From the NCBI GenBank assembly GCA_963827655.1, contig CAWHCF010000049.1, positions 352,001 to 416,000 of the forward strand: a DNA stretch of 64,000 nucleotides, written 5' to 3'. The notes under the pieces are model-generated. The model saw only the letters and a list, made by a program, of their open reading frames with translations. It did not search any database and was not told the DNA's origin. Numbering within the stretch: the first letter of the stretch is position 1; the number at the start of each line of letters is the position of its first letter. Positions 1-64,000 of this stretch are shown here, piece after piece. Both the position numbers and the translations under genes were made by a program. The stretch is from an uncultured Acidobacteriota bacterium. Lineage in GTDB: Bacteria; Acidobacteriota; UBA6911.

Positions 1-2555
1 ATTCCCATTGGACAGTGTCTTGACACTCACTTTGAGGGGTTGGAAGATGCCCTCCGTGCTGGCATTGGTAAGCCTGGCGTTAATCGTAAATCTGCCAGCG
101 GGCGCACCCGGACCGGGGGTGGGGTCAAAGGAGGTTTGTGTCACAACAAAGGTGACCAGGTCATTGACAATCTGTTGCTCACACACCGGTAGTGGAACAC
201 CAGCGGAAAGATTCGCGTCGAGCTTGGCGACAAAGACTTCACCGTCGCCTGCAAAGGTCATGTCCGCTGAGCCTGCCCCGATGCCGGGAAAGTCAGCGGA
301 GGTTGTACCACCCGCCACATAAACATTCCCCATGCTGTCCAGGGCGACGGCACTAGCGCCCGTCAGAACTACTCCCCCCCAGGAAGGTGGCCGCCAAGAG
401 CGTGCCGAGATTGGCATCAAGCTTCGCCACAAAGGCTTCATTGAATCCACCAAACGTGCTATCGGCCGAGCCCACTCCGATCCCAGGAAAGTCGCGGGAG
501 TTTGTAAGACCCGCCACATAGACATTCCCCATGCTGTCCAGGGCAAGGGCACAAGCGATTTCAGAAAATAAAAAAGCAGCTCCCCCCCAGGAAGGTGGCT
601 CCCAGGAGCGTGCCGAGATTGGCATCGAGCTTCGCCACAAAGCCTTCACCATACAACAAAAGTACTGTCGGCCGAGCCCGCCCCGATGCCCGGAAAGTCG
701 GCGGAGCTTGTGATACCCGCCACATAAACATTCCCCATGCTGTCCAGGGCGAGGGCACCAACGCCGTCAGAATCACCAAAAATGCGGACCACTCCCTCCC
801 AGGAAGGTGGCCGCCAGCAGTCTGCCGAGATTGGCATCGAGCTTCGCCACAAAGGCTTCCTGGCTTCCAGAAAAGGCGCTGTCGGCCGAGCCCCCCGGAC
901 CCCGGGGAAGTCTGAGGATTGTGTGAAACCCGCCACATAGACATTCCCCATGCTGTCCAGGGCGAGGGTCACCAGCCGGAATACCACCGCCGCTCCCCCC
1001 CAGGAAGGTGGCCGCCAGAAGTCTGCTAAGATTGGCATCGAGCTTCGCCACAAAGGCCTCACCGTCTCCAGAAAAGGCGCTGTCGGCCGAGCCCGCCCCG
1101 ATCCCGGGAAAGTCGGCGGAAAAGGTGAAGCCCGCCACATAGACATTCCCGATGCTGTCCAGGGCGAGGGCATTGGCGGAATCAGCACTGCTCCCCCCCA
1201 GGAAGGTGGCCCCCAGCAGTCTGCTAAGATTGGAATCGAGCTTCGCCACAAAGGCTTCACCGCCTCAGCAAAGATGCTGTCGGCTGAGCCCGCCCCGACC
1301 CCGGGGAAGTCTGAGGACTCTGTAAAACCCGCCACATAGACATTCCCCATGCTGTCCAGGGCGAGGGCACAACCTCAGCGAAATCGACCACTCCCCCCCA
1401 GGAAGGTGGCCGCCAGCAGACTACTGAGATTGGCATCGAGCTTCGCCACAAAGGCTTCACTGTCTCCTGCAAGGATGACAAGGTGCTGTCGGCTGAGCCC
1501 GCCCCGACCCCGGGAAAGTCGGTGGATTCTGTAGAACCCGCCACATAGACATTCCCCATGCTGTCCAGGGCGATGGCGAAAGGTTGCAGCGAAATCGTCA
1601 AAACCACTCCCCCCAAGGAAGGTCGCCGCCAGGATAGGATCGATCACCAACTCTTTTGTCTTGTCATACTCGCCAACCTTAAAGCCGTACTCATTTCCCT
1701 TTACTACATAGGCCACCGCCACCAACTCTTGTTTGCCTCCCTCGTCCTGATAGGCCACAGGCTTGGAGAATCTCACTGTTCCCAGCTTTGTCTCGACCTC
1801 CAGTTCCCCCTGCTCAGCGACCTTTACTCCCTTCCCACCCTGCACCCGCACCTTGATCTGTTCCGGCCGAGCTCCAGGTCGCACATAAAAGAGCTTCTCC
1901 GCCGTGTGCCCATAGGCCTTGAGCTTCACTTCCACTCCCTCATACACTTCTCCCAGACTCACACAATCGTATGCGGGAATATCATTCGTCCACTTCGATC
2001 GGTTATTCCCCTTGAAGTAGTTCAGCTTGGTAGTCGTCTGACCCTCTCCCTCCACTGCTTTCACTTTTCCCCCTACGAGCTCCTCCCGCAAAGCGACTCC
2101 CCGGCTTGGCCTCTTTCCCTCCCCTTGGGACAGGGCATACACGAACGCGCCTTTCTGTGTGACAAAAACCGTTCCCCCAAAGGTAGGGGCATAGAAGGTG
2201 ACCTCTGCATCCGTCTGTCCCTGATTCTTGATAAAAGGAATATGCAGCTTCCCGATCTTCTGCCGGACTGCCTTTAGGACGTTGTCCTTGTGGCCAAGCG
2301 CATGTGATGGCTGCGAGACGAAAACGCCCTGGGTACCATCGGCGGAGTGGCGATCGGCCCCTAGAGCCCCTGCTCCACCAAAGTGTCCGAGAGCCAGCAG
2401 AGAGACGATTAAGGCCACCAGAGACACACGCAGCGCTCTGCCGGACGGCCTCTTGCCACTGTTTTCTGCCTTGGTTGCCGCTTCAGCTTCGGCTCCCGCC
2501 ATGTTTTTGTGCTCTCCTGTGCTGCTTGCGATAGCCGAACTGTTTCCTCTTCCAT
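1..2555 (-). CDS. Secreted SBBP-repeat 7-bladed beta-propeller protein with N-terminal accessory domain and C-terminal ~120-aa shared domain (frameshifted; 3' end beyond window)
   Basis: ATG 2555 with GGAGA RBS; hydrophobic signal segment; PFIKNQGQ..NYFKGNNRSKW..ELVIDP N-domain; 7 repeats of LAATFLGGS..ALALDSMGNVYVAG.T.S.DFPG..EAFVAKLDANL across frames; near-identical to 9943-12649. Confidence 0.85.
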
Positions 2556-2811
2556 GGTCATCTCCCTGGCCACTAATTTGTCGGCCTCAATTTGCTATTA
2601 GCGTTCCCTATTAGTTCTCTCCATCTCTTTCCGTCTTTATGCCGTCGTCTAAGAACAAAAGTTGGCTACCAGAGCACTAGCACATCTTCAGAAGAGCTTG
2701 TGCAATCCATGGAGCATTGCTCAAGGATTGTGTTGAAAGTGCTGCTAAGTCCCCGGCGGCGGGAGAGTGGCTCAGAAAGGAGCTTCGCTGAATTATCCAG
2801 GGGCACGCCCT

Positions 2812-2978
2812 CCGGCACCGACTGCCGTCTTTTTCAGGTGCCAGATGGCTGCTTCCACCTCACGCCGCTCGTGCGGGGCGAGGTCAAGCTGCTGGAACGC
2901 TGTCTCCGGCGTGGGCATGACGTGCCCAAAGCGCACCCCCTGGTTCCCAAGACGGCCCGCGAGCCCAACCATTTCGAT
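2812..2978 (-). pseudogene. Internal fragment of a radical SAM paralog of 5322-6371
   Basis: IEMVGLAGRLGNQGVRFGHVMPTPETAFQQLDLAPHERREVEAAIWHLKK aligns with AEMIELAARLGSSGVRFGHLMPTPETALRGLDLSPVQRRGVEAEIWRLQK; no CX3CX2C. Confidence 0.8.
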
Positions 2979-3243
2979 GTATAAGCATTTTCTATCCCCA
3001 AGAGGGTTGGAGAGGCAAGCGAAATTCCGGCGCGGGCGAGGGTCGGCAGGTCTGTTCGGTGGCACCTGTTGAGAATTCGACTTGACATCTCGGAAGCGGC
3101 ACATGACCATAGGGGCAGCTTACTTCACTCTGGAGCGGGTTCACTCTACTGGTGTTTACGCCTGCTGCGGAGGTAGCGCCCTTGTTCTGAGATGCGATAA
3201 GAAGAATTCTCCCCAAGCCAAACTCTGCCCGAGCTGGTAAGGG

Positions 3244-3826
3244 ATGGCCGGGTTGCCGCGGCCGGCAGCATTCAGCCACCAACGGTGGCCTGGGGGGATT
3301 CTTGACTTTCAGGGTAACGTGATGTTGGCTTGCTGTCGATCTTTTCGTACCGTCCGAGAACGCGTCGCCCAGGCATGGCTTGCCGCTCGTCTAGGCAGTT
3401 TCCTTTGTCTACTGCCGGTTCTTCTTCGTATCTACTCTCTTCCGCGCGTCCTGCAGCGGCTCGGGAAACCTTCGCAAGACCCCTGGGGGAGGTTTTTGCA
3501 GTTCGAATCAATTGTTCAGGTTGTCAGGAGGATGAGCAACTTGCCGTTTTTACGTCCCCCTCTCTTTCCCCGCTCCTGTCTTCTTCATTCTCTGATCTAC
3601 TACCACGCGTTGCGCGGGCGCGGGATACACCGTACAGATTCATTTTGGGATTCGCAGGACCGGGGCGGAACTGCAAGGTCATAGCTGGCTAACCATACCC
3701 AAAATGCCAGCCGCCCAAGGAAATCGCACGAAAGCGTTTAATACAATTTTTTCGTACCCTTCGACTTCATTCTTGTCTTCTGGCCAGGAGGCCAACAGAA
3801 TTGAGAACGAAGTTAAGTCCACTTAG
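3244..3826 (+). CDS. Lasso-type B2 leader peptidase (transglutaminase-like), one frameshift near 3625
   Basis: SCLLHSLIYYHALRGRG (catalytic Cys motif), then in the shifted frame VQIHFGIRRTGAELQGHSWL (catalytic His motif); stop TAG 3824-3826; start uncertain. Confidence 0.8.
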
Positions 3827-3839
3827 CATGGAGGCATCG

Positions 3840-4019
3840 ATGGACGAAAAGAAAACAGAAAATTCGCTCGAAGAACACGACCAGGAGAAATCTGTCGCTT
3901 TTTCGCCGCCACGCAAAAAGGCCTGGGAAGAGCCGAGGCTGTCGTATGTCAAACCCAAGCTTACGATACATGGGTCGCTGAAGGAGCTGACTGGTTTCTT
4001 CGGCGGATTTACTCCCTGA
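3840..4019 (+). CDS. RiPP precursor peptide, 59 aa (lasso-type leader, core (G)FFGGFTP)
   Basis: GGAGG RBS at 3830; MDEKK..KAWEEPRLSYVKPKLTIHGSLKELTGFFGGFTP; exact YxxPxLx3Gx5T leader; lies between B2 and kinase genes. Confidence 0.85.
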   Translation: MDEKKTENSLEEHDQEKSVAFSPPRKKAWEEPRLSYVKPKLTIHGSLKELTGFFGGFTP

Positions 4020-4169
4020 TGACTTTTGTACTTTTGGAGGAAAGGCGATCGCCGTCCTGTAAGCGGATAAGGATCGAGAGGACGGTCTGAGAGATGGGAC
4101 GCCAATCGGAAGGGCCGTCGAATCCCAAGTGCAAACGTAACGCCGCGCTACTGAATACCTCAGGCAAAA

Positions 4170-5303
4170 TTGAAGCCCATCCTTACCTACCCAAAGCAAC
4201 CGAGAAGAGGGAAGCGCACTTACTACGCCCTTCACGATCTCTTGCTGGAGGTGGAAGAAGAAACAGAGGGAGACGGAAAGGATCTGGCACGGCTTCTGTG
4301 CGACCTGACGTGTGTGCAAGCCGGGCCTCGGGCCCACAACCCAAGTCTTCGAATCACCGTCGCCAATGACGTGAATTTGCGCAGAATCCCGAGAGGTTGC
4401 CGGGAGGTTCTTCAGGCTGATGGATTCAGCGGGCTCGAGAGAGCGGGTGAGTTCTACTTGACCGACGGCTCATCTCTGTTTCGCCTGCGGCCTTTGCTGT
4501 CCCGGGGGGATGCTCAGATAGCTCCTTCGTTTTTTGATAAACCGCCAATCCTTCAAAGAAACTTCTGGGCTTTTGGGCTACTGAAACTCCTGAGACCCTT
4601 GGGTGTGTATAGTCTTCATGCCGCCGGTGTGGCCGCTAGCAAGGAACTGGGCGTCTTGATCGTCGGGGAATCGGGCAGTGGGAAATCCACTCTGGCGTTA
4701 GACTTGATCCGACAAGGCTGGAGCTACCTTGGGGATGATGCGGTACTCCTCCGGATGCAGCCGGAGGGCGTGGAGGCGCTGGCATTCCGTAGGAATTTCT
4801 ATGTCGATGCTAGCGCCGGTGGAGACAATTTAGATTTTCCCTTAGGCGAGCATGTGCCGGATTCCTTTGGGAGGAGAAGGCGAATGGTACATGTCGAAGA
4901 AGCCCGTCCAGAACAATACATTGCCGCGTGCATCCCGCGTGTTCTTCTATTCTCAAAAATCATTGCCGGCTCGCAGAGTACGCTCGCTCCTTTGGACCGT
5001 AGCATCGCCCTCAAGCGCTTGCTCGCCGCCAGTGGCCCGCAATTGTTTGACCGAAACACCATGGCTGAACACCTGGAACTCCTTAGTGTTCTCTTGCGGC
5101 AGACGGTTAGCTACCAGTTAACCGCCGGGCGCGACCTTTACCGCAATCCTGTCAAACTCGCGAATCTGCTTCGTGCTTCATTTCATAATTACGGTGACTT
5201 TGCGCCGCCGCGGGGGATGGCGGGCGTTGCATTGCCTCCGAGAGGAAAAAGAACACCGCCGCGCAAGCCAGCTTCAAGTAGCATAGTTATGAAAGAAGAC
5301 TGA
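4170..5303 (+). CDS. HPr kinase-like P-loop kinase (RiPP-associated)
   Basis: LHAAGVA, Walker A GESGSGKST, YLGDDAVLL. Confidence 0.8.
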   Translation: MKPILTYPKQPRRGKRTYYALHDLLLEVEEETEGDGKDLARLLCDLTCVQAGPRAHNPSLRITVANDVNLRRIPRGCREVLQADGFSGLERAGEFYLTDGSSLFRLRPLLSRGDAQIAPSFFDKPPILQRNFWAFGLLKLLRPLGVYSLHAAGVAASKELGVLIVGESGSGKSTLALDLIRQGWSYLGDDAVLLRMQPEGVEALAFRRNFYVDASAGGDNLDFPLGEHVPDSFGRRRRMVHVEEARPEQYIAACIPRVLLFSKIIAGSQSTLAPLDRSIALKRLLAASGPQLFDRNTMAEHLELLSVLLRQTVSYQLTAGRDLYRNPVKLANLLRASFHNYGDFAPPRGMAGVALPPRGKRTPPRKPASSSIVMKED

Positions 5304-5321
5304 GGCCCCAGGACAGACGAC

Positions 5322-6371
5322 ATGGCGCGACTTGTTATAGAGCTGACCAATCGGTGCAACCTGATGTGTGAACACTGCTTCGACGAGAGGCATGCTGGCA
5401 CCGGGGACCTGCCGTTGGAAGTCATCGACAAAGTGCTTGGGGAAGGGAAGAGTTGTGGTATCGACCACCTGGCTTTTACTGGCGGAGAGCCGACCATTCA
5501 TCGTCAGTTTCATGAAATCGTGCGTCGCGTCTGCAATGCTGCGTACACCTTTAGCCTCGTTAGCAACGGCACTACTTTTCCCGAAGTGTATCCGTTGCTT
5601 GTCGAGAACCAAAGATGGTTCAAGGGCGTAACCTTCAGCCTTGATGGAGCACGACAGGAAACCCATGATGCGTTGCGGGGAAATGGATCGTATCGTCGAG
5701 TAGCAAAGGCAGTCAGCATCTGTGCTTTCAAGAACATCCCCTTTACCCTCAATATGGTCCTGACTGCCAAGAATCGAACAGAAATAGCAGAAATGATCGA
5801 ACTGGCTGCCCGATTGGGAAGTAGCGGGGTGCGCTTCGGCCACCTGATGCCGACACCTGAGACGGCACTGCGAGGTCTCGATCTTTCCCCTGTGCAACGG
5901 CGGGGAGTGGAAGCAGAGATCTGGCGACTCCAGAAGAGTGCTCCGGTGCCGGTCTATATGGCGCCCGGATACTACAGCGAATCCCCCTTCTTTCCGTGTG
6001 CCCCCCTGGAACTTGAGGAATTCAACCTGGACCACCGGGGGAACGTTACCCTCTGCTGTCAGCTTTCAGGCTATTCAGGACCAGTATCCGGCACTGACGT
6101 CATAGGCAATCTGCGCGAGGTAAGCCTCGCCGAAGCGTGCAACAACTTCCGACTGCGAGTGGCTAGATACCTGGACGACAAGCGGGATCGGATCCGCCAA
6201 GGAGCATTTAGCGATCTGGACCATTTTCCTTGCTGGTACTGCATGAAATATCTGGACAAAGTGACCCGACTCAAAAACTTTCCACAGCACTCGTGGGCCC
6301 ACGAGAATGCCGAGATTATTGCTGAGGGAGTACATGTTCACTCTGGATCAAAAGCTTGGAGTTCACCCTGA
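5322..6371 (+). CDS. Radical SAM enzyme with C-terminal SPASM/twitch-like Cys motifs
   Basis: CNLMCEHC, FTGGEP, SLDGA..HDALRG.GSY; C-terminal FPC..GNVTLCC..C..CWYC. Confidence 0.92.
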   Translation: MARLVIELTNRCNLMCEHCFDERHAGTGDLPLEVIDKVLGEGKSCGIDHLAFTGGEPTIHRQFHEIVRRVCNAAYTFSLVSNGTTFPEVYPLLVENQRWFKGVTFSLDGARQETHDALRGNGSYRRVAKAVSICAFKNIPFTLNMVLTAKNRTEIAEMIELAARLGSSGVRFGHLMPTPETALRGLDLSPVQRRGVEAEIWRLQKSAPVPVYMAPGYYSESPFFPCAPLELEEFNLDHRGNVTLCCQLSGYSGPVSGTDVIGNLREVSLAEACNNFRLRVARYLDDKRDRIRQGAFSDLDHFPCWYCMKYLDKVTRLKNFPQHSWAHENAEIIAEGVHVHSGSKAWSSP

Positions 6372-6618
6372 GGTTGTTGATACCGAACTCGACACGAGTG
6401 AAACGGCTCTGCTCCACCTCGGAAGCAAAATCTACTACAGCCTCAACGCGACAGGAGTGCGGGTTTGGCAGGGTCTCAAGCAGGGACTCACGCTGAACCA
6501 GATCAGTCAGAGTCTTCAGGAAGAGTTTGATGTGGATGCTCAGACGGCCAACCGCGGTGTGCTTGAACTCGTTGAGGATCTCAGCCAGCAAGGGCTGGTT
6601 CAAGTTCTCGACCCATGA
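6334..6618 (+). CDS. PqqD family RiPP recognition element (RRE)
   Basis: LLHLGSKIYYSLNATGVRVWQGL..L.EEFDVD..V.ELVEDL.QQGLV; GAGGGAG RBS. Confidence 0.9.
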   Translation: MFTLDQKLGVHPEVVDTELDTSETALLHLGSKIYYSLNATGVRVWQGLKQGLTLNQISQSLQEEFDVDAQTANRGVLELVEDLSQQGLVQVLDP

Positions 6619-7134
6619 TCATCCGTCCGGCCAGGGGTGAAGATCTCCCGAGTTTGGCCGTCCTCTTTCGACAAGAGATCGCGTATCAGAGGCAGATCTG
6701 TCCATTTTGGGAGCTCTCGCCTCAGTTCGATTGTCTGAGCTTTTTGCAGACCAAGCTGAGCAATCCCCACGAGCGGCTGTTTGTAGCGGAGCGAAACGCG
6801 CAACTATTAGGTTATATCCTTGTCCGGGTCATCCAGGCGCCTCACCATCGTTTTCCGAGAAACATCTTTAGACATTTTTTTTCAGAGAAATCAACTCTTG
6901 CATTCATCCGGCCGCCCAACACTGGCTCCATTGAGGACTGCTATGTCGAACCACAGTCGCGGCGGCAGCGAGTGGGCAGCGCTCTGTTGAAACAGGGTCT
7001 TGAGATGGTTGGAGGCACAAGGGGTAAGGCACATAGAGCTCGCAGTCTCCGCGGGAAATGGAGATGGCATTGCTTTTTGGGAGAGGCAGGGCTTCGTCTC
7101 GTCTCGATTCCTTATGTTCAAGGAGATCGGCTGA
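6615..7134 (+). CDS. GNAT N-acetyltransferase (frameshift near 7000)
   Basis: MIIRPA..D, IEDCYVEPQSRRQRVGSALL; shifted frame GVRHIELAVSAGNGDGIAFWERQGF; ATGA overlap with PqqD stop. Confidence 0.85.
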
Positions 7135-7137
7135 ATT

Positions 7138-8397
7138 ATGCAATGGATTCCTCCGTTGAATCTATCTCCTGAATGGAGATTTGTACTCGCGTCCGCCCGA
7201 ACCGACATTCCTCTGCATGACCTGCAGATTGGTCTAGCTAGCCAGGATTTAGATTGGGATCGCGTGACAGAAATCTCATACCGGCATGGTATAGCGCCGC
7301 TGATCTATTACAACCTCAAGCGCCGCGAGGTTACCGGTGTCGTGACAAGCAGTGCGTTGAACAAATTGAAGGAATCCTATTACGGCAATGCAGCCAGAAA
7401 TGGACTTCTTTACCGTGAACTGCATAAGGTCCTGGGATCCCTCAAAGATGTGGGAATTGAGGTTATTGTGCTGAAGGGCGCAATGCTTGCGGAGACCGTA
7501 TATCCGAATCGAGCTCTAAGACCGATGAACGATATCGATCTTCTGGTCAGAAAGGAAGCTGTATCGAGAGCCGAGGATAAGCTCGCTGAGCTTGGCTACA
7601 GTTTGCGCGAAAGTCCCAGATCGAAAGAATGGTTTAAAGAATATCATCACCATTTACCTCTTGTCAGGTACGAGGCCGGTCCCCTCGAAATTCACTTGGA
7701 AGTTCATTGGGATATCCAAGGCCCAGGGAAACCGTTCAAGATAGGGATCGACAGAATTTGGAGCACAGCACTGCCGGTCACGATAGCCGGTGTTGAGTGC
7801 TCCGTGCTGTCCAGGGAGGACTTGCTACTGCATCTATGCCTCCATACCTGTCACCCCCACAAGTTGACCGGCGGGATAAGATCTCTTTGCGATATCGCCG
7901 AAACTATCCAGCGGTATGGTCGACAGATCGACTGGAATCAGTTACAGACTCGTTCGTCTCGATGGCGAATAAATCAATACGTTTACCTCACGCTGCGTCT
8001 CGCCAAGGAGCTATTGGGAGCGGAGGTTCCGGATCCCGTATTAGACTCTCTTGAGCCCCACGGCTTCGACCGCGGGCTGGTCCGGTGGGCAAAAGAAGAG
8101 ATTCTGGGAGACAAGGAAGCTTCCCCAATCTTTCCTGAGCTCGCGCAACTATGGAGCGGGCGCCGTATTAAAGACAGGTTGCAGATCCTGGTGAGGATAC
8201 TTTCCCCAAAATTAATCGCAAAGTATCAGGGAATTTCGCCGGCGTCAAAGAGAATCTATCTCCATTATCCGGCACGGCTCAAAACCCTTTTCTTGCGGTA
8301 TGGTCCGGTGCTGTGGGGCCTGGTTCGTTGCGATCGGAAACTAACAGCGGCAGCGGAGGGAAAAGCGCGATTGGCGGAGTGGCTGAATAAGTGCTGA
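7138..8397 (+). CDS. Nucleotidyltransferase family protein (NTP_transf_5-like, as in lasso clusters)
   Basis: VIVLKGAMLAETVYP..LRPMNDIDLLV, LEVHW, LLLHLCLH, LCDI. Confidence 0.88.
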   Translation: MQWIPPLNLSPEWRFVLASARTDIPLHDLQIGLASQDLDWDRVTEISYRHGIAPLIYYNLKRREVTGVVTSSALNKLKESYYGNAARNGLLYRELHKVLGSLKDVGIEVIVLKGAMLAETVYPNRALRPMNDIDLLVRKEAVSRAEDKLAELGYSLRESPRSKEWFKEYHHHLPLVRYEAGPLEIHLEVHWDIQGPGKPFKIGIDRIWSTALPVTIAGVECSVLSREDLLLHLCLHTCHPHKLTGGIRSLCDIAETIQRYGRQIDWNQLQTRSSRWRINQYVYLTLRLAKELLGAEVPDPVLDSLEPHGFDRGLVRWAKEEILGDKEASPIFPELAQLWSGRRIKDRLQILVRILSPKLIAKYQGISPASKRIYLHYPARLKTLFLRYGPVLWGLVRCDRKLTAAAEGKARLAEWLNKC

Positions 8398-8475
8398 CGT
8401 CAGGCGAAATTTGGATTCCTTACAGGCACTCTCGTTCGTTGAAAGCGTATCAAGAATTACCTGAAAGGAGTCATC

Positions 8476-9878
8476 GTGGCAAGTCGACTACGTGAGCCAG
8501 TTGACCGAGTCGAAGGATTCAGAGGCCGAACCCATCTACTTCTGTTTAGACGCCGAGAACGGATGATCTCGACCGTATTGTGCTTTGCGCCGTGACGGGT
8601 GGAGTGAGGCATTAATCGTCAGGTGTTGCACGAAGGAATCGGGCGTGAGGACGACGCTGAGGCGCAACGAAACTCGCGTGATATAGTGCGACAATCCGCA
8701 AAAGCTTGAAACACATCCTGGGCAAATTTTGACACAGCGAATGCACGTGAGCGTGTGTCAGGAAGGCACGGTGAGTCATGAATACACAGAACAGTAACAC
8801 GATCGGTTTCAACAGATGGTTTGGGATGATGTGCGTGTGGGGAGTGGCGGCCCTGATTGCGCTGACCGCGACGTCTGCGGAGGCCGCGGGATTTAACGTC
8901 AATAGCGAGGTGACGTTCACTCCGCTCCCCTCGACATACACGACGACCACCAGCACGACCGGCTGTCCGGCAGCATTTTCCGGAAAGTTCACCTTTACCG
9001 CCCTGTTAACGAATAAGACCGGAAGCCCGGCGATGCCGGGTCTGACCGTCCGCGTCGTGACGCTCACCAACGGTAATCTGCTGCTGGACCCGCAAACCAA
9101 CGCCGTCCTAGGCGGAGAGGGCGCGGAGATGACAGTACCCAAGGTGGAGCAGTATGCCGACGGCCTGCTCAGTCCGGGCGAGTCGGTGAACGTCCCGTTC
9201 TCGGTGTGCTTAAAGACATTTCAACCGTTTCAGTTTTTCGTGGACGTGTTCGGTGTCGTGACCCGATTGGTCAGCATCAACCGGTTTGGAACCGGGTCCG
9301 GCAATGGCTCTTCGTTTGTCCGCCCAGCGGCGATCAGCGCGGACGGCCGTTTCGTGGCATTCGACAGCGCAGCGAGCGATTTGGTGGCAAACGATACCAA
9401 CGGCTACCGACGACGTGTTCGTGCGGGATCTGCAGCTGGGGACGACTACGTTGGTGAGCATCAACCGGTTTGGAACCGGGTCCGGCAATGGCTCCTCCTT
9501 CGCCTCCGTGATCAGCGCGGACGGCCGTTTCGTGGCGTTTCCAGCGCAGCGAGCGATTTGGTGGCAAACGATACCAACGGTATACCAACGACGTGTTCGT
9601 GCGGGATCTGCAGCTGGGGACGACTACGTTGGTGAGCATCAACCGGTTTGGAACCGGGTCCGGCAATGGCTCTCGGTTGGTCTCCGTGATCAGCGCGGAC
9701 GGCCGTTTCGTGGCATTCAGAGCGTTGCGAGCGATTTGGTGGCCAACGATACCAACGGTACCAGCGACCTGTTCGTGCGTCCTGTCGCGCCCTGAGGAAG
9801 TGCGGAATTCAGGATCTTTCACAGGCGTTGCACAATCATTCACTGCCCCGACTTAGTGGTGGCAAGTCGACTACGTGA
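8476..9878 (+). repeat. Perfect 20-bp direct repeat GTGGCAAGTCGACTACGTGA at 8476-8495 and 9859-9878
   Basis: Both copies read directly; they bracket the 8778-9795 gene. Confidence 0.85.
8778..9795 (+). CDS. Secreted protein: signal peptide + ~120-aa shared domain + three TolB/PD40-like repeats (frameshifted)
   Basis: Signal peptide ending SAEA; 3 near-identical ~180-nt units LVSINRFGTGSGNGSS..ISADGRFVAF.S.ASDLVANDTNG..DVFVRDL. Confidence 0.8.
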
Positions 9879-9942
9879 CGGATTTTAATATGAAATTACA
9901 ATGGCAGATTAAGGTCACGAAACTAATGGCGCGGAGGTAACC

Positions 9943-12649
9943 ATGGAAGAGGAAGAAGTTCGGTTATCACAAGCAGCACAGGAGAGCACAAAAACATGGC
10001 GGGAGCCGAAGCTGAAGTGGCAAACCAAGGCAGAAAACAGTTGCAAGAGGCCGTCCGGCAGAGCGCTGCGTGTGTCTCTGGTGGCCTTAATCGTCTCTCT
10101 GCTGGCTCTCGGACACTTTGCTGGGGCAGGGGCTCTAGGGGCCGATCGCCACTCCGCCGATGGTACCCAGGGCGTTTTCGTCTCGCAGCCATCAGATGCG
10201 CATAGCGACAAGGACAACATCCTAAAAAACAGTCCGGCAGAAGATCGGGAAGCTACATATTCCTTTTATCAAGAATCAGGGACAGACGGATTCAGAGGTC
10301 AGCTTCTATGCCCCTACCTTTGGCGGAACGGTTTTTGTCACACAGAAAGGCGCATTCGTGTATGCCCTGTCCCAGGGGAAGGGAAAGAGGCAACAGGGGA
10401 GTCGCTTTGCGGGAGGAGCTGGTAGGGGGAGCAGTGAAAGCAGTGCAGGGAGAGGGCAAGACGACTACCAAGCTGAACTACTTCAAGGGGAATAACCGAT
10501 CGAAGTGGACGAATCACATTCCCACATACGATTGTGTAAGTCTGGGAGAAGTGTATGCGGGGGTGGAAGTGAAGCTCAAGGCCTATGGGCACACGGCGGA
10601 AAAGCTCTTTTATGTGCGACCTGGAGCTCGGCCGGAGCAGATCGAGCTGCGGATGCGAGGCGGGAAGGGATTAAAGATCACCAAGCAGGGAGAACTGGAG
10701 GTCGAGACGGAGCTGGGGACAGTGACATTCTCCAAGCCTGTGGCCTATCAGGAAGAGGGAGGCAAGCAAGAGTTGGTGGCGGTGGCCTATGTAGTAAAGG
10801 GCAGTGAGTACGGTTTTAAGGTTGGCGAGTATGACAAGACAAAAGAGTTGGTGATCGATCCTATCCTGGCGGCCACCTTCCTGGGGGGGAGTGGTCTTGA
10901 CGCCATTAGTGACTTCGCCCTGGACAGCATGGGGAACGTCTATGTGGCGGGTGTCACAACCTCTCCACGACTTTCCCCACATCGGGACGGGCTCAGCCGA
11001 CAATACCTTTGCAGGCGGCACTGAAGCTTTTGTCGCCAAGCTCGATGCCACTCTCAGCACGCTCCTGGCGGCCACCTTCCTCGGGGGAGTGGCTTTTTTG
11101 GTGAGGAGGCTGGGGCCCTTGCCCTGGACAGCGTGGGGAATGTCGATGTGGCGGGTTCCACAGACTCCTCAGACTTTCCCGGGGTCGGGGCGGGCTCGGC
11201 CGACAGCACCCTTGTGGAGGGCAGTGACGTTTTTGTGGCGAAGCTCGATGCCAATCTCCGCACGCTCCTGGCGGCCACCTTCCTGGGGGGGAGTATTCAA
11301 GACTTCGCTGGTGCCCTCGCCCTGGACAGCATGGGGAATGTCTATGCGGCGGGTTTCACCGTTCCGTCGACTTTCCTGGGATCGGAGTGGGCTCGGCCGA
11401 CAGTACCTTTGCTGGAGCCTGGGAAGGCTTTTGTGGCGAAGCTCGATGCCAATCTCAGGACACTGCTGGCCGTCACCTTCCTGGGGGGGAGTGGTGTTGA
11501 CGCCATTAATGCCCTCACCCTGGACAGCATGGGGAATGTCTATGTGGCGGGTTGGACAGCCTCCTCAGACTTCCCCGGGGTCGGGGCGGGCTCGGCCGAC
11601 AGCACCTTTGCTGGAGGCAGTGAAGCCTTTGTGGCGAAGCTCGATGCCAATCTAAGCAGACTGCTGGCGGCCACCTTCCTGGGGGGGAGTGCTGTTAATA
11701 ATGAACAGGTTCATGCGGCCTCGCCTTGGACGGCACGGGGAATGTCTATGTGACGGGCTTCACAGAATCCGCCGACTTTCCTGGGGTCGGGGGGCGGTTC
11801 GGCCGACAGCACCTTTGCTGGAGGCAGTGAAGCCTTTGTGGCGAAGCTCGATGCCAATCTTAGCAGACTGTCTGGCGGCCACCTTCCTGGGGGGGAGTGG
11901 TGTTGACTCCGCTCTCTGCCCTCGCCTTGGACGGCACGGGGAATATCTATGTGACGGGTGGCACAGGATCCACCGACTTTCCTGGGGTCGGGGGCGGTTC
12001 GGCCGATAGTCACCTTTGCTGGAAGCAATGAAGCCTTTGTCGCCAAGCTCGATGCCAATCTCGGCACTCTGCGAGCGGCCACCTTCCTGGGGGGAGCAGT
12101 AGTGAAGGCGCCGGTGCCCTCGCCCTGGACAGCATGGGGAATGTCTATGTGGCGGGTTCCACGGAGTCCTCAGACTTCCCCGGGGTCGGGGCGGGCTCAG
12201 CTGACGTGACCATTGCCGGAGGCAATGAAGCCTTTGTCGCCAAACTCGACCCGAATCTCTCTCGTGATGTTCCACTACCGGTGTGTAAGCAACAGATTGT
12301 CAATGACCTGGTCACCTTTGTTGTGACACAAACCTCCTTGGACCCTACCCCCGGCCCTCGTGCGCCCGCTGGCAGGTATACGATTACCGCCAGGCTCACC
12401 AACGCCAGCACGAAGGACATCTTCCAACCTCTCAAAGTGAACGTCGTGACGCTGTCCAATGGGAATAGGCTCGTCAGCGCCACAGAGGGGAACGGAGGGC
12501 CCGGCAGCAAGCAGGGCATTAATGCTGGCGCTGATGATACCCTGACCGCCAATGAGTCAGTCCTAGTCCAGTTTGTTATCGGATTGGTCGAGAGGAGCCC
12601 CTTCAGTTTCTTTGTAAATGTAGAGGGATGTGTTCGCGCTGACCCCTAG
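9943..12649 (+). CDS. Secreted SBBP-repeat 7-bladed beta-propeller protein, paralog of 1-2555 (frameshifted)
   Basis: GGAGGT RBS + ATG 9943; same N-domain; 7 LD(S/G)xGNxxVxG repeats at ~200-nt spacing (10920-12130); C-terminal shared domain ending FFVNVEGCVRADP. Confidence 0.85.
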
Positions 12650-12934
12650 TCGTCATTGGAAGGAAAGGAAGATCATGTACTGACTCAAAGTAACAGATGC
12701 GTCATTAAAAGATGCGAACTCCATGAGGCAGAATCGGTTTGAAGACAGATGTGGATGGTTGGCCAGACTCTCTCGAATTGGAGCCTCCAGCTTGTTCCAG
12801 TGTCCAGGCATCGATTCTTTGGTACAGCAGCGAACGCAACTCGAATCCTTTGGTGAAACGCATCATCTCGATTGTACGCGGCGAGTTGGGATCCAGGTGT
12901 CCCATAATAACGCCGATCAAAGGGAGAATTCTCT

Positions 12935-13480
12935 ATGAGCCTACTGTCATGCCGGTTGAGAAACGTAGTGACGCTGGTGGCTTTCTTTGGCGCCTTTGCG
13001 ACCGTTGGACTTGCCCGTGACTGGAGCTTGAATCTGAGACAGGGGAATCAAGATTCAGCAAGATTCACTCTAAAGGTTAAAGACGGGAGGGTGTCGATTG
13101 GGGCGAAAGACATCTCCGTCGCAGAAATCTTCAAGGACCTCAGTCAGCAGACCGGAATACCTATTGAAAATACGCTGAGAACTGAAGAAAGGATCACGAT
13201 CCAGTTTAGCGATTTGCCGATGGCGGAAGCGGTGGCGAGGCTGGCTAACGTATTGATCTTCTATGACAAGAATCCTGCCGATCCAACATCTCCGCGGATC
13301 GTCAAGATCGTAGTATCTGCGAAGGGGAAGGAAGTTTCGGCTACCGCCCTCAAGCCTGCCCCTGCCGCCGGTGCGGTTGGAGAACCTGAGAAGACTCCGG
13401 CACCCAAGCCTTTCGAGTTTGTCTTGGACCCGTCCAAGCCTTCACAGGCGCCCGAGAAGAAGACTCGCAAGGAGAACTAG
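12935..13480 (+). CDS. Exported protein with secretin/TonB N-terminal (STN/N0)-like domain
   Basis: Signal peptide; VSIGAKDISVAEIFKDLSQQTGIPI..ITIQFSDLPMAEAVARL; Pro/Lys-rich tail. Confidence 0.6.
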   Translation: MSLLSCRLRNVVTLVAFFGAFATVGLARDWSLNLRQGNQDSARFTLKVKDGRVSIGAKDISVAEIFKDLSQQTGIPIENTLRTEERITIQFSDLPMAEAVARLANVLIFYDKNPADPTSPRIVKIVVSAKGKEVSATALKPAPAAGAVGEPEKTPAPKPFEFVLDPSKPSQAPEKKTRKEN

Positions 13481-13495
13481 TCTCCCGAACCTCAC

Positions 13496-13900
13496 ATGAG
13501 AAATTTTCTCTGGCTTGGCGTTGTCCTGGGGTTTGTCAGTATTCGGTTAGCTTCCGCAGGGGAGAAAGTCAGCCAAGGTGTTATTGAGGCTCTGCGGAGA
13601 GAAGGTGGAGCGAACGTAGTTGTCGCACTTGTAGAGCCTCTGTCCATGCGGGCGCCGCGGATTGATCTGCCCACACTGAGGAGCGAGATCGCGAGTATGC
13701 AGTCTCAGGTGTTGTCGACACTGGACCCTACGGATTACCGCGAGAGGCACAGGTATGAGACTATCCCCAGCTTGGCCATTTGGGTCGCGAAGGCGGGGCT
13801 TGCGAAGTTAATAGCGCATCCCAAAGTAGTGAGAATCGACCTGGATGTCGGCGGTACAGGGAAGCCTAGAAAAAGAAAGTGCGATAGGCACCGCAAATAG
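13496..13900 (+). CDS. Stand-alone subtilase signal peptide + prodomain (I9-like), duplicate of the N-terminus of 13939-15570
   Basis: Colinear and highly similar to the next gene up to IDLDVGGTG, then stops. Confidence 0.75.
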   Translation: MRNFLWLGVVLGFVSIRLASAGEKVSQGVIEALRREGGANVVVALVEPLSMRAPRIDLPTLRSEIASMQSQVLSTLDPTDYRERHRYETIPSLAIWVAKAGLAKLIAHPKVVRIDLDVGGTGKPRKRKCDRHRK

Positions 13901-13938
13901 GGGTCAATGGAGCTGAACGTCGTGCTGCGAGGTGGGTC

Positions 13939-15570
13939 ATGAAAAATTTACTATGGCTTGGGATTCTCCTGGGGTTTGTCGGTGTTCGATTAGCTTCCGC
14001 ACAGGAGAAAGTCGGTCAAGGCGTTATCGAGATTCTACAAAGAGAGGGTGGGGCGAACGTAGTCATCGCACTCGTGGAGCCTCCATCCATGCGGGCATCG
14101 CAGATTGATCTGCCCATCTTGAGGAGCGAGATTGCCAGTCTACAAGCTCAGGTGTTATCCACCTTATATGCTTCGGATTACCGTGAGAGACATAGATTCC
14201 GAGCTGTGCCCGCCTTGGCGGGCCGGGTAAGCAGGGCTGGACTTGCAGAACTTGTAGCAAATCCCAACGTGGTGAAAATCGACCTGGATGTTGGCGGTAC
14301 CGGGAGCCTAGCAAACAGTGTCCCGCTCATTCGTGCTGATGATTGGCACGCACTCGGAATCACGGGTAGGGGGGTGGTAGTGGCCGTACTTGATACGGGG
14401 ATTGATACGGATCATGTCGACCTAGCCGATGATCTTGTTCACCAAGAATGTTTTCTTGATTTCGACGGAGCAATTAACGGGGTAGGGCGCTGTCCCAACG
14501 GTAGTGATAGACAATCGGGAGACGGCGCGGCAGAAAGCGGACTAAACCACGGGGTGATGACGACAGGGATAATCACTTCACGAGGGACCGTGAGTTCAGT
14601 TGGCGTTGCACCGGATGCTAAAATCGTGTCGATTAAGGTCCTCGATAACACCCAACCTGCTGGCATATTCGCATTTTTCTCAGAGTTAGTAGCCGCGTTG
14701 GATTTCATTATCAACAATCGCCCCGATGTGAAAGTCATCAATATGAGCCTTGGGACGTTTGCTTTGTTCGCGGGTAACTGTGATAGCGCGACAGCCTTCA
14801 ACATGGCCGGCGCAGCTGCCATCAATACGTTACGGAAAAATGGGGTAATCGCCTTTGCGGCTTCAGGTAATAATGGATCAGGAACTCAGATGACGTCTCC
14901 TGCCTGTATCAGTAACGTGGTATCGGTGGGAGCTACGAATAATGTCGATAATGTAGCAGCTTTCACAAACAGTAATGCTTTTCTCGATCTTATGGCGCCC
15001 GGGGTTTATATCACATCTACGGCGTTGGCTAATGGAATCGCAACCGGGTCCGGAACGAGCTTCGCAAGTCCTCACGCGGCGGGTTGTGCCGCTCTGTTCG
15101 TTGATGCGGGGATAGCTGTAAGTCCTGCCCAGATTGAGGCGCGCCTAAAAGCATCGACGGTACGGATTACTGATCCGAAAAATGGTCTTGCATTTCCAAG
15201 GCTCGACTGCTTTGTTGGTGTGGAGATTGTTAACGACTTGGTCTCAGTGGCTCCATTAGTCACTTCCTCAAGTACTACTCCGGTTCCGAATGGTCCTGCT
15301 GGAATATTCGGTATTATAACAACCTTTACCAACACCAGTTCCACTTCTATACTGAATCCATTCTTTGGAGTTGTAGAACTCTCCGGTGGAAACTTGTTGC
15401 TCAATGCCGATAGTGGTCCAGGTGGAGTTGGAGCCACTTTGACTCCTAATGTAGGCGCTGATCGGATTTTATCACCGGGAGAATCTTTTAATGTGATTTT
15501 TATAGTTGGTCTTCAATCCAGTCAGCGTTTCACATTCTTTGTCAATCTGTCAGGAGTGCCAGATCCATAA
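13939..15570 (+). CDS. Secreted S8 subtilisin-like serine peptidase with C-terminal shared domain
   Basis: VAVLDTGI, NHG, AASGN, GTSFASPH triad motifs. Confidence 0.93.
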   Translation: MKNLLWLGILLGFVGVRLASAQEKVGQGVIEILQREGGANVVIALVEPPSMRASQIDLPILRSEIASLQAQVLSTLYASDYRERHRFRAVPALAGRVSRAGLAELVANPNVVKIDLDVGGTGSLANSVPLIRADDWHALGITGRGVVVAVLDTGIDTDHVDLADDLVHQECFLDFDGAINGVGRCPNGSDRQSGDGAAESGLNHGVMTTGIITSRGTVSSVGVAPDAKIVSIKVLDNTQPAGIFAFFSELVAALDFIINNRPDVKVINMSLGTFALFAGNCDSATAFNMAGAAAINTLRKNGVIAFAASGNNGSGTQMTSPACISNVVSVGATNNVDNVAAFTNSNAFLDLMAPGVYITSTALANGIATGSGTSFASPHAAGCAALFVDAGIAVSPAQIEARLKASTVRITDPKNGLAFPRLDCFVGVEIVNDLVSVAPLVTSSSTTPVPNGPAGIFGIITTFTNTSSTSILNPFFGVVELSGGNLLLNADSGPGGVGATLTPNVGADRILSPGESFNVIFIVGLQSSQRFTFFVNLSGVPDP

Positions 15571-15791
15571 CAGCCCGTGAAAGTTAATGAACTGGTAGGC
15601 CAACTCGACCGCGAGAGACTAGCAAAAGTAGAGAGGATCGCTCCCTGCCGCCGTAAACGTGCCGTTGTTATCGCTATCAGTCTCATTTCGACGCTCCTGG
15701 CGTAGTCATTCCCACGAGAAAAGAAATTCTCATTTTCCCTCACACAGCGGTCTGAGCTACGCTAGAGTCTTACAACCAATGGAGTCGGTCA

Positions 15792-16769
15792 ATGGCTCGC
15801 GATCCCTTCGTTTTTGTTGGCACGCTAGGCCAGGGAATCTTTCGCTCCGATGACGGCGGGCTTTCGTTCGTTCGCAAGAGTGTCGGGATGAACTTCGAAT
15901 GCGACGTGCGGGCTCTGGCGGTGCATCCCCAGAATCCGCGGCTGCTATATGCCGGAACCAACGAAGGGCTGTACCGCAGTGACGATGCCGGCGAGCATTG
16001 GGCCCGTCTCGATTCGCCCATGAATCACCTGGTCACGTGGTGTGTGCTGGTCGATCCGCGGCAGCCGGAGGTATTGTTTGCCGGAACACGACCGGCGCGT
16101 ATCTTCCGCTCGACAGACGCCGGTCGCAACTGGGTGCAGCTCGATGTCGCGATCGCCCAGCATTGCGACAACCTGGTCTACAATCGGGTGACCACACTGT
16201 TGCCCGATCCAAACGTCTTCGAAGGGTTGTGGGCCGGGATCGAGATTGATGGTATTTGGGGGAGCTCTGATCTCGGTGAAAGCTGGTCACGGCATAGTGC
16301 AGGGTTGTCTTCGCTCGATATCCATTCGATGGTAATCGTTCCGCGCGACGGGGCTTCACGACGCATCTTCGCATCGACGAACAACGACCTGAACCTGAGT
16401 ACCGATGAAGGCCGGATGTGGCGGCCGCAGAGTCTCCAGGCGAAGTTCGAACTGCCCTACTTTCGCGGAACCGCGCAGAAGTCCAATGACGCAAACGTCC
16501 TGCTTCTGGGCAACGGAGACGCGCCGCCAGGTCGCGTCGGGGCCCTGTGGCGATCCGGCGACGGCGGCATCACGTGGGACCAGGCACAGTTGCCGTGCGT
16601 GCCAAACAGCACGATCTGGGGGTTCGCGGTTCATCCCGCCGATCCTGACCGGATTTACACATACAGCGTCAGCGGCGAGCTGTACGGGTCGGTAGACGGC
16701 GGGATCGAATGGGAGAAGCTCCCGCGTGAGTTTGGCGAAATCCGGGCCGTCTTGTGGACTCCCGCTTGA
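15792..16769 (+). CDS. BNR/Asp-box (WD40/YVTN-like) beta-propeller protein
   Basis: Repeated RSxDxGxxW Asp boxes. Confidence 0.8.
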   Translation: MARDPFVFVGTLGQGIFRSDDGGLSFVRKSVGMNFECDVRALAVHPQNPRLLYAGTNEGLYRSDDAGEHWARLDSPMNHLVTWCVLVDPRQPEVLFAGTRPARIFRSTDAGRNWVQLDVAIAQHCDNLVYNRVTTLLPDPNVFEGLWAGIEIDGIWGSSDLGESWSRHSAGLSSLDIHSMVIVPRDGASRRIFASTNNDLNLSTDEGRMWRPQSLQAKFELPYFRGTAQKSNDANVLLLGNGDAPPGRVGALWRSGDGGITWDQAQLPCVPNSTIWGFAVHPADPDRIYTYSVSGELYGSVDGGIEWEKLPREFGEIRAVLWTPA

Positions 16770-16850
16770 CCGTTTTGAGAACGAGCGAATGAAAGTGAAA
16801 CCGAAAAACTCGGTTCCGTCCGAAAAGCGCTGGAGCAGGCCGACGGAAGC

Positions 16851-17260
16851 TACGACTGGAGCGCGCAGGTAGAAGTGCAGCGGCTGGCCGCTTCTGCCTG
16901 GGTGGCGCACGCGGAAGGAAACAACGAGGAGGCAGTCCGGCTGATGCGCTCGGCTGCTGAGCTGGAAGACACGACCGGGAAACATCCAGTCACGCCGGGA
17001 GCGGTCCTTCCCGCACGGGAGCTGTTGGGAGATCTCTTCCTCGAGCTCGACCAGCCGACGCGGGCATTGCCTGAATTTGAAACTGCGCTCCGCAATTTGC
17101 CGAAGCGGTTCAATGCGACCTACGGCGCTGCGCGCGCAGCCGAGCTGTCAGGCGACCGAAAAAGGCGAAAGAGCGTTACACGGAACTGATCGAACTTTGC
17201 GCCGATGCCGATTCTGCCAGGCTGGAACTGCAAAATGCGAGGGCATTCCTGCAGCGCTAA
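16851..17260 (+). pseudogene. C-terminal fragment of a TPR protein
   Basis: AAELEDTTGKHPVTPGAVLPARELLGDL..PKRFNATYGAARAAELSGD; no N-terminal part present. Confidence 0.6.
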
Positions 17261-17576
17261 GGTCCCAGCCTCGCTGGTGAGGGCGCAGTCCGTTCTACCA
17301 GCTTCTAAGATATACAAGGTCCGCCGGCCGAGGGGGCCGGAGTTGTCTGACAATGATCGTAAAAGTGGTTGATCTAGCGGCTGGGCGCTCAAGGCAGGTA
17401 CTGATCCCGACATCGCGGGTCGTGACATCGTCAACAGGGCTGATTTCCTGGACCGCCGTCGAAATCAACCATCGATCAGCTACGTCGCAACTTTACCCTG
17501 CGACACTCCAGTGGAGCGATGGTTTACGATGTGGCTACCGCCTGACGCCTACACCATGCTGCCCGGAACGTGGTTT

Positions 17577-17954
17577 CTAAATAGCGATCTTGAGCGCTAT
17601 TTCACTGTAGAGCGTTTCTGGAACCTTGACGCGACGCTTTCCAGCGCTTCGGCCTGCGGTCAACTTGACGACACCGTACCCCTCGAGGAGATGTAGATCC
17701 TCCTGAACGTTCTTTAGGTTCCGGTTCAGCTTCTTTGCGAGCTGGTAGATCGAGCTCGGGCGCTCGGTTCGGATCGCTCGGAGGAGGGCCAGGCGATTTG
17801 GCGTGAGGAGGTTGCGGGCTGCTTCGATGCTGGCGAAGTAAACGCCTTCTCGACGTCGAACTCGGCGGCCCGCATCCAGCGCTTTATACGCCTCTCGGAA
17901 TTCTTTCATCGCCTTTTCCACAGGTTTGATCCTTATCGTTAAGGTCTTGGCCAT
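17577..17954 (-). CDS. HTH DNA-binding protein, putative antitoxin (HVO_A0114-like)
   Basis: LLTPNRLALLRAI..PSSIYQLAKKLNRNLKNVQEDLHLLEGYGVV; overlaps upstream partner. Confidence 0.7.
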   Translation of the reverse strand: MAKTLTIRIKPVEKAMKEFREAYKALDAGRRVRRREGVYFASIEAARNLLTPNRLALLRAIRTERPSSIYQLAKKLNRNLKNVQEDLHLLEGYGVVKLTAGRSAGKRRVKVPETLYSEIALKIAI

Positions 17955-18247
17955 TTTCTCTCGCCTACGATCCATCTTACATCCGACGCAAAGTCCGCAA
18001 GGAGTCTGTCGACATCCACGAACACATAAGGCTCTTCGATCCCTTCGATGTGGCGATGGTGCCCTTTGGGCCGATGGTTGTCGTACAGTATCGCAGGGAC
18101 AGTCTCGCCGCGCCGGATGAACGCCAACCGGTACCGCACCCCCGACGTGTTCTGGGACGTTGCGGGAACCTTCCAGAGCACCAGTTCCACGATGTTGCCC
18201 GCCTCATCTATGACCTTCTCGCGAAAGATCAGTGATGCACGCGCCAT
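17939..18247 (-). CDS. DUF6516-like protein, putative toxin
   Basis: ELVLWKVP..GVRYRL..YDNHRPKGHHRH..EEPY.F..VD.L.ADF. Confidence 0.7.
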   Translation of the reverse strand: MARASLIFREKVIDEAGNIVELVLWKVPATSQNTSGVRYRLAFIRRGETVPAILYDNHRPKGHHRHIEGIEEPYVFVDVDRLLADFASDVRWIVGERKWPRP

Positions 18248-18875
18248 CGCAGCTTCCAATATATGGCATTACGTGCCATGTATCAAGCCAAACATATCAA
18301 CCCGGCGAGGCCTGGAAAGAGAGGGGCGTTCCGGGATGGACTCGGCCAGGTATTCATCCGTCGCGAATGCGGAAATCCTGCGCAGAACAGCGTACATGCT
18401 CGATACGCGGTTAAGAAAGGCGGAGGAAGATCAGAGATGGAAACTTTCTCCCGGTTAGACCAATTACCGCTGGGAAATCTAGGTCCTGCGTAAGGTGGTT
18501 CGAATTCTCAGCGATGGCTCCCAACAATACTCTGGTCGGCAGCAGAGGCGTCAACCAGGAACGAGCACGACGTTGTAACCGAGAGAGCGCAGAAGCGCAC
18601 ACTTCGTCGCGATGAGACATGTCCGAAAGAAAGGTCAAAGTCATGAACCACCCGAAAACCTCAAACAAGCACTGTTGCTGACTCAGTGGGCTCCAACCGA
18701 GAAAAATGCGTGAGGCTTCGGCCGAGAAACTTGGATCTTCGTTCTGCGCATGCTCTGTGGTCGATTACCCGAACGAATGAAAACAGCCCGCCCTAGTCTG
18801 TCTGACCACTGCGAGCATGCTCGATTCCTGGCAGGCTGTTGGCCTGAGATTTCTTCAAATACAAAGACCCTTCGG

Positions 18876-19488
18876 TTACTTGCGCATGGGACGCAGCTTG
18901 ATATTGCGGAACTCGATCCGGTTGTCCTTCTGGCACTGGAAGCCAACCACACCGGAAGAGTGTTTGGACTCCCGCGCGTCGAGCAAAGTCTTGCCGTTAA
19001 GCACAACCACGAAGCGGTCGCCCTCGGCCGTGATCTCGTAGCTGTTCCACTGGTCCGGGAGGATCTTGGTAGCGGCTGCCTTGAGCGATCCTACCAGGCT
19101 GCCGGTGTTGAATCCCGCCGGCTGATAATCCCAGATCTGGAGTTCGTAGCCTGTGATGTGCGGCTGCCCTTCCTTCTGCGAGCGCAGGAAAATGCCGCTG
19201 TTCACCTTCTCCGGGCCGCGGAACTCCAGCTTCAGAAGCGAAATCGGAGAACGATGCCGAAGTGCCAATCCAGCTCGGCATCGTCCCCGCGCAGACCATC
19301 GCTCCATTCTCCGCCTTCCAGTCTCCCGTCCCGTGCGTCTCCCATCCGTCGAGACTCTTGCCGTCGTATAAAAGCACCCAGCCTTCCGCCGCCTCTTTCT
19401 GAGTGAGCGTATTGGGCCGGTCCTGACCGCGGACCGCACTCGCCGCCAGCGCCACGAGACCGATCCCGATAACCAATTGGCGAACCAT
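18876..19488 (-). CDS. DUF1080 / 3-keto-disaccharide hydrolase-like secreted protein (frameshifted)
   Basis: LT.KE.AEGW.LLYDGKSLDGW, NSGIFLR, GYELQI, WNSYEI, IEFRNIKLR. Confidence 0.85.
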
Positions 19489-19566
19489 GAAAAAATACCT
19501 CCGTGTCTCCGGCTGATTATCCAGTTTCAGAACCGCCCATGACGGAGCGGCCGGTGGCCGTTCTCC

Positions 19567-20529
19567 TCACCACGGCATCGACCTCTTACTGAATTTCCGG
19601 CCTTTCTCGGCAGCCGCCTGACCGCCGGCGCAGATCATGACGCCCTCCTTGATCATGTCTTCGACGTTATTCTCACCGCAGGCGTTCAGGAAGAAGATCT
19701 TCGCCTCCTTGGTGGCCTTGAGGACACGGGAGCGCGCCTGAAGCATCACCGGCGGAAACTGCCGTTCGCCTCCGCCCGGCCCCTCGCTCTGGGTCAGGCC
19801 GACCAGTGACCATCCCATGTCTCCGGGTCCCCACTCGGCAAACCCGACGCCCGGCACCTTGGACACCTTCTCGGCATTGGCCAGGGCATGCTTGTCTTCG
19901 ATCTTCAGTCCCAGCAGGATCTCGCCATTCTTGTTAAGCGGCCAGGGATCGGCCTTTTTCAAGTACTCGGTGGCAGGGATGCCCCAGATCTGCGCCGCAA
20001 AACCCTGGCTGCCGCTGCCACGGAATCCTTCGCCAATTCCGACAACTTTTTCGGCAAACGGATACCGGCTGGCCTCGACCATGATCCGGATCGCCTCCGG
20101 GGAGCGCGCGTGACACAAAAGAATCCCGTGGACCCCGCAGGCCAGCACCTGCTGCACGACCCAGTAATTCGCCCGCATGCTGATCTCGTCCAGACCCAGG
20201 ACTGGAAGGGTGGCGATGACGGCCGGTGTCCGATGGCCGCTCTTGGTCGGGCCGCCTTCCACCAGACCGCGCATGAACTCGCGCAGAGCCGTCATGTCAA
20301 ACGCGCCGTGCTCCATCTCGTAGTTGATGTAGTCGGCGTAGGTCTGGGCCAGTTTCTTCCCCTCCTCAAAGCCGCCGCGCCCGCCCGTGTAGTAAATCGG
20401 CTGGCCCTGCTCGAGCAGTTCAATAGCCTTGTTGATTCGTTTAGGCTTTCCAGTCGCCGGGTTTTGCGCCGCCAGTGGCGCGGCAGCCAGCACGATGGCA
20501 ATTAGCGTGAATACAAAAGATCTCTTCAT
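19567..20529 (-). CDS. HpcH/HpaI aldolase/citrate lyase family protein with signal peptide
   Basis: YEMEHG, GLKIED, EWGPGDMGWS. Confidence 0.75.
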   Translation of the reverse strand: MKRSFVFTLIAIVLAAAPLAAQNPATGKPKRINKAIELLEQGQPIYYTGGRGGFEEGKKLAQTYADYINYEMEHGAFDMTALREFMRGLVEGGPTKSGHRTPAVIATLPVLGLDEISMRANYWVVQQVLACGVHGILLCHARSPEAIRIMVEASRYPFAEKVVGIGEGFRGSGSQGFAAQIWGIPATEYLKKADPWPLNKNGEILLGLKIEDKHALANAEKVSKVPGVGFAEWGPGDMGWSLVGLTQSEGPGGGERQFPPVMLQARSRVLKATKEAKIFFLNACGENNVEDMIKEGVMICAGGQAAAEKGRKFSKRSMPW

Positions 20530-20715
20530 GTTCTCTTTCCTCCTGATGGGGGCTCGACCGGTGGCCAAACGCCAAGGCAGGTGAGCTTCGTCGCGTACTT
20601 GTACCGCTGTTTCTATCCCCGACGCCGTGGGAGGCGCAAGCGAATTTTGGCAGGCGGGTCGGTAAGGCTGATCTCAGGCCATGCTCGAGCAGGAATGAAT
20701 GCGCGGACAGCGCTC

Positions 20716-20735
20716 TATAACACCGGTGCGGAATT
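20716..20735 (-). promoter_or_regulatory. Promoter-like 20-mer (minus strand AATTCCGCACCGGTGTTATA), copy 1, upstream of the aldolase
   Basis: Identical to 24451-24470; contains extended -10-like TGTTATA. Confidence 0.5.
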
Positions 20736-21100
20736 CTCCCTTGCGGACGGAGATGGCAAAAGAATTTTCGGTGGCATGGACGTTTTTGAACTCAGATTCC
20801 GCCTTTATGGCTAAGGGCAGCAATCAACTGGTCCCTGAGAGTGGTGAAGCCGTTCGGCAAGGACCGGCGCTACCCGAGTTCAACCCGCAGGCGAGCCATC
20901 AAACACCGGATATTGTGCGCAGCGTGACTGAGGCCGCGGCGACCGTGCTCCGGCTAACAGCGCCGGACCCGCAATGAGGCCGATTACTCTGACTCGGCCG
21001 CCTGCAAAGCTATCCAGGAGGGCGGTCCACGCCACTTCTACTCACAGCTCACCAAAAACAAACCTCAGGCCCTCGCCTGAGAGACGAAAGGAACACCACA

Positions 21101-21673
21101 ATGAAACGGACTATCAAAATCACCCTGCTTGCTGTAGCCCTGGCTATTCTCGCCAGCCTGCCCGGTATAGTGCCCGGCTTCAGACCTCTGGTTGAACTGC
21201 CAGGTATCGTGAAGGCCGCCAATAAACATAACCTCACCTTCGATGTAGCGTGCGACTGCCGCATGGCCTCACCGGCATTCATCAGTGGGAACCGGGGCGA
21301 TGCTTGGATTGTTAGCGGCAAGATCTTTCCTGCCGGGACGCTTCCAGCCGGAACCGCCACCAACGATCCGACTCTGCCCGTCCGCGGAGTCGCCCCGATC
21401 GGCGATTGGACCTGTCGCGGCCAAAGCGCTTTCCCATTTCCGCCTGCCGTCGCCGCGGCTTACAGCGCTACACCCTTCGCCTTCAACACCCAGTACTTCA
21501 TCCTGAACGACGGCCGGGCGTTGACCGTGGAAGGCTATGCCATTCCAACCGGAGAGCGATTGTCGCTGACAGGGGGCATCGGCGGCTTCAGTGGCGCCGG
21601 CGGTGACGTCGAAGAAGGGCCATTCGGCACTAATGCCACCGGATGTCCGAACTTCCATCCGTCTGCGCAGTAA
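21101..21673 (+). CDS. Secreted hypothetical protein (dirigent/allene oxide cyclase-like beta barrel, tentative)
   Basis: RBS + signal peptide; RGDAWIVSG, IGDWTCRG, LTGGIGGFSGAGG. Confidence 0.5.
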   Translation: MKRTIKITLLAVALAILASLPGIVPGFRPLVELPGIVKAANKHNLTFDVACDCRMASPAFISGNRGDAWIVSGKIFPAGTLPAGTATNDPTLPVRGVAPIGDWTCRGQSAFPFPPAVAAAYSATPFAFNTQYFILNDGRALTVEGYAIPTGERLSLTGGIGGFSGAGGDVEEGPFGTNATGCPNFHPSAQ

Positions 21674-21729
21674 AGAAACGCGGCCAAAGCTGACTGGGTC
21701 ACCCACGACAGCGGTCCAGTTACGCGGCG

Positions 21730-24321
21730 ATCTGTAGCCTTCCCAGCGCTTCTTCATCTCCGCCATGAACTGAAGGAAGGCAGGGTCTTTGCGGATCGGG
21801 TCCAGGAACGAGTCGCGCGCAAAGAGTGGATAGCAGGGGAAGCCTTCATTAACCGTTATGCGCAGCCACTTCACGGCTTCTTCACTCTTGCCTCCCAGCG
21901 CGTAGATGCGGGCGAGTTCGTACGTGGAATGATGATACCCGCGGGATTGTTCGGACCTTTTCTAAAACTGAAAGGGCCACCGCTTCAGCCTCCTGGTGTT
22001 TCCCCTGCAAAGCCAGCAACAATGCCCGGTATACGCGGGTCCACGGGCGGTTGGGATCTTGATACTCCTGCTCGACCCGCGGTTCGGCTTCCTTCAACAT
22101 TCTCTTTTCGACGTAATATCTGAGATCGGGTCCCCGATTGAAAAATCTTTTGTTCGCCTCTAAACCCTCATCGGGTCTGGCCGATTGAAGATAGTGGACG
22201 ACATAGTATTCTTTGGTCCGATCGTTATTAGGGTCTATCTTCAGGGCTAACTCAAACTCTTCGACCGCCTGCTTTTCCAGGCCGATGTGGTGGTAGAGGT
22301 CCGCTAGTTCGGAATGGCCCGCGTTAGGATCATGCTCTTGTGCCAGACGCAACTCGCGAATTGCAGTTTCAACCTGCCACCCTTCGTACTGGCTGAAGGA
22401 AATGAAATAACGCGCCGCGTGAACTTCAGCCAGTTGCGGATCGAGTCTTTCCGCGATGCCAAGTTCCTGTTTCGCCTGTTCAATCAGAGTAGGATTGTTT
22501 TCCTGAAACACGGCTATCCGAGCATAGGCATACCCAAGTTGAGCGTGAGCCAGGGCATATTTCGGATCAAGATCAATCGCTTTCTTAAAGAGATCGATCG
22601 CCAGTTCGGACTCTGATCACTATTGAGACTGGGACCAATACCACCAGAGTGATAGATGGCCTTCGCGTAGTAGCTATAGGCTTCGAGGTTCGAGGTATAG
22701 CGGTTGGTGAGCCGTGCGTGCTGCGCCGGGCTGAGCTTGAGTGCTCAGACGCTGCGCCACCTGCTGCGAAACCTTGTCTCTGAATTGCGAACATGTCGGT
22801 CAAGCGCTCATCAAACTGCTCGGCCCACAACGAGGCGCTATCCTCGACTCTGATCAGATTCACGGTCACTCGCAACTGGTCGCCCACTTGCAGGAACGTG
22901 CTGTCGAGCACGGCATCCACCTTCAGCTCGCGGCCGCTGCGAGCGCGTCCATTTCCGGGTTAACATATTTGCGCACCGCGCTGGGCGGGCGCACCGTCAG
23001 TTCGCCGCTCTGGCTGACCTTCGTGATGATCTCGGTCGCGATGCCCAGTCCGAGGTAGTCCTCCGTCGGCTCACCGGATTGAGCGATTTGAACGGCAGCA
23101 CTGCGAGTGATCTGATTTCAGGCTGTGACCCTGCCGGCGGGCTTCGCCAGAGCAACCAGGAGCCGAGTCCTGCCATCACGACCACGATCACCGCAGCCCA
23201 GGCCAGCCTGACGCGAGAGCTGAGCCAACCGCCCCACCTGAGGCCGGGCGCGCTGACTGTGCTGGTCACGGTTAACTCTTTCGCCCTTTCTTCCAGCTCC
23301 TGGTACAGGGCCTTCAGATCCCGGAGCACGTCCTTGATGGTTTGATAGCGCTCCTCACGGTCTTTGCGCAGCGCTTTCGTCACGATCCGCTCCAGCTCGA
23401 CCGGAACCTCAGGTAAGAACTGGGTGAGTGGAAGCGGCTCCTTGGCCAGGAGCGCCGCAATCACGTCGCTCGAGGTCTTGCCTTCGAATGGGGCGCGCCC
23501 CGCGATCATCTCGTAGAGGACAACGCCCAGGCTGAAGATGTCACTGCGCGCATCCACCTTCTGCCCCCGTGCCTGTTCCGGTGACATATAGTGCACGGTG
23601 CCCATCACCACGCCGGCCTCCGTGCTGACTTCGGCCAGCCGTCAATGCCGCAGTGTCTATGGCCTGCACGCGTGGCTCGGTCAACTTGGCCAGGCCAAAG
23701 TCCAAGACTTTGACGTACCCATCGCGCCGGAGCATGACGTTCTCGGGCTTGACGTCGCGATGCACAATCCCGGCCTCGTGCGCCGCGGCTAAAGCACTCG
23801 CAACTTGCACGGCCACGTCGAGGGCTTCTCTGATCTCGAGCCTCGCGCTCTTCATCCGCTGGCGCAGCGTCTGGCCGTCGATGAACTCGGTGACGAGGTA
23901 ATGTCTCCCGTCAACTTGCCCGATCTCGTGAATGGTGAGGATATTCGGATGGTTGAGCGCCGAGGCCGCCCGCGCCTCTTGCTCGAAGCGGCGCACTCGC
24001 TCGGCCTCTTGGGTGAAGCGGGCCGGCAGCAGCTTGAGCGCGACTTTACGTCTCAGCCTCTGATCCTCGGCCAGGTAGACTTCCCCCATCCCGCCCGCGC
24101 CGAGCAGCGAGAGAATCTGGTAGTGGCCAATCCGTTGCCCAATCAAGGCCGGCACTGAAGCCTGCAGCCTGCGCGCGCGACGCGATCAGCGACTCGACTT
24201 CCCGCCGCAGGGCCTCATCGCCGGCGCACGCTTGAGCAAGGAAAGCCGCCCGCTGACCAGGTTCCAGCTCCAAAGCCGCGTGAAAGATCTGGCCGATTTG
24301 CTGATGCCGCTCAGGCGTCAT
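21730..24321 (-). CDS. Ser/Thr protein kinase with TM, TolB-N-like and TPR domains (several frameshifts; 3' end approximate)
   Basis: MTPER..IF.AALE; [38 protein letters not shown]; SLAVLPF; TPRs; [12 protein letters not shown]. Confidence 0.9.
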
Positions 24322-24450
24322 AAACAGAGTATGCGTGACGAGTCAGGATTATCAAAACAGTCCCTACTCACTCGTCACGGTTCACTGTTGGGCGAGGGCG
24401 TCCTCATCTCATCCCCTCAGGTGCCGAGCTGGTCATGGGATGGCAGAGAT

Positions 24451-24470
24451 TATAACACCGGTGCGGAATT
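24451..24470 (-). promoter_or_regulatory. Promoter-like 20-mer, copy 2, with TGTTATAAT extended -10 upstream of the kinase
   Basis: Minus strand reads ..CCGGTGTTATAAT about 130 nt upstream of the kinase ATG. Confidence 0.6.
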
Positions 24471-24504
24471 TCTCTTCTTCGCAGCCTCACCGAGATTTCT
24501 GGTA

Positions 24505-24562
24505 TTTCTTCGTGTCTTAGAGGTGTTTGTTTCGCAGCGCTAACCACGAAGACATGAAGAAA
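24505..24562. repeat. REP-like intergenic family (C)CACGAAGACACGAAG, often as inverted pairs; further copies near 28811, 42786-42851, 44246, 46640-46692, 52925, 54429, 61875-61937
   Basis: Copies read directly; paired copies form hairpins between genes. Confidence 0.7.
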
Positions 24563-24572
24563 CCGGGCATCG

Positions 24573-25952
24573 CTAACGGGCGAGCGCCTCGGAGAGCACC
24601 TTGCCCGGCAGGCCCGGCATGCTGAGGTCGAGCAGGTGCGCGATCGTCGGCGCCACATCGTAGTTCGTCGTGTGGGGCAGCCGCGCGCCGCGCCGGACCC
24701 GGTCTCCCGAAAGCACGAGCGCAGGATACATCCGCGGATGGCTCGGCAAGTAGCCGTGGCCGTGGTACGGCCTTTCTTTCGGCATCGGCCGGGTCGACTT
24801 TACAGACCGATCGGCGGCCAGGTGGGTGTCGATGTCGGCCAGGATCGCGTAATGTCCCTGCACGTAGGGACTCTCCTCGTAGCGCGGCAGGCCGAGCCCA
24901 TGGAGATCTTCCGGGCGCACCACGCGGGCGACGCCCTCGAGCTTGAGGGCCCGCTCGAAGACCTTCTCGAGGGCCGGGAGATCGCGCGTCCGGTCGAACT
25001 TCTGGTCGAGCTCGATCCAGAGTGTCCAGTCGCCTCCGTGGAGCCGGACACGGTCCGTGAGGCCGGCCTCTTCGAAGAGCGGGTAAAGGTTGACCTGGCG
25101 CGCTACCGTGTGGAAACCGTGGTCGGCGACGATGAAGAACGTAGTGCGCGCCTCGATTCCGGCGTCCCGGACCGCCTGGCGCAAAACCCCGACGCAGGCG
25201 TCGGCGTTGGTCAGAGCGGCGGCGGCCAGGTAGTGGTCCGGGCCATAGCTATGTTGCGCGTCGTCGGTCGCGAGAAAATGAATGGCAAGCAGGTTGGGAC
25301 GGTGGGCGCGGATGGTATGGGCGGCCGCCCGCGCCAGAACCGCGTCGGCGGCCCCCTTGAAGCCCGGCGAGCGGTACCACTCGTAGTAAAGGTCGATCGG
25401 AACACCTGCCTGCCGCAGCGCCGCCAGGAAGCGAGGCTCGGCCCCGGTCGGGTCGGCATTGTTGCTCGAGTCGAGTGTCTCCGGCAGGTTATAGTCGATG
25501 GCCGGGTCCCCCTTGGTCTCGGGCCAGAAGAAAGCGGCCGTCGTCAGTCCTTTGCGCTTCGCGGCGTCGAAGAGCGTCGGGACCAGGATCGACTCCGATC
25601 GAAGCTTGTTGGTGGGGTGAAACGACTCTCCGGTCGTGCGGTGGCGCAGGCGGTTGGAGAGAACGCCGTGGACCCGGGGCGCGACGCCGGTGATGAGCGT
25701 CGTATGGGCTGGATGCGTCACGCTTGGGAAGACGGTCTCGCTGCTGGCGGCCTGCGCACCCTCGGCAGCCAGCGCCCGGATGTTGGGGAGGGAGAGCTTC
25801 GGGTTGTCGAGATGATAGGCCGCGAAGCCGTCGATCGATACCAGCACCACGTACCCAACCTCGGCTCCGGGCGCGAGCGCGGCCACGATAATGACAAGCA
25901 GCGCGGGCAGTGCACGCAGGCACAGAAATCGAGGCATAGTCATGAACCGCAT
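24573..25952 (-). CDS. Alkaline phosphatase superfamily nucleotide pyrophosphatase/phosphodiesterase
   Basis: VSIDG, PSVTHPAHTTLITG, DDAQH, ADHG, HGY. Confidence 0.88.
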   Translation of the reverse strand: MRFMTMPRFLCLRALPALLVIIVAALAPGAEVGYVVLVSIDGFAAYHLDNPKLSLPNIRALAAEGAQAASSETVFPSVTHPAHTTLITGVAPRVHGVLSNRLRHRTTGESFHPTNKLRSESILVPTLFDAAKRKGLTTAAFFWPETKGDPAIDYNLPETLDSSNNADPTGAEPRFLAALRQAGVPIDLYYEWYRSPGFKGAADAVLARAAAHTIRAHRPNLLAIHFLATDDAQHSYGPDHYLAAAALTNADACVGVLRQAVRDAGIEARTTFFIVADHGFHTVARQVNLYPLFEEAGLTDRVRLHGGDWTLWIELDQKFDRTRDLPALEKVFERALKLEGVARVVRPEDLHGLGLPRYEESPYVQGHYAILADIDTHLAADRSVKSTRPMPKERPYHGHGYLPSHPRMYPALVLSGDRVRRGARLPHTTNYDVAPTIAHLLDLSMPGLPGKVLSEALAR

Positions 25953-26168
25953 CTTGTATCACGCGCGCGGTTAAATGGAAAGGACAGGGCTCGTTCGAGT
26001 CGCAGTCTGCGACCGGATCCCGCCCGGTCGACGTGCTCAATCGTCTGGTCCCGCGCCAATCAGGTTCGCGGCAATTGCGCTCCGACCGATTGAAGCGGCT
26101 AGAGGCAGTCCCGAATTCGCCGCACGTGTGATAGAGTACCTCCCCCACGTAACCAAGGAGGTGATTCG

Positions 26169-26642
26169 ATGACCACCAGGAAGTTGTGTTTGCCTGGGCT
26201 CGGGATATGCGTGGCCTTGGGTATCATTGGGGTAGGTAGAATCCCGGCCTCGACTCAAACTAAATCCGACCAGCCAAAGGCTCCCGACATCGAGACCATA
26301 ACCGCCGAAGAGCTGAAAGCGAAAGTAGTCAAGAAAGAACCCGTCACAATCATAGATGTTCGCGCGAGCGACGCGTACGTCAGCAGCGAAAACAAGATCG
26401 AGGGTGCCATCTTTGTAAGGTTCAGAAGACTCAAAACCCGACTTGCCCAGCCGCCTCTCAAGGATGTTCCTCGCGACCGGGAAATCGTTACTTACTGCGC
26501 CTGCCCGAACGAGGAAACAAGCATCCGCGCCGCGCAACTTTTCTTGGAAGCAGGCTTCCAGCGCGTACGGGTTTTGAAGGGGGGATGGCAGGCGTGGCTC
26601 AAGGCCAATGGCGGGATGGAATCACGGCCGAAGGGGCCGTAA
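26169..26642 (+). CDS. Exported rhodanese-like domain protein
   Basis: IIDVR, IVTYCACPNEETS, VLKGGWQAW. Confidence 0.85.
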   Translation: MTTRKLCLPGLGICVALGIIGVGRIPASTQTKSDQPKAPDIETITAEELKAKVVKKEPVTIIDVRASDAYVSSENKIEGAIFVRFRRLKTRLAQPPLKDVPRDREIVTYCACPNEETSIRAAQLFLEAGFQRVRVLKGGWQAWLKANGGMESRPKGP

Positions 26643-27446
26643 GTACGGTTGAGGGGCATGGGCGCGATCGTGACGAAGACAGAAAAAAAACGCGATCAGA
26701 ACGTTTTTCTCTTGACATCGCCGTCAAGGATTCAATAAATTGGCCGCCTTCACGTTCCGTTCAATAAATTGTCGTTCTCTCTGCAACCGCATTCACCAGA
26801 GGGAGCGGTCGCAAGAGAGTTCAAGCAGCCTCTGGCACACTTTTGAACTATTAGGTTTGGTCGCCAGATGAAGGGGAAGCAGCGGCCGGTACGTGGGTTT
26901 GCCCCGCGTCGTTTAACCTGTAGTTCCTCCGGATTTCCGCGGCACACGAGCACGGTAGCTCCGTCATCGTCGTTGCCGGCCGAAACCACCAACTAAGTCT
27001 TCCTCGTAAGCTTCTCATCCGACGGTCTTCAAGCGACTCGAGAAGCTTGATCTGCCGGTTTTGTTTTTACGGCATCGCTCCCTCTAGGGTAGAGCGATCA
27101 CCTGAAATGCGGTTTTTCAACCGATTCAGGTCTCTAGCGCTTTTCCAGCACAAAGTAAACAGCTAGGCTCGGCTAGTAACCACAACTGTGGCTAGAAGCC
27201 TGGGCGAAACTTCCAGGATCGCCCACGATACCTGTGTGCCCGGATGTTTCCAGGGCACGCCGGCAGTTGAGTTGCCCGTGCTTCGACGGTAGAGGTGTGC
27301 CTCGCGGAGTTGCGAGCGAGACACCTGGCAAAGGCCGTGCTGTGCGACAAGCGACTGCCGTCCAGTTTCGCGGTGCTCGAGGTGCGCCCTCTTGGTTTCT
27401 ACTCCAGGCTGCTAGGGCAGTCTTCCTAAGAAGGGGGAAACTAACA

Positions 27447-28723
27447 ATGAAGCTTCTGAAAATCTCTGTGTCGTTGGTTTTTATGATCGTGTTGTTCTGG
27501 CCAATGATCTGAATTCCGTCACGGGAGACGATTCCGCCAGAGAAGCTCCCACTACTGACTTGAACGTCCTTACCGACGATATTTTCAACGGGTTCGGCGA
27601 CAAGGGCCGTCCTGTGGACGAATGCTCGAATCCGCCGGTGGCGAACCGCTCGTTCGAAGATAACAAGTTCATATTCGACGAGCGCGAGACTCCGGAGGAC
27701 GGGCTGGGTCCGGTCTATAACGATCTCGGCTGCGGCTCCTGCCATCAGAACCCGGAGAGCGGCGGCATCAGCCAGATCAACGAACTGCGGGCCGGACATG
27801 TGTCTAAGCGGCAACTTCGTTGATCCTCCAGGTGGTTCGCTGATTCAACTGCGGGCGCTCGCCGCCCCCATACAGGAGCGTCTGGACGACGCCCCGCTCG
27901 AAAACATCAGGACCTTTCGAACGACTCTCAACGTCATCGGCGACGGCTTCATCGAGGCCATCGCCAACAGTAAAATCGAAGAGATTCAGGATCGACCAGC
28001 CGTCAGGCTTCCAGGGCACCATCATCAGGGTTCCGGTGGTCGAAGACCGCGGTACGCTTCGCGTGGGCCGCTTCGGCTGGAAGAACCAGCATGCCAGTCT
28101 GGTGTCGTTCTCCGGTGATGCATATTTCAACGAAATGGGCATCACCAATCCGTTTGACGGGAATGGCGGAAGGAGAGAGAACACCTCTCTGGGCGACTCG
28201 GTCGCAGCATTCGACCGAGTAGCAGACCCCGAGGACGATGGCGAGGATGTCGAAGCCTTCGCCAATTTCATGAGAGCCACCAGCGCTCCCGGCCGCGGGC
28301 CGATCACACTCCGCGGTTCGTCGCGGTGAGGATCTGTTTGAGGAAGTATCCTGCTCTCAATGTCACACTCCGACGATGACTACCGCAGAACCCGGCACCC
28401 TTATCAACGGCGGCCAGTTCAGAGTGCCGTCAGAGCTGGGCAACAAGATCATCCACCCGTTCAGCGATTTCCTGCTGCACGACATCGGGACCGGTGACGG
28501 GATCGTCCAGAACGGCGGTCAGGCCACCCGGAACATGGTGCGAACGCCGCCGCTTTGGGGTGTGCGCACTCGCCCGATGCTGATGCACGACGGGCAGTCG
28601 TTCACCTTCAACGAGGCGATTCAGCGCCACGCGGGTGTGGGCGGCACAATTTCAAGGAACTCCTTTAACGCCCTGTCCTCCTCGCAAAAGGCGGATCTTA
28701 TTGCGTTCCTGAAGTCGCTGTGA
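27447..28723 (+). CDS. Di-heme oxidoreductase (DHOR) family protein (frameshifted)
   Basis: GLGPVYN..CGSCH, GRFGWK, CSQCH, SDFLLHDIG, RTPPLWG, MHDG. Confidence 0.85.
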
Positions 28724-28909
28724 AGTCACCGGCCTCAGGGTCAGGTGGAGAATATGGACAGAGGCTCGCCGCTGAGTTTTTGGGCGAGCCTCTCGTCTTA
28801 TCTAAAGCCACCACGAAGACACGAAGACACAATTCATGAAGTAGCCAGGTCATGTATATGATGTCAGAACTACCAAACAAACTCTTTAATGTAGTCTGTT
28901 CTTGCCGGG

Positions 28910-29701
28910 GTGTGCATCCTTTCGCTCAGTTGCTCCAAGCCGCCGGAGACAAGCAAGGTGGAGCCACCGCCCCGAGCTGAGTCAAGATCAACTCCAGCGC
29001 CGGTCACGCCCAGGGGGATGCTCAACCCTCCGCCGCCCGAACCTGAGGAAGTCAACAGGGCGGTTAGACGCGTGTTCAAGGATGCCGTGATCATTGATAC
29101 CAGGAGCAGCCCCTATTTCATGGCAGGCGACTTCAACGGGGACCTTACACAGGACATCGCTGTAGTGGTGAAGCCCACCGTGGCCCGGCTGCCGGAGATC
29201 AATGACGAACTGGCCAACTGGATACTGGTGGACCTGAAGAACTCGTATCAGTCCAGGCCTCACGCTGGAATGGTGAGGCTGCCGCCAAGAGTTCGCGTGA
29301 ACGACGGAGACATTCTGTTGGCAGTCATTCACGGGTTTGGATTCAATGGCTGGAGGGACGATCAGGCAACCCAGACCTACGTGCTCAAGAATGCCGCCGG
29401 TGCCGGGATGAGGACCGAGGCGCGCCAGCAGGTGGTCAGGCCCGACACCCAGGACAAGCTGCCACGCATCCGGGGTGACGTGATCGCGCAGAGCATGGAG
29501 GGGCAGGCCGGCTTCCTCTATTACAACGGGGCCAGGTACGCCTGGTACGATCCGCGCACTTACAAGGCGGACGCGCTGGCCGGGCGGCCCACGGCAGGAC
29601 ACACGAGACGATGCGGTAGCGGGCAAGGCACTGAGGGTCGTGCGGTTTTCGGTGTGCGTCGGGCAAAACATTCAAGCTTTGCGGGCGGCGACGTGTGGTA
29701 A
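28910..29701 (+). CDS. Hypothetical lipoprotein (start likely further upstream)
   Basis: Lipobox-like LSLSC, Pro-rich linker, GDFNGD motif. Confidence 0.55.
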   Translation: MCILSLSCSKPPETSKVEPPPRAESRSTPAPVTPRGMLNPPPPEPEEVNRAVRRVFKDAVIIDTRSSPYFMAGDFNGDLTQDIAVVVKPTVARLPEINDELANWILVDLKNSYQSRPHAGMVRLPPRVRVNDGDILLAVIHGFGFNGWRDDQATQTYVLKNAAGAGMRTEARQQVVRPDTQDKLPRIRGDVIAQSMEGQAGFLYYNGARYAWYDPRTYKADALAGRPTAGHTRRCGSGQGTEGRAVFGVRRAKHSSFAGGDVW

Positions 29702-30061
29702 GCGGTCCGGAGAGTGCGCGACCGGCGATGTTGATGTCATCAGCCGGCCACGCGCTCGGTTGCTGCTCTATGGGTCGAGGTGGTGCGCCCCGTCAGCGCT
29801 CGACCGGCGGGACCCAGCGGAGAAGTTTCTCTCCAGGGGCTGGGTCTCTGCTGGCTGAGGATTCTCCAGAAGGGTTCCGGTACTCTTCGCACCGGCACAC
29901 ATCCCGAATCAACGGATCGCCGTCTCAGGGCAGGGCAGAACCGAACCGTGCGCCCGAACTGAGGGTTCCGGCTACGACATTACCCGCAGCGTCCTGAGCG
30001 CCCTGATGCCAGAACTGATTGCCGATGACGCCCAGATGTTCGAGGATAGTACACTCGGGAG

Positions 30062-30230
30062 ATTCCCTGCCGCCGGTGAGGCGTAGATTACATTGATTGC
30101 GCCGGCATTCGTGAATCCCGCGACGTCTTCTTCCGCGACGCCGATGGCGAGGTCTGCAGCACCGTCACCGTTAAAGTCTCCGGTGGTGAGGGCCGACCCG
30201 AAGCGGTCGTTCTCCTCAGCCTCATCTAAG
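30062..30230 (-). pseudogene. Isolated FG-GAP repeat fragment
   Basis: Manual translation: DEAEENDRFGSALTTGDFNGDGAADLAIGVAEEDVAGFTNAGAINVIY; no start seen. Confidence 0.7.
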
Positions 30231-30684
30231 ATCGCAGAACTTCACACTGGGCGAAATCAGTCATCGATCATGGACCAAACTGCTGCGGCTCGCAGGCTGC
30301 TCGCAACTCGCACGGTCGCATCCGACGATCCGAGCCTGGAGCATGCCGAAGGACATGCTGCCTGATCCAGTCCGGCCGAAGCTGGCCATGGCGCGTCGGA
30401 TGAAGCTGAAGATACGCCATGGTCGTGAACGTGTCTGGAAAATCGTAGAGACACGGGATCTTTTGGCGTAGAATCTGCGCGAACAAGGGGCCTGGCCGCT
30501 CAGATCACGCGCGGATTGTCCGTCGTTCGCAGAACGCGACATAATCCTGAACGTGGAAGCAGAGGCAGTCACGGCCTGGGCTTAGATGCCAAAGTGCCGC
30601 TTGTTTTTTCTATCCGCTCCCACGCGGAGTCTTTGCTGAGGAACGTGGTGCCGGGGAACCCGGAGGACCTGCTGGAAAAGGAGT

Positions 30685-33600
30685 ATGCCCATGAGCGATG
30701 ACGCCGACGGCGTCATGAACCGCGGCGCCGGTAGACCGCCGACCGACGAAGCCGAGGTGCGGGCAGCCGTCGAGCGAGCGCATGCGCTCCTCGGCGGCGC
30801 GGCCGGCCGTCGACGCCGACGACGTCGAGGCGCGCCTTACTCGCATCGGCGAGATGATCCGCCTGGCCAGGCGCCTGGAGCGGCCCGGCGGGCAGGACCA
30901 GGTGGCACGAGCGCTCGTCGAAAACGCACGGGCAGCCGCGATGGATCTGGCGCAGCGTCTCGACCTCGACCAATTCTCGGAACGCGCGAGGGATGGAACG
31001 GCCTCGATCGATGACTTCGCCGGGCTACGGCGGCGCATCGACCACACCATACGCGTGTCCAGACACCTCGAGTATTTCGGTGAGCGAACTCACGCACGGA
31101 CACTGTTGGCCAGCGCGCGGGTCGCTGCCATCAATCTCGCTGTTGACATCCTTCGCGGCGCCGGGAGCACGCCAGGCGAGACCTTGGCCCTGGCTAAGCT
31201 CCTCGACCGCCTTGACGAGTTCAACTTCGCGTGGAGGATTCTCGACAAGGCCCGCGAGCATCGTGACTTCGGCAGAGAGCCCGGCGAGCGGATCCGGATC
31301 GTCCAGAAGCGGGCACTCTACACATACAAGGATGTCACCCAGCCTCTCGGCAAGCGGCTCGACGAGGCGCTGACATTTCTTGAGAACGAGGCAGAGCTGA
31401 AGACAACGACAGATCAGGAGACGCTCGGCCTGGCGGGGGCTATCCACAAGCGGAAATGGGAGCTCACCAAGAACGACCGCCACCTGAACGACTCGTACGC
31501 CTATTACCATAAGGGATACGCCCAGAAGCCGTGGAAGGATCAGGGGTATACGAGCATCAACGCCGCCTACCTCCTGGACTTGCTCGCCCAGGCGCATCGA
31601 GCCCTGCCGGAGCAGGCCGAGGCACACCGTCATCGGGCAGACGAGATCAGGGCGGAGATCATCTCCGTCGTCCCCGAGATGCCGAAGCAGCCCGGTCAGG
31701 AGTGGCTGGAGGACATGTGGTTCTTCTACAGCACGGTCGGCGAGGCGTACTTCGGCCGTGGCGATTTCGACAAGGCTCACCTGTGGCTGGTGACCAAGCC
31801 GGAGCTGCGCGGTGTGCGCCCGCCGGACTGGGAGTTCGAGACGACGGCGCGACAGCTTGCCGAATTGGTGCGGATCCGAAATCCCGACGTCGACTTCGCG
31901 TCGACGCCGGCATGGATGGCCTTCAGGCAGTTCCTCTCTGAAAGCCCGCTCGGCGGGGGAGGCGACGTGAGCAGCGAGGCTGTGGGGCGGCTCGCCGACG
32001 GCAAGGCAGGCCTGGCCCTCTCAGGCGGCGGTTTTCGCGCTTCTCTCTTTCACATCGGCGTCCTCGCTCGACTCGCCGAGCTGGACGTGCTCCGCCGCGT
32101 CGAGGTCCTGTCGTGCGTCTCAGGAGGTTCCATCGTCGGCGCCCACTACTACCTGGAGGTCAGAAAGCTCCTCAGTGAGAAGCCCGACCATCAGATTGAA
32201 AAGAAGGACTACATCGAGATTGTCCAGCGTCTCGAGAAGGAGTTCCTCACCGGTGTGCAGACCAACATCCGCATGAGCGTGGTCACCGAGGCTAAGGCAG
32301 TCCGGCGGATGCTCCACCGGAGCTATTCGCGGACGGTGCGCCTGGGAGAGCTCTACGAGGAGCAGCTCTACTCGCGCGTCGCCCCCATCGAGGGCGAGAA
32401 GGTGGATGCGGACAACGGGGTGCGCGAGCGTTACATGCATGAGCTGGCGATCCACCCCAAGCTCGCGAAGGGTGGTCAATGGACCGACTTTGCGCCAAGG
32501 AATCACAACTGGCGGCGCGAGGCCAAAGCCCCGATCCTTATTCTAAACGCCGCCGCCCTGAATACCGGTCACAACTGGCAGTTCACGGCCAGCTACATGG
32601 GCGAGGCGCCCGCCACCATTCACCGTGAGATCGACAGCGTCTCGCGGCTGCGTCGCAAGTACTACACAGATGCCCCTCACAGCGCGGCCGCTCCACAGAA
32701 GGTGCGGCTCGGCGCCGCGGTGGCCGCGTCATCCTGTGTGCCCGGTTTGTTCGAGCCCTTGGTGTTCGCGGACATGTACGAGACGCGAGGCAGCGGGCAG
32801 CCCATCGACGTCACGCTCGTCGACGGCGGCGTCTGCGACAATCAGGGCGTGGCCGGTCTCATCGAACAGGATTGCACCGTCCTGCTCGTCAGTGACGGGA
32901 GCGGCCAGATAGACGCGCTGGACGCGCCAAGCGCCAGGGCGCTGATGGTGGCCTTGCGCACGAACGGGATCTTGCAGTCGCGTGTCCGCGGCACCCAGTA
33001 CCGCGAGCTGGATGCGCGGCGCGGCGCCCTGATGCTGAACGGGTTGATGTTCGTCCATCTTAAGAAGGACCTCGACAACCAACCGGTAGACTGGAAGGAC
33101 TGCCCTCCGGAGTTGAGGCTCCGCGCTCCCGATGATCGTGAGGTGCTGACCAAGTACCGAATCTCGAAGGACGTACAGCGGCGGCTGGCCGCCATCCGCA
33201 CCGATCTCGATTCGTTTTCCGATCAGGAGGCCTACGCCCTGATGCTGAGCGGCTATCGGATGACCGAGTATGAGTACGCGAACAGATTCGCTCCCGTGGC
33301 CGCGGCCCCCGAGCCGCAGGCCTGGCGCTTTCGTGCGATCGAGCATGCGATGACGCGGCCGGGTGAAGCTCAGGACTACCTCAACACGATCCTCGACGCC
33401 GGGAGCAGCCTCGCCTTCAAGGTCTGGAAGCTCGATGCGCGGCTCCGGAGCCGCGCGCAGCGCCTGAAGCAGCTGGTAGTCGCGGCTGGCGCGGTCGCCG
33501 GGCTCGTCACCTTGCTCGTGCTGGCCGCTCTGCTGCAGGCCGTGTGGTCACTGTTGGGGGGTGGCGCCTCGGTGTTGCCGGCCGCCGCGCTGACGGGGCT

Positions 33601-33853
33601 CGGTGCGATCGTCACCGTGGTGGCGGTGGTGGTCGTCCTCGGGTCGCTGTTCGCCCTGCTGTTCTATGCGGTGAGGCTGCGAGGGAAGGGCGACGCCGTG
33701 GCTCATTTCGCAGTCGGCGCGTTGCTGCTGTTCGTCGGCGGTCCGGTGGCGCGACACCACATGAGGAAGTACGAGCCAGCGTACCTGGAGCGGGGAAGCA
33801 TCCGGAAGCTGCCCGGTCCGTCCAGGGCCGCGTTTAGAACTGCCGCGCGCTGA
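30685..33853 (+). CDS. TPR (DUF4071/TPR-S-like) + patatin-like phospholipase + C-terminal TM helices (5' frameshift)
   Basis: AAAGGAG RBS; ETLGLAGAIHKRKWE, YTSINAAYL, WEFETTARQL; LALSGGGFRA, SCVSGGS, DGGVCDNQG; hydrophobic C-terminus. Confidence 0.85.
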
Positions 33854-34100
33854 TCTCGATTCCCCGGCGCGGATGCCGTCCGGTCGCGGGTCCCTTCGAG
33901 CGTCTTCGGGTATAGCAGGAGTCAACAATGAGTCACCCGGTCAAGCACAACATCCCGTACGCGGAGAGCGACAAGGGAGCGCTACGCCCGATTGAGTTAG
34001 CGTCTCGAAGCGCACCTTGAATTGCTTGGCTGCTCTTAGAACTTCGTGAGGCCTCACGGGGCGCTTAAATTCGGAGTCGAGTTCAGAAACATATAAAGAA

Positions 34101-35426
34101 TTATTTCGAGTGCTCTAGTAGCTTCCTCTCAATTTCATCCGCCCAACGAACCTCGTCGTTTCGCTGTTTGCGCGCTTCTCGGATAAGACCCAAGTTTCTC
34201 GCCGTGGTTGCTGGTTCCCAGGATTCCCGTATTAAGGTCAGCGCAACAGTTAATGAGCTAGTCGCTTGTTGTTGATCTTTGGCTAAGACCGCCAACTCAA
34301 CCAGAGTGGCATAATCCCAGTAATCAGGCTTACCCGTCGCGATACGACGCTCAACCGCGTACGCAACAACCGGGACCAGCCTTTGCTGGCGCGTATCCGG
34401 CGGTTCCCTCAGCTCCATCAATGTAACGGCATTGATTCCAGGGTAAGCGTCTCGCCAGTCAGCCTCGAATCCTTGGAGATAGGTTTCTATGGCCTTTTCC
34501 AGCAGGCTCTTTGCGACTGATATGTCCTTTCTTTTTGATGCTTCCTCCCATTGATCTTTGTAGATACGCCCAAGAATGCTGCAACTTTCGCTGCTGGGCC
34601 CTCGCTTTTCAATCAACTCCTTTAAAGTCTCTTCGGCTTGGCGTCTCTCGCCGAGGCGATTGAGCGCGAGGGCGAGCTGTTCTTGCACCATGACGGTTGA
34701 CGCCAAGGGTCGTGACATTTTGTTTACTAGATCGGTCATTTCCTTCCAGGCCTGAACAGCGCGATAGGAAAGAAGGAGATCAATAACCACTCCAGTGTCA
34801 CAATGTTCAATGTTGCCAAGCTCGGCTTCTATTGCGCGCAGCGCTTCAATGTTTTTACCTTTCCGCGCCGCCGCAAGTTGAGCTTTCCTCTCTGGCGAGT
34901 ATGCTACTACTTCTCGGAAGACGTCAGTTTTCGTGTGGGCAATACCAGGGTAATTTTCCACCAGCTCATAGATCGAACTGCCAGGAGCCGACTCTCGAAC
35001 TTCTTTCAATTGAAAAGCCAGCGCAGCCTTAGCACCCTGAACGTCTTTCAGAGATCCGTTGGAAGTTAGCGCGTAGGTTAAGGTCCGGAGCGTACCGTGG
35101 TCAAGGGTCACGCCGCTCGCCTCGGAAAGGATGACCACCGTAGAGTTCGGACGCACTGCATCCCGCGCACCCAGCTCATAGATCGCGTTGGCATTGGCTG
35201 TCGTCAGGTCCACGACCGCGTACTCGCAAAGAATAGCTTGCTCAACCATAGGCTTGTGAATCATTCCCCCGATCACCGGCTCATCGGGCCGAATCGCCTC
35301 GAGCCCCGCTTCTTTTATTGCAGGCGCCACCAGGTCTCGATAAATCCCTTCAAAATCGATCGTGAACCCCTTTCCGTCGGCTTTCTGGCCATAGGGCATA
35401 AAAACAAAGCAAAGTGGTCGACTCAT
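34101..35426 (-). CDS. DUF4071 / MAP3K TRAFs-binding-like protein: N-terminal NDT/deoxyribohydrolase-like domain + TPR
   Basis: CFVFMPYG, DLTTANANAIYELGAR; LSYRAVQAW, LGRIYKDQW, YPGINAVTL, DYWDYATL, WEPATTARNL. Confidence 0.85.
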   Translation of the reverse strand: MSRPLCFVFMPYGQKADGKGFTIDFEGIYRDLVAPAIKEAGLEAIRPDEPVIGGMIHKPMVEQAILCEYAVVDLTTANANAIYELGARDAVRPNSTVVILSEASGVTLDHGTLRTLTYALTSNGSLKDVQGAKAALAFQLKEVRESAPGSSIYELVENYPGIAHTKTDVFREVVAYSPERKAQLAAARKGKNIEALRAIEAELGNIEHCDTGVVIDLLLSYRAVQAWKEMTDLVNKMSRPLASTVMVQEQLALALNRLGERRQAEETLKELIEKRGPSSESCSILGRIYKDQWEEASKRKDISVAKSLLEKAIETYLQGFEADWRDAYPGINAVTLMELREPPDTRQQRLVPVVAYAVERRIATGKPDYWDYATLVELAVLAKDQQQATSSLTVALTLIRESWEPATTARNLGLIREARKQRNDEVRWADEIERKLLEHSK

Positions 35427-35516
35427 AAAATCAGGACCCGTCTCCCTGCACCTCGGCTGAAAAACACCGACGGCTATGAAAACCCGTGCTCTCTCGAGCC
35501 ACCTGACAATTCGTCT

Positions 35517-36786
35517 TTAAAGCTCCCAATTCAACACGCGCCGACGGTAAGGATAAGCGATGCGATGCAGAATACCTAACAACTCAACGTCATCGGAGTA
35601 AAAGAAGACCTGCTGATCGCGGAACATGAACGGAGGGCGACGGCGTGGCGATCGTGCAACCAAATAGAGTTTTGCATCAGCTCCCCGAGCGATACCAGCT
35701 TCTATGCAAGTGTTCAAGTTGTCTTCCGAGATGTCTGAGGCCACCATCGATGCCTTCGCGATTCGCTCAATAATGGTCTGCTGGATCTGGCCCTCGCGAA
35801 TATCATCGCCCACAACACACGGAGTTCCCGTGACGCGCTGAAGAATCTGTTTGATGACCTGATTCCGCACTCGGTTTTGATCGTCGAAATTGGTGGAGAG
35901 AAAAGTATAGTGGGGCCGTGGAGGTCGTTTCCATTCATCAGAGATCCACTCAATGCCTTTGCGCAAGCTATTCGCAACTGTGCTGTTGAAACCTCCGTCT
36001 GAAGGCGCGACCCGTATTAGACGTTGCATCGAGCCCTCGGTTACCTGAACACTCGGTTCCGCGATAACAAGGCAAGGCAGGCCGAGCGCTCCAGCAATCT
36101 CAATTTCCTGTAGCATGTACTTTGAAGTCTCACCGTTACCACGATCTGGAAGGATGGCGACCAGTCCCCCACAGCTCGAAATGATGCTCTGAATCCGAGT
36201 TGCCTCGACTCCTGGCCAATCCTTCGAGTCACCAACAAGCCTGAAATCAGCCTGGGCGAGAACTTCTTTGCATATACCGTCGGCCAGGGACGACTCACTT
36301 TCTCTCCACGTTCGACTGACGTAGACGTCACGGGTTTTTTCGAAATCCAGATCCACTTCGTCGTAATACAGATCCGCGAGAAACTGACCATAGGTGACCA
36401 CTTCTCTCTTATCTTGGACAAGGTCAACCCACTTGGTCGTTTGCAGGAACCCGGGCACTTGGCATTCGTCAATGCGCACTGGAATAACGCGAAAATCTTT
36501 GAGTTGCGTCCGCTGGCCAATCGCCGCTTCATACTCCTCTCTGACCCAACCCGAATTGATAGAAGCGCTCGATAATACGATGATCATGGAACGGCATTGA
36601 GTGACGGATTCCGCGAGTCGTGTCGCGATGGTAGCGCCGGCGGGTAGATGGCGGGCGTCGTACCAGATCGGAATTCCTGATACCTCACTCAGCCACTTAT
36701 GCAGACCGTCAACAAATGACTTGTCGGCATGCGCGTGGCTAAGAAAGGCACAGAACTTGCGCTTGTTTAATGGCAGTTCCCGCCAA
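35517..36786 (-). CDS. TIR domain protein with C-terminal nucleoside deoxyribosyltransferase-like domain
   Basis: AAGGAGG RBS + TTG; in-frame upstream AFLSHAHADK..IWYD..; LSSASINSGWVREE; second TIR-like SRTW..SKYMLQEIEIA; SDISEDNLNTCIEAGIARG. Confidence 0.8.
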
Positions 36787-36914
36787 AATGTCCCTCCTTG
36801 AACTCAAGTATGTCCAGAAAGTCTACTGTCGATGCCGCAAATTCGAGCTCGAAGATGCCGAATATAGCAGTACTGTTCTTGATGTGCGATCAGTATTTCC
36901 GTGGGCTAATTTCC

Positions 36915-36970
36915 TTGGAGTGCGGTAGCAAGCTTGCTACTGCCTTAGGTCGGCGAAGCTTGCTTCGCCG
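36915..36970. repeat. Palindromic REP-like element (TTGGAGTGCG..CAAGCTTG..); related copy at 38666-38725
   Basis: Shared TTGGAGTGCG head and AGCTTGCT-centred hairpins in both copies. Confidence 0.6.
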
Positions 36971-37305
36971 ACGCCAAACCTTACAGGCGGTGCGAGCGCA
37001 TGAACCGGGAGCTTTTTCAACGCGCTCTGATGACCCGTTCCACAGACCCAATCTTTCACAGCTTCTCAGGGCGGGGATCTTGAAGACTCCCCTGACACGA
37101 GGTCCGAAGGACCGGCGCGCCGGCTGTGTCGCAGCTTTGGCGCTCTTCTTGACCAGCGCGGACGGCCGGCGAACTTGATTCGGCATCCACCTCTTTTGAC
37201 CAACCCGAGAGTGTTTGACATCGACCGGCGAAATAGCTAACCTCAATACGCTTTCACAGGCCGAATTCCAATTGACGACTCATTGGCACTTGCCGCGGAG
37301 GTCTT

Positions 37306-38655
37306 ATGAACCGTCGCCAGTTTCTCGAAGGAACCGCTGCCGCGAGCGTGGCAGCGACTCTATCAAGGCCGGGTGCCTCAGTCGCGAGCCCGAACGATAT
37401 GGTAAACGTGGCTATCGTCGGAATTCGAGGCGAAAGCCAGGGGCAGCCGACGTGGACCCGGCTCGGCCGAGGGCAGGATCACTACGCCGGCCTATCGCAT
37501 GTGAAGAACGCCCGGATTACGCACGTGGTCGACATCGACGAGCGCCACTTTGCGACGGTGCTTCCCAAGCTCCGGTCACGGTGGGGCGGGGATCCGAAGA
37601 CCGAGACCGACATTCGGCGCATCCTGGATAATCGCGATGTCGACGCCATCACGATCGCGGTTCCCGATCACTGGCACGCGTTGATGACGGTCTGGGCCTG
37701 CCAGGCGGGCAAGGACGTTTATGTCGAGAAGCCGGTGTGCCACAACCTCTTCGAAGGCCGCAAGATGGTCGAAGCGGCGCGAAAGTACAAGCGCGTTGTG
37801 CAGGCGGGCACGCAGCGCCGCAGCAACCAGCTTACGAAAGAAGCGGTAAAGTTCCTCCAGTCCGGAGGGCTGGGGAAGCTGTACGCCGCACGCTGCTCCG
37901 TGCTGCGGCCGCGCGACCCGATAGGACACAAGGTCGACGGTCCCGTTCCAGAGGGAGTCCACTACGACCTTTGGCTGGGGCCCGCGCCCCTACGCCCCTT
38001 CAACGAGTTGCGCTTCCACTACACCTGGCACTGGTTTTGGGACTACGGTGACGCGGACCTGGGGAACAACGGTGTGCACGTGCTCGACATCCTGCGCTGG
38101 GCGATCGGCAAGCGGGAGCATCCGCGCCGTATCCACTGCACGGGCGGGCTGTTCGACAAGGGCGCACCCACCGACCAGGAGACCCCGAACACCCAGTACG
38201 TCACGTTCGAGTATGCCGACGGCACGAACCTGCGCTGCGACGTGCAGGGCTGGTACGGCGGGAGCGACGGAGGCGGGAGTTTCATCTATGGCACCGAGGG
38301 TTGGATGGATCTCGGCGGCAGGGAAGGCCCCCGGATCTTCTTGGGACGCAAGAATGAGCCCGGGCCCGACCTGCGCAAGCTGGCCGGGGGCGGTCAGGGC
38401 GATGACGAGGGTCCCGACCCGCACTTCCAGAACTTCATCGAATGCGTCCGGTCGCGCAAGTGGCAGGAACTGGCCGCCGACATCGAAGAGGGGTACATGT
38501 CAACCGCGCTGTGTCACCTGGGAAACATCTCCTACCGGCTCAAACGCCCGCTGGTCTTCGACGGGCGCAGCGAGCGCTTCCCGGACGACGCGGAGGCCAA
38601 CCGGTTCCTCACTCGCGAATATCGCCGGCCGTTCGTCGTCCCCGAGAAGGTGTGA
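37306..38655 (+). CDS. Tat-exported Gfo/Idh/MocA oxidoreductase
   Basis: MNRRQFL; PDHWH, GKDVYVEKP, GTQRRS, YDLWLGPAP. Confidence 0.92.
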   Translation: MNRRQFLEGTAAASVAATLSRPGASVASPNDMVNVAIVGIRGESQGQPTWTRLGRGQDHYAGLSHVKNARITHVVDIDERHFATVLPKLRSRWGGDPKTETDIRRILDNRDVDAITIAVPDHWHALMTVWACQAGKDVYVEKPVCHNLFEGRKMVEAARKYKRVVQAGTQRRSNQLTKEAVKFLQSGGLGKLYAARCSVLRPRDPIGHKVDGPVPEGVHYDLWLGPAPLRPFNELRFHYTWHWFWDYGDADLGNNGVHVLDILRWAIGKREHPRRIHCTGGLFDKGAPTDQETPNTQYVTFEYADGTNLRCDVQGWYGGSDGGGSFIYGTEGWMDLGGREGPRIFLGRKNEPGPDLRKLAGGGQGDDEGPDPHFQNFIECVRSRKWQELAADIEEGYMSTALCHLGNISYRLKRPLVFDGRSERFPDDAEANRFLTREYRRPFVVPEKV

Positions 38656-38670
38656 CGGCTCGCTTTTGGA

Positions 38671-39570
38671 GTGCGCAAGCTTGCTAAGCTTGCTTGCGCC
38701 TTGTGTTGCGGCAGCTTGCTGCTGCAGCACGGAATCGCTAGACTCCAGGCGCTTTCGCCATTCCAGATACGTTATCGTAATTGCGAAAGCATCCCTGCGC
38801 CGAAGAAAAAAGCCTTGAGCCGTCAGCCGTCCGAGCCCGATGTCCTCCGCTGCGATTTCTGTGGTAAATCGCAGTCTGACGTGAGGAAATTGATTGCCGG
38901 GCCGCACGTCTACATCTGCGACGAGTGCGTGGAGATATGCGTTGAAATCCTGGGCGACGAAGGCGTGAACGTCACGATCGTCCCAGAACCAACAGTCAAG
39001 AATGAGAGGATCCCGGACCATACCATACTCTGGCGCAGATTGGACCAGGCGGGCCATGAGTCAGCGCGGCTGTCCTATCGAGATTTCTCCTGGCATCTGA
39101 ACGGAACGTCGGTGTTTGCGCATCAACAGCAGCCGTGCCGGCTCGACTACCTGGTGATCTGCAACCGGAAATGGCAGACCGTGTTCGGGCGGGTTAACGG
39201 CTGGGTCGGGGACCGGCCCATCAATATCGAAATCTCGGCGGACACTTCACGACGCTGGCAGCTCAACGGGAAAGAGAATCCCGAAGTTGAGGGGTGCATC
39301 GACCTGGACCTTAACTTCAGCCCGTCGACCAACCTGCTTCCGATTCGACGGCTGGACCTGGCGGTCGGAAACGAAGCCAACGTACGGGCAGCCTGGCTTC
39401 GCTTTCCCGCTTTCACGTTTGAACCACTCGACCAGCTCTACCGCCGTACGGATCGCGCGACCTACCATTACGAAAGTGGGGGTGGCGCCTTCGTCGCTGA
39501 ACTCAGGGTGAGTGAGGCAGGGTTCGTCACGCATTACTCAGACTTTTTTGAGATCGTCGCGCCGTCATAG
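38671..39570 (+). CDS. ClpX C4-type zinc finger fused to putative glycolipid-binding domain (start uncertain)
   Basis: [30 protein letters not shown]; then [31 protein letters not shown]. Confidence 0.75.
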
Positions 39571-39633
39571 CCAGTCCACCGGCTCTCGGACGCGGCACGA
39601 GATCGTCCTGTTCGTGCCTCAACGCCACACAAA

Positions 39634-39915
39634 ATGCCCGTACGAGCAAAACAGATCAGAGTTCACGGCAGAGTCCAGGGCGTGGGGTTTCGTTATTTTG
39701 TGCAACGGGCCGGCAACCGCCTCGGTCTCACAGGGAATGTGCGCAATTGCCCGGACGACACCGTGGAGATCGTGGTGGCAGGTGACCCAGAATTGATAGA
39801 AGAATTCTTGAAGGAGGTCACCAAGGGGCCGCCACTCTCCAGGGTCGAGCGTCTTGAGATCAACGACGTAGCTCCGGTCGAGAAGTTCCGAAGTTTTCAA
39901 ATTGAGGGATGGTGA
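39634..39915 (+). CDS. acyP: Acylphosphatase
   Basis: VHGRVQGVGFR, G.VRN.PD..VE, GPPLSRV. Confidence 0.93.
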   Translation: MPVRAKQIRVHGRVQGVGFRYFVQRAGNRLGLTGNVRNCPDDTVEIVVAGDPELIEEFLKEVTKGPPLSRVERLEINDVAPVEKFRSFQIEGW

Positions 39916-40433
39916 TCATGCGAGATCTGAAAGCGGCGATCCGCCAGATTCCTGATTGGCCCCGCAAGGGAATTCTCTTTTACGACGTGACTACTCTCCT
40001 CAAGGACGGGCAATGCTTTCGGCAGGTCGTTGATGCTCTGGTAGCCCCATTTCAGGATAAACCGGTGGAGGTGGTCGTCGGAATTGAGGCCCGCGGATTC
40101 ATCTTCGCGCCGACCGTGGCCTACGGCCTCAATGCGGGTTTTGTTCCTGTGCGGAAGCCGGGGAAACTGCCGGCGCCGACTCACCGAGCCGTGTACCAGC
40201 TCGAATATGGGACCGATAGCCTGGAGATCCATCAGGATGCGATTCAGCCGGGACAAAGAGTCTTGATTGTGGATGACCTCATCGCCACCGGAGGTACGGC
40301 GAAGGCGGTCGCCGACCTGGTTCAGGTGATGGGAGGAATTGTCTTGGGATTCGCTTTCCTGGTCGAGCTTGAATTTCTGAATGGGCGCGACAGGCTGGCG
40401 GATTACCAGATCACGAGCGTTCTGAAATACTGA
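39909..40433 (+). CDS. apt: Adenine phosphoribosyltransferase
   Basis: IPDWP..GILFYD, EARGF, RKPGKLP, LEYG, VDDLIATGGT. Confidence 0.95.
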   Translation: MVIMRDLKAAIRQIPDWPRKGILFYDVTTLLKDGQCFRQVVDALVAPFQDKPVEVVVGIEARGFIFAPTVAYGLNAGFVPVRKPGKLPAPTHRAVYQLEYGTDSLEIHQDAIQPGQRVLIVDDLIATGGTAKAVADLVQVMGGIVLGFAFLVELEFLNGRDRLADYQITSVLKY

Positions 40434-40461
40434 AGGTTGAAGACCCGAAGCGGGAGCCTCC

Positions 40462-41886
40462 ATGCCGGAGTTTCATGCCGAACCTTATGTCTACCTGGCT
40501 GGACTGACTCACAAAGCGGCGCTCATTGCGTGGGGAGGTTTCTACTTCCGAGTCCGAGATCAAAAATCGGATGGAAGTTGGAAACTCGTAGACGACCGTG
40601 ACCTGGAACATGTTCACCCGCCCCGGCGCGAAAGCATCGGGGCGAGGTCGGAGCCGTATGGGCCGGCTAAGGTCGAAGTTTTTGATGCCTCCGGAACGCT
40701 GGTTTCATCGGCTGAAACCGCCACGACCAACCACGTCTGGGTTCCAGGACTCGCACCCGACACGGAATACACCTATCGCGTCATTGTGAATGGCGAAGTT
40801 TGGGGAGACGGCGAGCGCCGCGACTGGGTCACTGGTTCGGACGGTCAAGGTCTGGTCCGCACCGGCCGGAGGTACGAGAATCGTTTCCGAACTCATCCCC
40901 ATCCGGAGGAATCCGCCTCGCTGACGTTCGCAGTGCTGGGCGACTTCGGAACCGGCGTTCGCAAATCGTCCAAGCCGGAGAAGAGACAACGCGAGGTGGC
41001 ACGGGCGCTCGACCGGGCCATCGATGAAAGAGGAGTGCGCCTGATCATCACAACCGGTGACAACATCTATGCCGGCAAAACCTTTCTCGGGTTGCCCGTG
41101 GGGGCCACGGGCGACGAAGACGATGACTGGTTTTTCACTTTCTATCAGCCCTACCGATACATCATCAATCGCATTCCGGTTTACCCTTCCGTGGGCAACC
41201 ACGACAGCAACGAATCGGAAGCGAGCGACGACCGCCAGCAACTGATCGACAATTTCTATCTTGCGGAGCGTTTTTCGGGCGAAGAAGCAGCCGGTCGAGC
41301 GTCCATAAACCCCGGCCTCTTTTACCGCTTCCACTATGGCGCCGAAATCGAGTTCATCTGCATAGACACGTCGCGGCAGTCGAGCCTGTTCTCAAAACGG
41401 TTTTTCGAGCATCCGAATCACATCGCGTTCGTGGAAGCATCATTTCCCGCATCGGGCGCCGCGGCCAGCGACTCGCCGGCCTGGCGCATCCCTTTTTCAC
41501 ACCACCCTCCATATTGTGCGGGCCCTCGACATTTCAATTCGCGCTCGATGATCGAGAAGCTCGTGCCGTTGTTTGAACGCGCGGGAGTCCGGGCTGCCTT
41601 CAGCGGACACGAGCACAATTTTCAGTATTCGCGCGCGGGCAAGATTCACTACTTCGTCACGGGCGCCGGGGGCAAGGTCCGGCTCGAGACGCCTTCAGAG
41701 TTCAGCAAGGCGCAAACGTCCGCATGGGCGAGCGCCGGCCATTTCTTACTCGTGGAGGTGGACCGACGGCAAATGATCGTGAGTCCGATCGGAGAAATTG
41801 GTTCAGACGACACTCTGTCAAACCTGCGCATCGTGAGCCCGGACAATCAGGCCATAACGACGCCAATCATCATTCCCCGGGCATGA
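40462..41886 (+). CDS. Purple acid phosphatase-like metallophosphoesterase with FN3-like N-domain
   Basis: GDFG, GDNIY, GNHD, HHPPY, GHEH. Confidence 0.88.
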   Translation: MPEFHAEPYVYLAGLTHKAALIAWGGFYFRVRDQKSDGSWKLVDDRDLEHVHPPRRESIGARSEPYGPAKVEVFDASGTLVSSAETATTNHVWVPGLAPDTEYTYRVIVNGEVWGDGERRDWVTGSDGQGLVRTGRRYENRFRTHPHPEESASLTFAVLGDFGTGVRKSSKPEKRQREVARALDRAIDERGVRLIITTGDNIYAGKTFLGLPVGATGDEDDDWFFTFYQPYRYIINRIPVYPSVGNHDSNESEASDDRQQLIDNFYLAERFSGEEAAGRASINPGLFYRFHYGAEIEFICIDTSRQSSLFSKRFFEHPNHIAFVEASFPASGAAASDSPAWRIPFSHHPPYCAGPRHFNSRSMIEKLVPLFERAGVRAAFSGHEHNFQYSRAGKIHYFVTGAGGKVRLETPSEFSKAQTSAWASAGHFLLVEVDRRQMIVSPIGEIGSDDTLSNLRIVSPDNQAITTPIIIPRA

Positions 41887-41947
41887 CGCCGAGCGCACGG
41901 GCTCGAGCGTTTTCGAGGGCAGGGGGGATGATTTCGAGACAGCTCAT

Positions 41948-42781
41948 ATGAGGCCGACTACCTTCACACTCGCCCTGATCGTGATCTTCGGTACGGCCTG
42001 CAGCCGCGCGCCTTCCGATAATCCTGAGGGAGAGCGGCGAGCCAACCCTGGCGTGCATGACGCCCTGAAAGCGAAAAACCCGGGCTACAGCGGCCAGGGG
42101 CAATTCGAGCCACGAGCCGGCGGGTTTGCAGCCACGTTGCGTGAGAGCGGGATCAGCGATCTCAGTCCCTTGAAAGAAATGCCCCTGAGAGAACTCGATC
42201 TCCAGAATAATCCCGTCACTGACTTGAGCCCGCTGCAGGGGTTGCCGCTGGAAGCGCTTTACCTCGAGGGAACTCAGGTCAGCGATCTTCGACCGCTCAA
42301 AGGCATGTCGCTGCGCGTTCTCTATCTCAGTGGAACCAAGGTGAGCGACCTTTCGCCCCTCAGAGGTGTGCCTCTGCGCGAACTCAATCTGCTGGGCACG
42401 CAGGTCACGGATCTCGCGCCTCTCTACGGCGCGCCGCTGGAGATCGCGTGGCTCAACGAAACACCGGTGCGCGATCTGACCCCGCTCGAAGCTTCGCCAC
42501 TCGTCAGCCTGACAATCCACCGGACACGCGTCGAGAATCTCAGCCCGATTCGCAAGTTGAAAACCCTCCAGCGGCTCCATCTGGCTGAGACCCCGGTCAG
42601 TGATCTGACGCCGCTTGAAGGCATGGAACTGGTTCGATTGATTTTTTCGCCCGGGCGCATTCGGAAGGGGATCGGGGTAGCGAGGAAGATGAGTTCGATC
42701 CGCGAAATCGGCACCGACCTTGAGGGACGACTCTCACCCGCTGTATTCTGGGAGATGTACGATAAGGGGGAATTCAAGTAA
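41948..42781 (+). CDS. Leucine-rich repeat lipoprotein
   Basis: Lipobox GTAC; 21-aa repeats L.L.GT.VSDLSPL.G.PL. Confidence 0.85.
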   Translation: MRPTTFTLALIVIFGTACSRAPSDNPEGERRANPGVHDALKAKNPGYSGQGQFEPRAGGFAATLRESGISDLSPLKEMPLRELDLQNNPVTDLSPLQGLPLEALYLEGTQVSDLRPLKGMSLRVLYLSGTKVSDLSPLRGVPLRELNLLGTQVTDLAPLYGAPLEIAWLNETPVRDLTPLEASPLVSLTIHRTRVENLSPIRKLKTLQRLHLAETPVSDLTPLEGMELVRLIFSPGRIRKGIGVARKMSSIREIGTDLEGRLSPAVFWEMYDKGEFK

Positions 42782-42852
42782 GCGTCTTCGTGTCTCAGCG
42801 GTTAGTACTGAAAAACCAAAGCCACCGCCAAGACACGAGGACACAAAGAAGC

Positions 42853-44160
<1,308 letters not shown>

Positions 44161-44353
44161 CGAGTTACCTTTCGGGTTTTGACCAGCGAGCTTAAGATGA
44201 CATTTTGTCATTATACAGAAGAAACTTGGCGCCGCGAAACAAATACCACGACGAAACAAAGACACGAAGAAACGCTAAGCGACCGATTCTAATCGTGATG
44301 CGCGGGTACGATTGACAAAACGTGAAAGCGATGCCATTAATAATTCGTTTTTA

Positions 44354-44508
44354 GTCGCCTAAGTTGTCCTCCCTTCCTGGGGGTCAACGCGGGGGAACCA
44401 GATCCTCGAAGTAATTCGAGGCGGGGCTTATGATCGCATGTGAGTGCGACCACGGCAACTTCCAATGCCGAGCCCGTCAGCTAACCTCGCCGGCATTTGG
44501 AAGGGCGA
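44354..44508 (+). ncRNA. Cyclic di-AMP riboswitch (ydaO/yuaA class)
   Basis: Hallmarks GGGGGAACC..GCGGGG..CCGAGCCCGTCAGCTAACCTCGCCGGC; closing stem TCGCC/GGCGA; upstream TTGACA..CATTAAT promoter-like site. Confidence 0.8.
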
Positions 44509-44611
44509 TCCTCTAGGGTTGAATTCCCAATACCCAAGATCTCCCCAGAAAAACGGCATTGAGCGGTGGAAGCCGCTTGCATCGGGATGCGATTCCCTGG
44601 GAGAGGTGCGT

Positions 44612-46599
44612 ATGTCTGGCGGAGCAACAATACTTTTGACAGTCGTGTTCGCAGGGTTAGCGCTTTTTGTCGGCGCCCTGGTGGTTCTGTTTTCGATTCG
44701 CAGGATTGGTCCTACTGAGGTGGGGTTGGTCACGAAGAGATTTTCGGGAAAGAAGCTCGCCAATGACAATCCGATCGCTTTCGCTGGCGAGGCCGGCTAC
44801 CAGGCCGCGTTGTTAATGCCTGGATTGAGATGGAAACCATGGCCGTTGTACAAAGTTGAAAAGTTCACCTGGATCCAGGTGCCGGCCGGTGAAATCGGCG
44901 TGGTCATCGCGCAGGTGGGCCAGCCTTTGCCTATAGGCGCCAAATCCGCCCTGTATAAGGCCGAGTTCGGCACCTTCGCCGATCTCGAGAGCTTCATCGT
45001 TAACGGCGGGCAGAAGGGCGTGCAACGGCCCGTGCTTTCCCTGGGACGTTGGTCCCGATTCATCCCGTAGGTTTCCTTGTCATTACCAAGAGCAAGGTGT
45101 ACGGGCTGCCGGTTTCGCCCGAATTGAAGCGGAGCGCCAGGCTCACTGCGGAATCCTTCGGGCTAAAGCCGGAGCAGCTGGATCTCATGAGGATCTCGCC
45201 CCAGCCAAGAGGAGGGCAACACGGAGTGATTGACACGATCGGCATCGTCACTGTCTTTGAAGGCGACCCTTTGCCTTCCGGCGACATTGCAAGTCGTCTG
45301 GGTGGTTTCACCGATGTGGAGCAGATGGAACAATCCGGAGTCGAAGACGCTCAGATCATCGAGAGACTCCTGGGAAACAAGAACCACCTGCACAATAACT
45401 ACCAGGATTTTCAGGCGTTCCTGGACAATGGCGGAAAGATCGGTCTGCAGCATGATCCGCTGATGTACGGCGCCTACGCCTTGAATCCGTTTCTGGTGAG
45501 CGTTGAACTTGTCCCAATGCTGGTTGTGAAGCAAGGAGAGGTGGCGGTGATCAAAGCTTATGTCGGCCTGGTTACCCAGGATACATCTGGCGCTGAATTC
45601 AAATTCGGCTCACTGGTAAGGCCGGGTCATCGAGGGATATGGCAAGAGGCGCTGCGGACCGGCAAATACCCGATCAATCCGCGCTGCTACGAAGCAGAAA
45701 TCGTTCCGACGGCGATCTTGACCCTCAATTGGGCAGACGCCGTTTCCCAGGCCCACAACCTGGATGCCCAGCTGAAGCAGATCCGGGCCAAGAGCGGCGA
45801 GGGCTTTGTGTTCGATATCGACCTCCAGGTGCAAATCCATGTTCCGGATACCAAGGCCCCTAGAGTCATCACCATGGTTGGTACCATGAGGAATCTTGTC
45901 AATGAGGTTTTGCAGGCGGCAGTGGGAAACCATTTCAGAGACAAGCTCCAGAGCATGCCCGCGATCAAGTTCATCGAGATGCGGCAGCAAGTCCAGGTGG
46001 ATGCCTTCAACCACATCAAAACGGAGCTGGAGCAATATCAGGTCGAGACGCGCGGCGTCTACATTCAGGATGTCATTCTGCCTCAGGATCTGGTCAAGGT
46101 TCTGACCGAACGCGAGATCGCGAATCAGGAGATCCAGACCTTCAGGAGGCAGAAGGAGGCTCAGGACCAGAGAATCGACATGGAGCGCGCCACCGGGATC
46201 GCAGACATGCAGGCTCAATTAGCCAAGTCGACGGTCGGCGTCGAGATCGAAAAGAATAATGCCAACGCAAGAAAAGCGCAGGCCGATGGCGAGTCGGCGT
46301 ATATTCGTGAAACCGGCGCCGCCAAAGGGGCCGAGGTTGAGGCTATCGGACTGGCCCGCGCCAAGGGTTACGAGTCCCAGGTGAAGGCTCTGGGCCCTGG
46401 CTCGACGACGATTGTAAACGCCCTGAATGCCCTGGCCGAGAGCAGGGTCCGGTTCGTTCCCGATGTCCTGGTTTCGGGGGGCAGCAGCGTGACGGCTATT
46501 GACGCGCTCGCCGGTGTCCTCACGAAATACGTCAATGGGCATAACGGGCAGACTGTACCTGGCAACTCGTCCGATTGCGGAAAAAGCATCGCGACTTAG
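44612..46599 (+). CDS. SPFH/flotillin-like membrane protein (frameshift near 45045)
   Basis: N-terminal TM, GEAGYQA..PG, GQKG.Q, band-7 domain, coiled coil with EAIGLARA. Confidence 0.85.
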
Positions 46600-46705
46600 G
46601 CGGCGAGTGCGGCCCAGGATTCCCGGTGTTTCCTCATGGCTTCGCGTCTTAGTGGTTCGAGCTGCAGAGCAAAGACCACAAGACGCGAAGAACAAGTTTC
46701 AGTGG

Positions 46706-49700
46706 TTAGAAGCTCAGCCGGAAACCAATCTGAATTCTTCGAGGATCGAACGCGGAGGTGTACCCCAGCGCGACGCTCGGGCCCACGTCCTTTCTGGCCT
46801 TGACCCTGTACGGCGGGGCGAAGCTTGGGCCCACGGTGTTGTTTACGCTGGCGAAGTTCAGGCGATTGAAAAGATTGAAGGCCTCGAAGATTAACTCCAG
46901 ATTTCGACTCTCTGACCCAAGACCGATCCGGCGACCCAGGCGCAAGTCGAGTGTCCAGAAATTCGGGCCTATGCCGGTATTGCGCCCGGCAAAGACAGGA
47001 CGGTCGGTGGTTGAATGGCGATCGCCGTTGAGCTCGCCTCCGACCAGCAGATTGAAGGGCCGCGTGCTGTTGGCGCGGAAGATCGGAGTCAGGACAAAGT
47101 CTGCGAGGACATTTGAGAGCGCCGAGTTGCCGGATCCCGACCGATACGGACTCTGAAGAAAGGCATAAATGACGAACTTGTGCCTCTGGTCGAACGCGGA
47201 AAGGGCGCGCTCGAGCCGCACGTTAGTCTGGTCATTAGGCTGGAAATCGCTGTTGTAGTCGGTCACTTCATCAATAGCCTTGCTGAAAGTGTAGCTTCCC
47301 GACAGGCTGACATTACCGTGGAAGCGTTTGCTGATCTCCACGATCATGCCGTGGTAAAAAGCCCTGGCCGAAGATTCGTAGACATTCTCCTGAAACAGCA
47401 GCGGGTCTCGAAAGCAAGCGGTGATCCCGGCACCCGCGCACCCGGATGCAGCCGTCCAGTCCGAGAATTCCAAGGGGCCCTACCGGGCGTGGAAGGACGT
47501 TGATATCCCGGGCGCGCGTAATCTTGAGGGTACTGCGCGAAGATGTAGTTAGCCGCCGTGCTGAAGCCCGACGCGAACTCGTGTTCGATACCAAGGCTGG
47601 CCTGTTGCGAATACGCGTTCCGATAGTTCGGGTCGGGCCGGAAGAGCACGGTAAGCGGCGGCCGGGGTCCGGTCTGCGAGACGATGATCCCGAACTGAGC
47701 AAGGTCTGCAGGTGTGATCGTCCGGGTGGTTTGCGGGACGCCAATCACCCCCTGGGCCCGCAGCGTCTGGAATATATTGATGGGGCCGTTCACTGCCAGG
47801 GGATTTGCGGCATTGAGCGTGGTCAAGACCTGCGCAATCTGACGGAAGCCGTCGATTTCGTTCAGGGCATCCACTACATAGTCGATCTGATAGTAGATGG
47901 GAGAGTAAAAGATGCCGTAACCGCCGCGGATAACCGTTCGCTTGTTGTTCCACGGGTCCCACGCGAATCCGAACCGGGGTGCGAAGTTGTTCTTATCTGT
48001 GGGAAGCGGGTCGCGGCGATCGTCCAGTTCGTAACGCAGGCCGTAGTTGAGCGTCAGGTTGGAGCGCAAGTTCCAGCTGTCCTGTGCGTAAAAGGCGACG
48101 AAAGGGTCGGTGCTTGCAATCGTCGGGTCACCGAATCCGGTCTGGTAGGACTGGGGCAGGCCGAGATCGAATGCCTGGAGAGCAGTGATGGGGGCGGCCC
48201 CGAGAGCCGGGCTGACGAGAGCGCCCGGCAGGGTCCCGAATCCGAATCGGCCGCCGAAGAATGTGTGGGACTCGAATTCTCCCCCGCGGATAAGGACGAC
48301 GGCACCCAATTTAAATCGATGCTTCCCGCGCGAAAGGATCAGGTTGTCTGCTGCTTCGTACCGTCGCTCGGTATTGAAGGATGGCAGAAAAATATCCCGG
48401 TTGAAGAAACCGAAGCCGGTAATGTTGAACTCCGGGCCGTTGGGCTCGTTCGGCCGCACATTGTACTTCCGGTAATTCCATTGAAAACGCGCTTCGTTCA
48501 CCAGGCTCGGACTGAAGATACGGGTCCAGCCCGCGACCGCGTTACTGTCGAGCCCATGAACGTTGTTCGACCGCGAAAAGCCCAGCAGCGCCCGCGTGCT
48601 CTGGTTCCCCTCGTCGGTGTTGGAGTAGTTGTAGCGCAGGAACAGCTGGTCACTGGTGCTGGCGCTGTGGTCGATTCGCACCGAGAAGGCTTTCGAGTTT
48701 GTGGTGAAAGGAAAAACGCCGCTGTTGGCCCGGAACAGGTCGACGGTGCTTTGCTTGCTGGTCAAAGCCCCGCGTAACACTGTCGCGCAGACCGCGGGTG
48801 GCAGCATCGCAGCAGCCGGCACCGCCGGCAGGCACGCGATCGGAGCGGTGCTGGTATTGGAAGCCAGGGCACTCAGGATTGCGGTTTGAGCCGTCGTGGG
48901 CTGAAAGATCGGAAAGGTCGGTCAGAACCGGCACGGCCGATGATTCGTCGCGATTGAGTCCCTCGAAACCTCCAAAGAAAAAAGTTCGATCCTTCCGCAC
49001 GGGGAAGCTCAGGGTCCCGCCGTACTGCTGCCGTTGGGAAGGTGGCTTGATGCGCTGCGGCGTGGTTCCGACCAGCTCGATGGCAAAGGGATCCCCCGCA
49101 TCCAGCTTGTCGTGGCGGAAGAAACCAAAGGCGCGGCCGTGAAAGTTATTGCTGCCTGACTTGGAGACGATATTGATCACGCCACCACTGGCCCCGCCAA
49201 ATTCTGCCGCGTAGTTGCTCCGGTTTATCTGGAACTCCTGCACCGCCTCCTGGCTGAGCGTTGAACGCACGCCGCCGCCCGCGTCGTTTGCCTCCGCTCC
49301 GTCCACGGTTACGCTGTTTCCGCGCCCGTTGCTGCCGTAAAACGAGAGGCCGCTTTGCGCGGCTCTGCGTCACACGAAAGTCGGTATTGTCGGCCAGAGC
49401 GTTGGAATCGACCACTCCAGGCGCCAGGAGGGTAAAGCTCAGGTAGTCGCGGCGATCGATCGGAAGATTGCGAATGTAGTTTTCTTCGATCGTGTTGGAT
49501 TGTGTGGCGCGCTCGGTCTCAATTGCCGGTGGTTCCCCTGAGACGGTGATGGTCTGGGCCGATGTGCCGACCTGAAGGCGAAAGTCGATGGCAAGAGTCT
49601 GGCCCACGGTGACGTGAGCGCTGCGTACTTGAGCGGCAAAGCCGCTCAACTCGACTCGGACTTCGTAAGCGCCGGGAGGGAGGAGGAGGATGCGGTATTC

Positions 49701-49899
49701 GCCCCGTTCATCTGTGATAGCGGTACGCGAGAAACCCGTATCGGTGTTTGTAACCGTGACGGTTGCTCCGGGCACGACCGCCGCCCGAAGCATCGGTGGT
49801 GGTTCCCTTGATTTCTCCTGAGGAGGCGTTGGACTGTGGCAGCGCATGCAGGCAACAGAAGAGAACGGCGACGAATGCGAGCAAGATTGTCTTCCACAT
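46706..49899 (-). CDS. TonB-dependent receptor, Oar-like with carboxypeptidase-regulatory N-domain (frameshifted)
   Basis: Signal peptide; LPPGAYEV, AVQEFQI..AEFG..SGGVIN.VSKSG.N, DKNNFAPRFGFAW, C-terminal RRIQIGFRLSF. Confidence 0.9.
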
Positions 49900-50118
49900 A
49901 TTTTTCTCCTTGGAGGGGAAGGGTGTATGCATCCCGTTTACAAGCAGGCCCTTTAATGTCCTCATTCTCCCCTAAATAGCCGCGTCCAGCAAGTGTCTCC
50001 AGATTCCTGGTGCTTCCTCCTGTCTTCGCGGCCTGGCGGTATTTGTGTCGACGACTCTAATAAACGCATACGTAGAACACTCTTGTTCCGGAATATACTA
50101 TGGGCGCGCTCGACAACT

Positions 50119-51336
50119 ATGCCCGATCCTTCTCTCATTCACCGGCAGTCGTTCTTCGGCTTTGCCTCGCTGCGGCTGCTGGGAGCTTCTTCTGCAGCGG
50201 CCTCGAACCTGAAAATCGAGGGGATGGAAGTCTTCGTGGTCGATGTCAGTCCCAAAGGCAACTGGATTTTCGTTCGCCTCAAGACGAACCGGCATCTGAC
50301 CGGATTGGGGGAGGCTTCGCACGGGTTTGGCGCCAGCCACACACATGCTGCCGACGCCGAGCGCATGACAGGCGCGCTCAAAGAGTTTTTTGAGCTGATT
50401 CGAGAGCAGAGTCCATTCGAACTTGAAGAGTATCGGCGTCGCGCCAGGACCCGGGCGAAATCCGGCGGCCTCATGCTGGCGACGGCATTCAGCGCACTGG
50501 AACAGGCTCAGTGGGATCTGGTGGGAAAAGCGCTGGGCGTTCCGGTGAACAGGTTGTTCGGCGGCGAGGCGCGTAGCGAGCTTCCGCTCTACGCGAACAT
50601 CAACCGCGCCACGATCGAACGGTCGCCGGCAGCATTCGCCGCGAATGCCGCCAAGGCGGCGGAGCAAGGATTTCGCGCGATCAAGGCGGCGCCTTTCGAC
50701 GGGTTCCCGCCCTTGACGGCTCCACGAGAGCTGATCGCAAGAGCTGTGGACGACGGCATCGCGAGCGTCGCCGCGATGCGCCGGGCTATCGGTCCGGAGG
50801 TGGATTTGATGATCGACTGTCACAGCAAGTTCGACGTCGACCTATCGATCGAGATCGCGCGCCGTCTGGCGCCGCATGATCTTGCGTGGTATGAGGAGCC
50901 GGTAGCTCCGGAACAGACCGAGGAGACAAAGATCATCCGTTCATCGATCAAACAGCGCATGGCAGGCGGCGAACTACTCTTCGGCGTCGAGGGATTCGCT
51001 CCATTGTGTCGCGATCATGGATTGGACGTCATCATGCCTGACGTCAAGCATTGCGGGGGAATCCTGGAAGGACAGGAGATTGCCGCGCTGGCCCAACTCG
51101 AGAATCTCGAGGTTTCACCCCACAACCCGAGCGGTCCCGTGGCCACTGCGGCCAGCGTCCAGTGGTGCGCAGGGATGCCAAACTTCACTCTTCTCGAGTA
51201 CCAGTGGAATGAGGTTCCGTGGCGCAGTGACCTCATCACGCCTCCCGAGCGCTTCCACCACGGCCGCATTCGCGTGCCCGCCGAACCGGGGTTCGGCATC
51301 GAGTTGAACGATAGGGTAGTGCAGGCGCATAGCTGA
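50119..51336 (+). CDS. Mandelate racemase/muconate lactonizing family, galactonate dehydratase-like
   Basis: NWIFV, WDLVGKALGVPV, DCH, WYEEP, GE, PDVKHCGG, PHNPSGP. Confidence 0.85.
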   Translation: MPDPSLIHRQSFFGFASLRLLGASSAAASNLKIEGMEVFVVDVSPKGNWIFVRLKTNRHLTGLGEASHGFGASHTHAADAERMTGALKEFFELIREQSPFELEEYRRRARTRAKSGGLMLATAFSALEQAQWDLVGKALGVPVNRLFGGEARSELPLYANINRATIERSPAAFAANAAKAAEQGFRAIKAAPFDGFPPLTAPRELIARAVDDGIASVAAMRRAIGPEVDLMIDCHSKFDVDLSIEIARRLAPHDLAWYEEPVAPEQTEETKIIRSSIKQRMAGGELLFGVEGFAPLCRDHGLDVIMPDVKHCGGILEGQEIAALAQLENLEVSPHNPSGPVATAASVQWCAGMPNFTLLEYQWNEVPWRSDLITPPERFHHGRIRVPAEPGFGIELNDRVVQAHS

Positions 51337-51705
51337 AGCCTTTCAACTGCATCACGAACACGCTTGCGGATACGAATCGTGTCATCGTCGTCGGCGTGCG
51401 ATTTAACTTTTGAAATTCCCATCACGACGTGAAGAAACCCCAGGAATAGCACCTCAAAACTTCTCTTTTCCCATGAATTAGTGAAACGAAACCGGGTGGT
51501 CGATCATAGAAGTATGTGGATACCGTGGGATTTGCCAATGGGAACGTTCTCTTTGAGCGGAAAGTAATTTGAACCGAATACGCGGTTTCGACGTCGATTG
51601 CAATTGAACTTCCCCTGATTTCGATGGCGGGTTTTTGCTGCGTTTCTCGCTTAATAATATGCGGTGAGGTTTTCTTTGGAGATCTGCTTCTTGAAAGGTA
51701 CGACC

Positions 51706-52920
51706 ATGCGGTCGAGGGTTTTAATACCGGCTTTTTGTTTAATATTGTTGGTGGTTTCGGGCGCAAGTGCTCAGACTTCAGATGATTTCTTCAGCCCTAA
51801 TGAACTACATGAGATTCGCCTCTACATCCATCCGGTCGATTGGGCTAAGCTGCGCGCAAATTACCTGGACAACACCTACTACGACTGCACCTTTGTGTGG
51901 CGCTCCGGGCAGTACGAAGTCGCCTCCGAGTACATCCAGGTTCGCTCGCGCGGTCTGGGGAGCCGCAGCCCAGACAAACCAGGTCTTCGACTGGATTTCG
52001 ACCCTTTCAGCGATAGACCCCAGAGGTTCTTGGGACTCAAGTCTTGCGTCCTGGACAACCTGGTCCAGGACCCTTCCATGCTCAGAGAACGGTTGAGCAT
52101 GCAACTCTTTGAACGGCTGGGACTACCCATCTCCCGCGAAGCCAATGCCCGCCTCTACGTCAACGATCAGTACCTTGGGCTTTACACAATTGTGGAATCC
52201 GTGGATAAGGATTTCCTCAAACGCAACTTCGGCGAAAATGACGGTTATCTTTACGAGTACCAGTGGGTGTATCCCTACTACTTCACCTGGCTGGGCGACG
52301 ATCTCTCGCGTTATCAAGAGCTGTTCGACCCCAAGACCCATGAAAAGGATTCCAAGGCGGCGCTCTACGGTCCGATCGAAGCCATGATTCGCGCCATAAA
52401 TCAGTCCGGCCAGGAAAACCTCGAGAACTCCATGGCCGGATACCTCGATCTGAGGATGTTCGTAACCCTTGCCGCCGTCGAGAGCTTCCTCGCGGAGGCC
52501 GATGGCATCCTGGGCTATGCCGGGATGAACAACTTTTATTTGTACCGTTTTGAAGGCAAGGATCTGTTCCAGTTCATTCCCTGGGATATGGACAACTCAA
52601 TCAGGTCGATTAACAGTTCGATCTGGGACCGGGTCAACGAAAATGAGTTAATGCGCCAGGCGCTGGAGATTCCCGAACTGCGCAGCCTGTTCCTGGAAAC
52701 ATTGTTGACCTGCGCGGATGTGGCAGGCGGACCCGAGGGATGGCTCGAAGGCGAAATCGAGCGCGAGTACCAGCAGATCCGCGACGCCGCACTCGCCGAC
52801 CCCCACAAGCCCTATTCGAACGACGACTTCGAGAATGAGGTGAATTTCCTGAGGCAGTTTGCCCGCGAGCGCAGCGCAAACGTCTGGAGCGAAGTTGTGG
52901 CGAACCTTCCACAACCCTAG
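51706..52920 (+). CDS. CotH kinase family secreted protein
   Basis: RSRG.GSR..KP, DPSMLRE, YLGLY..VE, NNFYLY, IPWDMD. Confidence 0.88.
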   Translation: MRSRVLIPAFCLILLVVSGASAQTSDDFFSPNELHEIRLYIHPVDWAKLRANYLDNTYYDCTFVWRSGQYEVASEYIQVRSRGLGSRSPDKPGLRLDFDPFSDRPQRFLGLKSCVLDNLVQDPSMLRERLSMQLFERLGLPISREANARLYVNDQYLGLYTIVESVDKDFLKRNFGENDGYLYEYQWVYPYYFTWLGDDLSRYQELFDPKTHEKDSKAALYGPIEAMIRAINQSGQENLENSMAGYLDLRMFVTLAAVESFLAEADGILGYAGMNNFYLYRFEGKDLFQFIPWDMDNSIRSINSSIWDRVNENELMRQALEIPELRSLFLETLLTCADVAGGPEGWLEGEIEREYQQIRDAALADPHKPYSNDDFENEVNFLRQFARERSANVWSEVVANLPQP

Positions 52921-52950
52921 CTTTTCTTCGCGTCTTAGCGGTGACTTCGA

Positions 52951-53754
52951 ATGAGTTCGAGATCAGCCATATCGGGGCGGTACGTGTATTCAAGGAGGCG
53001 GCTGCGCGATGTGCTGCACAGGCAGGAAACGCGGCGGGGCCTGCTGATTGCCTTCGAGGGACCGGATGGCGCGGGCAAGACGACCCAGCGAAAACTTTTC
53101 AAAGAGTGGCTGAAGAGCGAGGGTCACGAGGTCGTTACAACCAAGTGGAAATCGTCGCCTGTGATCAAGCCACTTCTCACGGCGCGGAAGGCTGCGCGCG
53201 CTCTCAATCCCGAAGAGTTCTGCTTGCTTCACGCCGCCGACTTTCGGCACCGGCTGGAAAACGTGATTCTGCCGGCGTTGTGGCAAGGGAAGATGGTGGT
53301 GGCGGACCGGTACTTGTTCACAGGTCTGGCGCGCGACGGGGCGCGGGGTTTGACACTGGACTGGATGATGTCTGTCTATGGTCCGTTGCTGTGGCCGGAC
53401 GTGGTCTTCTACTTCTCGGTCTCTCCGGAGACCTCGGGCCGCCGCGTCACCGCGAGTCGCACACCAAAGTTCTACGAGGCAGGCCAGGACATCACCGATA
53501 TCGAGGATCCGCTCGAAAGCTTCAGGCAGTTTACCGGACGTGTGATTGAAGAATACGAAGCGCTGGCGCTGATCTTCCGATTCGTTAAGGTGGACGCCGA
53601 GCAGTCGATTCATGAACAGCATCGATTGATTCGTCAAGTATTCCAGGAGGGGCAGCGGCGTCCCTGGGCCGAATGGAATGTGGATGCGGTGCTGGACTGG
53701 CTGGCGAGTAAACCCGTGATGGACCTTGGAATGGAGATCCCAATTGGGGCGTGA
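52951..53754 (+). CDS. tmk: dTMP kinase family protein
   Basis: FEGPDGAGKTTQ, ADRY, PD. Confidence 0.75.
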   Translation: MSSRSAISGRYVYSRRRLRDVLHRQETRRGLLIAFEGPDGAGKTTQRKLFKEWLKSEGHEVVTTKWKSSPVIKPLLTARKAARALNPEEFCLLHAADFRHRLENVILPALWQGKMVVADRYLFTGLARDGARGLTLDWMMSVYGPLLWPDVVFYFSVSPETSGRRVTASRTPKFYEAGQDITDIEDPLESFRQFTGRVIEEYEALALIFRFVKVDAEQSIHEQHRLIRQVFQEGQRRPWAEWNVDAVLDWLASKPVMDLGMEIPIGA

Positions 53755-54376
53755 CTCTATACCAAAAGGGCAACTGATTGCCGTTGAAGGCGGGCAGGGG
53801 CGCTACGTTGGCGCTGCGGCCCGGTTCTTGCTGCGCTATTCAAAAGTAGAAGCGGGAATCAGCGCATGGGATGCCTCCAGCATCTTCTATGAAATGCGAT
53901 GCGGCAATCCCGGCGATTCCGGTCTGTCGCCAAGGGTGCTGGTACTGCTTTATGCTGCGGATCTGGCGTTCAGACTTCGATGGGACATTCGCCCCGCGCT
54001 CGAGGAAGGGCGCTGCGTGATCGCGGCGCCTTACGTCGAAACCGCCATCGCTTTCGGCCGGGCCGCCGGCCTGCCGCATCGCTGGCTGGTTCAGTTGTTC
54101 CGATTCGCGATCAAACCTCACGCCTGCTACCGCATCGGTGGACGGTCTGAATCACCGCTGGACGAACCCGCCGCCGGTTATCTGGAGTTTTGCTGCTCGA
54201 CGCTGAGCGCTGGCTCTCCCTCTTGGAATTCGGCAGAACTACTCCGGAGATTTGGAAACTACCTTGACCGACTGGAGCGGCGAAGCGCGCGCACGACGAT
54301 GGTCGTGCAGCCGTTGCCTCCGGCGGATCGATCACCCGGTTTTGCCCGCCACGATCTTCGCAGCACTGCCCGATAA
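53726..54376 (+). CDS. Degenerate thymidylate kinase-like protein
   Basis: LIAVEG, LLYAADLAFRL...IRPALEEG..VIA; P-loop GKT absent. Confidence 0.65.
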   Translation: MEWRSQLGRDSIPKGQLIAVEGGQGRYVGAAARFLLRYSKVEAGISAWDASSIFYEMRCGNPGDSGLSPRVLVLLYAADLAFRLRWDIRPALEEGRCVIAAPYVETAIAFGRAAGLPHRWLVQLFRFAIKPHACYRIGGRSESPLDEPAAGYLEFCCSTLSAGSPSWNSAELLRRFGNYLDRLERRSARTTMVVQPLPPADRSPGFARHDLRSTAR

Positions 54377-54669
54377 AAATTCTTCCGCCTTCCCCTTCAG
54401 CCTGCTCCGAACCTTAGTCGGCTGGTGTTTCTTCGTGTCTTTGTGTCTTTGTGGTTACTTTCCCCTCAGCACTTTTTACTTTTCACTCTCCACAGGAGTT
54501 CTGCCAAATTTCCTTGTCCGGAATGAGCGGCGATAATAAGATCGACGCACCGGGAACGTCGAGATGCACTAACGCCTGCGCATGTTAGCATTCGCAAAAA
54601 GGGGGTGGGGGATGAAGCTTGTCTGCATATTATGCTCCGCCTGGGTGAGCCTGGCCGCAGTCGCGGCAT

Positions 54670-54807
54670 CTGGACGAAAGCGGCGATCTCAAGATGACCA
54701 CTGATTTCCGGCGCGTTTACGCGACGATGCTGGACGAATGGATGGGATGCAAAGATATCCGCTCGCTCTTGCGCGGCGACTATTCCGCCCTGGGAGTTTT
54801 CAGCTAA
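54670..54807 (+). pseudogene. DUF1501-like C-terminal remnant
   Basis: Manual translation: LDESGDLKMTTDFRRVYATMLDEWMG..LLRGDY. Confidence 0.65.
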
Positions 54808-55040
54808 GGGTTCGCGCAGAAATAAGTTCGCATTCTGCTGCAGGCCCCCAGGCCCGCTGGCGAGACGCGAGCGACGATGCGTACCCGGCGCGGTACGTGA
54901 GGAGCTAGCAACAAAGCCAGCGGGCCTGCGGGCCGCAGCCCGAAGGGGCGCGATCCTCGGCGGCTTAGCGAACAGAAACCGGTTCATGATTTGACCACCA
55001 ACTCTCGCGCCAGAATGTGAAGTTATTTCTGTGCGAGCCC
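54808..55040. mobile_element. MITE, ~233 bp, with ~30-bp terminal inverted repeats and TAA target duplication
   Basis: TAA|GGGTTCGCGCAGAAATAAGTTCGCATTCTG ... CAGAATGTGAAGTTATTTCTGTGCGAGCCC|TAA. Confidence 0.8.
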
Positions 55041-55107
55041 TAAGATTCTCGGAGTTTTCGGGTCCACTCACGAAGACCTGACGCTACCCGTATCACCGGA
55101 GAGCAGG

Positions 55108-56397
55108 ATGAGTCTTGCAAGGATCGTATTCTGCGCTGTTTCGATAATTCTGGGGCTGCCCCTCAAGGGGCAGGAGCCGGTGCCGGGCAATCCCGCCGAT
55201 GTTATCCGGGAGGGTCAAAATCAGAAGAGAGCGTTAAGAATCGTCGAGGGTGTCTATCAGGCGGTTGGTTTCGGCAACACCTTCATGGTGACCACGAGCG
55301 AAGGGAACGTGATCATCGATACCTCGCTCGCCGCGGGAGCTGCCCACCACGTTAAACTCCTCAAGGCCGAGAATGCCGGGCCGATCCGATATATCATTCT
55401 GACCCATGGGCACGGAGACCACACCGGCGGTGTGGGGCTGTGGAGAGAACCGGGCACCGCTATCATTGCGCAAAGAAACCATGTTGAATTCATGCACTAC
55501 CAGGCGCGACTGCACGGATTCTTCGGATTGCGTAATGCGGCACAGTTCGCTCTGCCCAGGCCGGCGGGCCGCGAGTGGCCCGGCAACTACGGCGCGAAGA
55601 TCGAGCCCAGCCTCTTGTTCGACGACAGACATGAGTTCACCCTCGGCGCGACCAAATTCGAGCTGTATCACACGCCGGGCGAAACACCGGATCATCTCAC
55701 GGTGTGGCTGCCGCAGAGTAAGGCCGCCTTCGTGGGCGATAACTATTACCAGTCATTTCCCAACATCTACACCTTGCGCGGCACGCAGCCGCGGTGGGCA
55801 TTGGACTACATCCATTCGCTTGACAAGGTCCTGTCGCTCAAGCCCGAGGTCGTTCTGCCGAGTCACGGTCCGCCTATCCACGGCAATGCGGAGATTACCC
55901 GCCTTCTGACGCGCTACCGCGATGCCGTTCAATACGTACACGACGAGACGGTGAAAGGGATGAACGCGGGCAAGGATGTTTTTACCCTGATGCGCGAGAT
56001 CAAGCTTCCCGCCGCACTGGATGTGGGTGAAGGTTACGGCAAGTTGAGCTGGTCGATACGAGGCATTTACGAAGGGTACGCCGGATGGTTTGACTTGAAT
56101 CCGGCCACGATGTACGAGGTGCCTTCGTCTTCTGTTCACGCGGACCTTGTAAGGCTTGCCGGCGGGGCTGGTGCCATTGTCAAGCTGGCGACGGAACGAG
56201 TCGAGGGCGGCCGGGCCGTCGAGGCATTACACCTGATCGAGGCCGCTCTGGCTGCTGATCCGGACAGCCGCCCGGCGCTCGAGGTCCGGCTCAAGGCGCT
56301 CCAGTCTCTTCGGGACCGGTCCCGCAACAGCAATGAGCGCGGGTGGCTGGATTACAGCATAGGCGTTACCAAAGGTAAGCTTGTGGGAAAACAATGA
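55108..56397 (+). CDS. Alkyl/aryl-sulfatase, MBL fold
   Basis: THGHGDH, PGETPD, FPNIYTLRG, PSHG, Y.GWFD.NP. Confidence 0.88.
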   Translation: MSLARIVFCAVSIILGLPLKGQEPVPGNPADVIREGQNQKRALRIVEGVYQAVGFGNTFMVTTSEGNVIIDTSLAAGAAHHVKLLKAENAGPIRYIILTHGHGDHTGGVGLWREPGTAIIAQRNHVEFMHYQARLHGFFGLRNAAQFALPRPAGREWPGNYGAKIEPSLLFDDRHEFTLGATKFELYHTPGETPDHLTVWLPQSKAAFVGDNYYQSFPNIYTLRGTQPRWALDYIHSLDKVLSLKPEVVLPSHGPPIHGNAEITRLLTRYRDAVQYVHDETVKGMNAGKDVFTLMREIKLPAALDVGEGYGKLSWSIRGIYEGYAGWFDLNPATMYEVPSSSVHADLVRLAGGAGAIVKLATERVEGGRAVEALHLIEAALAADPDSRPALEVRLKALQSLRDRSRNSNERGWLDYSIGVTKGKLVGKQ

Positions 56398-56489
56398 GGG
56401 AAAGGGTCCACCTCTCTTGACGGGCTTTCCCGCTGCGCTGGAGACGCGAATGTATTGAGGCTTGACGGCCGTTGAGAGGGTTGAGCGCT

Positions 56490-56912
56490 ATGGGACGAAG
56501 CGTATTGGCCGTGTTGCTGGGTGTCGTAGTTGGCGGTCTTCTGGTTGCAGCAGTCGAATTCGTGAGCCATTTGATCTATCCGCCGCCACCGGGCCTGGAC
56601 CCAGCCAACATCGAGGCATTGAAGGCGGCGATGGCGAACGCTCCGGCCGGTGCTCTTCTGTTTGTCCTGCTCGCATGGGCCTTAGGCAGTCTTGGGGGAG
56701 GCTGGCTCGCGGCGAGCATTGCGCGCCGCTCTCACACACGGCACGCCCTGATTGTGGGGGCAGTCCTGATGGCGATGGGAATCCTGAATATGGTGATGAT
56801 TCCCCATCCACCATGGTTCTGGCTTGCCGCGCTGGTACTTTTTCTTCCCGCCGCCTACCTGGGAGCGAGGCTGGCCAGGCCGGGAGTGCCGCCGGAAACC
56901 TCGCGTGCGTGA
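56490..56912 (+). CDS. Small 4-TM membrane protein
   Basis: Four hydrophobic segments; YPPPPG, IPHPPWF. Confidence 0.7.
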   Translation: MGRSVLAVLLGVVVGGLLVAAVEFVSHLIYPPPPGLDPANIEALKAAMANAPAGALLFVLLAWALGSLGGGWLAASIARRSHTRHALIVGAVLMAMGILNMVMIPHPPWFWLAALVLFLPAAYLGARLARPGVPPETSRA

Positions 56913-57254
56913 ACGATCCGGGCACATATTCCTTGCCCAAGAATCGGTTTTGGTCTACGTTACTCTCCAGCGCGGCGCCCAATTGGGATCGCGGCGAATG
57001 CCTATGATTGTCGTCTGATTTTGAGCAGGTTGTAGCCGGCTTCGGGCGGCGGAATGAACGCCGCTTGCCAGACGGTAAGGTCTGCTCAACCCTCCACTCG
57101 AAAAACACCAGCCATTTCCGGCGTTGTTCGCTTCGCGAGCAGCGGATCGCCTCGTCTACGTGACGAGGCTGGCTGCCCTGCTGTTGTGATCCGACAACCG
57201 AAACCAGAAATGGCAAAACAGAACATCGATTCTCTCAGACTCAGGAGACAGAAA

Positions 57255-58316
57255 GTGGCGACGCTCGAAGCATTAGGGTGGAATTCGTTTTTTGCGGAGC
57301 AAGCGCGCAGGTTTCCTGGCCTCGCGCCCGCGCGGGTGACGGTAGAGCACAAGCATTTCTATCGTGTCGTCGTGGAGTGCGGCGAGATGCGTGCGGAGGT
57401 GGCTGGCCGGCTGCGTCATCAGGCGACAGGAAGGGACGGCTTTCCGGCGGTGGGCGACTGGGTGCTCGTCCAGCCTCGGCCACTGGAGAAGCGCGCGACG
57501 ATTCATCGCATTCTTGATCGCCGAAGCAAGCTCTCGCGCAAGGCAGCCGGCCTCGAGACGCAGGAGCAGATCCTCGTCGCGAACATCAATACCGTGTTTC
57601 TGCTCCAGTCGCTCAACCGGGACTTCAACCCGCGGCGCCTGGAGCGCTATCTCACGATGGCGTGGGATAGCGGCGCGAATCCGGTTGTGCTGTTGACGAA
57701 GCTGGATCTCTGCCGGGACGTGAGGCCCTTTCTTGACCAGGTGGAAGTCGTTGCCGCCGGCGTCCCGGTTCATGCCTTGAGCGCGATCACCGGTGACGGG
57801 CTCGAAAGCCTCGACCCGTATCTCGGGATCGGCCAATCCGTGGTGATGCTGGGCTCATCCGGTGTCGGAAAGAGCACGCTGGTTAACCACCTCGCAGGCG
57901 CCCATCTCCTCGAGGTTGGGGAAATCCGGTACGACGATGATCGAGGCCGGCATACAACCGCACAGCGGCAGCTGATCCTTCTTCCGCGCGGCGGCATCGT
58001 GATCGACACGCCCGGAATGCGCGAGCTTCAACCGTGGGCCGCCGGACTCGATAGGACGTTTGCCGACGTCGAAGATCTTGCGCGCGAGTGCCGTTTCCGC
58101 GATTGCAAGCACGAAGCCGAGCCCGGTTGCCGCGTGCGGACCGCCCTCCAGGAGGGGATCCTCGATGCGGCGCGCTTTCACAGCTACCGGAAGCTGGGTG
58201 CGGAGTTGAAGTACCTCGAGCGCCGGCGCGACGCATTCGGCATGGCGCAAGAGAAAGAGAAGTGGAAAAAGATTCACAAGGCCCACAACAGGATGATGCG
58301 CGAGCGCGGCCGCTGA
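57255..58316 (+). CDS. rsgA: Ribosome small subunit-dependent GTPase A
   Basis: AVGDWV, TKLD, GSSGVGKST, GRHTT, DTPG, C.F.DC.H..EPGC. Confidence 0.95.
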   Translation: MATLEALGWNSFFAEQARRFPGLAPARVTVEHKHFYRVVVECGEMRAEVAGRLRHQATGRDGFPAVGDWVLVQPRPLEKRATIHRILDRRSKLSRKAAGLETQEQILVANINTVFLLQSLNRDFNPRRLERYLTMAWDSGANPVVLLTKLDLCRDVRPFLDQVEVVAAGVPVHALSAITGDGLESLDPYLGIGQSVVMLGSSGVGKSTLVNHLAGAHLLEVGEIRYDDDRGRHTTAQRQLILLPRGGIVIDTPGMRELQPWAAGLDRTFADVEDLARECRFRDCKHEAEPGCRVRTALQEGILDAARFHSYRKLGAELKYLERRRDAFGMAQEKEKWKKIHKAHNRMMRERGR

Positions 58317-58443
58317 ACGGACGAGTGGGCCGATCGTAACCATTTAGATGAATCTTGGTTACCGTTTGCCACCGGCGAACAGCGTGTCTAGTGGTCTTCT
58401 GTTTCGTGTCACTGCGTGGTCATCTTATGAGTCTTCGGCGACA

Positions 58444-61400
58444 TTACAGGCGGATTTCGGCCTCGCGGGCAGGCAGGATGCGCACCGGCCCCAGGAGCCC
58501 GGATGCGAGCAGCGGCGTGCTCTTATTCCAGCGCGCGTTGGTGCGCGCAAGCTCCGATGCTTCCGACAGCGCCTGACCGGTCAAGCGATTTGACCACGTG
58601 TTGGCCACTTCCACCTCCAGGCGGTTCGTGCCGGCGTCTGCCGCTTGAGTGATCTCGAGCCGGAACGGTCGGGTCCAGCAGATTCCTGCTTCTTTGCCGT
58701 TAAGGCGGAGGCGGGCGATCACGCGCACATCACCCAGGTCGAGAAACAGGCGCAGACCGGGTTCGAAAAGCTCACCAGGGAGGTCGACCGTCTTACTGTA
58801 AGTGGCGATTCCGGAGAAATACTTGATCCCCGGCTCGGTGTTTTCCGTCCATGACACCAGCCTCGGGAAAGTTGTCGAGACGGGCGCTCCCCAGCCCTCG
58901 CCGAAACGAACGTCCCACGGTCCGGCGATCTCAACTGCCGGAGGCATCCTGTCCAGCGTACAGTTCGACTGCCGACCGGCACGGACCCGGTAAGAGCCGG
59001 GACTGAACGAGAGCAGCTTCACGCGGTCTTGATCCGGCATCGACACTTCAACCGATGGGAGATGCTCGATCGCCATGTTGGCCGCGACCGCCTGTCCATC
59101 GCGGACAATTGTTAAAGGTTCCGAGTTCGTGGACCGGTCGAACACCACGAACGACGAGCCGAGGGGTGGGAGAACGAGTGGAACGCGCGTACCGCCGCCG
59201 TCGGCTCCGGATACGGGCAGCGGGTGCCTGACACCGGTCACGGGATCCCAGAGATTCGGCCGGCCCTTTTGCGCGAAAGACGCAATCAGCCGGGGCCCAT
59301 TCTTCGCCCTTGTTGCGGACGAAGTAGACGTCGCGAGGGCCGTCCCGGCGATGGATGTAATCGAGATCGATTTGGCCGCCACGGCCCGAGAAAGAGAAAT
59401 CCGGCCGCAATCCGCGGCGTCGCAGAATCTCGGCGATGGACACGCCGCAATAGACCATGCCCTTACCGTGCGCCCGCTCTCGGATCCGTACGCCATCGCA
59501 ATCGCCCCAGAGCCTGGAAGCAAGATCCCGCACCCTGGCGTCGCAATCGGGATAGTCCCTCAGGCCTGTGGCGCGCCGGGGCCTCGGCCCGGAAACAGTC
59601 GCGCCTTCGCGGACCAGTTGCTCGATCCGTTCGAGAACCTCGACATCCAGGTCGCGGCGATCAGGCAAGACGAGCACTTCGTAGCTCAAACCATCAGGGA
59701 GGACCAACCTGCGGTTTTTGACCACGATTCGGTTCAGGAGCGCATCCGAGTTCGTGGTGTCGAAGTCGTAGCCGGTGGGCAAGCCGATTTCGGCCGCGGA
59801 GCTTTTTTCAGGCGCGAAGTTGAAGCCCCGCTCGCCGTAGTAGTAGCAGATGTCGGCGACGAACAAGCCCTGCCGCAGGAACCAGGAGCAGCGGGCAAGG
59901 TAATCGAGAAACGGGTTGACCATTGGCCACCAGGTTTCGTTCGGGCCGAAGTGAGTGCCGGCGTGATAGACCCATCCAGGCTTGCCCGCCTGCTCGGGCA
60001 CGTGCGGCATGGTATGCCAGACGAAGTGATTGGCGCCGTCGCAGAAAGCGCGGTCGGCAATTTCTTTGATGTCACGTGGGCCGTCCTGCCAGTGCCGGAA
60101 GCTGGTGAATGCTTCCATTTGCACCAGAGGCCGGCCGTAAATGTGGGCTGCCGAAGCGGTCTCTTTCACCACCCAGGTCTGCCGTCCCTTCCAGAATTCG
60201 CCTCGGGGAATGTCCAGAGCGCCCTGGGCTCTGAGCGCATCGACGGGGACCTGGTGCAATGGCCAGCCGGGGCCGCCGGCTTCGGCGACCAGCTTCAGCC
60301 CGTACTCTGAAGCGGTCTCCCGGGTCACGCGGTAGAAGTTATCGATAAACAGGTCACTGACGGTGCGACGGTAATCGATGCGGAAGCGTTCCGACACGTC
60401 TTCGTCTGCAACTACGGCGCCCGCCAGTACCGGCAGATAGCGGCGCGGGTCGTAGCCGCGCCGGCGACGGAATTCCTCGATAAAGTTCGGAGTCCAGATC
60501 GAGCCACGGACCTCGTAGCTGCACGCATAAAAATACTTCAGCGCCGTCTTGCGAAGATCGCCCAGCTCCGCGCGCAGGCGCTCCAGCATATGCCGCGTGT
60601 GCATGCGGGCTGCATCCGCGCTGAAGTGATCGATAATGAAACCATCGGAGTGCGGGCTGGGGGCTTTCAGCTTTTCTCCGTTATTGGCCGCGATGAATCG
60701 GTACACAATCCATTTTCCGGCAGGGACGTCCCAGGTGAGGCGGTTGTGCGCGTCGAGACGGCTCGTCAGGTCCAGGATCTCCGATGGATCTCTGACCAGG
60801 GGAGGAGCCCCGCTCACGGCGGCCCAGCTACCCTCGGGGCCGGTCAACCGCCCATCATAGATATTTTCGGCCATCCACTCGCGCTCGAGGCCAGCCTCCG
60901 TGGTGAAGCGCACCAGGCCCCCGACCGTCTTGCGGCCGTCGGCCGTCTGGACTGTCACGACGTTGTGGCGTCGGCCGAGAACGCTTCGAACTCAGCCAGC
61001 GCCACGCGGCCACCGGGATCATGACCGGAGACGACGCGGAGCTTCAGGAACTTCGCGCGAGCGGGCGGAATCGTAAAGGATTGTGCTCCCGTGCGGGCCT
61101 GCAGGGTACCGCGAAATGCTTCACGGAAATCCGAGGCATCGCTTCCCGATTCCGAAGCGTAGATGACAAACTCTTTGACGGATGAGTCCGACGCGGCATT
61201 GTGCAGCGTCACGCGGTTCACGGTGTGAGTCCCCGGGGCGAGATCGAAGACGAAGTCGAAACCCGGCCAGCTCTCATCAGCCGAAAGTGCGAGCACGGCC
61301 ACGTCGTTGTAGTAGGCGGGCGAGCCGTCGAGGTTTCGCGGCACCGGCGCGGGAAGCTTCGGGAAGGGCAATACCTCGGAGAAAGTGGCAGGTCCCTGGA

Positions 61401-61836
61401 CGGTCATGCGCGACCAATACAGTCCCTTGCTTGCGTGGTTCGGGCCGACCCACGATCCGCCGGAGTTCCAACTGCTGGCGTTGGTAAGGCCGACTTCCAT
61501 GCCTAGACGTCCGGCTTCGCGCACGGCGTGAGCGATCGCCTGGAGAGACTCCGTCCCCATGTATGCAGGTCCGGCTGGCACGCGATCGCCCGCGCGAGCC
61601 CCGATTTCCAGGATGTAGACGGCGCTGATGCCTGCTTTCTTCAGCTCCTCCAGTTCGCGGGTCATGCTGCGCCTGTCGGTGAATCCATTCAGCCATACCC
61701 AGTAGGTGGACGGGCGCGCCTCCCAGGGCGGATCGGCGAAGTGGGATACGTCCGCGTCGGCGCGCAGTTGTCGCGCTGCCAGCAAGGCGCCGCCGGCAAT
61801 GAGAAATTCGCGGCGATTCAATCGGGTCTCCGCCAT
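58444..61836 (-). CDS. Tat-exported glycosyl hydrolase, GH106 alpha-L-rhamnosidase-like, with discoidin insert (frameshifted)
   Basis: NRREFL; F.DPP.EARP..YW.W.NG; SYE, GEFW, KETASAAHIYG, EAFT; LDLG.V, V.NTW.NRL, SGLLGPV. Confidence 0.85.
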
Positions 61837-62009
61837 GGCCTCGCTCAAAAATAGAAGCGCAACGCGCCTGGTGCTTCTTCGTGTCTTTCAGTCTTAACGG
61901 TATTTGTCAGACAGCTCCAACCACGAAGACACGAAGGAACACTAAGTCGGTTGGTTCATAATTACGCCGACGTATTGGGCAGAGTCGGAGTCGGCTGTGT
62001 TGTTGCCTA

Positions 62010-62190
62010 GGGCCGAAGGCCCGTCAGTGAGTAGCCCCGCCCGTAAGGGCGGGGTTTTCAAAGGGTCCCTGACACGAGGTCCGAAGGACCGGCACTCCGG
62101 CTGTGTCGCACCTTCGGCGCTCCTTTTTAATATTGCAAGTATGATCCCGGCCTTACGGCCGGGCCTACTCTCTGGCGGCCCTTCAGGCCT
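62010..62190. repeat. REP/BIME-like composite inverted repeat; core also present at 37090-37146
   Basis: ~45-bp imperfect terminal IR; CCCTGACACGAGGTCCGAAGGACCGGC..CCGGCTGTGTCGCA shared by both loci. Confidence 0.75.
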
Positions 62191-62258
62191 TACTGCCAAA
62201 ATACAGTCACCGTAATTGCGAACAGCAGCACTAAGGACGAATTTTTGAAGCTCTGTAC

Positions 62259-63299
62259 TCAGGTTGCGCTCCGCTGCATCTCTCGTCCGCTGTCGGGGAG
62301 GTTAAGCTTCCACCAGGATTCCGCGTGGGTTTGGGTCCAGCGGGCTCCCAATTCCACCTTATTCAATTCTTCCCAGAGTTCCAAGGCTGAAGAAGGCCTA
62401 TCCGTTGGCAGCTTTTCCAGGCAGGCGAGAACGATGTCGTCAAGAGTTGCGGGAATGTGGAGCTTGCACTCTTGCGATGGCGGGGAAGGTTTCCGCTGAG
62501 TATGCTCGAGCATCAGTTGGACCACGTTGTCGGCTTCAAAAGGAGGTCGTCCGGTCAGCATCCAGTAAGCCACGCACCCGACGCCGTACAAGTCCGCCCT
62601 GTGGTCCACCGCCTGTCCGAGGATTACTTCCGGTGCCGCGAAGGCAGGCGTCCCCACGAAGCCGCCGGTGCCGGTAACCGTCGTCTGCTCGCACGCTGCC
62701 CCCTCCTTGACCATTCCAAAATCCAGTACCTTGAGAAAGTCGTATTCGGAACCCATCTTGCACACGAAAATGTTGCCCGGCTTGATATCTCGATGGACGA
62801 GTCCGGCTTCGTGCGCCTCGGTCAGGGAACGGCACGTCTGTTGCAACAACATGGCGGCGAGCTGCATGGCCATCATCCCGGTATAGTGCATGGCGCCGAT
62901 TCCAAGACCCATCAACATGCCACTCAGCAGGAGAAGCGGAACACTCCACTGCTTCCGGCTCATCATCAACAAAACGACTCCTGCCGCCAGAACCGATGGG
63001 ATCACCGACAACAACGTTGTCTGGATATCGTAGGTGACAGGAATCGGCAGGCGCAGGGCCAGCATGCCGATGAAGTGCATTGCCCATACGCCCATTCCCA
63101 TAGTCGCGGCGCCGGCGACGAGCCAGGCGGCGAGGGTCGACGTTTTCTCCGATCCCTTAATGCGACCGGACAGTCCGAAGACCGCATAAGAGGCGATGGA
63201 AGCAATCACAACGGAGACTGCTACAAGCTCCGGGTTGTAGGAAGCTGGCAGGGCCAGGTCAACGGAAGAACTGCCGGTTAGAAACTTGATGGGAACCAG
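62259..63299 (-). CDS. MHYT membrane sensor (partial) fused in frame to a Ser/Thr kinase C-lobe
   Basis: SYNPELVAVSVVIA, WAMHFIGM, AMHYTGM; then HRDIKPGN, DFG, GTPAFAAPE; no Gly loop or VAxK. Confidence 0.7.
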   Translation of the reverse strand: MVPIKFLTGSSSVDLALPASYNPELVAVSVVIASIASYAVFGLSGRIKGSEKTSTLAAWLVAGAATMGMGVWAMHFIGMLALRLPIPVTYDIQTTLLSVIPSVLAAGVVLLMMSRKQWSVPLLLLSGMLMGLGIGAMHYTGMMAMQLAAMLLQQTCRSLTEAHEAGLVHRDIKPGNIFVCKMGSEYDFLKVLDFGMVKEGAACEQTTVTGTGGFVGTPAFAAPEVILGQAVDHRADLYGVGCVAYWMLTGRPPFEADNVVQLMLEHTQRKPSPPSQECKLHIPATLDDIVLACLEKLPTDRPSSALELWEELNKVELGARWTQTHAESWWKLNLPDSGREMQRSAT

Positions 63300-63643
63300 T
63301 TGCTGACTCCTTTCACGGCCATGCGGGAGGGCACATCAATCGGATACTCGACCTCGGTCGCATTTTGCAACTCTGATAGGAAGGGCTCCCTCTCCAGGGT
63401 CGAATCGACCATGAGAAGGTCTGTCCGGCATTCAGGTATTTCAGTTCCGCTATACGGCAGCATGCCGCATTATAACCCTGTCCGCTGGTTATGAGATGCC
63501 TGGACGGCCGAGGCCTGCCGCTGCAGGACAATCCAGATGCGTAGCCGACTTAATGTTTTTCCTGGTCCGGCGAACACGCCGGCCTTGGTCCAAAGCAGGC
63601 GTTGCAGGTAACGTAGCTCGGAGATCACGCGAGGGGGGATTGA

Positions 63644-63910
63644 GTGTCCTTTCTACTTAAGTGCCCTAATTGCGGTGAACGCAGCGTGTACGAATTTCGC
63701 TTCGGGGGAGAATACCGGCCGCGTCCCGCACGGGATGCGCCGGATTCTGCGTGGGTCGAATACGTGTATTCACGAGAAAACAAAAACGGCGTGCACCGGG
63801 AGTGGTGGTACCACCGCGACGGGTGCGGAGCCTGGTTTCTGGCCCAGAGGGACACGGTCACCAATAACGTTCTGACAACCGTATGGCCCGAGAGTGCCAC
63901 ACAGGATTAA
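63644..63910 (+). CDS. soxD: Sarcosine oxidase subunit delta
   Basis: CPNCGER...EF.FGGE, Y.REN..G...EWWYH..GC..WF...RDTVTN. Confidence 0.9.
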   Translation: MSFLLKCPNCGERSVYEFRFGGEYRPRPARDAPDSAWVEYVYSRENKNGVHREWWYHRDGCGAWFLAQRDTVTNNVLTTVWPESATQD

Positions 63911-63914
63911 TGCA

Positions 63915-64000
63915 TGAGTGAAAACGGCGTTCGACTTCCCGCGGCGCCCTCGCGACAGGTCGATTATTCCCGGAGAGTGACCTTCTATTTCGAGGGTCAG
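63915..64000 (+). CDS. Probable sarcosine oxidase alpha-type subunit, N-terminus (truncated by window)
   Basis: MSENGVRLP..VDYSRRVTFYFEG directly after soxD. Confidence 0.6.

Follow-up and report, generated by a model that had tools for sequence, protein, structure and literature searches.

A candidate non-lasso RiPP pathway that couples a lasso-type leader to a radical-SAM enzyme

The operon and its flanking genes

The window analysed here, the whole 64,000-nucleotide stretch of contig CAWHCF010000049.1, carries a tightly packed seven-gene operon on its plus strand at 3244-8397. The gene order is B2 peptidase, precursor, HprK-like kinase, radical-SAM (rSAM)/SPASM-like enzyme, PqqD RRE, GNAT and PF14907 nucleotidyltransferase. 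The preliminary description had read a co-directional, tight operon from B2 through the nucleotidyltransferase, and the plus-strand ORFs together with the family matches confirmed both the layout and the coordinates. Heterogeneous secreted proteins flank the operon and carry a C-terminal ~125-aa beta-sandwich domain, here called c6, which had no match in Pfam or NCBIfam. The features at the locus are:

1..2502, minus strand: secreted DUF7948/SBBP beta-propeller protein (Pfam) with c6 at its end; fragmented ORFs, running off the window start
2775..2975, minus strand: second rSAM gene, a degenerate fragment (residues 157-223, 61% identical; tblastn)
3244..3826, plus strand: B2 peptidase, a transglutaminase-like Cys protease of the lasso leader peptidase type; a 1-nt frameshift at ~3619-3624 splits the gene
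3828..4019, plus strand: precursor, 63 aa; leader motif, then GFFGGFTP and stop
4170..5303, plus strand: HprK-like P-loop kinase (Pfam Hpr_kinase_C 36.3 bits, cut-off 33.3)
5322..6371, plus strand: rSAM without a fused RRE, its C-terminal domain SPASM/twitch-like (Radical_SAM 81.1 bits)
6307..6618, plus strand: discrete PqqD-type RRE (PqqD 63.1 bits)
6615..~7134, plus strand: GNAT acetyltransferase (Acetyltransf_1 36.8 bits), with a 1-nt frameshift at ~7001-7006
7138..8397, plus strand: nucleotidyltransferase, PF14907 (NTP_transf_5, 221.1 bits)
8778..9635, plus strand: secreted repeat protein with c6 near its N-terminus (window 8889-9263, contig 360889-361263; c6 profile 142.7 bits)
9943..12649, plus strand: DUF7948/SBBP beta-propeller protein (Pfam), frameshift-fragmented, with c6 at its end (window 12281-12634, contig 364281-364634; 122 bits)
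12935..13480, plus strand: c0 protein, signal peptide and conserved domain (tblastn, 30% identity over 182 aa)
13939..15570, plus strand: secreted S8 subtilase (Peptidase_S8 137.7 bits) with c6 at its end (window 15196-15567; 158.1 bits)

The N-terminal part of B2 is read in the frame of 3244 and its C-terminal part in that of 3245; homologues align in frame 1 as far as 3624, and from 3623 onwards in frame 2. The C-terminal fragment scored below the cut-offs of both Transglut_core3 (22.1 bits, cut-off 26) and lasso_biosyn_B2 (17.4 bits, cut-off 33); all four intact homologues tested exceeded the latter, at 47.6-81.2 bits. Homologues of the GNAT change frame at 7000-7006. Since the extra base at 3619 was absent from one contig of relatives and that at 7003 from two, both breaks are probably assembly indels as far as such alignments can tell, and a real mutation in the strain is not excluded. 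Neither frameshift had been noticed in the preliminary description. Homology of the kinase extends from ~4203-4224 to ~5180, and its scores against NCBIfam HprK_rel_A/B were far under the cut-offs. RRE homologues begin at 6334 (tblastn), and the RRE remained below the cut-offs of two lasso PqqD chaperone models (49.7 bits against 70, and 46.0 against 80). The c0 ORF was the top match in the genome to the c0 family HMM (103.6 bits), and its domain matched no family in Pfam or NCBIfam; in most relatives c0 lies directly upstream of B2 and has a PEPFKFEFDP-like motif at its end.

A short core behind a lasso-type leader

The precursor leader contains two tandem [W/F/Y]xxPxL motifs and a Thr at -2, and scored 21.4 bits against NCBIfam lasso_leader_L3 (cut-off 19). 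As had been claimed, it matches YxxPxLx3Gx5T exactly and is followed only by GFFGGFTP in the ORF sequence. No other ORF in the 8.18-Mb genome has FFGxF[ST]P. Precursor ORFs of the same type, 87 of them with 75 distinct cores, adjoin homologous enzymes in loci from many phyla; the precursor is therefore more than a chance ORF, and the expectation of a conserved FFGxF(S/T)P precursor beside rSAM homologues was met. The family has a lasso-type leader (lasso_leader_L3 matched 29 of 58 members at E<=0.01) and the core signature F-F-G-x-F-(S/T)-P, with highly variable spacers and tails around the motif and a core of 6-20 residues in most members. When 65 cores were anchored on G-x-F, Phe1 was present in 59, Phe2 in 57, Ser/Thr6 in 55 and Pro7 in 57. 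A Ser/Thr flanked the third Phe at core position 4 or 6 in 65 of 65, as all 10 cores without Ser/Thr6 had Ser/Thr4.

A core this short would have been in doubt had the precursor been longer in relatives. For its 3' end, two contigs from close relatives could be aligned, and no lengthening appeared among the differences compared. None of the indels compared fell inside 3828-4019; for one contig the comparison covered 12 of 16 differences and did not extend to two indels. Two substitutions within the precursor (3980 and 4013) are at third codon positions and synonymous by our reading of the sequence. On this alignment evidence, the precursor is not shortened by assembly error.

At E<=0.001 the rSAM had 909 relatives, with 65-91% identity among the best 120 of the 909; genome contigs gave 200 matches and metagenome contigs 513, and 127 loci with an rSAM at least 40% identical were fetched. 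Titles of the contig records name Acidobacteriota, Nitrospirota, Thermodesulfobacteriota, anammox Planctomycetota, Trueperaceae, Chloroflexota and others. In 71 of 80 loci the gene immediately before the rSAM was the kinase. Among the 37 well-flanked loci (at least 4 kb on both sides), the kinase was present in 36, the RRE in 34, the precursor in 32, the PF14907 transferase in 27 (missing in 10) and B2 in 26 (missing in 11), with all five together in 21; a GNAT was present in four. No recurrent exporter was found in the neighbourhoods. This is a widespread and apparently unstudied bacterial pathway.

No Asn-synthetase-like cyclase was found in the operon or elsewhere on the window's contig, among the recurrent neighbours of homologous loci, or within ~200 kb in five of five other genomes tested. 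GFFGGFTP contains no Asp/Glu, and only 5 of the 75 cores had such an acceptor at core position 7-9. The absence of both cyclase and acceptor had been predicted and was borne out. With no cyclase and so rare an acceptor, the product is not a lasso peptide, and that identity was rejected. A decayed lasso cluster, its cyclase lost and the rest heading for loss, might show the two frameshifts, the rSAM gene fragments and the fragmented neighbours seen at this locus. However, dozens of loci from different phyla share the cyclase-less layout with an intact B2, conservation extends to the short core, whose acceptor position is almost always empty, and the extra bases at both frameshift sites are absent from relatives' contigs. 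Decay is contradicted already by these comparative data, and we give it almost no credence. We consider it likely that this is a RiPP operon whose product is not a lasso peptide and whose pathway has adopted the leader handling of lasso peptides; this reuse had been proposed in the preliminary description, and all of its computationally testable parts turned out as predicted.

Inferred chemistry and the secreted c6 proteins

The SPASM score of the rSAM (21.3) was slightly below the cut-off of 21.5. Its CX3CX2C motif (residues 12/16/19) and C226, C245, C246, C304 and C307 were invariant in 36 of 36 sequences. The structural model (pLDDT 81.6) was closest to the PDB folds of BlsE, SkfB, SuiB and PqqE, at a TM of ~0.6, and the best NCBIfam matches reached 62-77 bits against cut-offs of 265-650. 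Because the scores are so far below the cut-offs and the TM is only ~0.6, the enzyme is, on these comparisons, far from every characterised one and its reaction is not readable from homology. SPASM/twitch rSAMs with a PqqD partner typically form crosslinks (PqqE, MftC, SuiB).

What the rSAM, kinase and transferase do chemically is inferred, and none of it has been shown. In the pathway we propose, the RRE would bind the leader and present the peptide, and the rSAM would modify the core at or beside an invariant Phe, with a C-C or C-O crosslink as the leading guess. The kinase would then phosphorylate the ever-present Ser/Thr beside the third Phe, and the PF14907 enzyme would build on that phosphate, comparable to proposals for paeninodin-type lasso peptides and for linear polyphosphorylated peptides (LPPs). 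B2 would cleave after Thr(-2)-x, and the new N-terminus would be capped by the GNAT if Phe or Gly, or by pyroglutamate formation if Gln. Nine loci with a GNAT had Phe (6) or Gly (4) at +1, and Gln was found there in 25 of 46 loci without one; the GNAT occurred only alongside precursors with a predicted new N-terminus of Phe or Gly. A crosslink at Phe, phosphorylation and then nucleotidylation of Thr, and N-acetylation, as put forward in the preliminary description, remain inference only, with indirect support from the ever-present Ser/Thr and from this restriction of the GNAT.

It is possible, though to our minds doubtful, that the product is instead an essentially linear, phosphorylated, LPP-like peptide, on which the rSAM leaves a mark other than a Phe crosslink (epimerisation, hydroxylation or a Ser/Thr change). 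This sits poorly with conservation that is strongest on the three Phe and the Gly rather than on Ser/Thr alone, and with the crosslinking typical of PqqD-partnered enzymes. Yet the kinase is the enzyme tied closest to the rSAM by the counts above, the SPASM-like domain has only five invariant Cys, and the rSAM has no specific likeness to a known crosslinking enzyme. In the available part of the LPP report, kinase, RRE and PF14907 transferase act on linear peptides without a cyclase (PMC13381572).

The secreted c6 proteins around the operon had been overlooked in the preliminary description. At the window start, the c6 profile matched contig positions 351968-352186 and 351837-351965, a stretch that begins before the window and ends at its base 186. 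All seven matches in the organism's own genome lay at contig positions 344552-367564, within 11 kb of the operon; what is new here is the c6 domain, confined in this genome to the operon's surroundings. Nine genomes with both the operon and c6 matches gave 24 matches of at least 40 bits, 22 of them in or at most 0.5 kb from the operon locus. The N-terminal domains of the carriers are highly diverse (S8, VWA/PKD, CBM9, propellers), and c6 and the operon stay together. A single-sequence query found c6 in 18 of the 37 well-flanked loci; Trueperaceae-type variants have other surface proteins in place of c6 proteins. Two c6 genes, in two genomes, were on other contigs and had no operon closer than 10 kb, and five other genomes in the phylum sample had weaker c6-like domains (32-63 bits) that were not near an operon.

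Modelled as an unmodified peptide with unpaired own alignments, the core on c6 of the S8 subtilase scored 0.82 (runs 0.76, 0.84 and 0.82), and three controls scored 0.00-0.01 (best 0.01). Among solved complexes, 58 of 80 reached the mark for this score, as did 2 of 110 mismatched pairs. At least 45% of contacts were common to the runs, and the partner pLDDT was 47-50. The modelled interface is precursor residues 29-38, that is, the core, with the invariant c6 Phe112 contacting the invariant third Phe. Such docking of a hydrophobic strand onto a beta-sandwich may mean nothing.

We infer that the finished peptide is a ligand of the c6 domain, and give this about an even chance. If true, the operon and the surrounding secreted c6 proteins (proteases, propellers, adhesin-like) would be one system. 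How a cytoplasmic product would meet secreted proteins is unexplained, as no exporter was found. This gap, the 19 of 37 well-flanked loci without c6 by the query used, the two c6 genes far from any operon, the low partner pLDDT and the mismatched pairs that reached the mark would all fit c6 proteins that are mere neighbours through a shared island or regulation, with the docking a false positive and the peptide acting elsewhere, for example as an antibiotic or signal. We think this unlikely but by no means negligible, because c6 clusters so tightly around the operon in a large genome and likewise in other phyla, the two remain linked while the N-terminal domains vary, and the modelled interface is exactly the conserved core, with controls near zero. 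Far less probable, in our judgement, is that the peptide gives rise to a small cofactor (compare PQQ and mycofactocin) used by the neighbouring propeller proteins. An rSAM/SPASM-like enzyme, a discrete PqqD and a peptidase acting on a short conserved peptide would suit this, as would the frequency of beta-propellers among the neighbours, but the rSAM scored only 62.1 bits for PqqE (cut-off 381) and 73.8 for MftC (cut-off 265), and Tyr, Glu, Trp and Cys are all missing from the core. Variable spacers and tails also count against a cofactor, and a shared one is not what proteases, VWA and CBM9 proteins among the c6 carriers would suggest.

Comparison with known systems

Paeninodin/pseudomycoidin-type lasso clusters, which have split B1/B2, an HprK-like kinase and a PF14907 nucleotidyltransferase, have in common with the locus family the YxxPxL...T leader, the discrete PqqD RRE, a B2 of the same NCBIfam, the kinase and the transferase. 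Unlike them, the locus family has no Asn-synthetase-like cyclase, a mostly short core in which the acceptor residue is rare, and an rSAM in its invariant operon core. PQQ, mycofactocin and Haft's SynChlorMet cassette share an rSAM with a C-terminal Fe-S domain and a discrete PqqD, and the last also has an HprK-like protein. By NCBIfam model descriptions, SynChlorMet comprises ScmC (HprK-like; 25.3 bits here against a cut-off of 125), ScmD (PqqD; 23.2 against 100) and the rSAMs ScmE (76.5 against 400) and ScmF (70 against 400). These three systems lack a lasso-type leader or B2, whereas the locus family has them. The RRE-Finder paper, in the passages available, reports ~300 discrete lasso RRE model proteins that co-occur with rSAM enzymes and not with a cyclase, treats them as false positives of the model, and describes no precursor, core motif, kinase link or product (PMC7470986); the locus family may be among them.

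The literature searched contained no description of this pathway family and no matching class, and to that extent the judgement that the locus belongs to no described class stands. The closest described system is the LPPs of Bacillota (Popov et al., Nat Commun 2026, PMC13381572), a precedent for lasso machinery without a lasso that the preliminary description had overlooked. As far as the available part of that report goes, LPPs involve an SpI-type signal peptidase and an MsbA-like exporter, have long and variable cores (45 aa in the studied case) and lack both rSAM and B2; the authors state that LPPs and paeninodins are restricted to Bacillota. Unlike LPPs so described, the locus family combines a B2, an rSAM and a short fixed core, and it extends over many phyla.

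The operon, its frame breaks and its distribution

ORF listing, translation and family scans verified a co-directional operon at window 3244-8397, in which the B2 stop and the precursor start are a single base apart and the rSAM/RRE and RRE/GNAT gene pairs overlap.

Genes of the operon (window 3244-8397, + strand), in order
B2 peptidase: first gene of the operon; C-terminal piece alone 17.4 bits, against the NF033537 cut-off of 33
Precursor: 63 aa; exact YxxPxLx3Gx5T, then GFFGGFTP and a stop
HprK-like kinase: Hpr_kinase_C 36.3 bits (cut-off 33.3)
Radical-SAM (rSAM) enzyme: Radical_SAM 81.1 bits; SPASM 21.3 bits, against a cut-off of 21.5
RRE: PqqD (Pfam) 63.1 bits
GNAT: between RRE and transferase
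Nucleotidyltransferase: PF14907, 221 bits

The NCBIfam lasso PqqD chaperone models scored the window RRE below cut-off (49.7 for a cut-off of 70, 46.0 for 80), and the N-terminal ~140 aa of the kinase gave no family match. Promoter-like sites in window 2900-8900 occurred at shuffle level (3 vs 3.0), as did terminator-like sites (7 vs 6.1). We do not claim an attenuator in the 166-nt spacer 3' of the precursor, where folding equalled that of shuffles (z 0.03).

The preliminary description had found all seven genes of this tight operon, and their order, but had missed frameshifts in B2 (frame switch at ~3619-3624) and GNAT (~7001-7006). For comparison, contigs of relatives from four soil metagenome runs were aligned to the window. 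The best DNA runs were soil metagenome contigs sharing 0.21-0.28 of sampled words with the window, and no RNA run was listed among the sequencing runs with window-like DNA. The extra base at 3619 was absent from one relative's contig and that at 7003 from two, and the neighbouring DUF7948/SBBP genes (1-2502, - strand; 9943-12649, + strand) are likewise split into several ORFs. Because the relatives lack the extra bases and the neighbouring genes are also broken, we read both breaks as assembly indels; this reading comes from sequence comparison alone, and a true mutation in the strain is not excluded. A precursor lengthened by correction of such errors would have spoken against the preliminary description. 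The relatives gave no sign of one: their contigs span the precursor 3' end with no indel among the differences listed, and those within the precursor (3980 and 4013) both fall at third codon positions.

In the protein collection, the rSAM enzyme had 909 relatives at E<=0.001, the 120 listed being 65-91% identical, and its profile (rSAM alignment A1) gave at least 200 matches in species-representative genomes and at least 513 in metagenome contigs. We analysed 159 loci from these profile matches (L013-L171), assigned by record title to Acidobacteriota, Nitrospirota, Thermodesulfobacteriota, anammox and other Planctomycetota, Trueperaceae, Chloroflexota, Entotheonella and further taxa; not all MAG labels appear reliable. 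The operon family is common among soil and sediment bacteria, with Nitrospira, anammox Planctomycetes, Acidobacteriota and Entotheonella among the record titles. Within the window's own phylum its distribution is patchy, since an rSAM match at E<=1e-60 was present in 5/401 sampled genomes, the four besides the window genome being 37-39% identical.

A tblastn search with the window proteins showed that dozens of loci are arranged as B2, precursor, kinase, rSAM, RRE, (GNAT), transferase; B2 is placed 3' of the RRE in anammox and some Nitrospira variants. The kinase lies immediately 5' of the rSAM gene in 71 of the 80 loci with enough flank. Composition was counted, with neighbour genes assigned by query-based labelling, in 37 loci with at least 4 kb on both flanks, taken from the 127 whose rSAM enzyme is at least 40% identical.

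Operon parts in loci with sufficient flanks
Kinase: 36/37 loci
RRE: 34/37 loci
Precursor: 32/37 loci
Transferase: 27/37 loci
B2: 26/37 loci
GNAT: 4/37 loci
All five core parts together: 21/37 loci

Trueperaceae-type variants (L050, L052, L055, L057, L169) have Tyr-initial leaders and cores such as LQTFFGTFSPPASD. A 204-aa protein without family match lies 5' of their kinase, the c6 domain of secreted proteins described below is missing, and in some of them two precursor genes alternate with large DUF11/LRR/SpaA/Big_7 surface-protein genes.

Precursor, lasso-type leader and maturation enzymes

We recovered 87 precursor ORFs, comprising 79 distinct combinations of leader end and core and 75 distinct cores, as anticipated by the proposal that a conserved FFGxF(S/T)P precursor would lie near rSAM homologues. 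In the family leader (precursor alignment A3), [W/F/Y]xxPxL occurs twice in tandem, and Thr is found at position -2 relative to the predicted cleavage site. In the window precursor, the sole ORF of its type in its genome, the leader had been described as YxxPxLx3Gx5T followed only by GFFGGFTP; the match is exact, with the stop directly after the core. The lasso_leader_L3 model scored this precursor at 21.4 bits (cut-off 19) and matched 29/58 family precursors at E<=0.01. RRE-type motifs occur in tandem in the leader, WxxPxL first and F/YxxPxL second (window 3903-3965), whereas the operon encodes one discrete RRE.

The core is laid out as a spacer of 0-8 residues, F-F-G-x-F-(S/T)-P and a tail, which is absent in 27/65 cores and otherwise mostly 1-13 residues long (one of 25). 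When cores were anchored on G-x-F (n = 65), 59 had Phe at position 1, 57 Phe at position 2, 55 Ser/Thr at position 6 and 57 Pro at position 7. All 65 have Ser/Thr at position 4 or 6, with position 4 occupied in 10/10 of those without Ser/Thr at position 6, a count that overstates independence because the core sequences are related. The ten cores that could not be anchored mostly retain F-F-x-x-F-(S/T)-P.

Intact B2 homologues passed NF033537 in 4/4 cases (47.6-81.2 bits, cut-off 33); by these profile scores the family peptidase is a true lasso B2, and the leader is of lasso type. The absence of a cyclase and of an acceptor residue, already put forward in the preliminary description, was upheld over a wider range. 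No PF00733 cyclase is present on contig C49, which carries the window, all 7 matches in the genome being on other contigs, and the PF00733 match closest to the locus is ~200 kb to >2 Mb away in five other genomes (5/5; contig numbering confirmed by c6 matches). Asn synthetase was likewise absent among the recurrent neighbour families and the ten large + strand neighbours tested. Next to distant variants, the sizeable + strand ORFs that might have been hidden cyclases proved to be tRNA synthetases, Fe-ADH and DUF11/LRR/SpaA/Big_7 surface proteins. With cleavage after Thr-x assumed, an acceptor Asp/Glu at core positions 7-9 is lacking in the window core and occurs in 5/75 distinct cores. The short-core operon is real and conserved, and its product does not belong to the lasso peptides.

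The rSAM enzyme opens directly with CX3CX2C (residues 12, 16 and 19) and has no fused RRE. Five Cys residues towards its C-terminus (C226, C245, C246, C304, C307) are invariant in 36/36 sequences, which suggests a putative reduced SPASM or twitch domain. No curated rSAM model was passed, the best matches reaching 62-77 bits against cut-offs of 265-650. The nearest solved structures by sequence are SkfB and PqqE, and the nearest folds are BlsE, SkfB, SuiB and PqqE at TM ~0.6 (model pLDDT 81.6). The rSAM reaction cannot be deduced from homology. The pattern of core conservation, which is evidence from sequence only, singles out the Phe residues and the adjoining hydroxyl as its possible targets, and the conserved seven-residue motif offers a compact substrate for learning the reaction of this new rSAM enzyme.

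A kinase and PF14907 pair also occurs in paeninodin-type lasso peptides and in the linear polyphosphorylated peptides (LPPs) of Bacillota, where, in the accessible part of the source, the kinase phosphorylates a core Ser (PMC13381572). On this basis we propose the invariant Ser/Thr beside the third Phe as the phosphorylation site in the window family; it is the obvious site, and there are no mass-spectrometry data. At the nine GNAT loci the predicted new N-terminus is always Phe (6) or Gly (4), and Gln occupies this position at 25 of the 46 loci without GNAT. This fits a need for acetyl or pyroglutamate capping of the N-terminus, on the condition that B2 cleavage follows Thr-x, as it does in lasso peptides.

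The c6 domain and its possible docking ligand

Neighbour clustering yielded two more recurrent genes, c0 and c6. The c6 domain (~125 aa) is mostly C-terminal in otherwise unrelated secreted proteins: S8 protease; DUF7948/SBBP, Kelch and lactonase propellers; VWA+PKD; CBM9; sortilin/BNR; and choice-of-anchor Q proteins. It has no Pfam or NCBIfam match, and its structure is predicted with confidence (pLDDT 94.9) as a beta-sandwich, for which no PDB entry matched at E<=0.001. The CBM2 cellulose-binding domain came closest, at only E 6.5e-3 and TM 0.52, and Atlas leads to CBM_2 (0.82-0.83) stayed under the counting level, the remaining clusters being unnamed; since both likenesses are below threshold, a CBM-like c6 is only a lead. 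At E<=0.001 the family comprises 1767 representative clusters, of which 372 also pass E<=1e-30.

In the window's own 8.18-Mb genome, 7/7 c6 profile matches (6 proteins) lie within C49:344552-367564, around the operon at 355244-360397, with three proteins upstream (- strand) and three downstream (+ strand).

c6 profile matches and c0 around the operon
C49:344552-344914, - strand: c6 domain
C49:348564-348917, - strand: c6 domain
Window 1-186, - strand: c6 domain
Window 8889-9263, + strand: c6 domain
Window 12281-12634, + strand: c6 domain
Window 12935-13480, + strand: c0, ~180 aa, signal peptide, conserved domain without family match
Window 15196-15567, + strand: c6 domain

Most c6 matches in eight other operon-bearing genomes with matches lie within the operon locus. 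Across nine genomes, 22/24 c6 matches of at least 40 bits are in the locus or at most 0.5 kb from it; the two exceptions map to other contigs and have no operon gene nearer than 10 kb. A Trueperaceae genome gave only two c6 matches, weak and distant, and an Entotheonella genome with rSAM and RRE only gave none. In the phylum sample, 395/401 genomes had no c6 match at E<=1e-6, and in five, very large proteins encoded at a distance from any operon matched more weakly (32-63 bits).

The c0 gene usually lies just 5' of B2 (e.g. L015:6723-7274); the window copy is 4.5 kb 3' of the operon. Most copies have a C-terminal PEPFKFEFDP-like motif, and the domain looks STN/secretin-N-like, by eye only and without a tool match.

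Several other features of the locus were seen. A DUF7948/c6 gene lies between rSAM and RRE in loci L013, L062 and L100. The 134-aa ORF at window 13496-13900 (+) closely repeats the signal and propeptide region at the N-terminus of the S8 protease, and is a partial tandem duplication of the adjoining S8 gene (13939-15570). C49:336572-339240 (L172:2572-5240, +) encodes a histidine kinase together with a sigma-54-dependent response regulator; the pair precedes the operon by ~16-19 kb and the outermost c6 gene by ~5 kb. Degenerate rSAM fragments also occur, and they look like the result either of duplication of units that pair a c6 gene with an rSAM 3' end or of insertion of c6 genes at one point of a second rSAM copy.

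Degenerate rSAM fragments
C49:348288-348448, - strand: residues 220-273, just after a c6 gene
C49:351440-351714, - strand: residues 220-312, just after a c6 gene
Window 2775-2975, - strand: residues 157-223

We modelled a complex of the S8 protease c6 domain (c6 alignment A2) with the last 38 precursor residues (A3). The complex score was 0.82 (runs 0.76, 0.84 and 0.82), and the best of three controls scored 0.01; the mark set for this score was reached by 58/80 solved complexes and 2/110 mismatched pairs. At least 45% of contacts were common to the runs, and the partner pLDDT was 47-50. Modelled contacts involve precursor residues 29-38, which are exactly the core and the two preceding residues, and c6 residues 13-40, 60-61 and 104-118; the tightest modelled pair is the invariant c6 Phe112 with the invariant third Phe. 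The model, built from unpaired own alignments with an unmodified peptide, supports but does not show that the core peptide may bind c6, and there are no binding data. If the core were a strand, we infer that positions 4 and 6 would be on the same side, which would explain why Ser/Thr is found at either position.

Obvious targets rarely accompany RiPPs. We tentatively suggest, as a possibility rather than an expectation, that the matured FFGxF(S/T)P peptide, rather than being a free antibiotic, serves c6 as its dedicated docking ligand, possibly tethered via a phosphate-linked group. The link between operon and c6 rests on genomic exclusivity and one structure model; the failure to find an exporter and the existence of c6-less variants count against it. 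If the suggestion is true, the RiPP operon and the unrelated secreted enzymes and adhesin-like proteins form one peptide-and-receptor-domain system, a RiPP-based counterpart of cohesin-dockerin or donor-strand docking, and the undescribed c6 family, with its 1767 representative clusters, gains a ligand. With a receptor domain possibly encoded in cis, the biological role of the peptide may be directly approachable, and a small peptide-and-domain binding pair is a possible yield.

Comparison with known systems

The SynChlorMet models fell below cut-off (ScmE 76.5 against 400, ScmF 70 against 400, ScmD 23.2 against 100, ScmC 25.3 against 125), as did the cofactor rSAM models PqqE (62.1 against 381) and MftC (73.8 against 265). 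In triceptides, an aromatic-X-X motif is crosslinked by a 3-CyFE rSAM enzyme. The core F-(S/T)-P could fit this motif, but the window rSAM passes no curated RiPP maturase model. A discrete lasso RRE model is stated, in the available part of one paper, to have found ~300 proteins beside rSAM enzymes, which were treated as false positives (PMC7470986). YxxP leaders are used beyond lasso peptides too, according to the accessible portion of a 2026 preprint on fosfazinomycins.

As far as searched, the operon family is undescribed. We found no description of it in the open literature, in keeping with the initial view that it belongs to no described class; subscription papers and supplements were outside the search, and rSAM RiPP cluster atlases may include the family, unnamed.

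Going by the part of the source that is available, the nearest described system is that of the LPPs of Bacillota, with an SpI peptidase, RRE, HprK kinase, NTP transferase and MsbA exporter, a YxxP leader and no cyclase, and a final product and role given there as unknown (PMC13381572). None of the seven operon genes, all of other families, encodes an SpI-type (SipW-like) peptidase or MsbA-like exporter, and a Pfam scan of representatives, without a dedicated HMM search, found no peptidase S26 or ABC exporter among the recurrent neighbour families. Like the LPP systems, the window family has an HprK-like kinase, a discrete RRE, a PF14907-type transferase and no cyclase; the rSAM enzyme, the B2 peptidase and the fixed short core belong to the window family and are absent from LPPs, so far as the accessible text describes them. 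Of the polyphosphorylated core Ser of LPPs, the invariant Ser/Thr beside the third Phe is the only hint in the window family. If this reading is true, the operon defines a new RiPP class, in which lasso leader recognition (RRE and B2) is reused with a radical-SAM enzyme and a kinase.

Follow-up and report, generated by a model that had tools for sequence, protein, structure and literature searches.

A lineage-specific, probably translated N-terminal extension of a putative signal peptide with a leader-like motif, next to a lasso-type operon in an uncultured Acidobacteriota bacterium

The motif recognised by discrete lasso-type RiPP recognition elements (RREs) is (Y/W)xxPx(L/V/I/F/A), as given in PMC13381572. 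For the two RRE-leader pairs that this paper tested, binding depends primarily on the aromatic residue. The paper also gives 35-200 aa for precursors of the LPP family and describes solved RRE-leader complexes. In this study, we analysed a 64,000-nt stretch of DNA from an uncultured Acidobacteriota bacterium (the window, C49:352001-416000; positions are counted from its first letter). Two genes for DUF7948-SBBP beta-propeller proteins stand there on either side of a peptide-modifying operon, and both begin with an N-terminal extension that contains such a motif. The first-pass annotation named (Y/W)xxPxL as the RRE-binding motif, in agreement with PMC13381572. It proposed either that the large secreted proteins are clients of the RRE or the B2 peptidase, or that the 5' end of a precursor gene was captured by the propeller gene.

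Compared with the lasso-type leaders of discrete PqqD-like RREs, as described in PMC13381572 and PMC10368454, the extension has the same aromatic-x-x-P-x-L core after lysines. The operon that it adjoins encodes a PqqD RRE, a B2 peptidase, an HprK-like kinase and an NTP transferase. The W in its motif is found in paeninodin-type leaders and in an extra motif of the local precursor. However, the extension fronts the signal peptide of a 903-aa secreted protein and not a short precursor. It lacks the x3-G-x5-T-x cleavage signature (+9 is T and +15 is C) and a core peptide, being followed by the signal peptide and an 840-aa protein, and the lasso-leader models NF033521 (lasso_leader_L3) and NF033528 gave no match to copy B residues 1-160 at E <= 0.01. 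Its aromatic residue is also not conserved, since a related fragment (P0124) has S at this position.

The operon itself resembles the SynChlorMet and GeoRSP-type systems (TIGR04249-04251 and TIGR04302-04303) in its trio of HprK-like, PqqD-like and radical SAM (rSAM)/SPASM proteins. Its matches to those models were sub-threshold, all of them far below the curated cut-offs, and the operon here differs by adding a lasso B2 peptidase, a lasso-type leader, a GNAT protein and an NTP_transf_5 protein (Table 1). The B2 gene was recognised by homology to a gene in a genome from a different genus of the same family (G014), and the G014 homologue reached 63.7 bits on lasso_biosyn_B2. The precursor, which reads ...PPRKKAWEEPRLSYVKPKLTIHGSLKELTGFFGGFTP, fits Y-x2-P-x-L-x3-G-x5-T-x. 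No match to an Asn-synthase-type cyclase was found on contig C49. Our literature search found no paper uniting five or more of the terms lasso peptide, radical SAM, HPr kinase, PqqD, nucleotidyltransferase and SPASM. With a lasso-type leader, B2 peptidase and RRE next to an rSAM/SPASM enzyme, an HprK-like kinase, a GNAT protein and an NTP transferase, and no cyclase on the contig, the operon merits separate attention.

The same cassette recurs in G014. Across the phylum, the HprK-like protein had a match in 19 of 400 further genomes, and 11 of those loci were retrieved. The HprK-like, rSAM and PqqD genes were all present in seven of the 11, and an eighth locus was cut by a contig end. A search for related loci with the HprK-like protein against genome contigs returned one irrelevant short match. 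Eight precursors from other genomes have in common a leader block, K-K-x-F-[VI]-[EAK]-P-[ET]-[LIV], as well as FF within their C-terminus. Compared with these eight, only the window's precursor has two tandem motifs, KAWEEPRL and then YVKPKL.

Table 1. Positions of the propeller gene copies, the neighbouring operon and associated features; window coordinates unless C49 is given.
Feature	Position	Strand	Basis or measure
Copy A, DUF7948-SBBP gene, broken, runs off window start	1..2555	-	15 indels vs copy C, 91% nt identity
Copy A details: extension start; motif; 1-nt deletion	2555; 2484-2507; ~2476	-	three-way alignment
rSAM gene remnant (residues 157-223 of the operon's rSAM), upstream of copy A	2775..2975	-	61% aa identity
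Lasso-type B2 peptidase, one frameshift in a G run near 3620; Cys and GHSW kept	3388..3775	+	homology to G014 gene
Precursor peptide, 63 aa	3828..4019	+	lasso_leader_L3, 21.4 bits (cut-off 19), residues 40-57
Precursor motif, extra W-type, KAWEEPRL	3918-3941	+	
Precursor motif, canonical, YVKPKL-x3-G-x5-T-x	3945-3995	+	
HprK-like kinase	4170..5303	+	domain/model matches
Radical SAM/SPASM enzyme	5322..6371	+	domain/model matches
PqqD-family RRE; likely start M10 of the ORF opening at 6307	6334..6618	+	domain/model matches
GNAT acetyltransferase	6615..7172	+	domain match
NTP_transf_5 nucleotidyltransferase	7138..8397	+	domain match
Promoter-like site GTGACG-16-TACAAT, upstream of copy B	9875..9902	+	promoter scan
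RBS GGAGG, 5 nt before ATG 9943	9933..9937	+	sequence reading
Copy B, DUF7948-SBBP gene, several broken frames	9943..12649	+	14 indels vs copy C, 86% nt identity
Copy B codons 1-43, acidic-then-basic extension	9943..10071	+	dN/dS B vs C 0.27
Leader-like motif K17-T-W-R-E-P-K-L24, copy B	9991..10014	+	sequence reading, pattern search
Copy B codons 44-67, hydrophobic segment and ALGA, putative signal-peptidase site	10072..10143	+	judged by eye
A-run with one extra A vs copies A and C, first frameshift of copy B	10224..10229	+	alignment
Copy C, intact 903-aa frame, outside the window (737-3445 nt before its start)	C49:348555-351263	-	

Strong ribosome-binding sites and a shared N-terminal sequence had been described for both propeller genes in the window, and reading of the sequence confirmed this. 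Copies B (ATG 9943, plus strand) and A (ATG 2555, minus strand) begin MEEE(E/T)VRLSQAAQESTKTWREPKLK. Copy B reads MEEEEVRLSQAAQESTKTWREPKLKWQTKAENSCKRPSGRALR, which makes up the extension, and then VSLVALIVSLLALGHFAGAGALGA. Copy A, with GGGAGA ahead of its ATG, reads MEEETVRLSQAAQESTKTWREPKLKR. A third copy, C, lies outside the window and is intact. It is in phase throughout, from the extension through the hydrophobic segment, DUF7948 and the SBBP repeats to the C-terminal domain, and the extension is thus real. P0122, a 449-aa fragment of a different assembly, matches copy C almost exactly, which confirms the in-frame extension of the intact paralogue. The homology shared by all three copies starts some 40 nt before the ATG, at a -10-like element, which in copy B is the -10 of the promoter-like site.

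Sec-type signal peptides with N-terminal extensions exist, for example the ESPR of autotransporters. Like ESPR-type signal peptides, the extension is a charged stretch before an ordinary n-h-c signal peptide of a large secreted repeat protein. It differs in having no sequence relation to them and in being restricted to one small paralogue family. A Pfam search with copy B residues 1-160 matched no family at E <= 0.01, and hence gave no ESPR-type match. Behind the extension, the sequence follows the Sec pattern of a positive n-region, an h-region of about 15-20 hydrophobic residues and small residues at -1/-3, with KRPSGRALR as n-region, VSLVALIVSLLALGHF as h-region and AGAGALGA|D as the putative cleavage site. 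These parts were matched by eye, so the segment may also be a signal anchor. The mature part is that of a typical DUF7948-SBBP protein (PF25778, E 2.7e-53 in copy A and 6.5e-46 in copy B; PF06739, E 3.5e-11).

Neither copy A nor copy B is an intact gene. In copy A, one A of CAAACC is missing just after the motif, so that extension and signal peptide are in different frames; that a single missing A breaks the frame of the minus-strand copy had been noted before, and the three-way alignment bears it out. P0124, a copy-A-like fragment of 159 aa from a different source, keeps the frame where copy A has this deletion. The missing A is a late lesion or an error. The single-base lesions at about 2476 in copy A, at 10224-10229 in copy B and at about 3620 in the B2 gene are all in homopolymer runs and could be errors. 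The indels of copies A and B against copy C range from 1 to 11 nt, and many of them have a length not divisible by three or fall outside homopolymers. Assembly error behind all the frameshifts is disfavoured by the many non-homopolymer indels of 2-11 nt and by the 181 open frames of at least 1,000 aa in the genome, which is thus not full of errors as a whole. Real decay or local mis-assembly of copies A and B is the more likely explanation.

Next, conservation of the extension was examined among homologues. Of 8,000 proteins scored, 1,310 were homologues of the propeller at E <= 0.001. In the 120 best homologues (at most 63% identity; query copy C residues 1-330), an aromatic-xxPxL before the hydrophobic segment was found in none. 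Where they have this pattern, it falls within the hydrophobic segment, behind it or within DUF7948. All 120 begin with a short signal peptide of the ordinary kind, and the 43-residue extension is present in none of them. A 66-aa query against the genomes of 40 relatives, including the unpublished G034, had no match below E 0.0128. A word search for short proteins with the same first 45 residues returned only P0122, P0124 and the window's own fragment (P0123). P0124, the sole outside variant, reads TKTSQEPKLK, in which W is replaced by S and the aromatic residue is lost. The extension is therefore restricted to this lineage. A DUF7948/SBBP gene was found within 10 kb of the HprK-like gene in 0 of the 11 phylum loci. 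In G014, the twelfth locus, an SBBP gene is located beside the homologous operon, and its product starts MKTWNCHTTFSVQIMVWLSLALG, an ordinary signal peptide without the motif. These results speak against conservation of the motif among SBBP proteins and against a general co-occurrence of propeller and operon.

The likeness of the extension to the precursor was then compared with what the genome offers elsewhere. W19-R-E-P22-K-L24 in copies A, B and C fits [Y/W]xxPx[L/V/I/F/A]. The generic pattern [FWY]..P.L had 4,711 six-frame matches in the genome. W.EP[KR]L occurred at only 10 other places. K.W.EP[KR]L, a pattern derived from the match itself after seeing it, had only four matches among the 13.1 million six-frame residues of the genome, one in the precursor and one in each of the three copies, all within 11 kb. 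In local alignment, the extension scored 35-38 against the window's precursor (shuffle p about 0.02; p 0.05 at the DNA level). Taken as the best of nine family members, the p value was 0.04-0.06, and without the window's precursor it was 0.34-0.94. The W-type motifs of extension and precursor belong to this genome alone, and F stands in place of W in the eight further precursors of the family. A 20-column HMM built from the leader block of the eight outside precursors gave 775 six-frame matches in the genome, and the three extension copies were absent from them. The window's own precursor was also outside the 15 best of the 775, and this search was therefore treated as uninformative.

From these data, we put a probability of roughly 0.6 on the reading in which this 43-residue tail is translated, is confined to this lineage and lengthens the n-region of a Sec-type signal peptide (or signal anchor), with a leader-like motif that is probably incidental. 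The carriers would be a small, recently duplicated family of secreted DUF7948-SBBP beta-propellers, translated from ATG 9943 (copy B), 2555 (copy A) and C49:351263 (copy C). We infer that the tail stays in the cytoplasm and that the hydrophobic segment targets the protein to the membrane. If the putative site ALGA|D is cleaved, the tail would depart with the signal peptide. The likeness of K-x-W-x-E-P-K-L to the extra W-type motif of the precursor would then be incidental, and the motif would not be a selected docking site for the RRE. Of the first-pass annotation, the real, in-frame extension stands, and a conserved motif that generally accompanies the operon does not.

The binding of the PqqD protein to the extension was modelled as a complex with copy C residues 1-45. 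PqqD entered the model as a 125-row alignment. The predicted complex scored 0.56, and the best of three controls scored 0.04; the model graded this as 'weak support'. Among 157 solved complexes, 116 passed the mark, and among 215 mismatched pairs, 2 did. Scores of 0.60 or below were obtained for only 18 of the 157 solved complexes and for both mismatches that passed. At least 90% of the contacts agreed between runs, and the pLDDT of the partner was at least 56. Since RRE-leader complexes have already been solved, among them those in PMC13381572, a pass of the model may reflect likeness to those structures only.

Other explanations were weighed against this reading. If the true start were codon 44, the extension would be an untranslated 5' leader. 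Codon 44 is the next candidate start (ATG in C, GTG in A and B) and usable as a start codon in all three copies, and codons 16-43 are almost invariant in DNA, which would also suit an RNA element. However, a signal peptide from codon 44 would lack its charged n-region, and ATG 9943 is the sole ATG, GTG or TTG in frame upstream of KRPSGRALR. No SD-like sequence precedes codon 44, and GGAGG or GGGAG stands ahead of codon 1 in all three copies. The frame is open and in phase in copies B and C, P0122 and P0124. Per site, synonymous changes exceed non-synonymous ones: dN/dS was 0.24-0.44 for the extension, 0.78 for codons 44-76 and 0.57 for the DUF7948 part (351 codons, A-C), so that constraint on the extension is numerically at least as strong as on the rest of the protein. 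As few sites underlie these values, they are taken as consistent with translation in the frame of the extension. A downstream start is thus very improbable. A functional ligand is a more serious candidate, though an unlikely one. In this case, the tail would dock on the PqqD protein of the operon via W19-x-x-P22-x-L24, and the pre-protein would be held for modification or timed export, the RiPP machinery would be tethered to the membrane, or the released signal peptide would titrate the RRE. The motif fits the consensus in PMC13381572, K-x-W-x-E-P-[KR]-L is common to the extension and the local precursor, an SBBP gene adjoins the operon both here and in G014, and the complex model, weakly, and the dN/dS of the extension point in the same direction. 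Against it stand the replacement of W by S in P0124, the absence of the motif from all 120 homologues and from the G014 neighbour, and the lack of an SBBP gene near the operon in the 11 other loci. Copies A and B, two of the three genes with the motif, are broken, and the operon's own B2 gene carries a frameshift. Our search of the literature listed no paper in which an RRE acts on a large protein's signal peptide, and none of the papers listed combined 'RiPP recognition element' with signal-peptide or beta-propeller terms. That the propeller proteins are clients of the RRE, as had been suggested, is accordingly opposed by the homologues, the loci and P0124. The wider idea of an RRE with a second class of clients is doubtful as well; here, docking of the propeller tail on PqqD would couple export or modification to peptide maturation, or the released signal peptide would tune that machinery by competing with the two-motif (W and Y) precursor. 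If the tail does dock on the RRE, this would be the first case that our search found of an RRE addressing the signal peptide of a large secreted protein, and a link between the machinery for peptide natural products and protein export. If it does not, the locus is a caution that a six-residue leader motif, even with eight positions in common with the precursor nearby, can turn up next to a RiPP operon when neither conservation nor co-occurrence supports it.

A further explanation concerns the origin of the extension, and we consider it improbable. The extension may be a relic, in which a precursor-like 5' end (start, acidic N-terminus and W-type motif) was fused to the propeller signal peptide in the course of the duplications at this locus and persists with no RiPP role. 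Remnants of the rSAM gene are located upstream of copy A and both upstream and downstream of copy C (residues 157-223, 220-312 or 220-273; 42-64% aa identity), so that the locus has clearly been duplicated and rearranged. The best alignment of the extension is with the window's own precursor, both begin with ME and then an acidic run, and both have W where the eight family precursors have F. However, the alignment statistics are marginal and in part post hoc. A tblastn search of the genome with the precursor at E <= 100 did not include the extension among the 15 C49 matches listed. The upstream remnants are of the rSAM gene and not of the precursor, which in this type of operon lies upstream of the kinase and not after the rSAM gene. 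The N-termini of propeller homologues, MKTW in G014 and MKTSSPRL in P0006, likewise resemble KTW and P[KR]L. The suggested capture of a precursor 5' end thus keeps a marginal similarity in protein and DNA, and the upstream remnants do not agree with it. Origin of the extension from an ancestral propeller N-terminus was also considered, given an SD-like AGGAG ahead of codon 16 and the likeness of MKTW and MKTSSPRL to KTW and KTSQEPKL; this likeness was not significant (p 0.17-0.75), and it serves here as a counter-example to leader capture.

The precursor peptide of the operon belongs to a family in which the leader is of the lasso type, KK.F[VI].P.[LIV], and the C-terminus is FF-rich. The operons housing this family carry B2, HprK-like, rSAM-SPASM, PqqD, and NTP_transf_5 genes, without a cyclase. 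Among the family members compared, W-type and Y-type motifs in tandem were found only in the window's precursor. A literature search returned no paper uniting at least five of the six terms defining this precursor/operon type. In the window sequence, a run of G residues near 3620 contains one G too many, which splits the B2 peptidase gene. The catalytic-looking Cys (RSCLLHSL) and GHSW are retained. The lesion is either an assembly error or very recent.

Features of the locus (window positions, or positions on the contig, C49, where marked; L, related loci outside the window)
Feature	Position	Strand	Remark
Lasso-type B2 peptidase gene	3388-3775	+	split by one frameshift
Precursor peptide gene	3828-4019	+	family also at L020, L042, L044, L045, L047-L050
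rSAM gene remnant	2775-2975	-	related to operon's rSAM
rSAM gene remnant	C49:351440-351714	-	related to operon's rSAM
rSAM gene remnant	C49:348288-348448	-	related to operon's rSAM
48-aa free-standing frame, copy A as assembled	2409-2555	-	from 1-nt deletion
Repeat protein gene	8778-9800	+	units …ISADGRFVAF.SAASDLVANDTNG…
~110-aa domain	12293-12634; 15229-15558; 8967-9257; 1-174	+; +; +; -	sequence likeness
Small secreted protein gene	12935-13480; L020 16239-16880; also L044, L045	+; -	sequence conservation
134-aa ORF	13496-13900	+	partial duplicate of adjacent S8 peptidase

The three rSAM remnants share 42-64% amino acid identity with the operon's rSAM, and they alternate along the locus with the tandem propeller copies. 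This interleaving suggests that a unit carrying a portion of an rSAM gene was duplicated. In propeller copy A, the deletion leaves a free-standing peptide consisting of the leader-like tail, then …ERCVCLWWP and a stop. Since P0124, a 159-aa copy-A-like fragment from another source, is in frame, this peptide is probably meaningless. Its layout is that of a leader with a Cys-rich tail, adjoining an rSAM operon.

The propeller copies and the S8 peptidase (13939-15570) share a C-terminal domain (…IVNDLV…T.T…FF.FFVN..G), which the repeat protein also carries, towards its N-terminus; a Pfam search with this domain found no family. The repeat protein, likewise without a Pfam match, is encoded by a gene with internal tandem DNA repeats (86-89% identity) and frame changes. 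The small secreted protein gave no match in a family search. Its counterparts in G014, a genome of the same family in another genus, and at two phylum loci show 34-39% identity, and at its conserved loci the gene adjoins the operon or a propeller gene. The 134-aa ORF copies the first 137 residues of the S8 peptidase at 67% identity and then ends.
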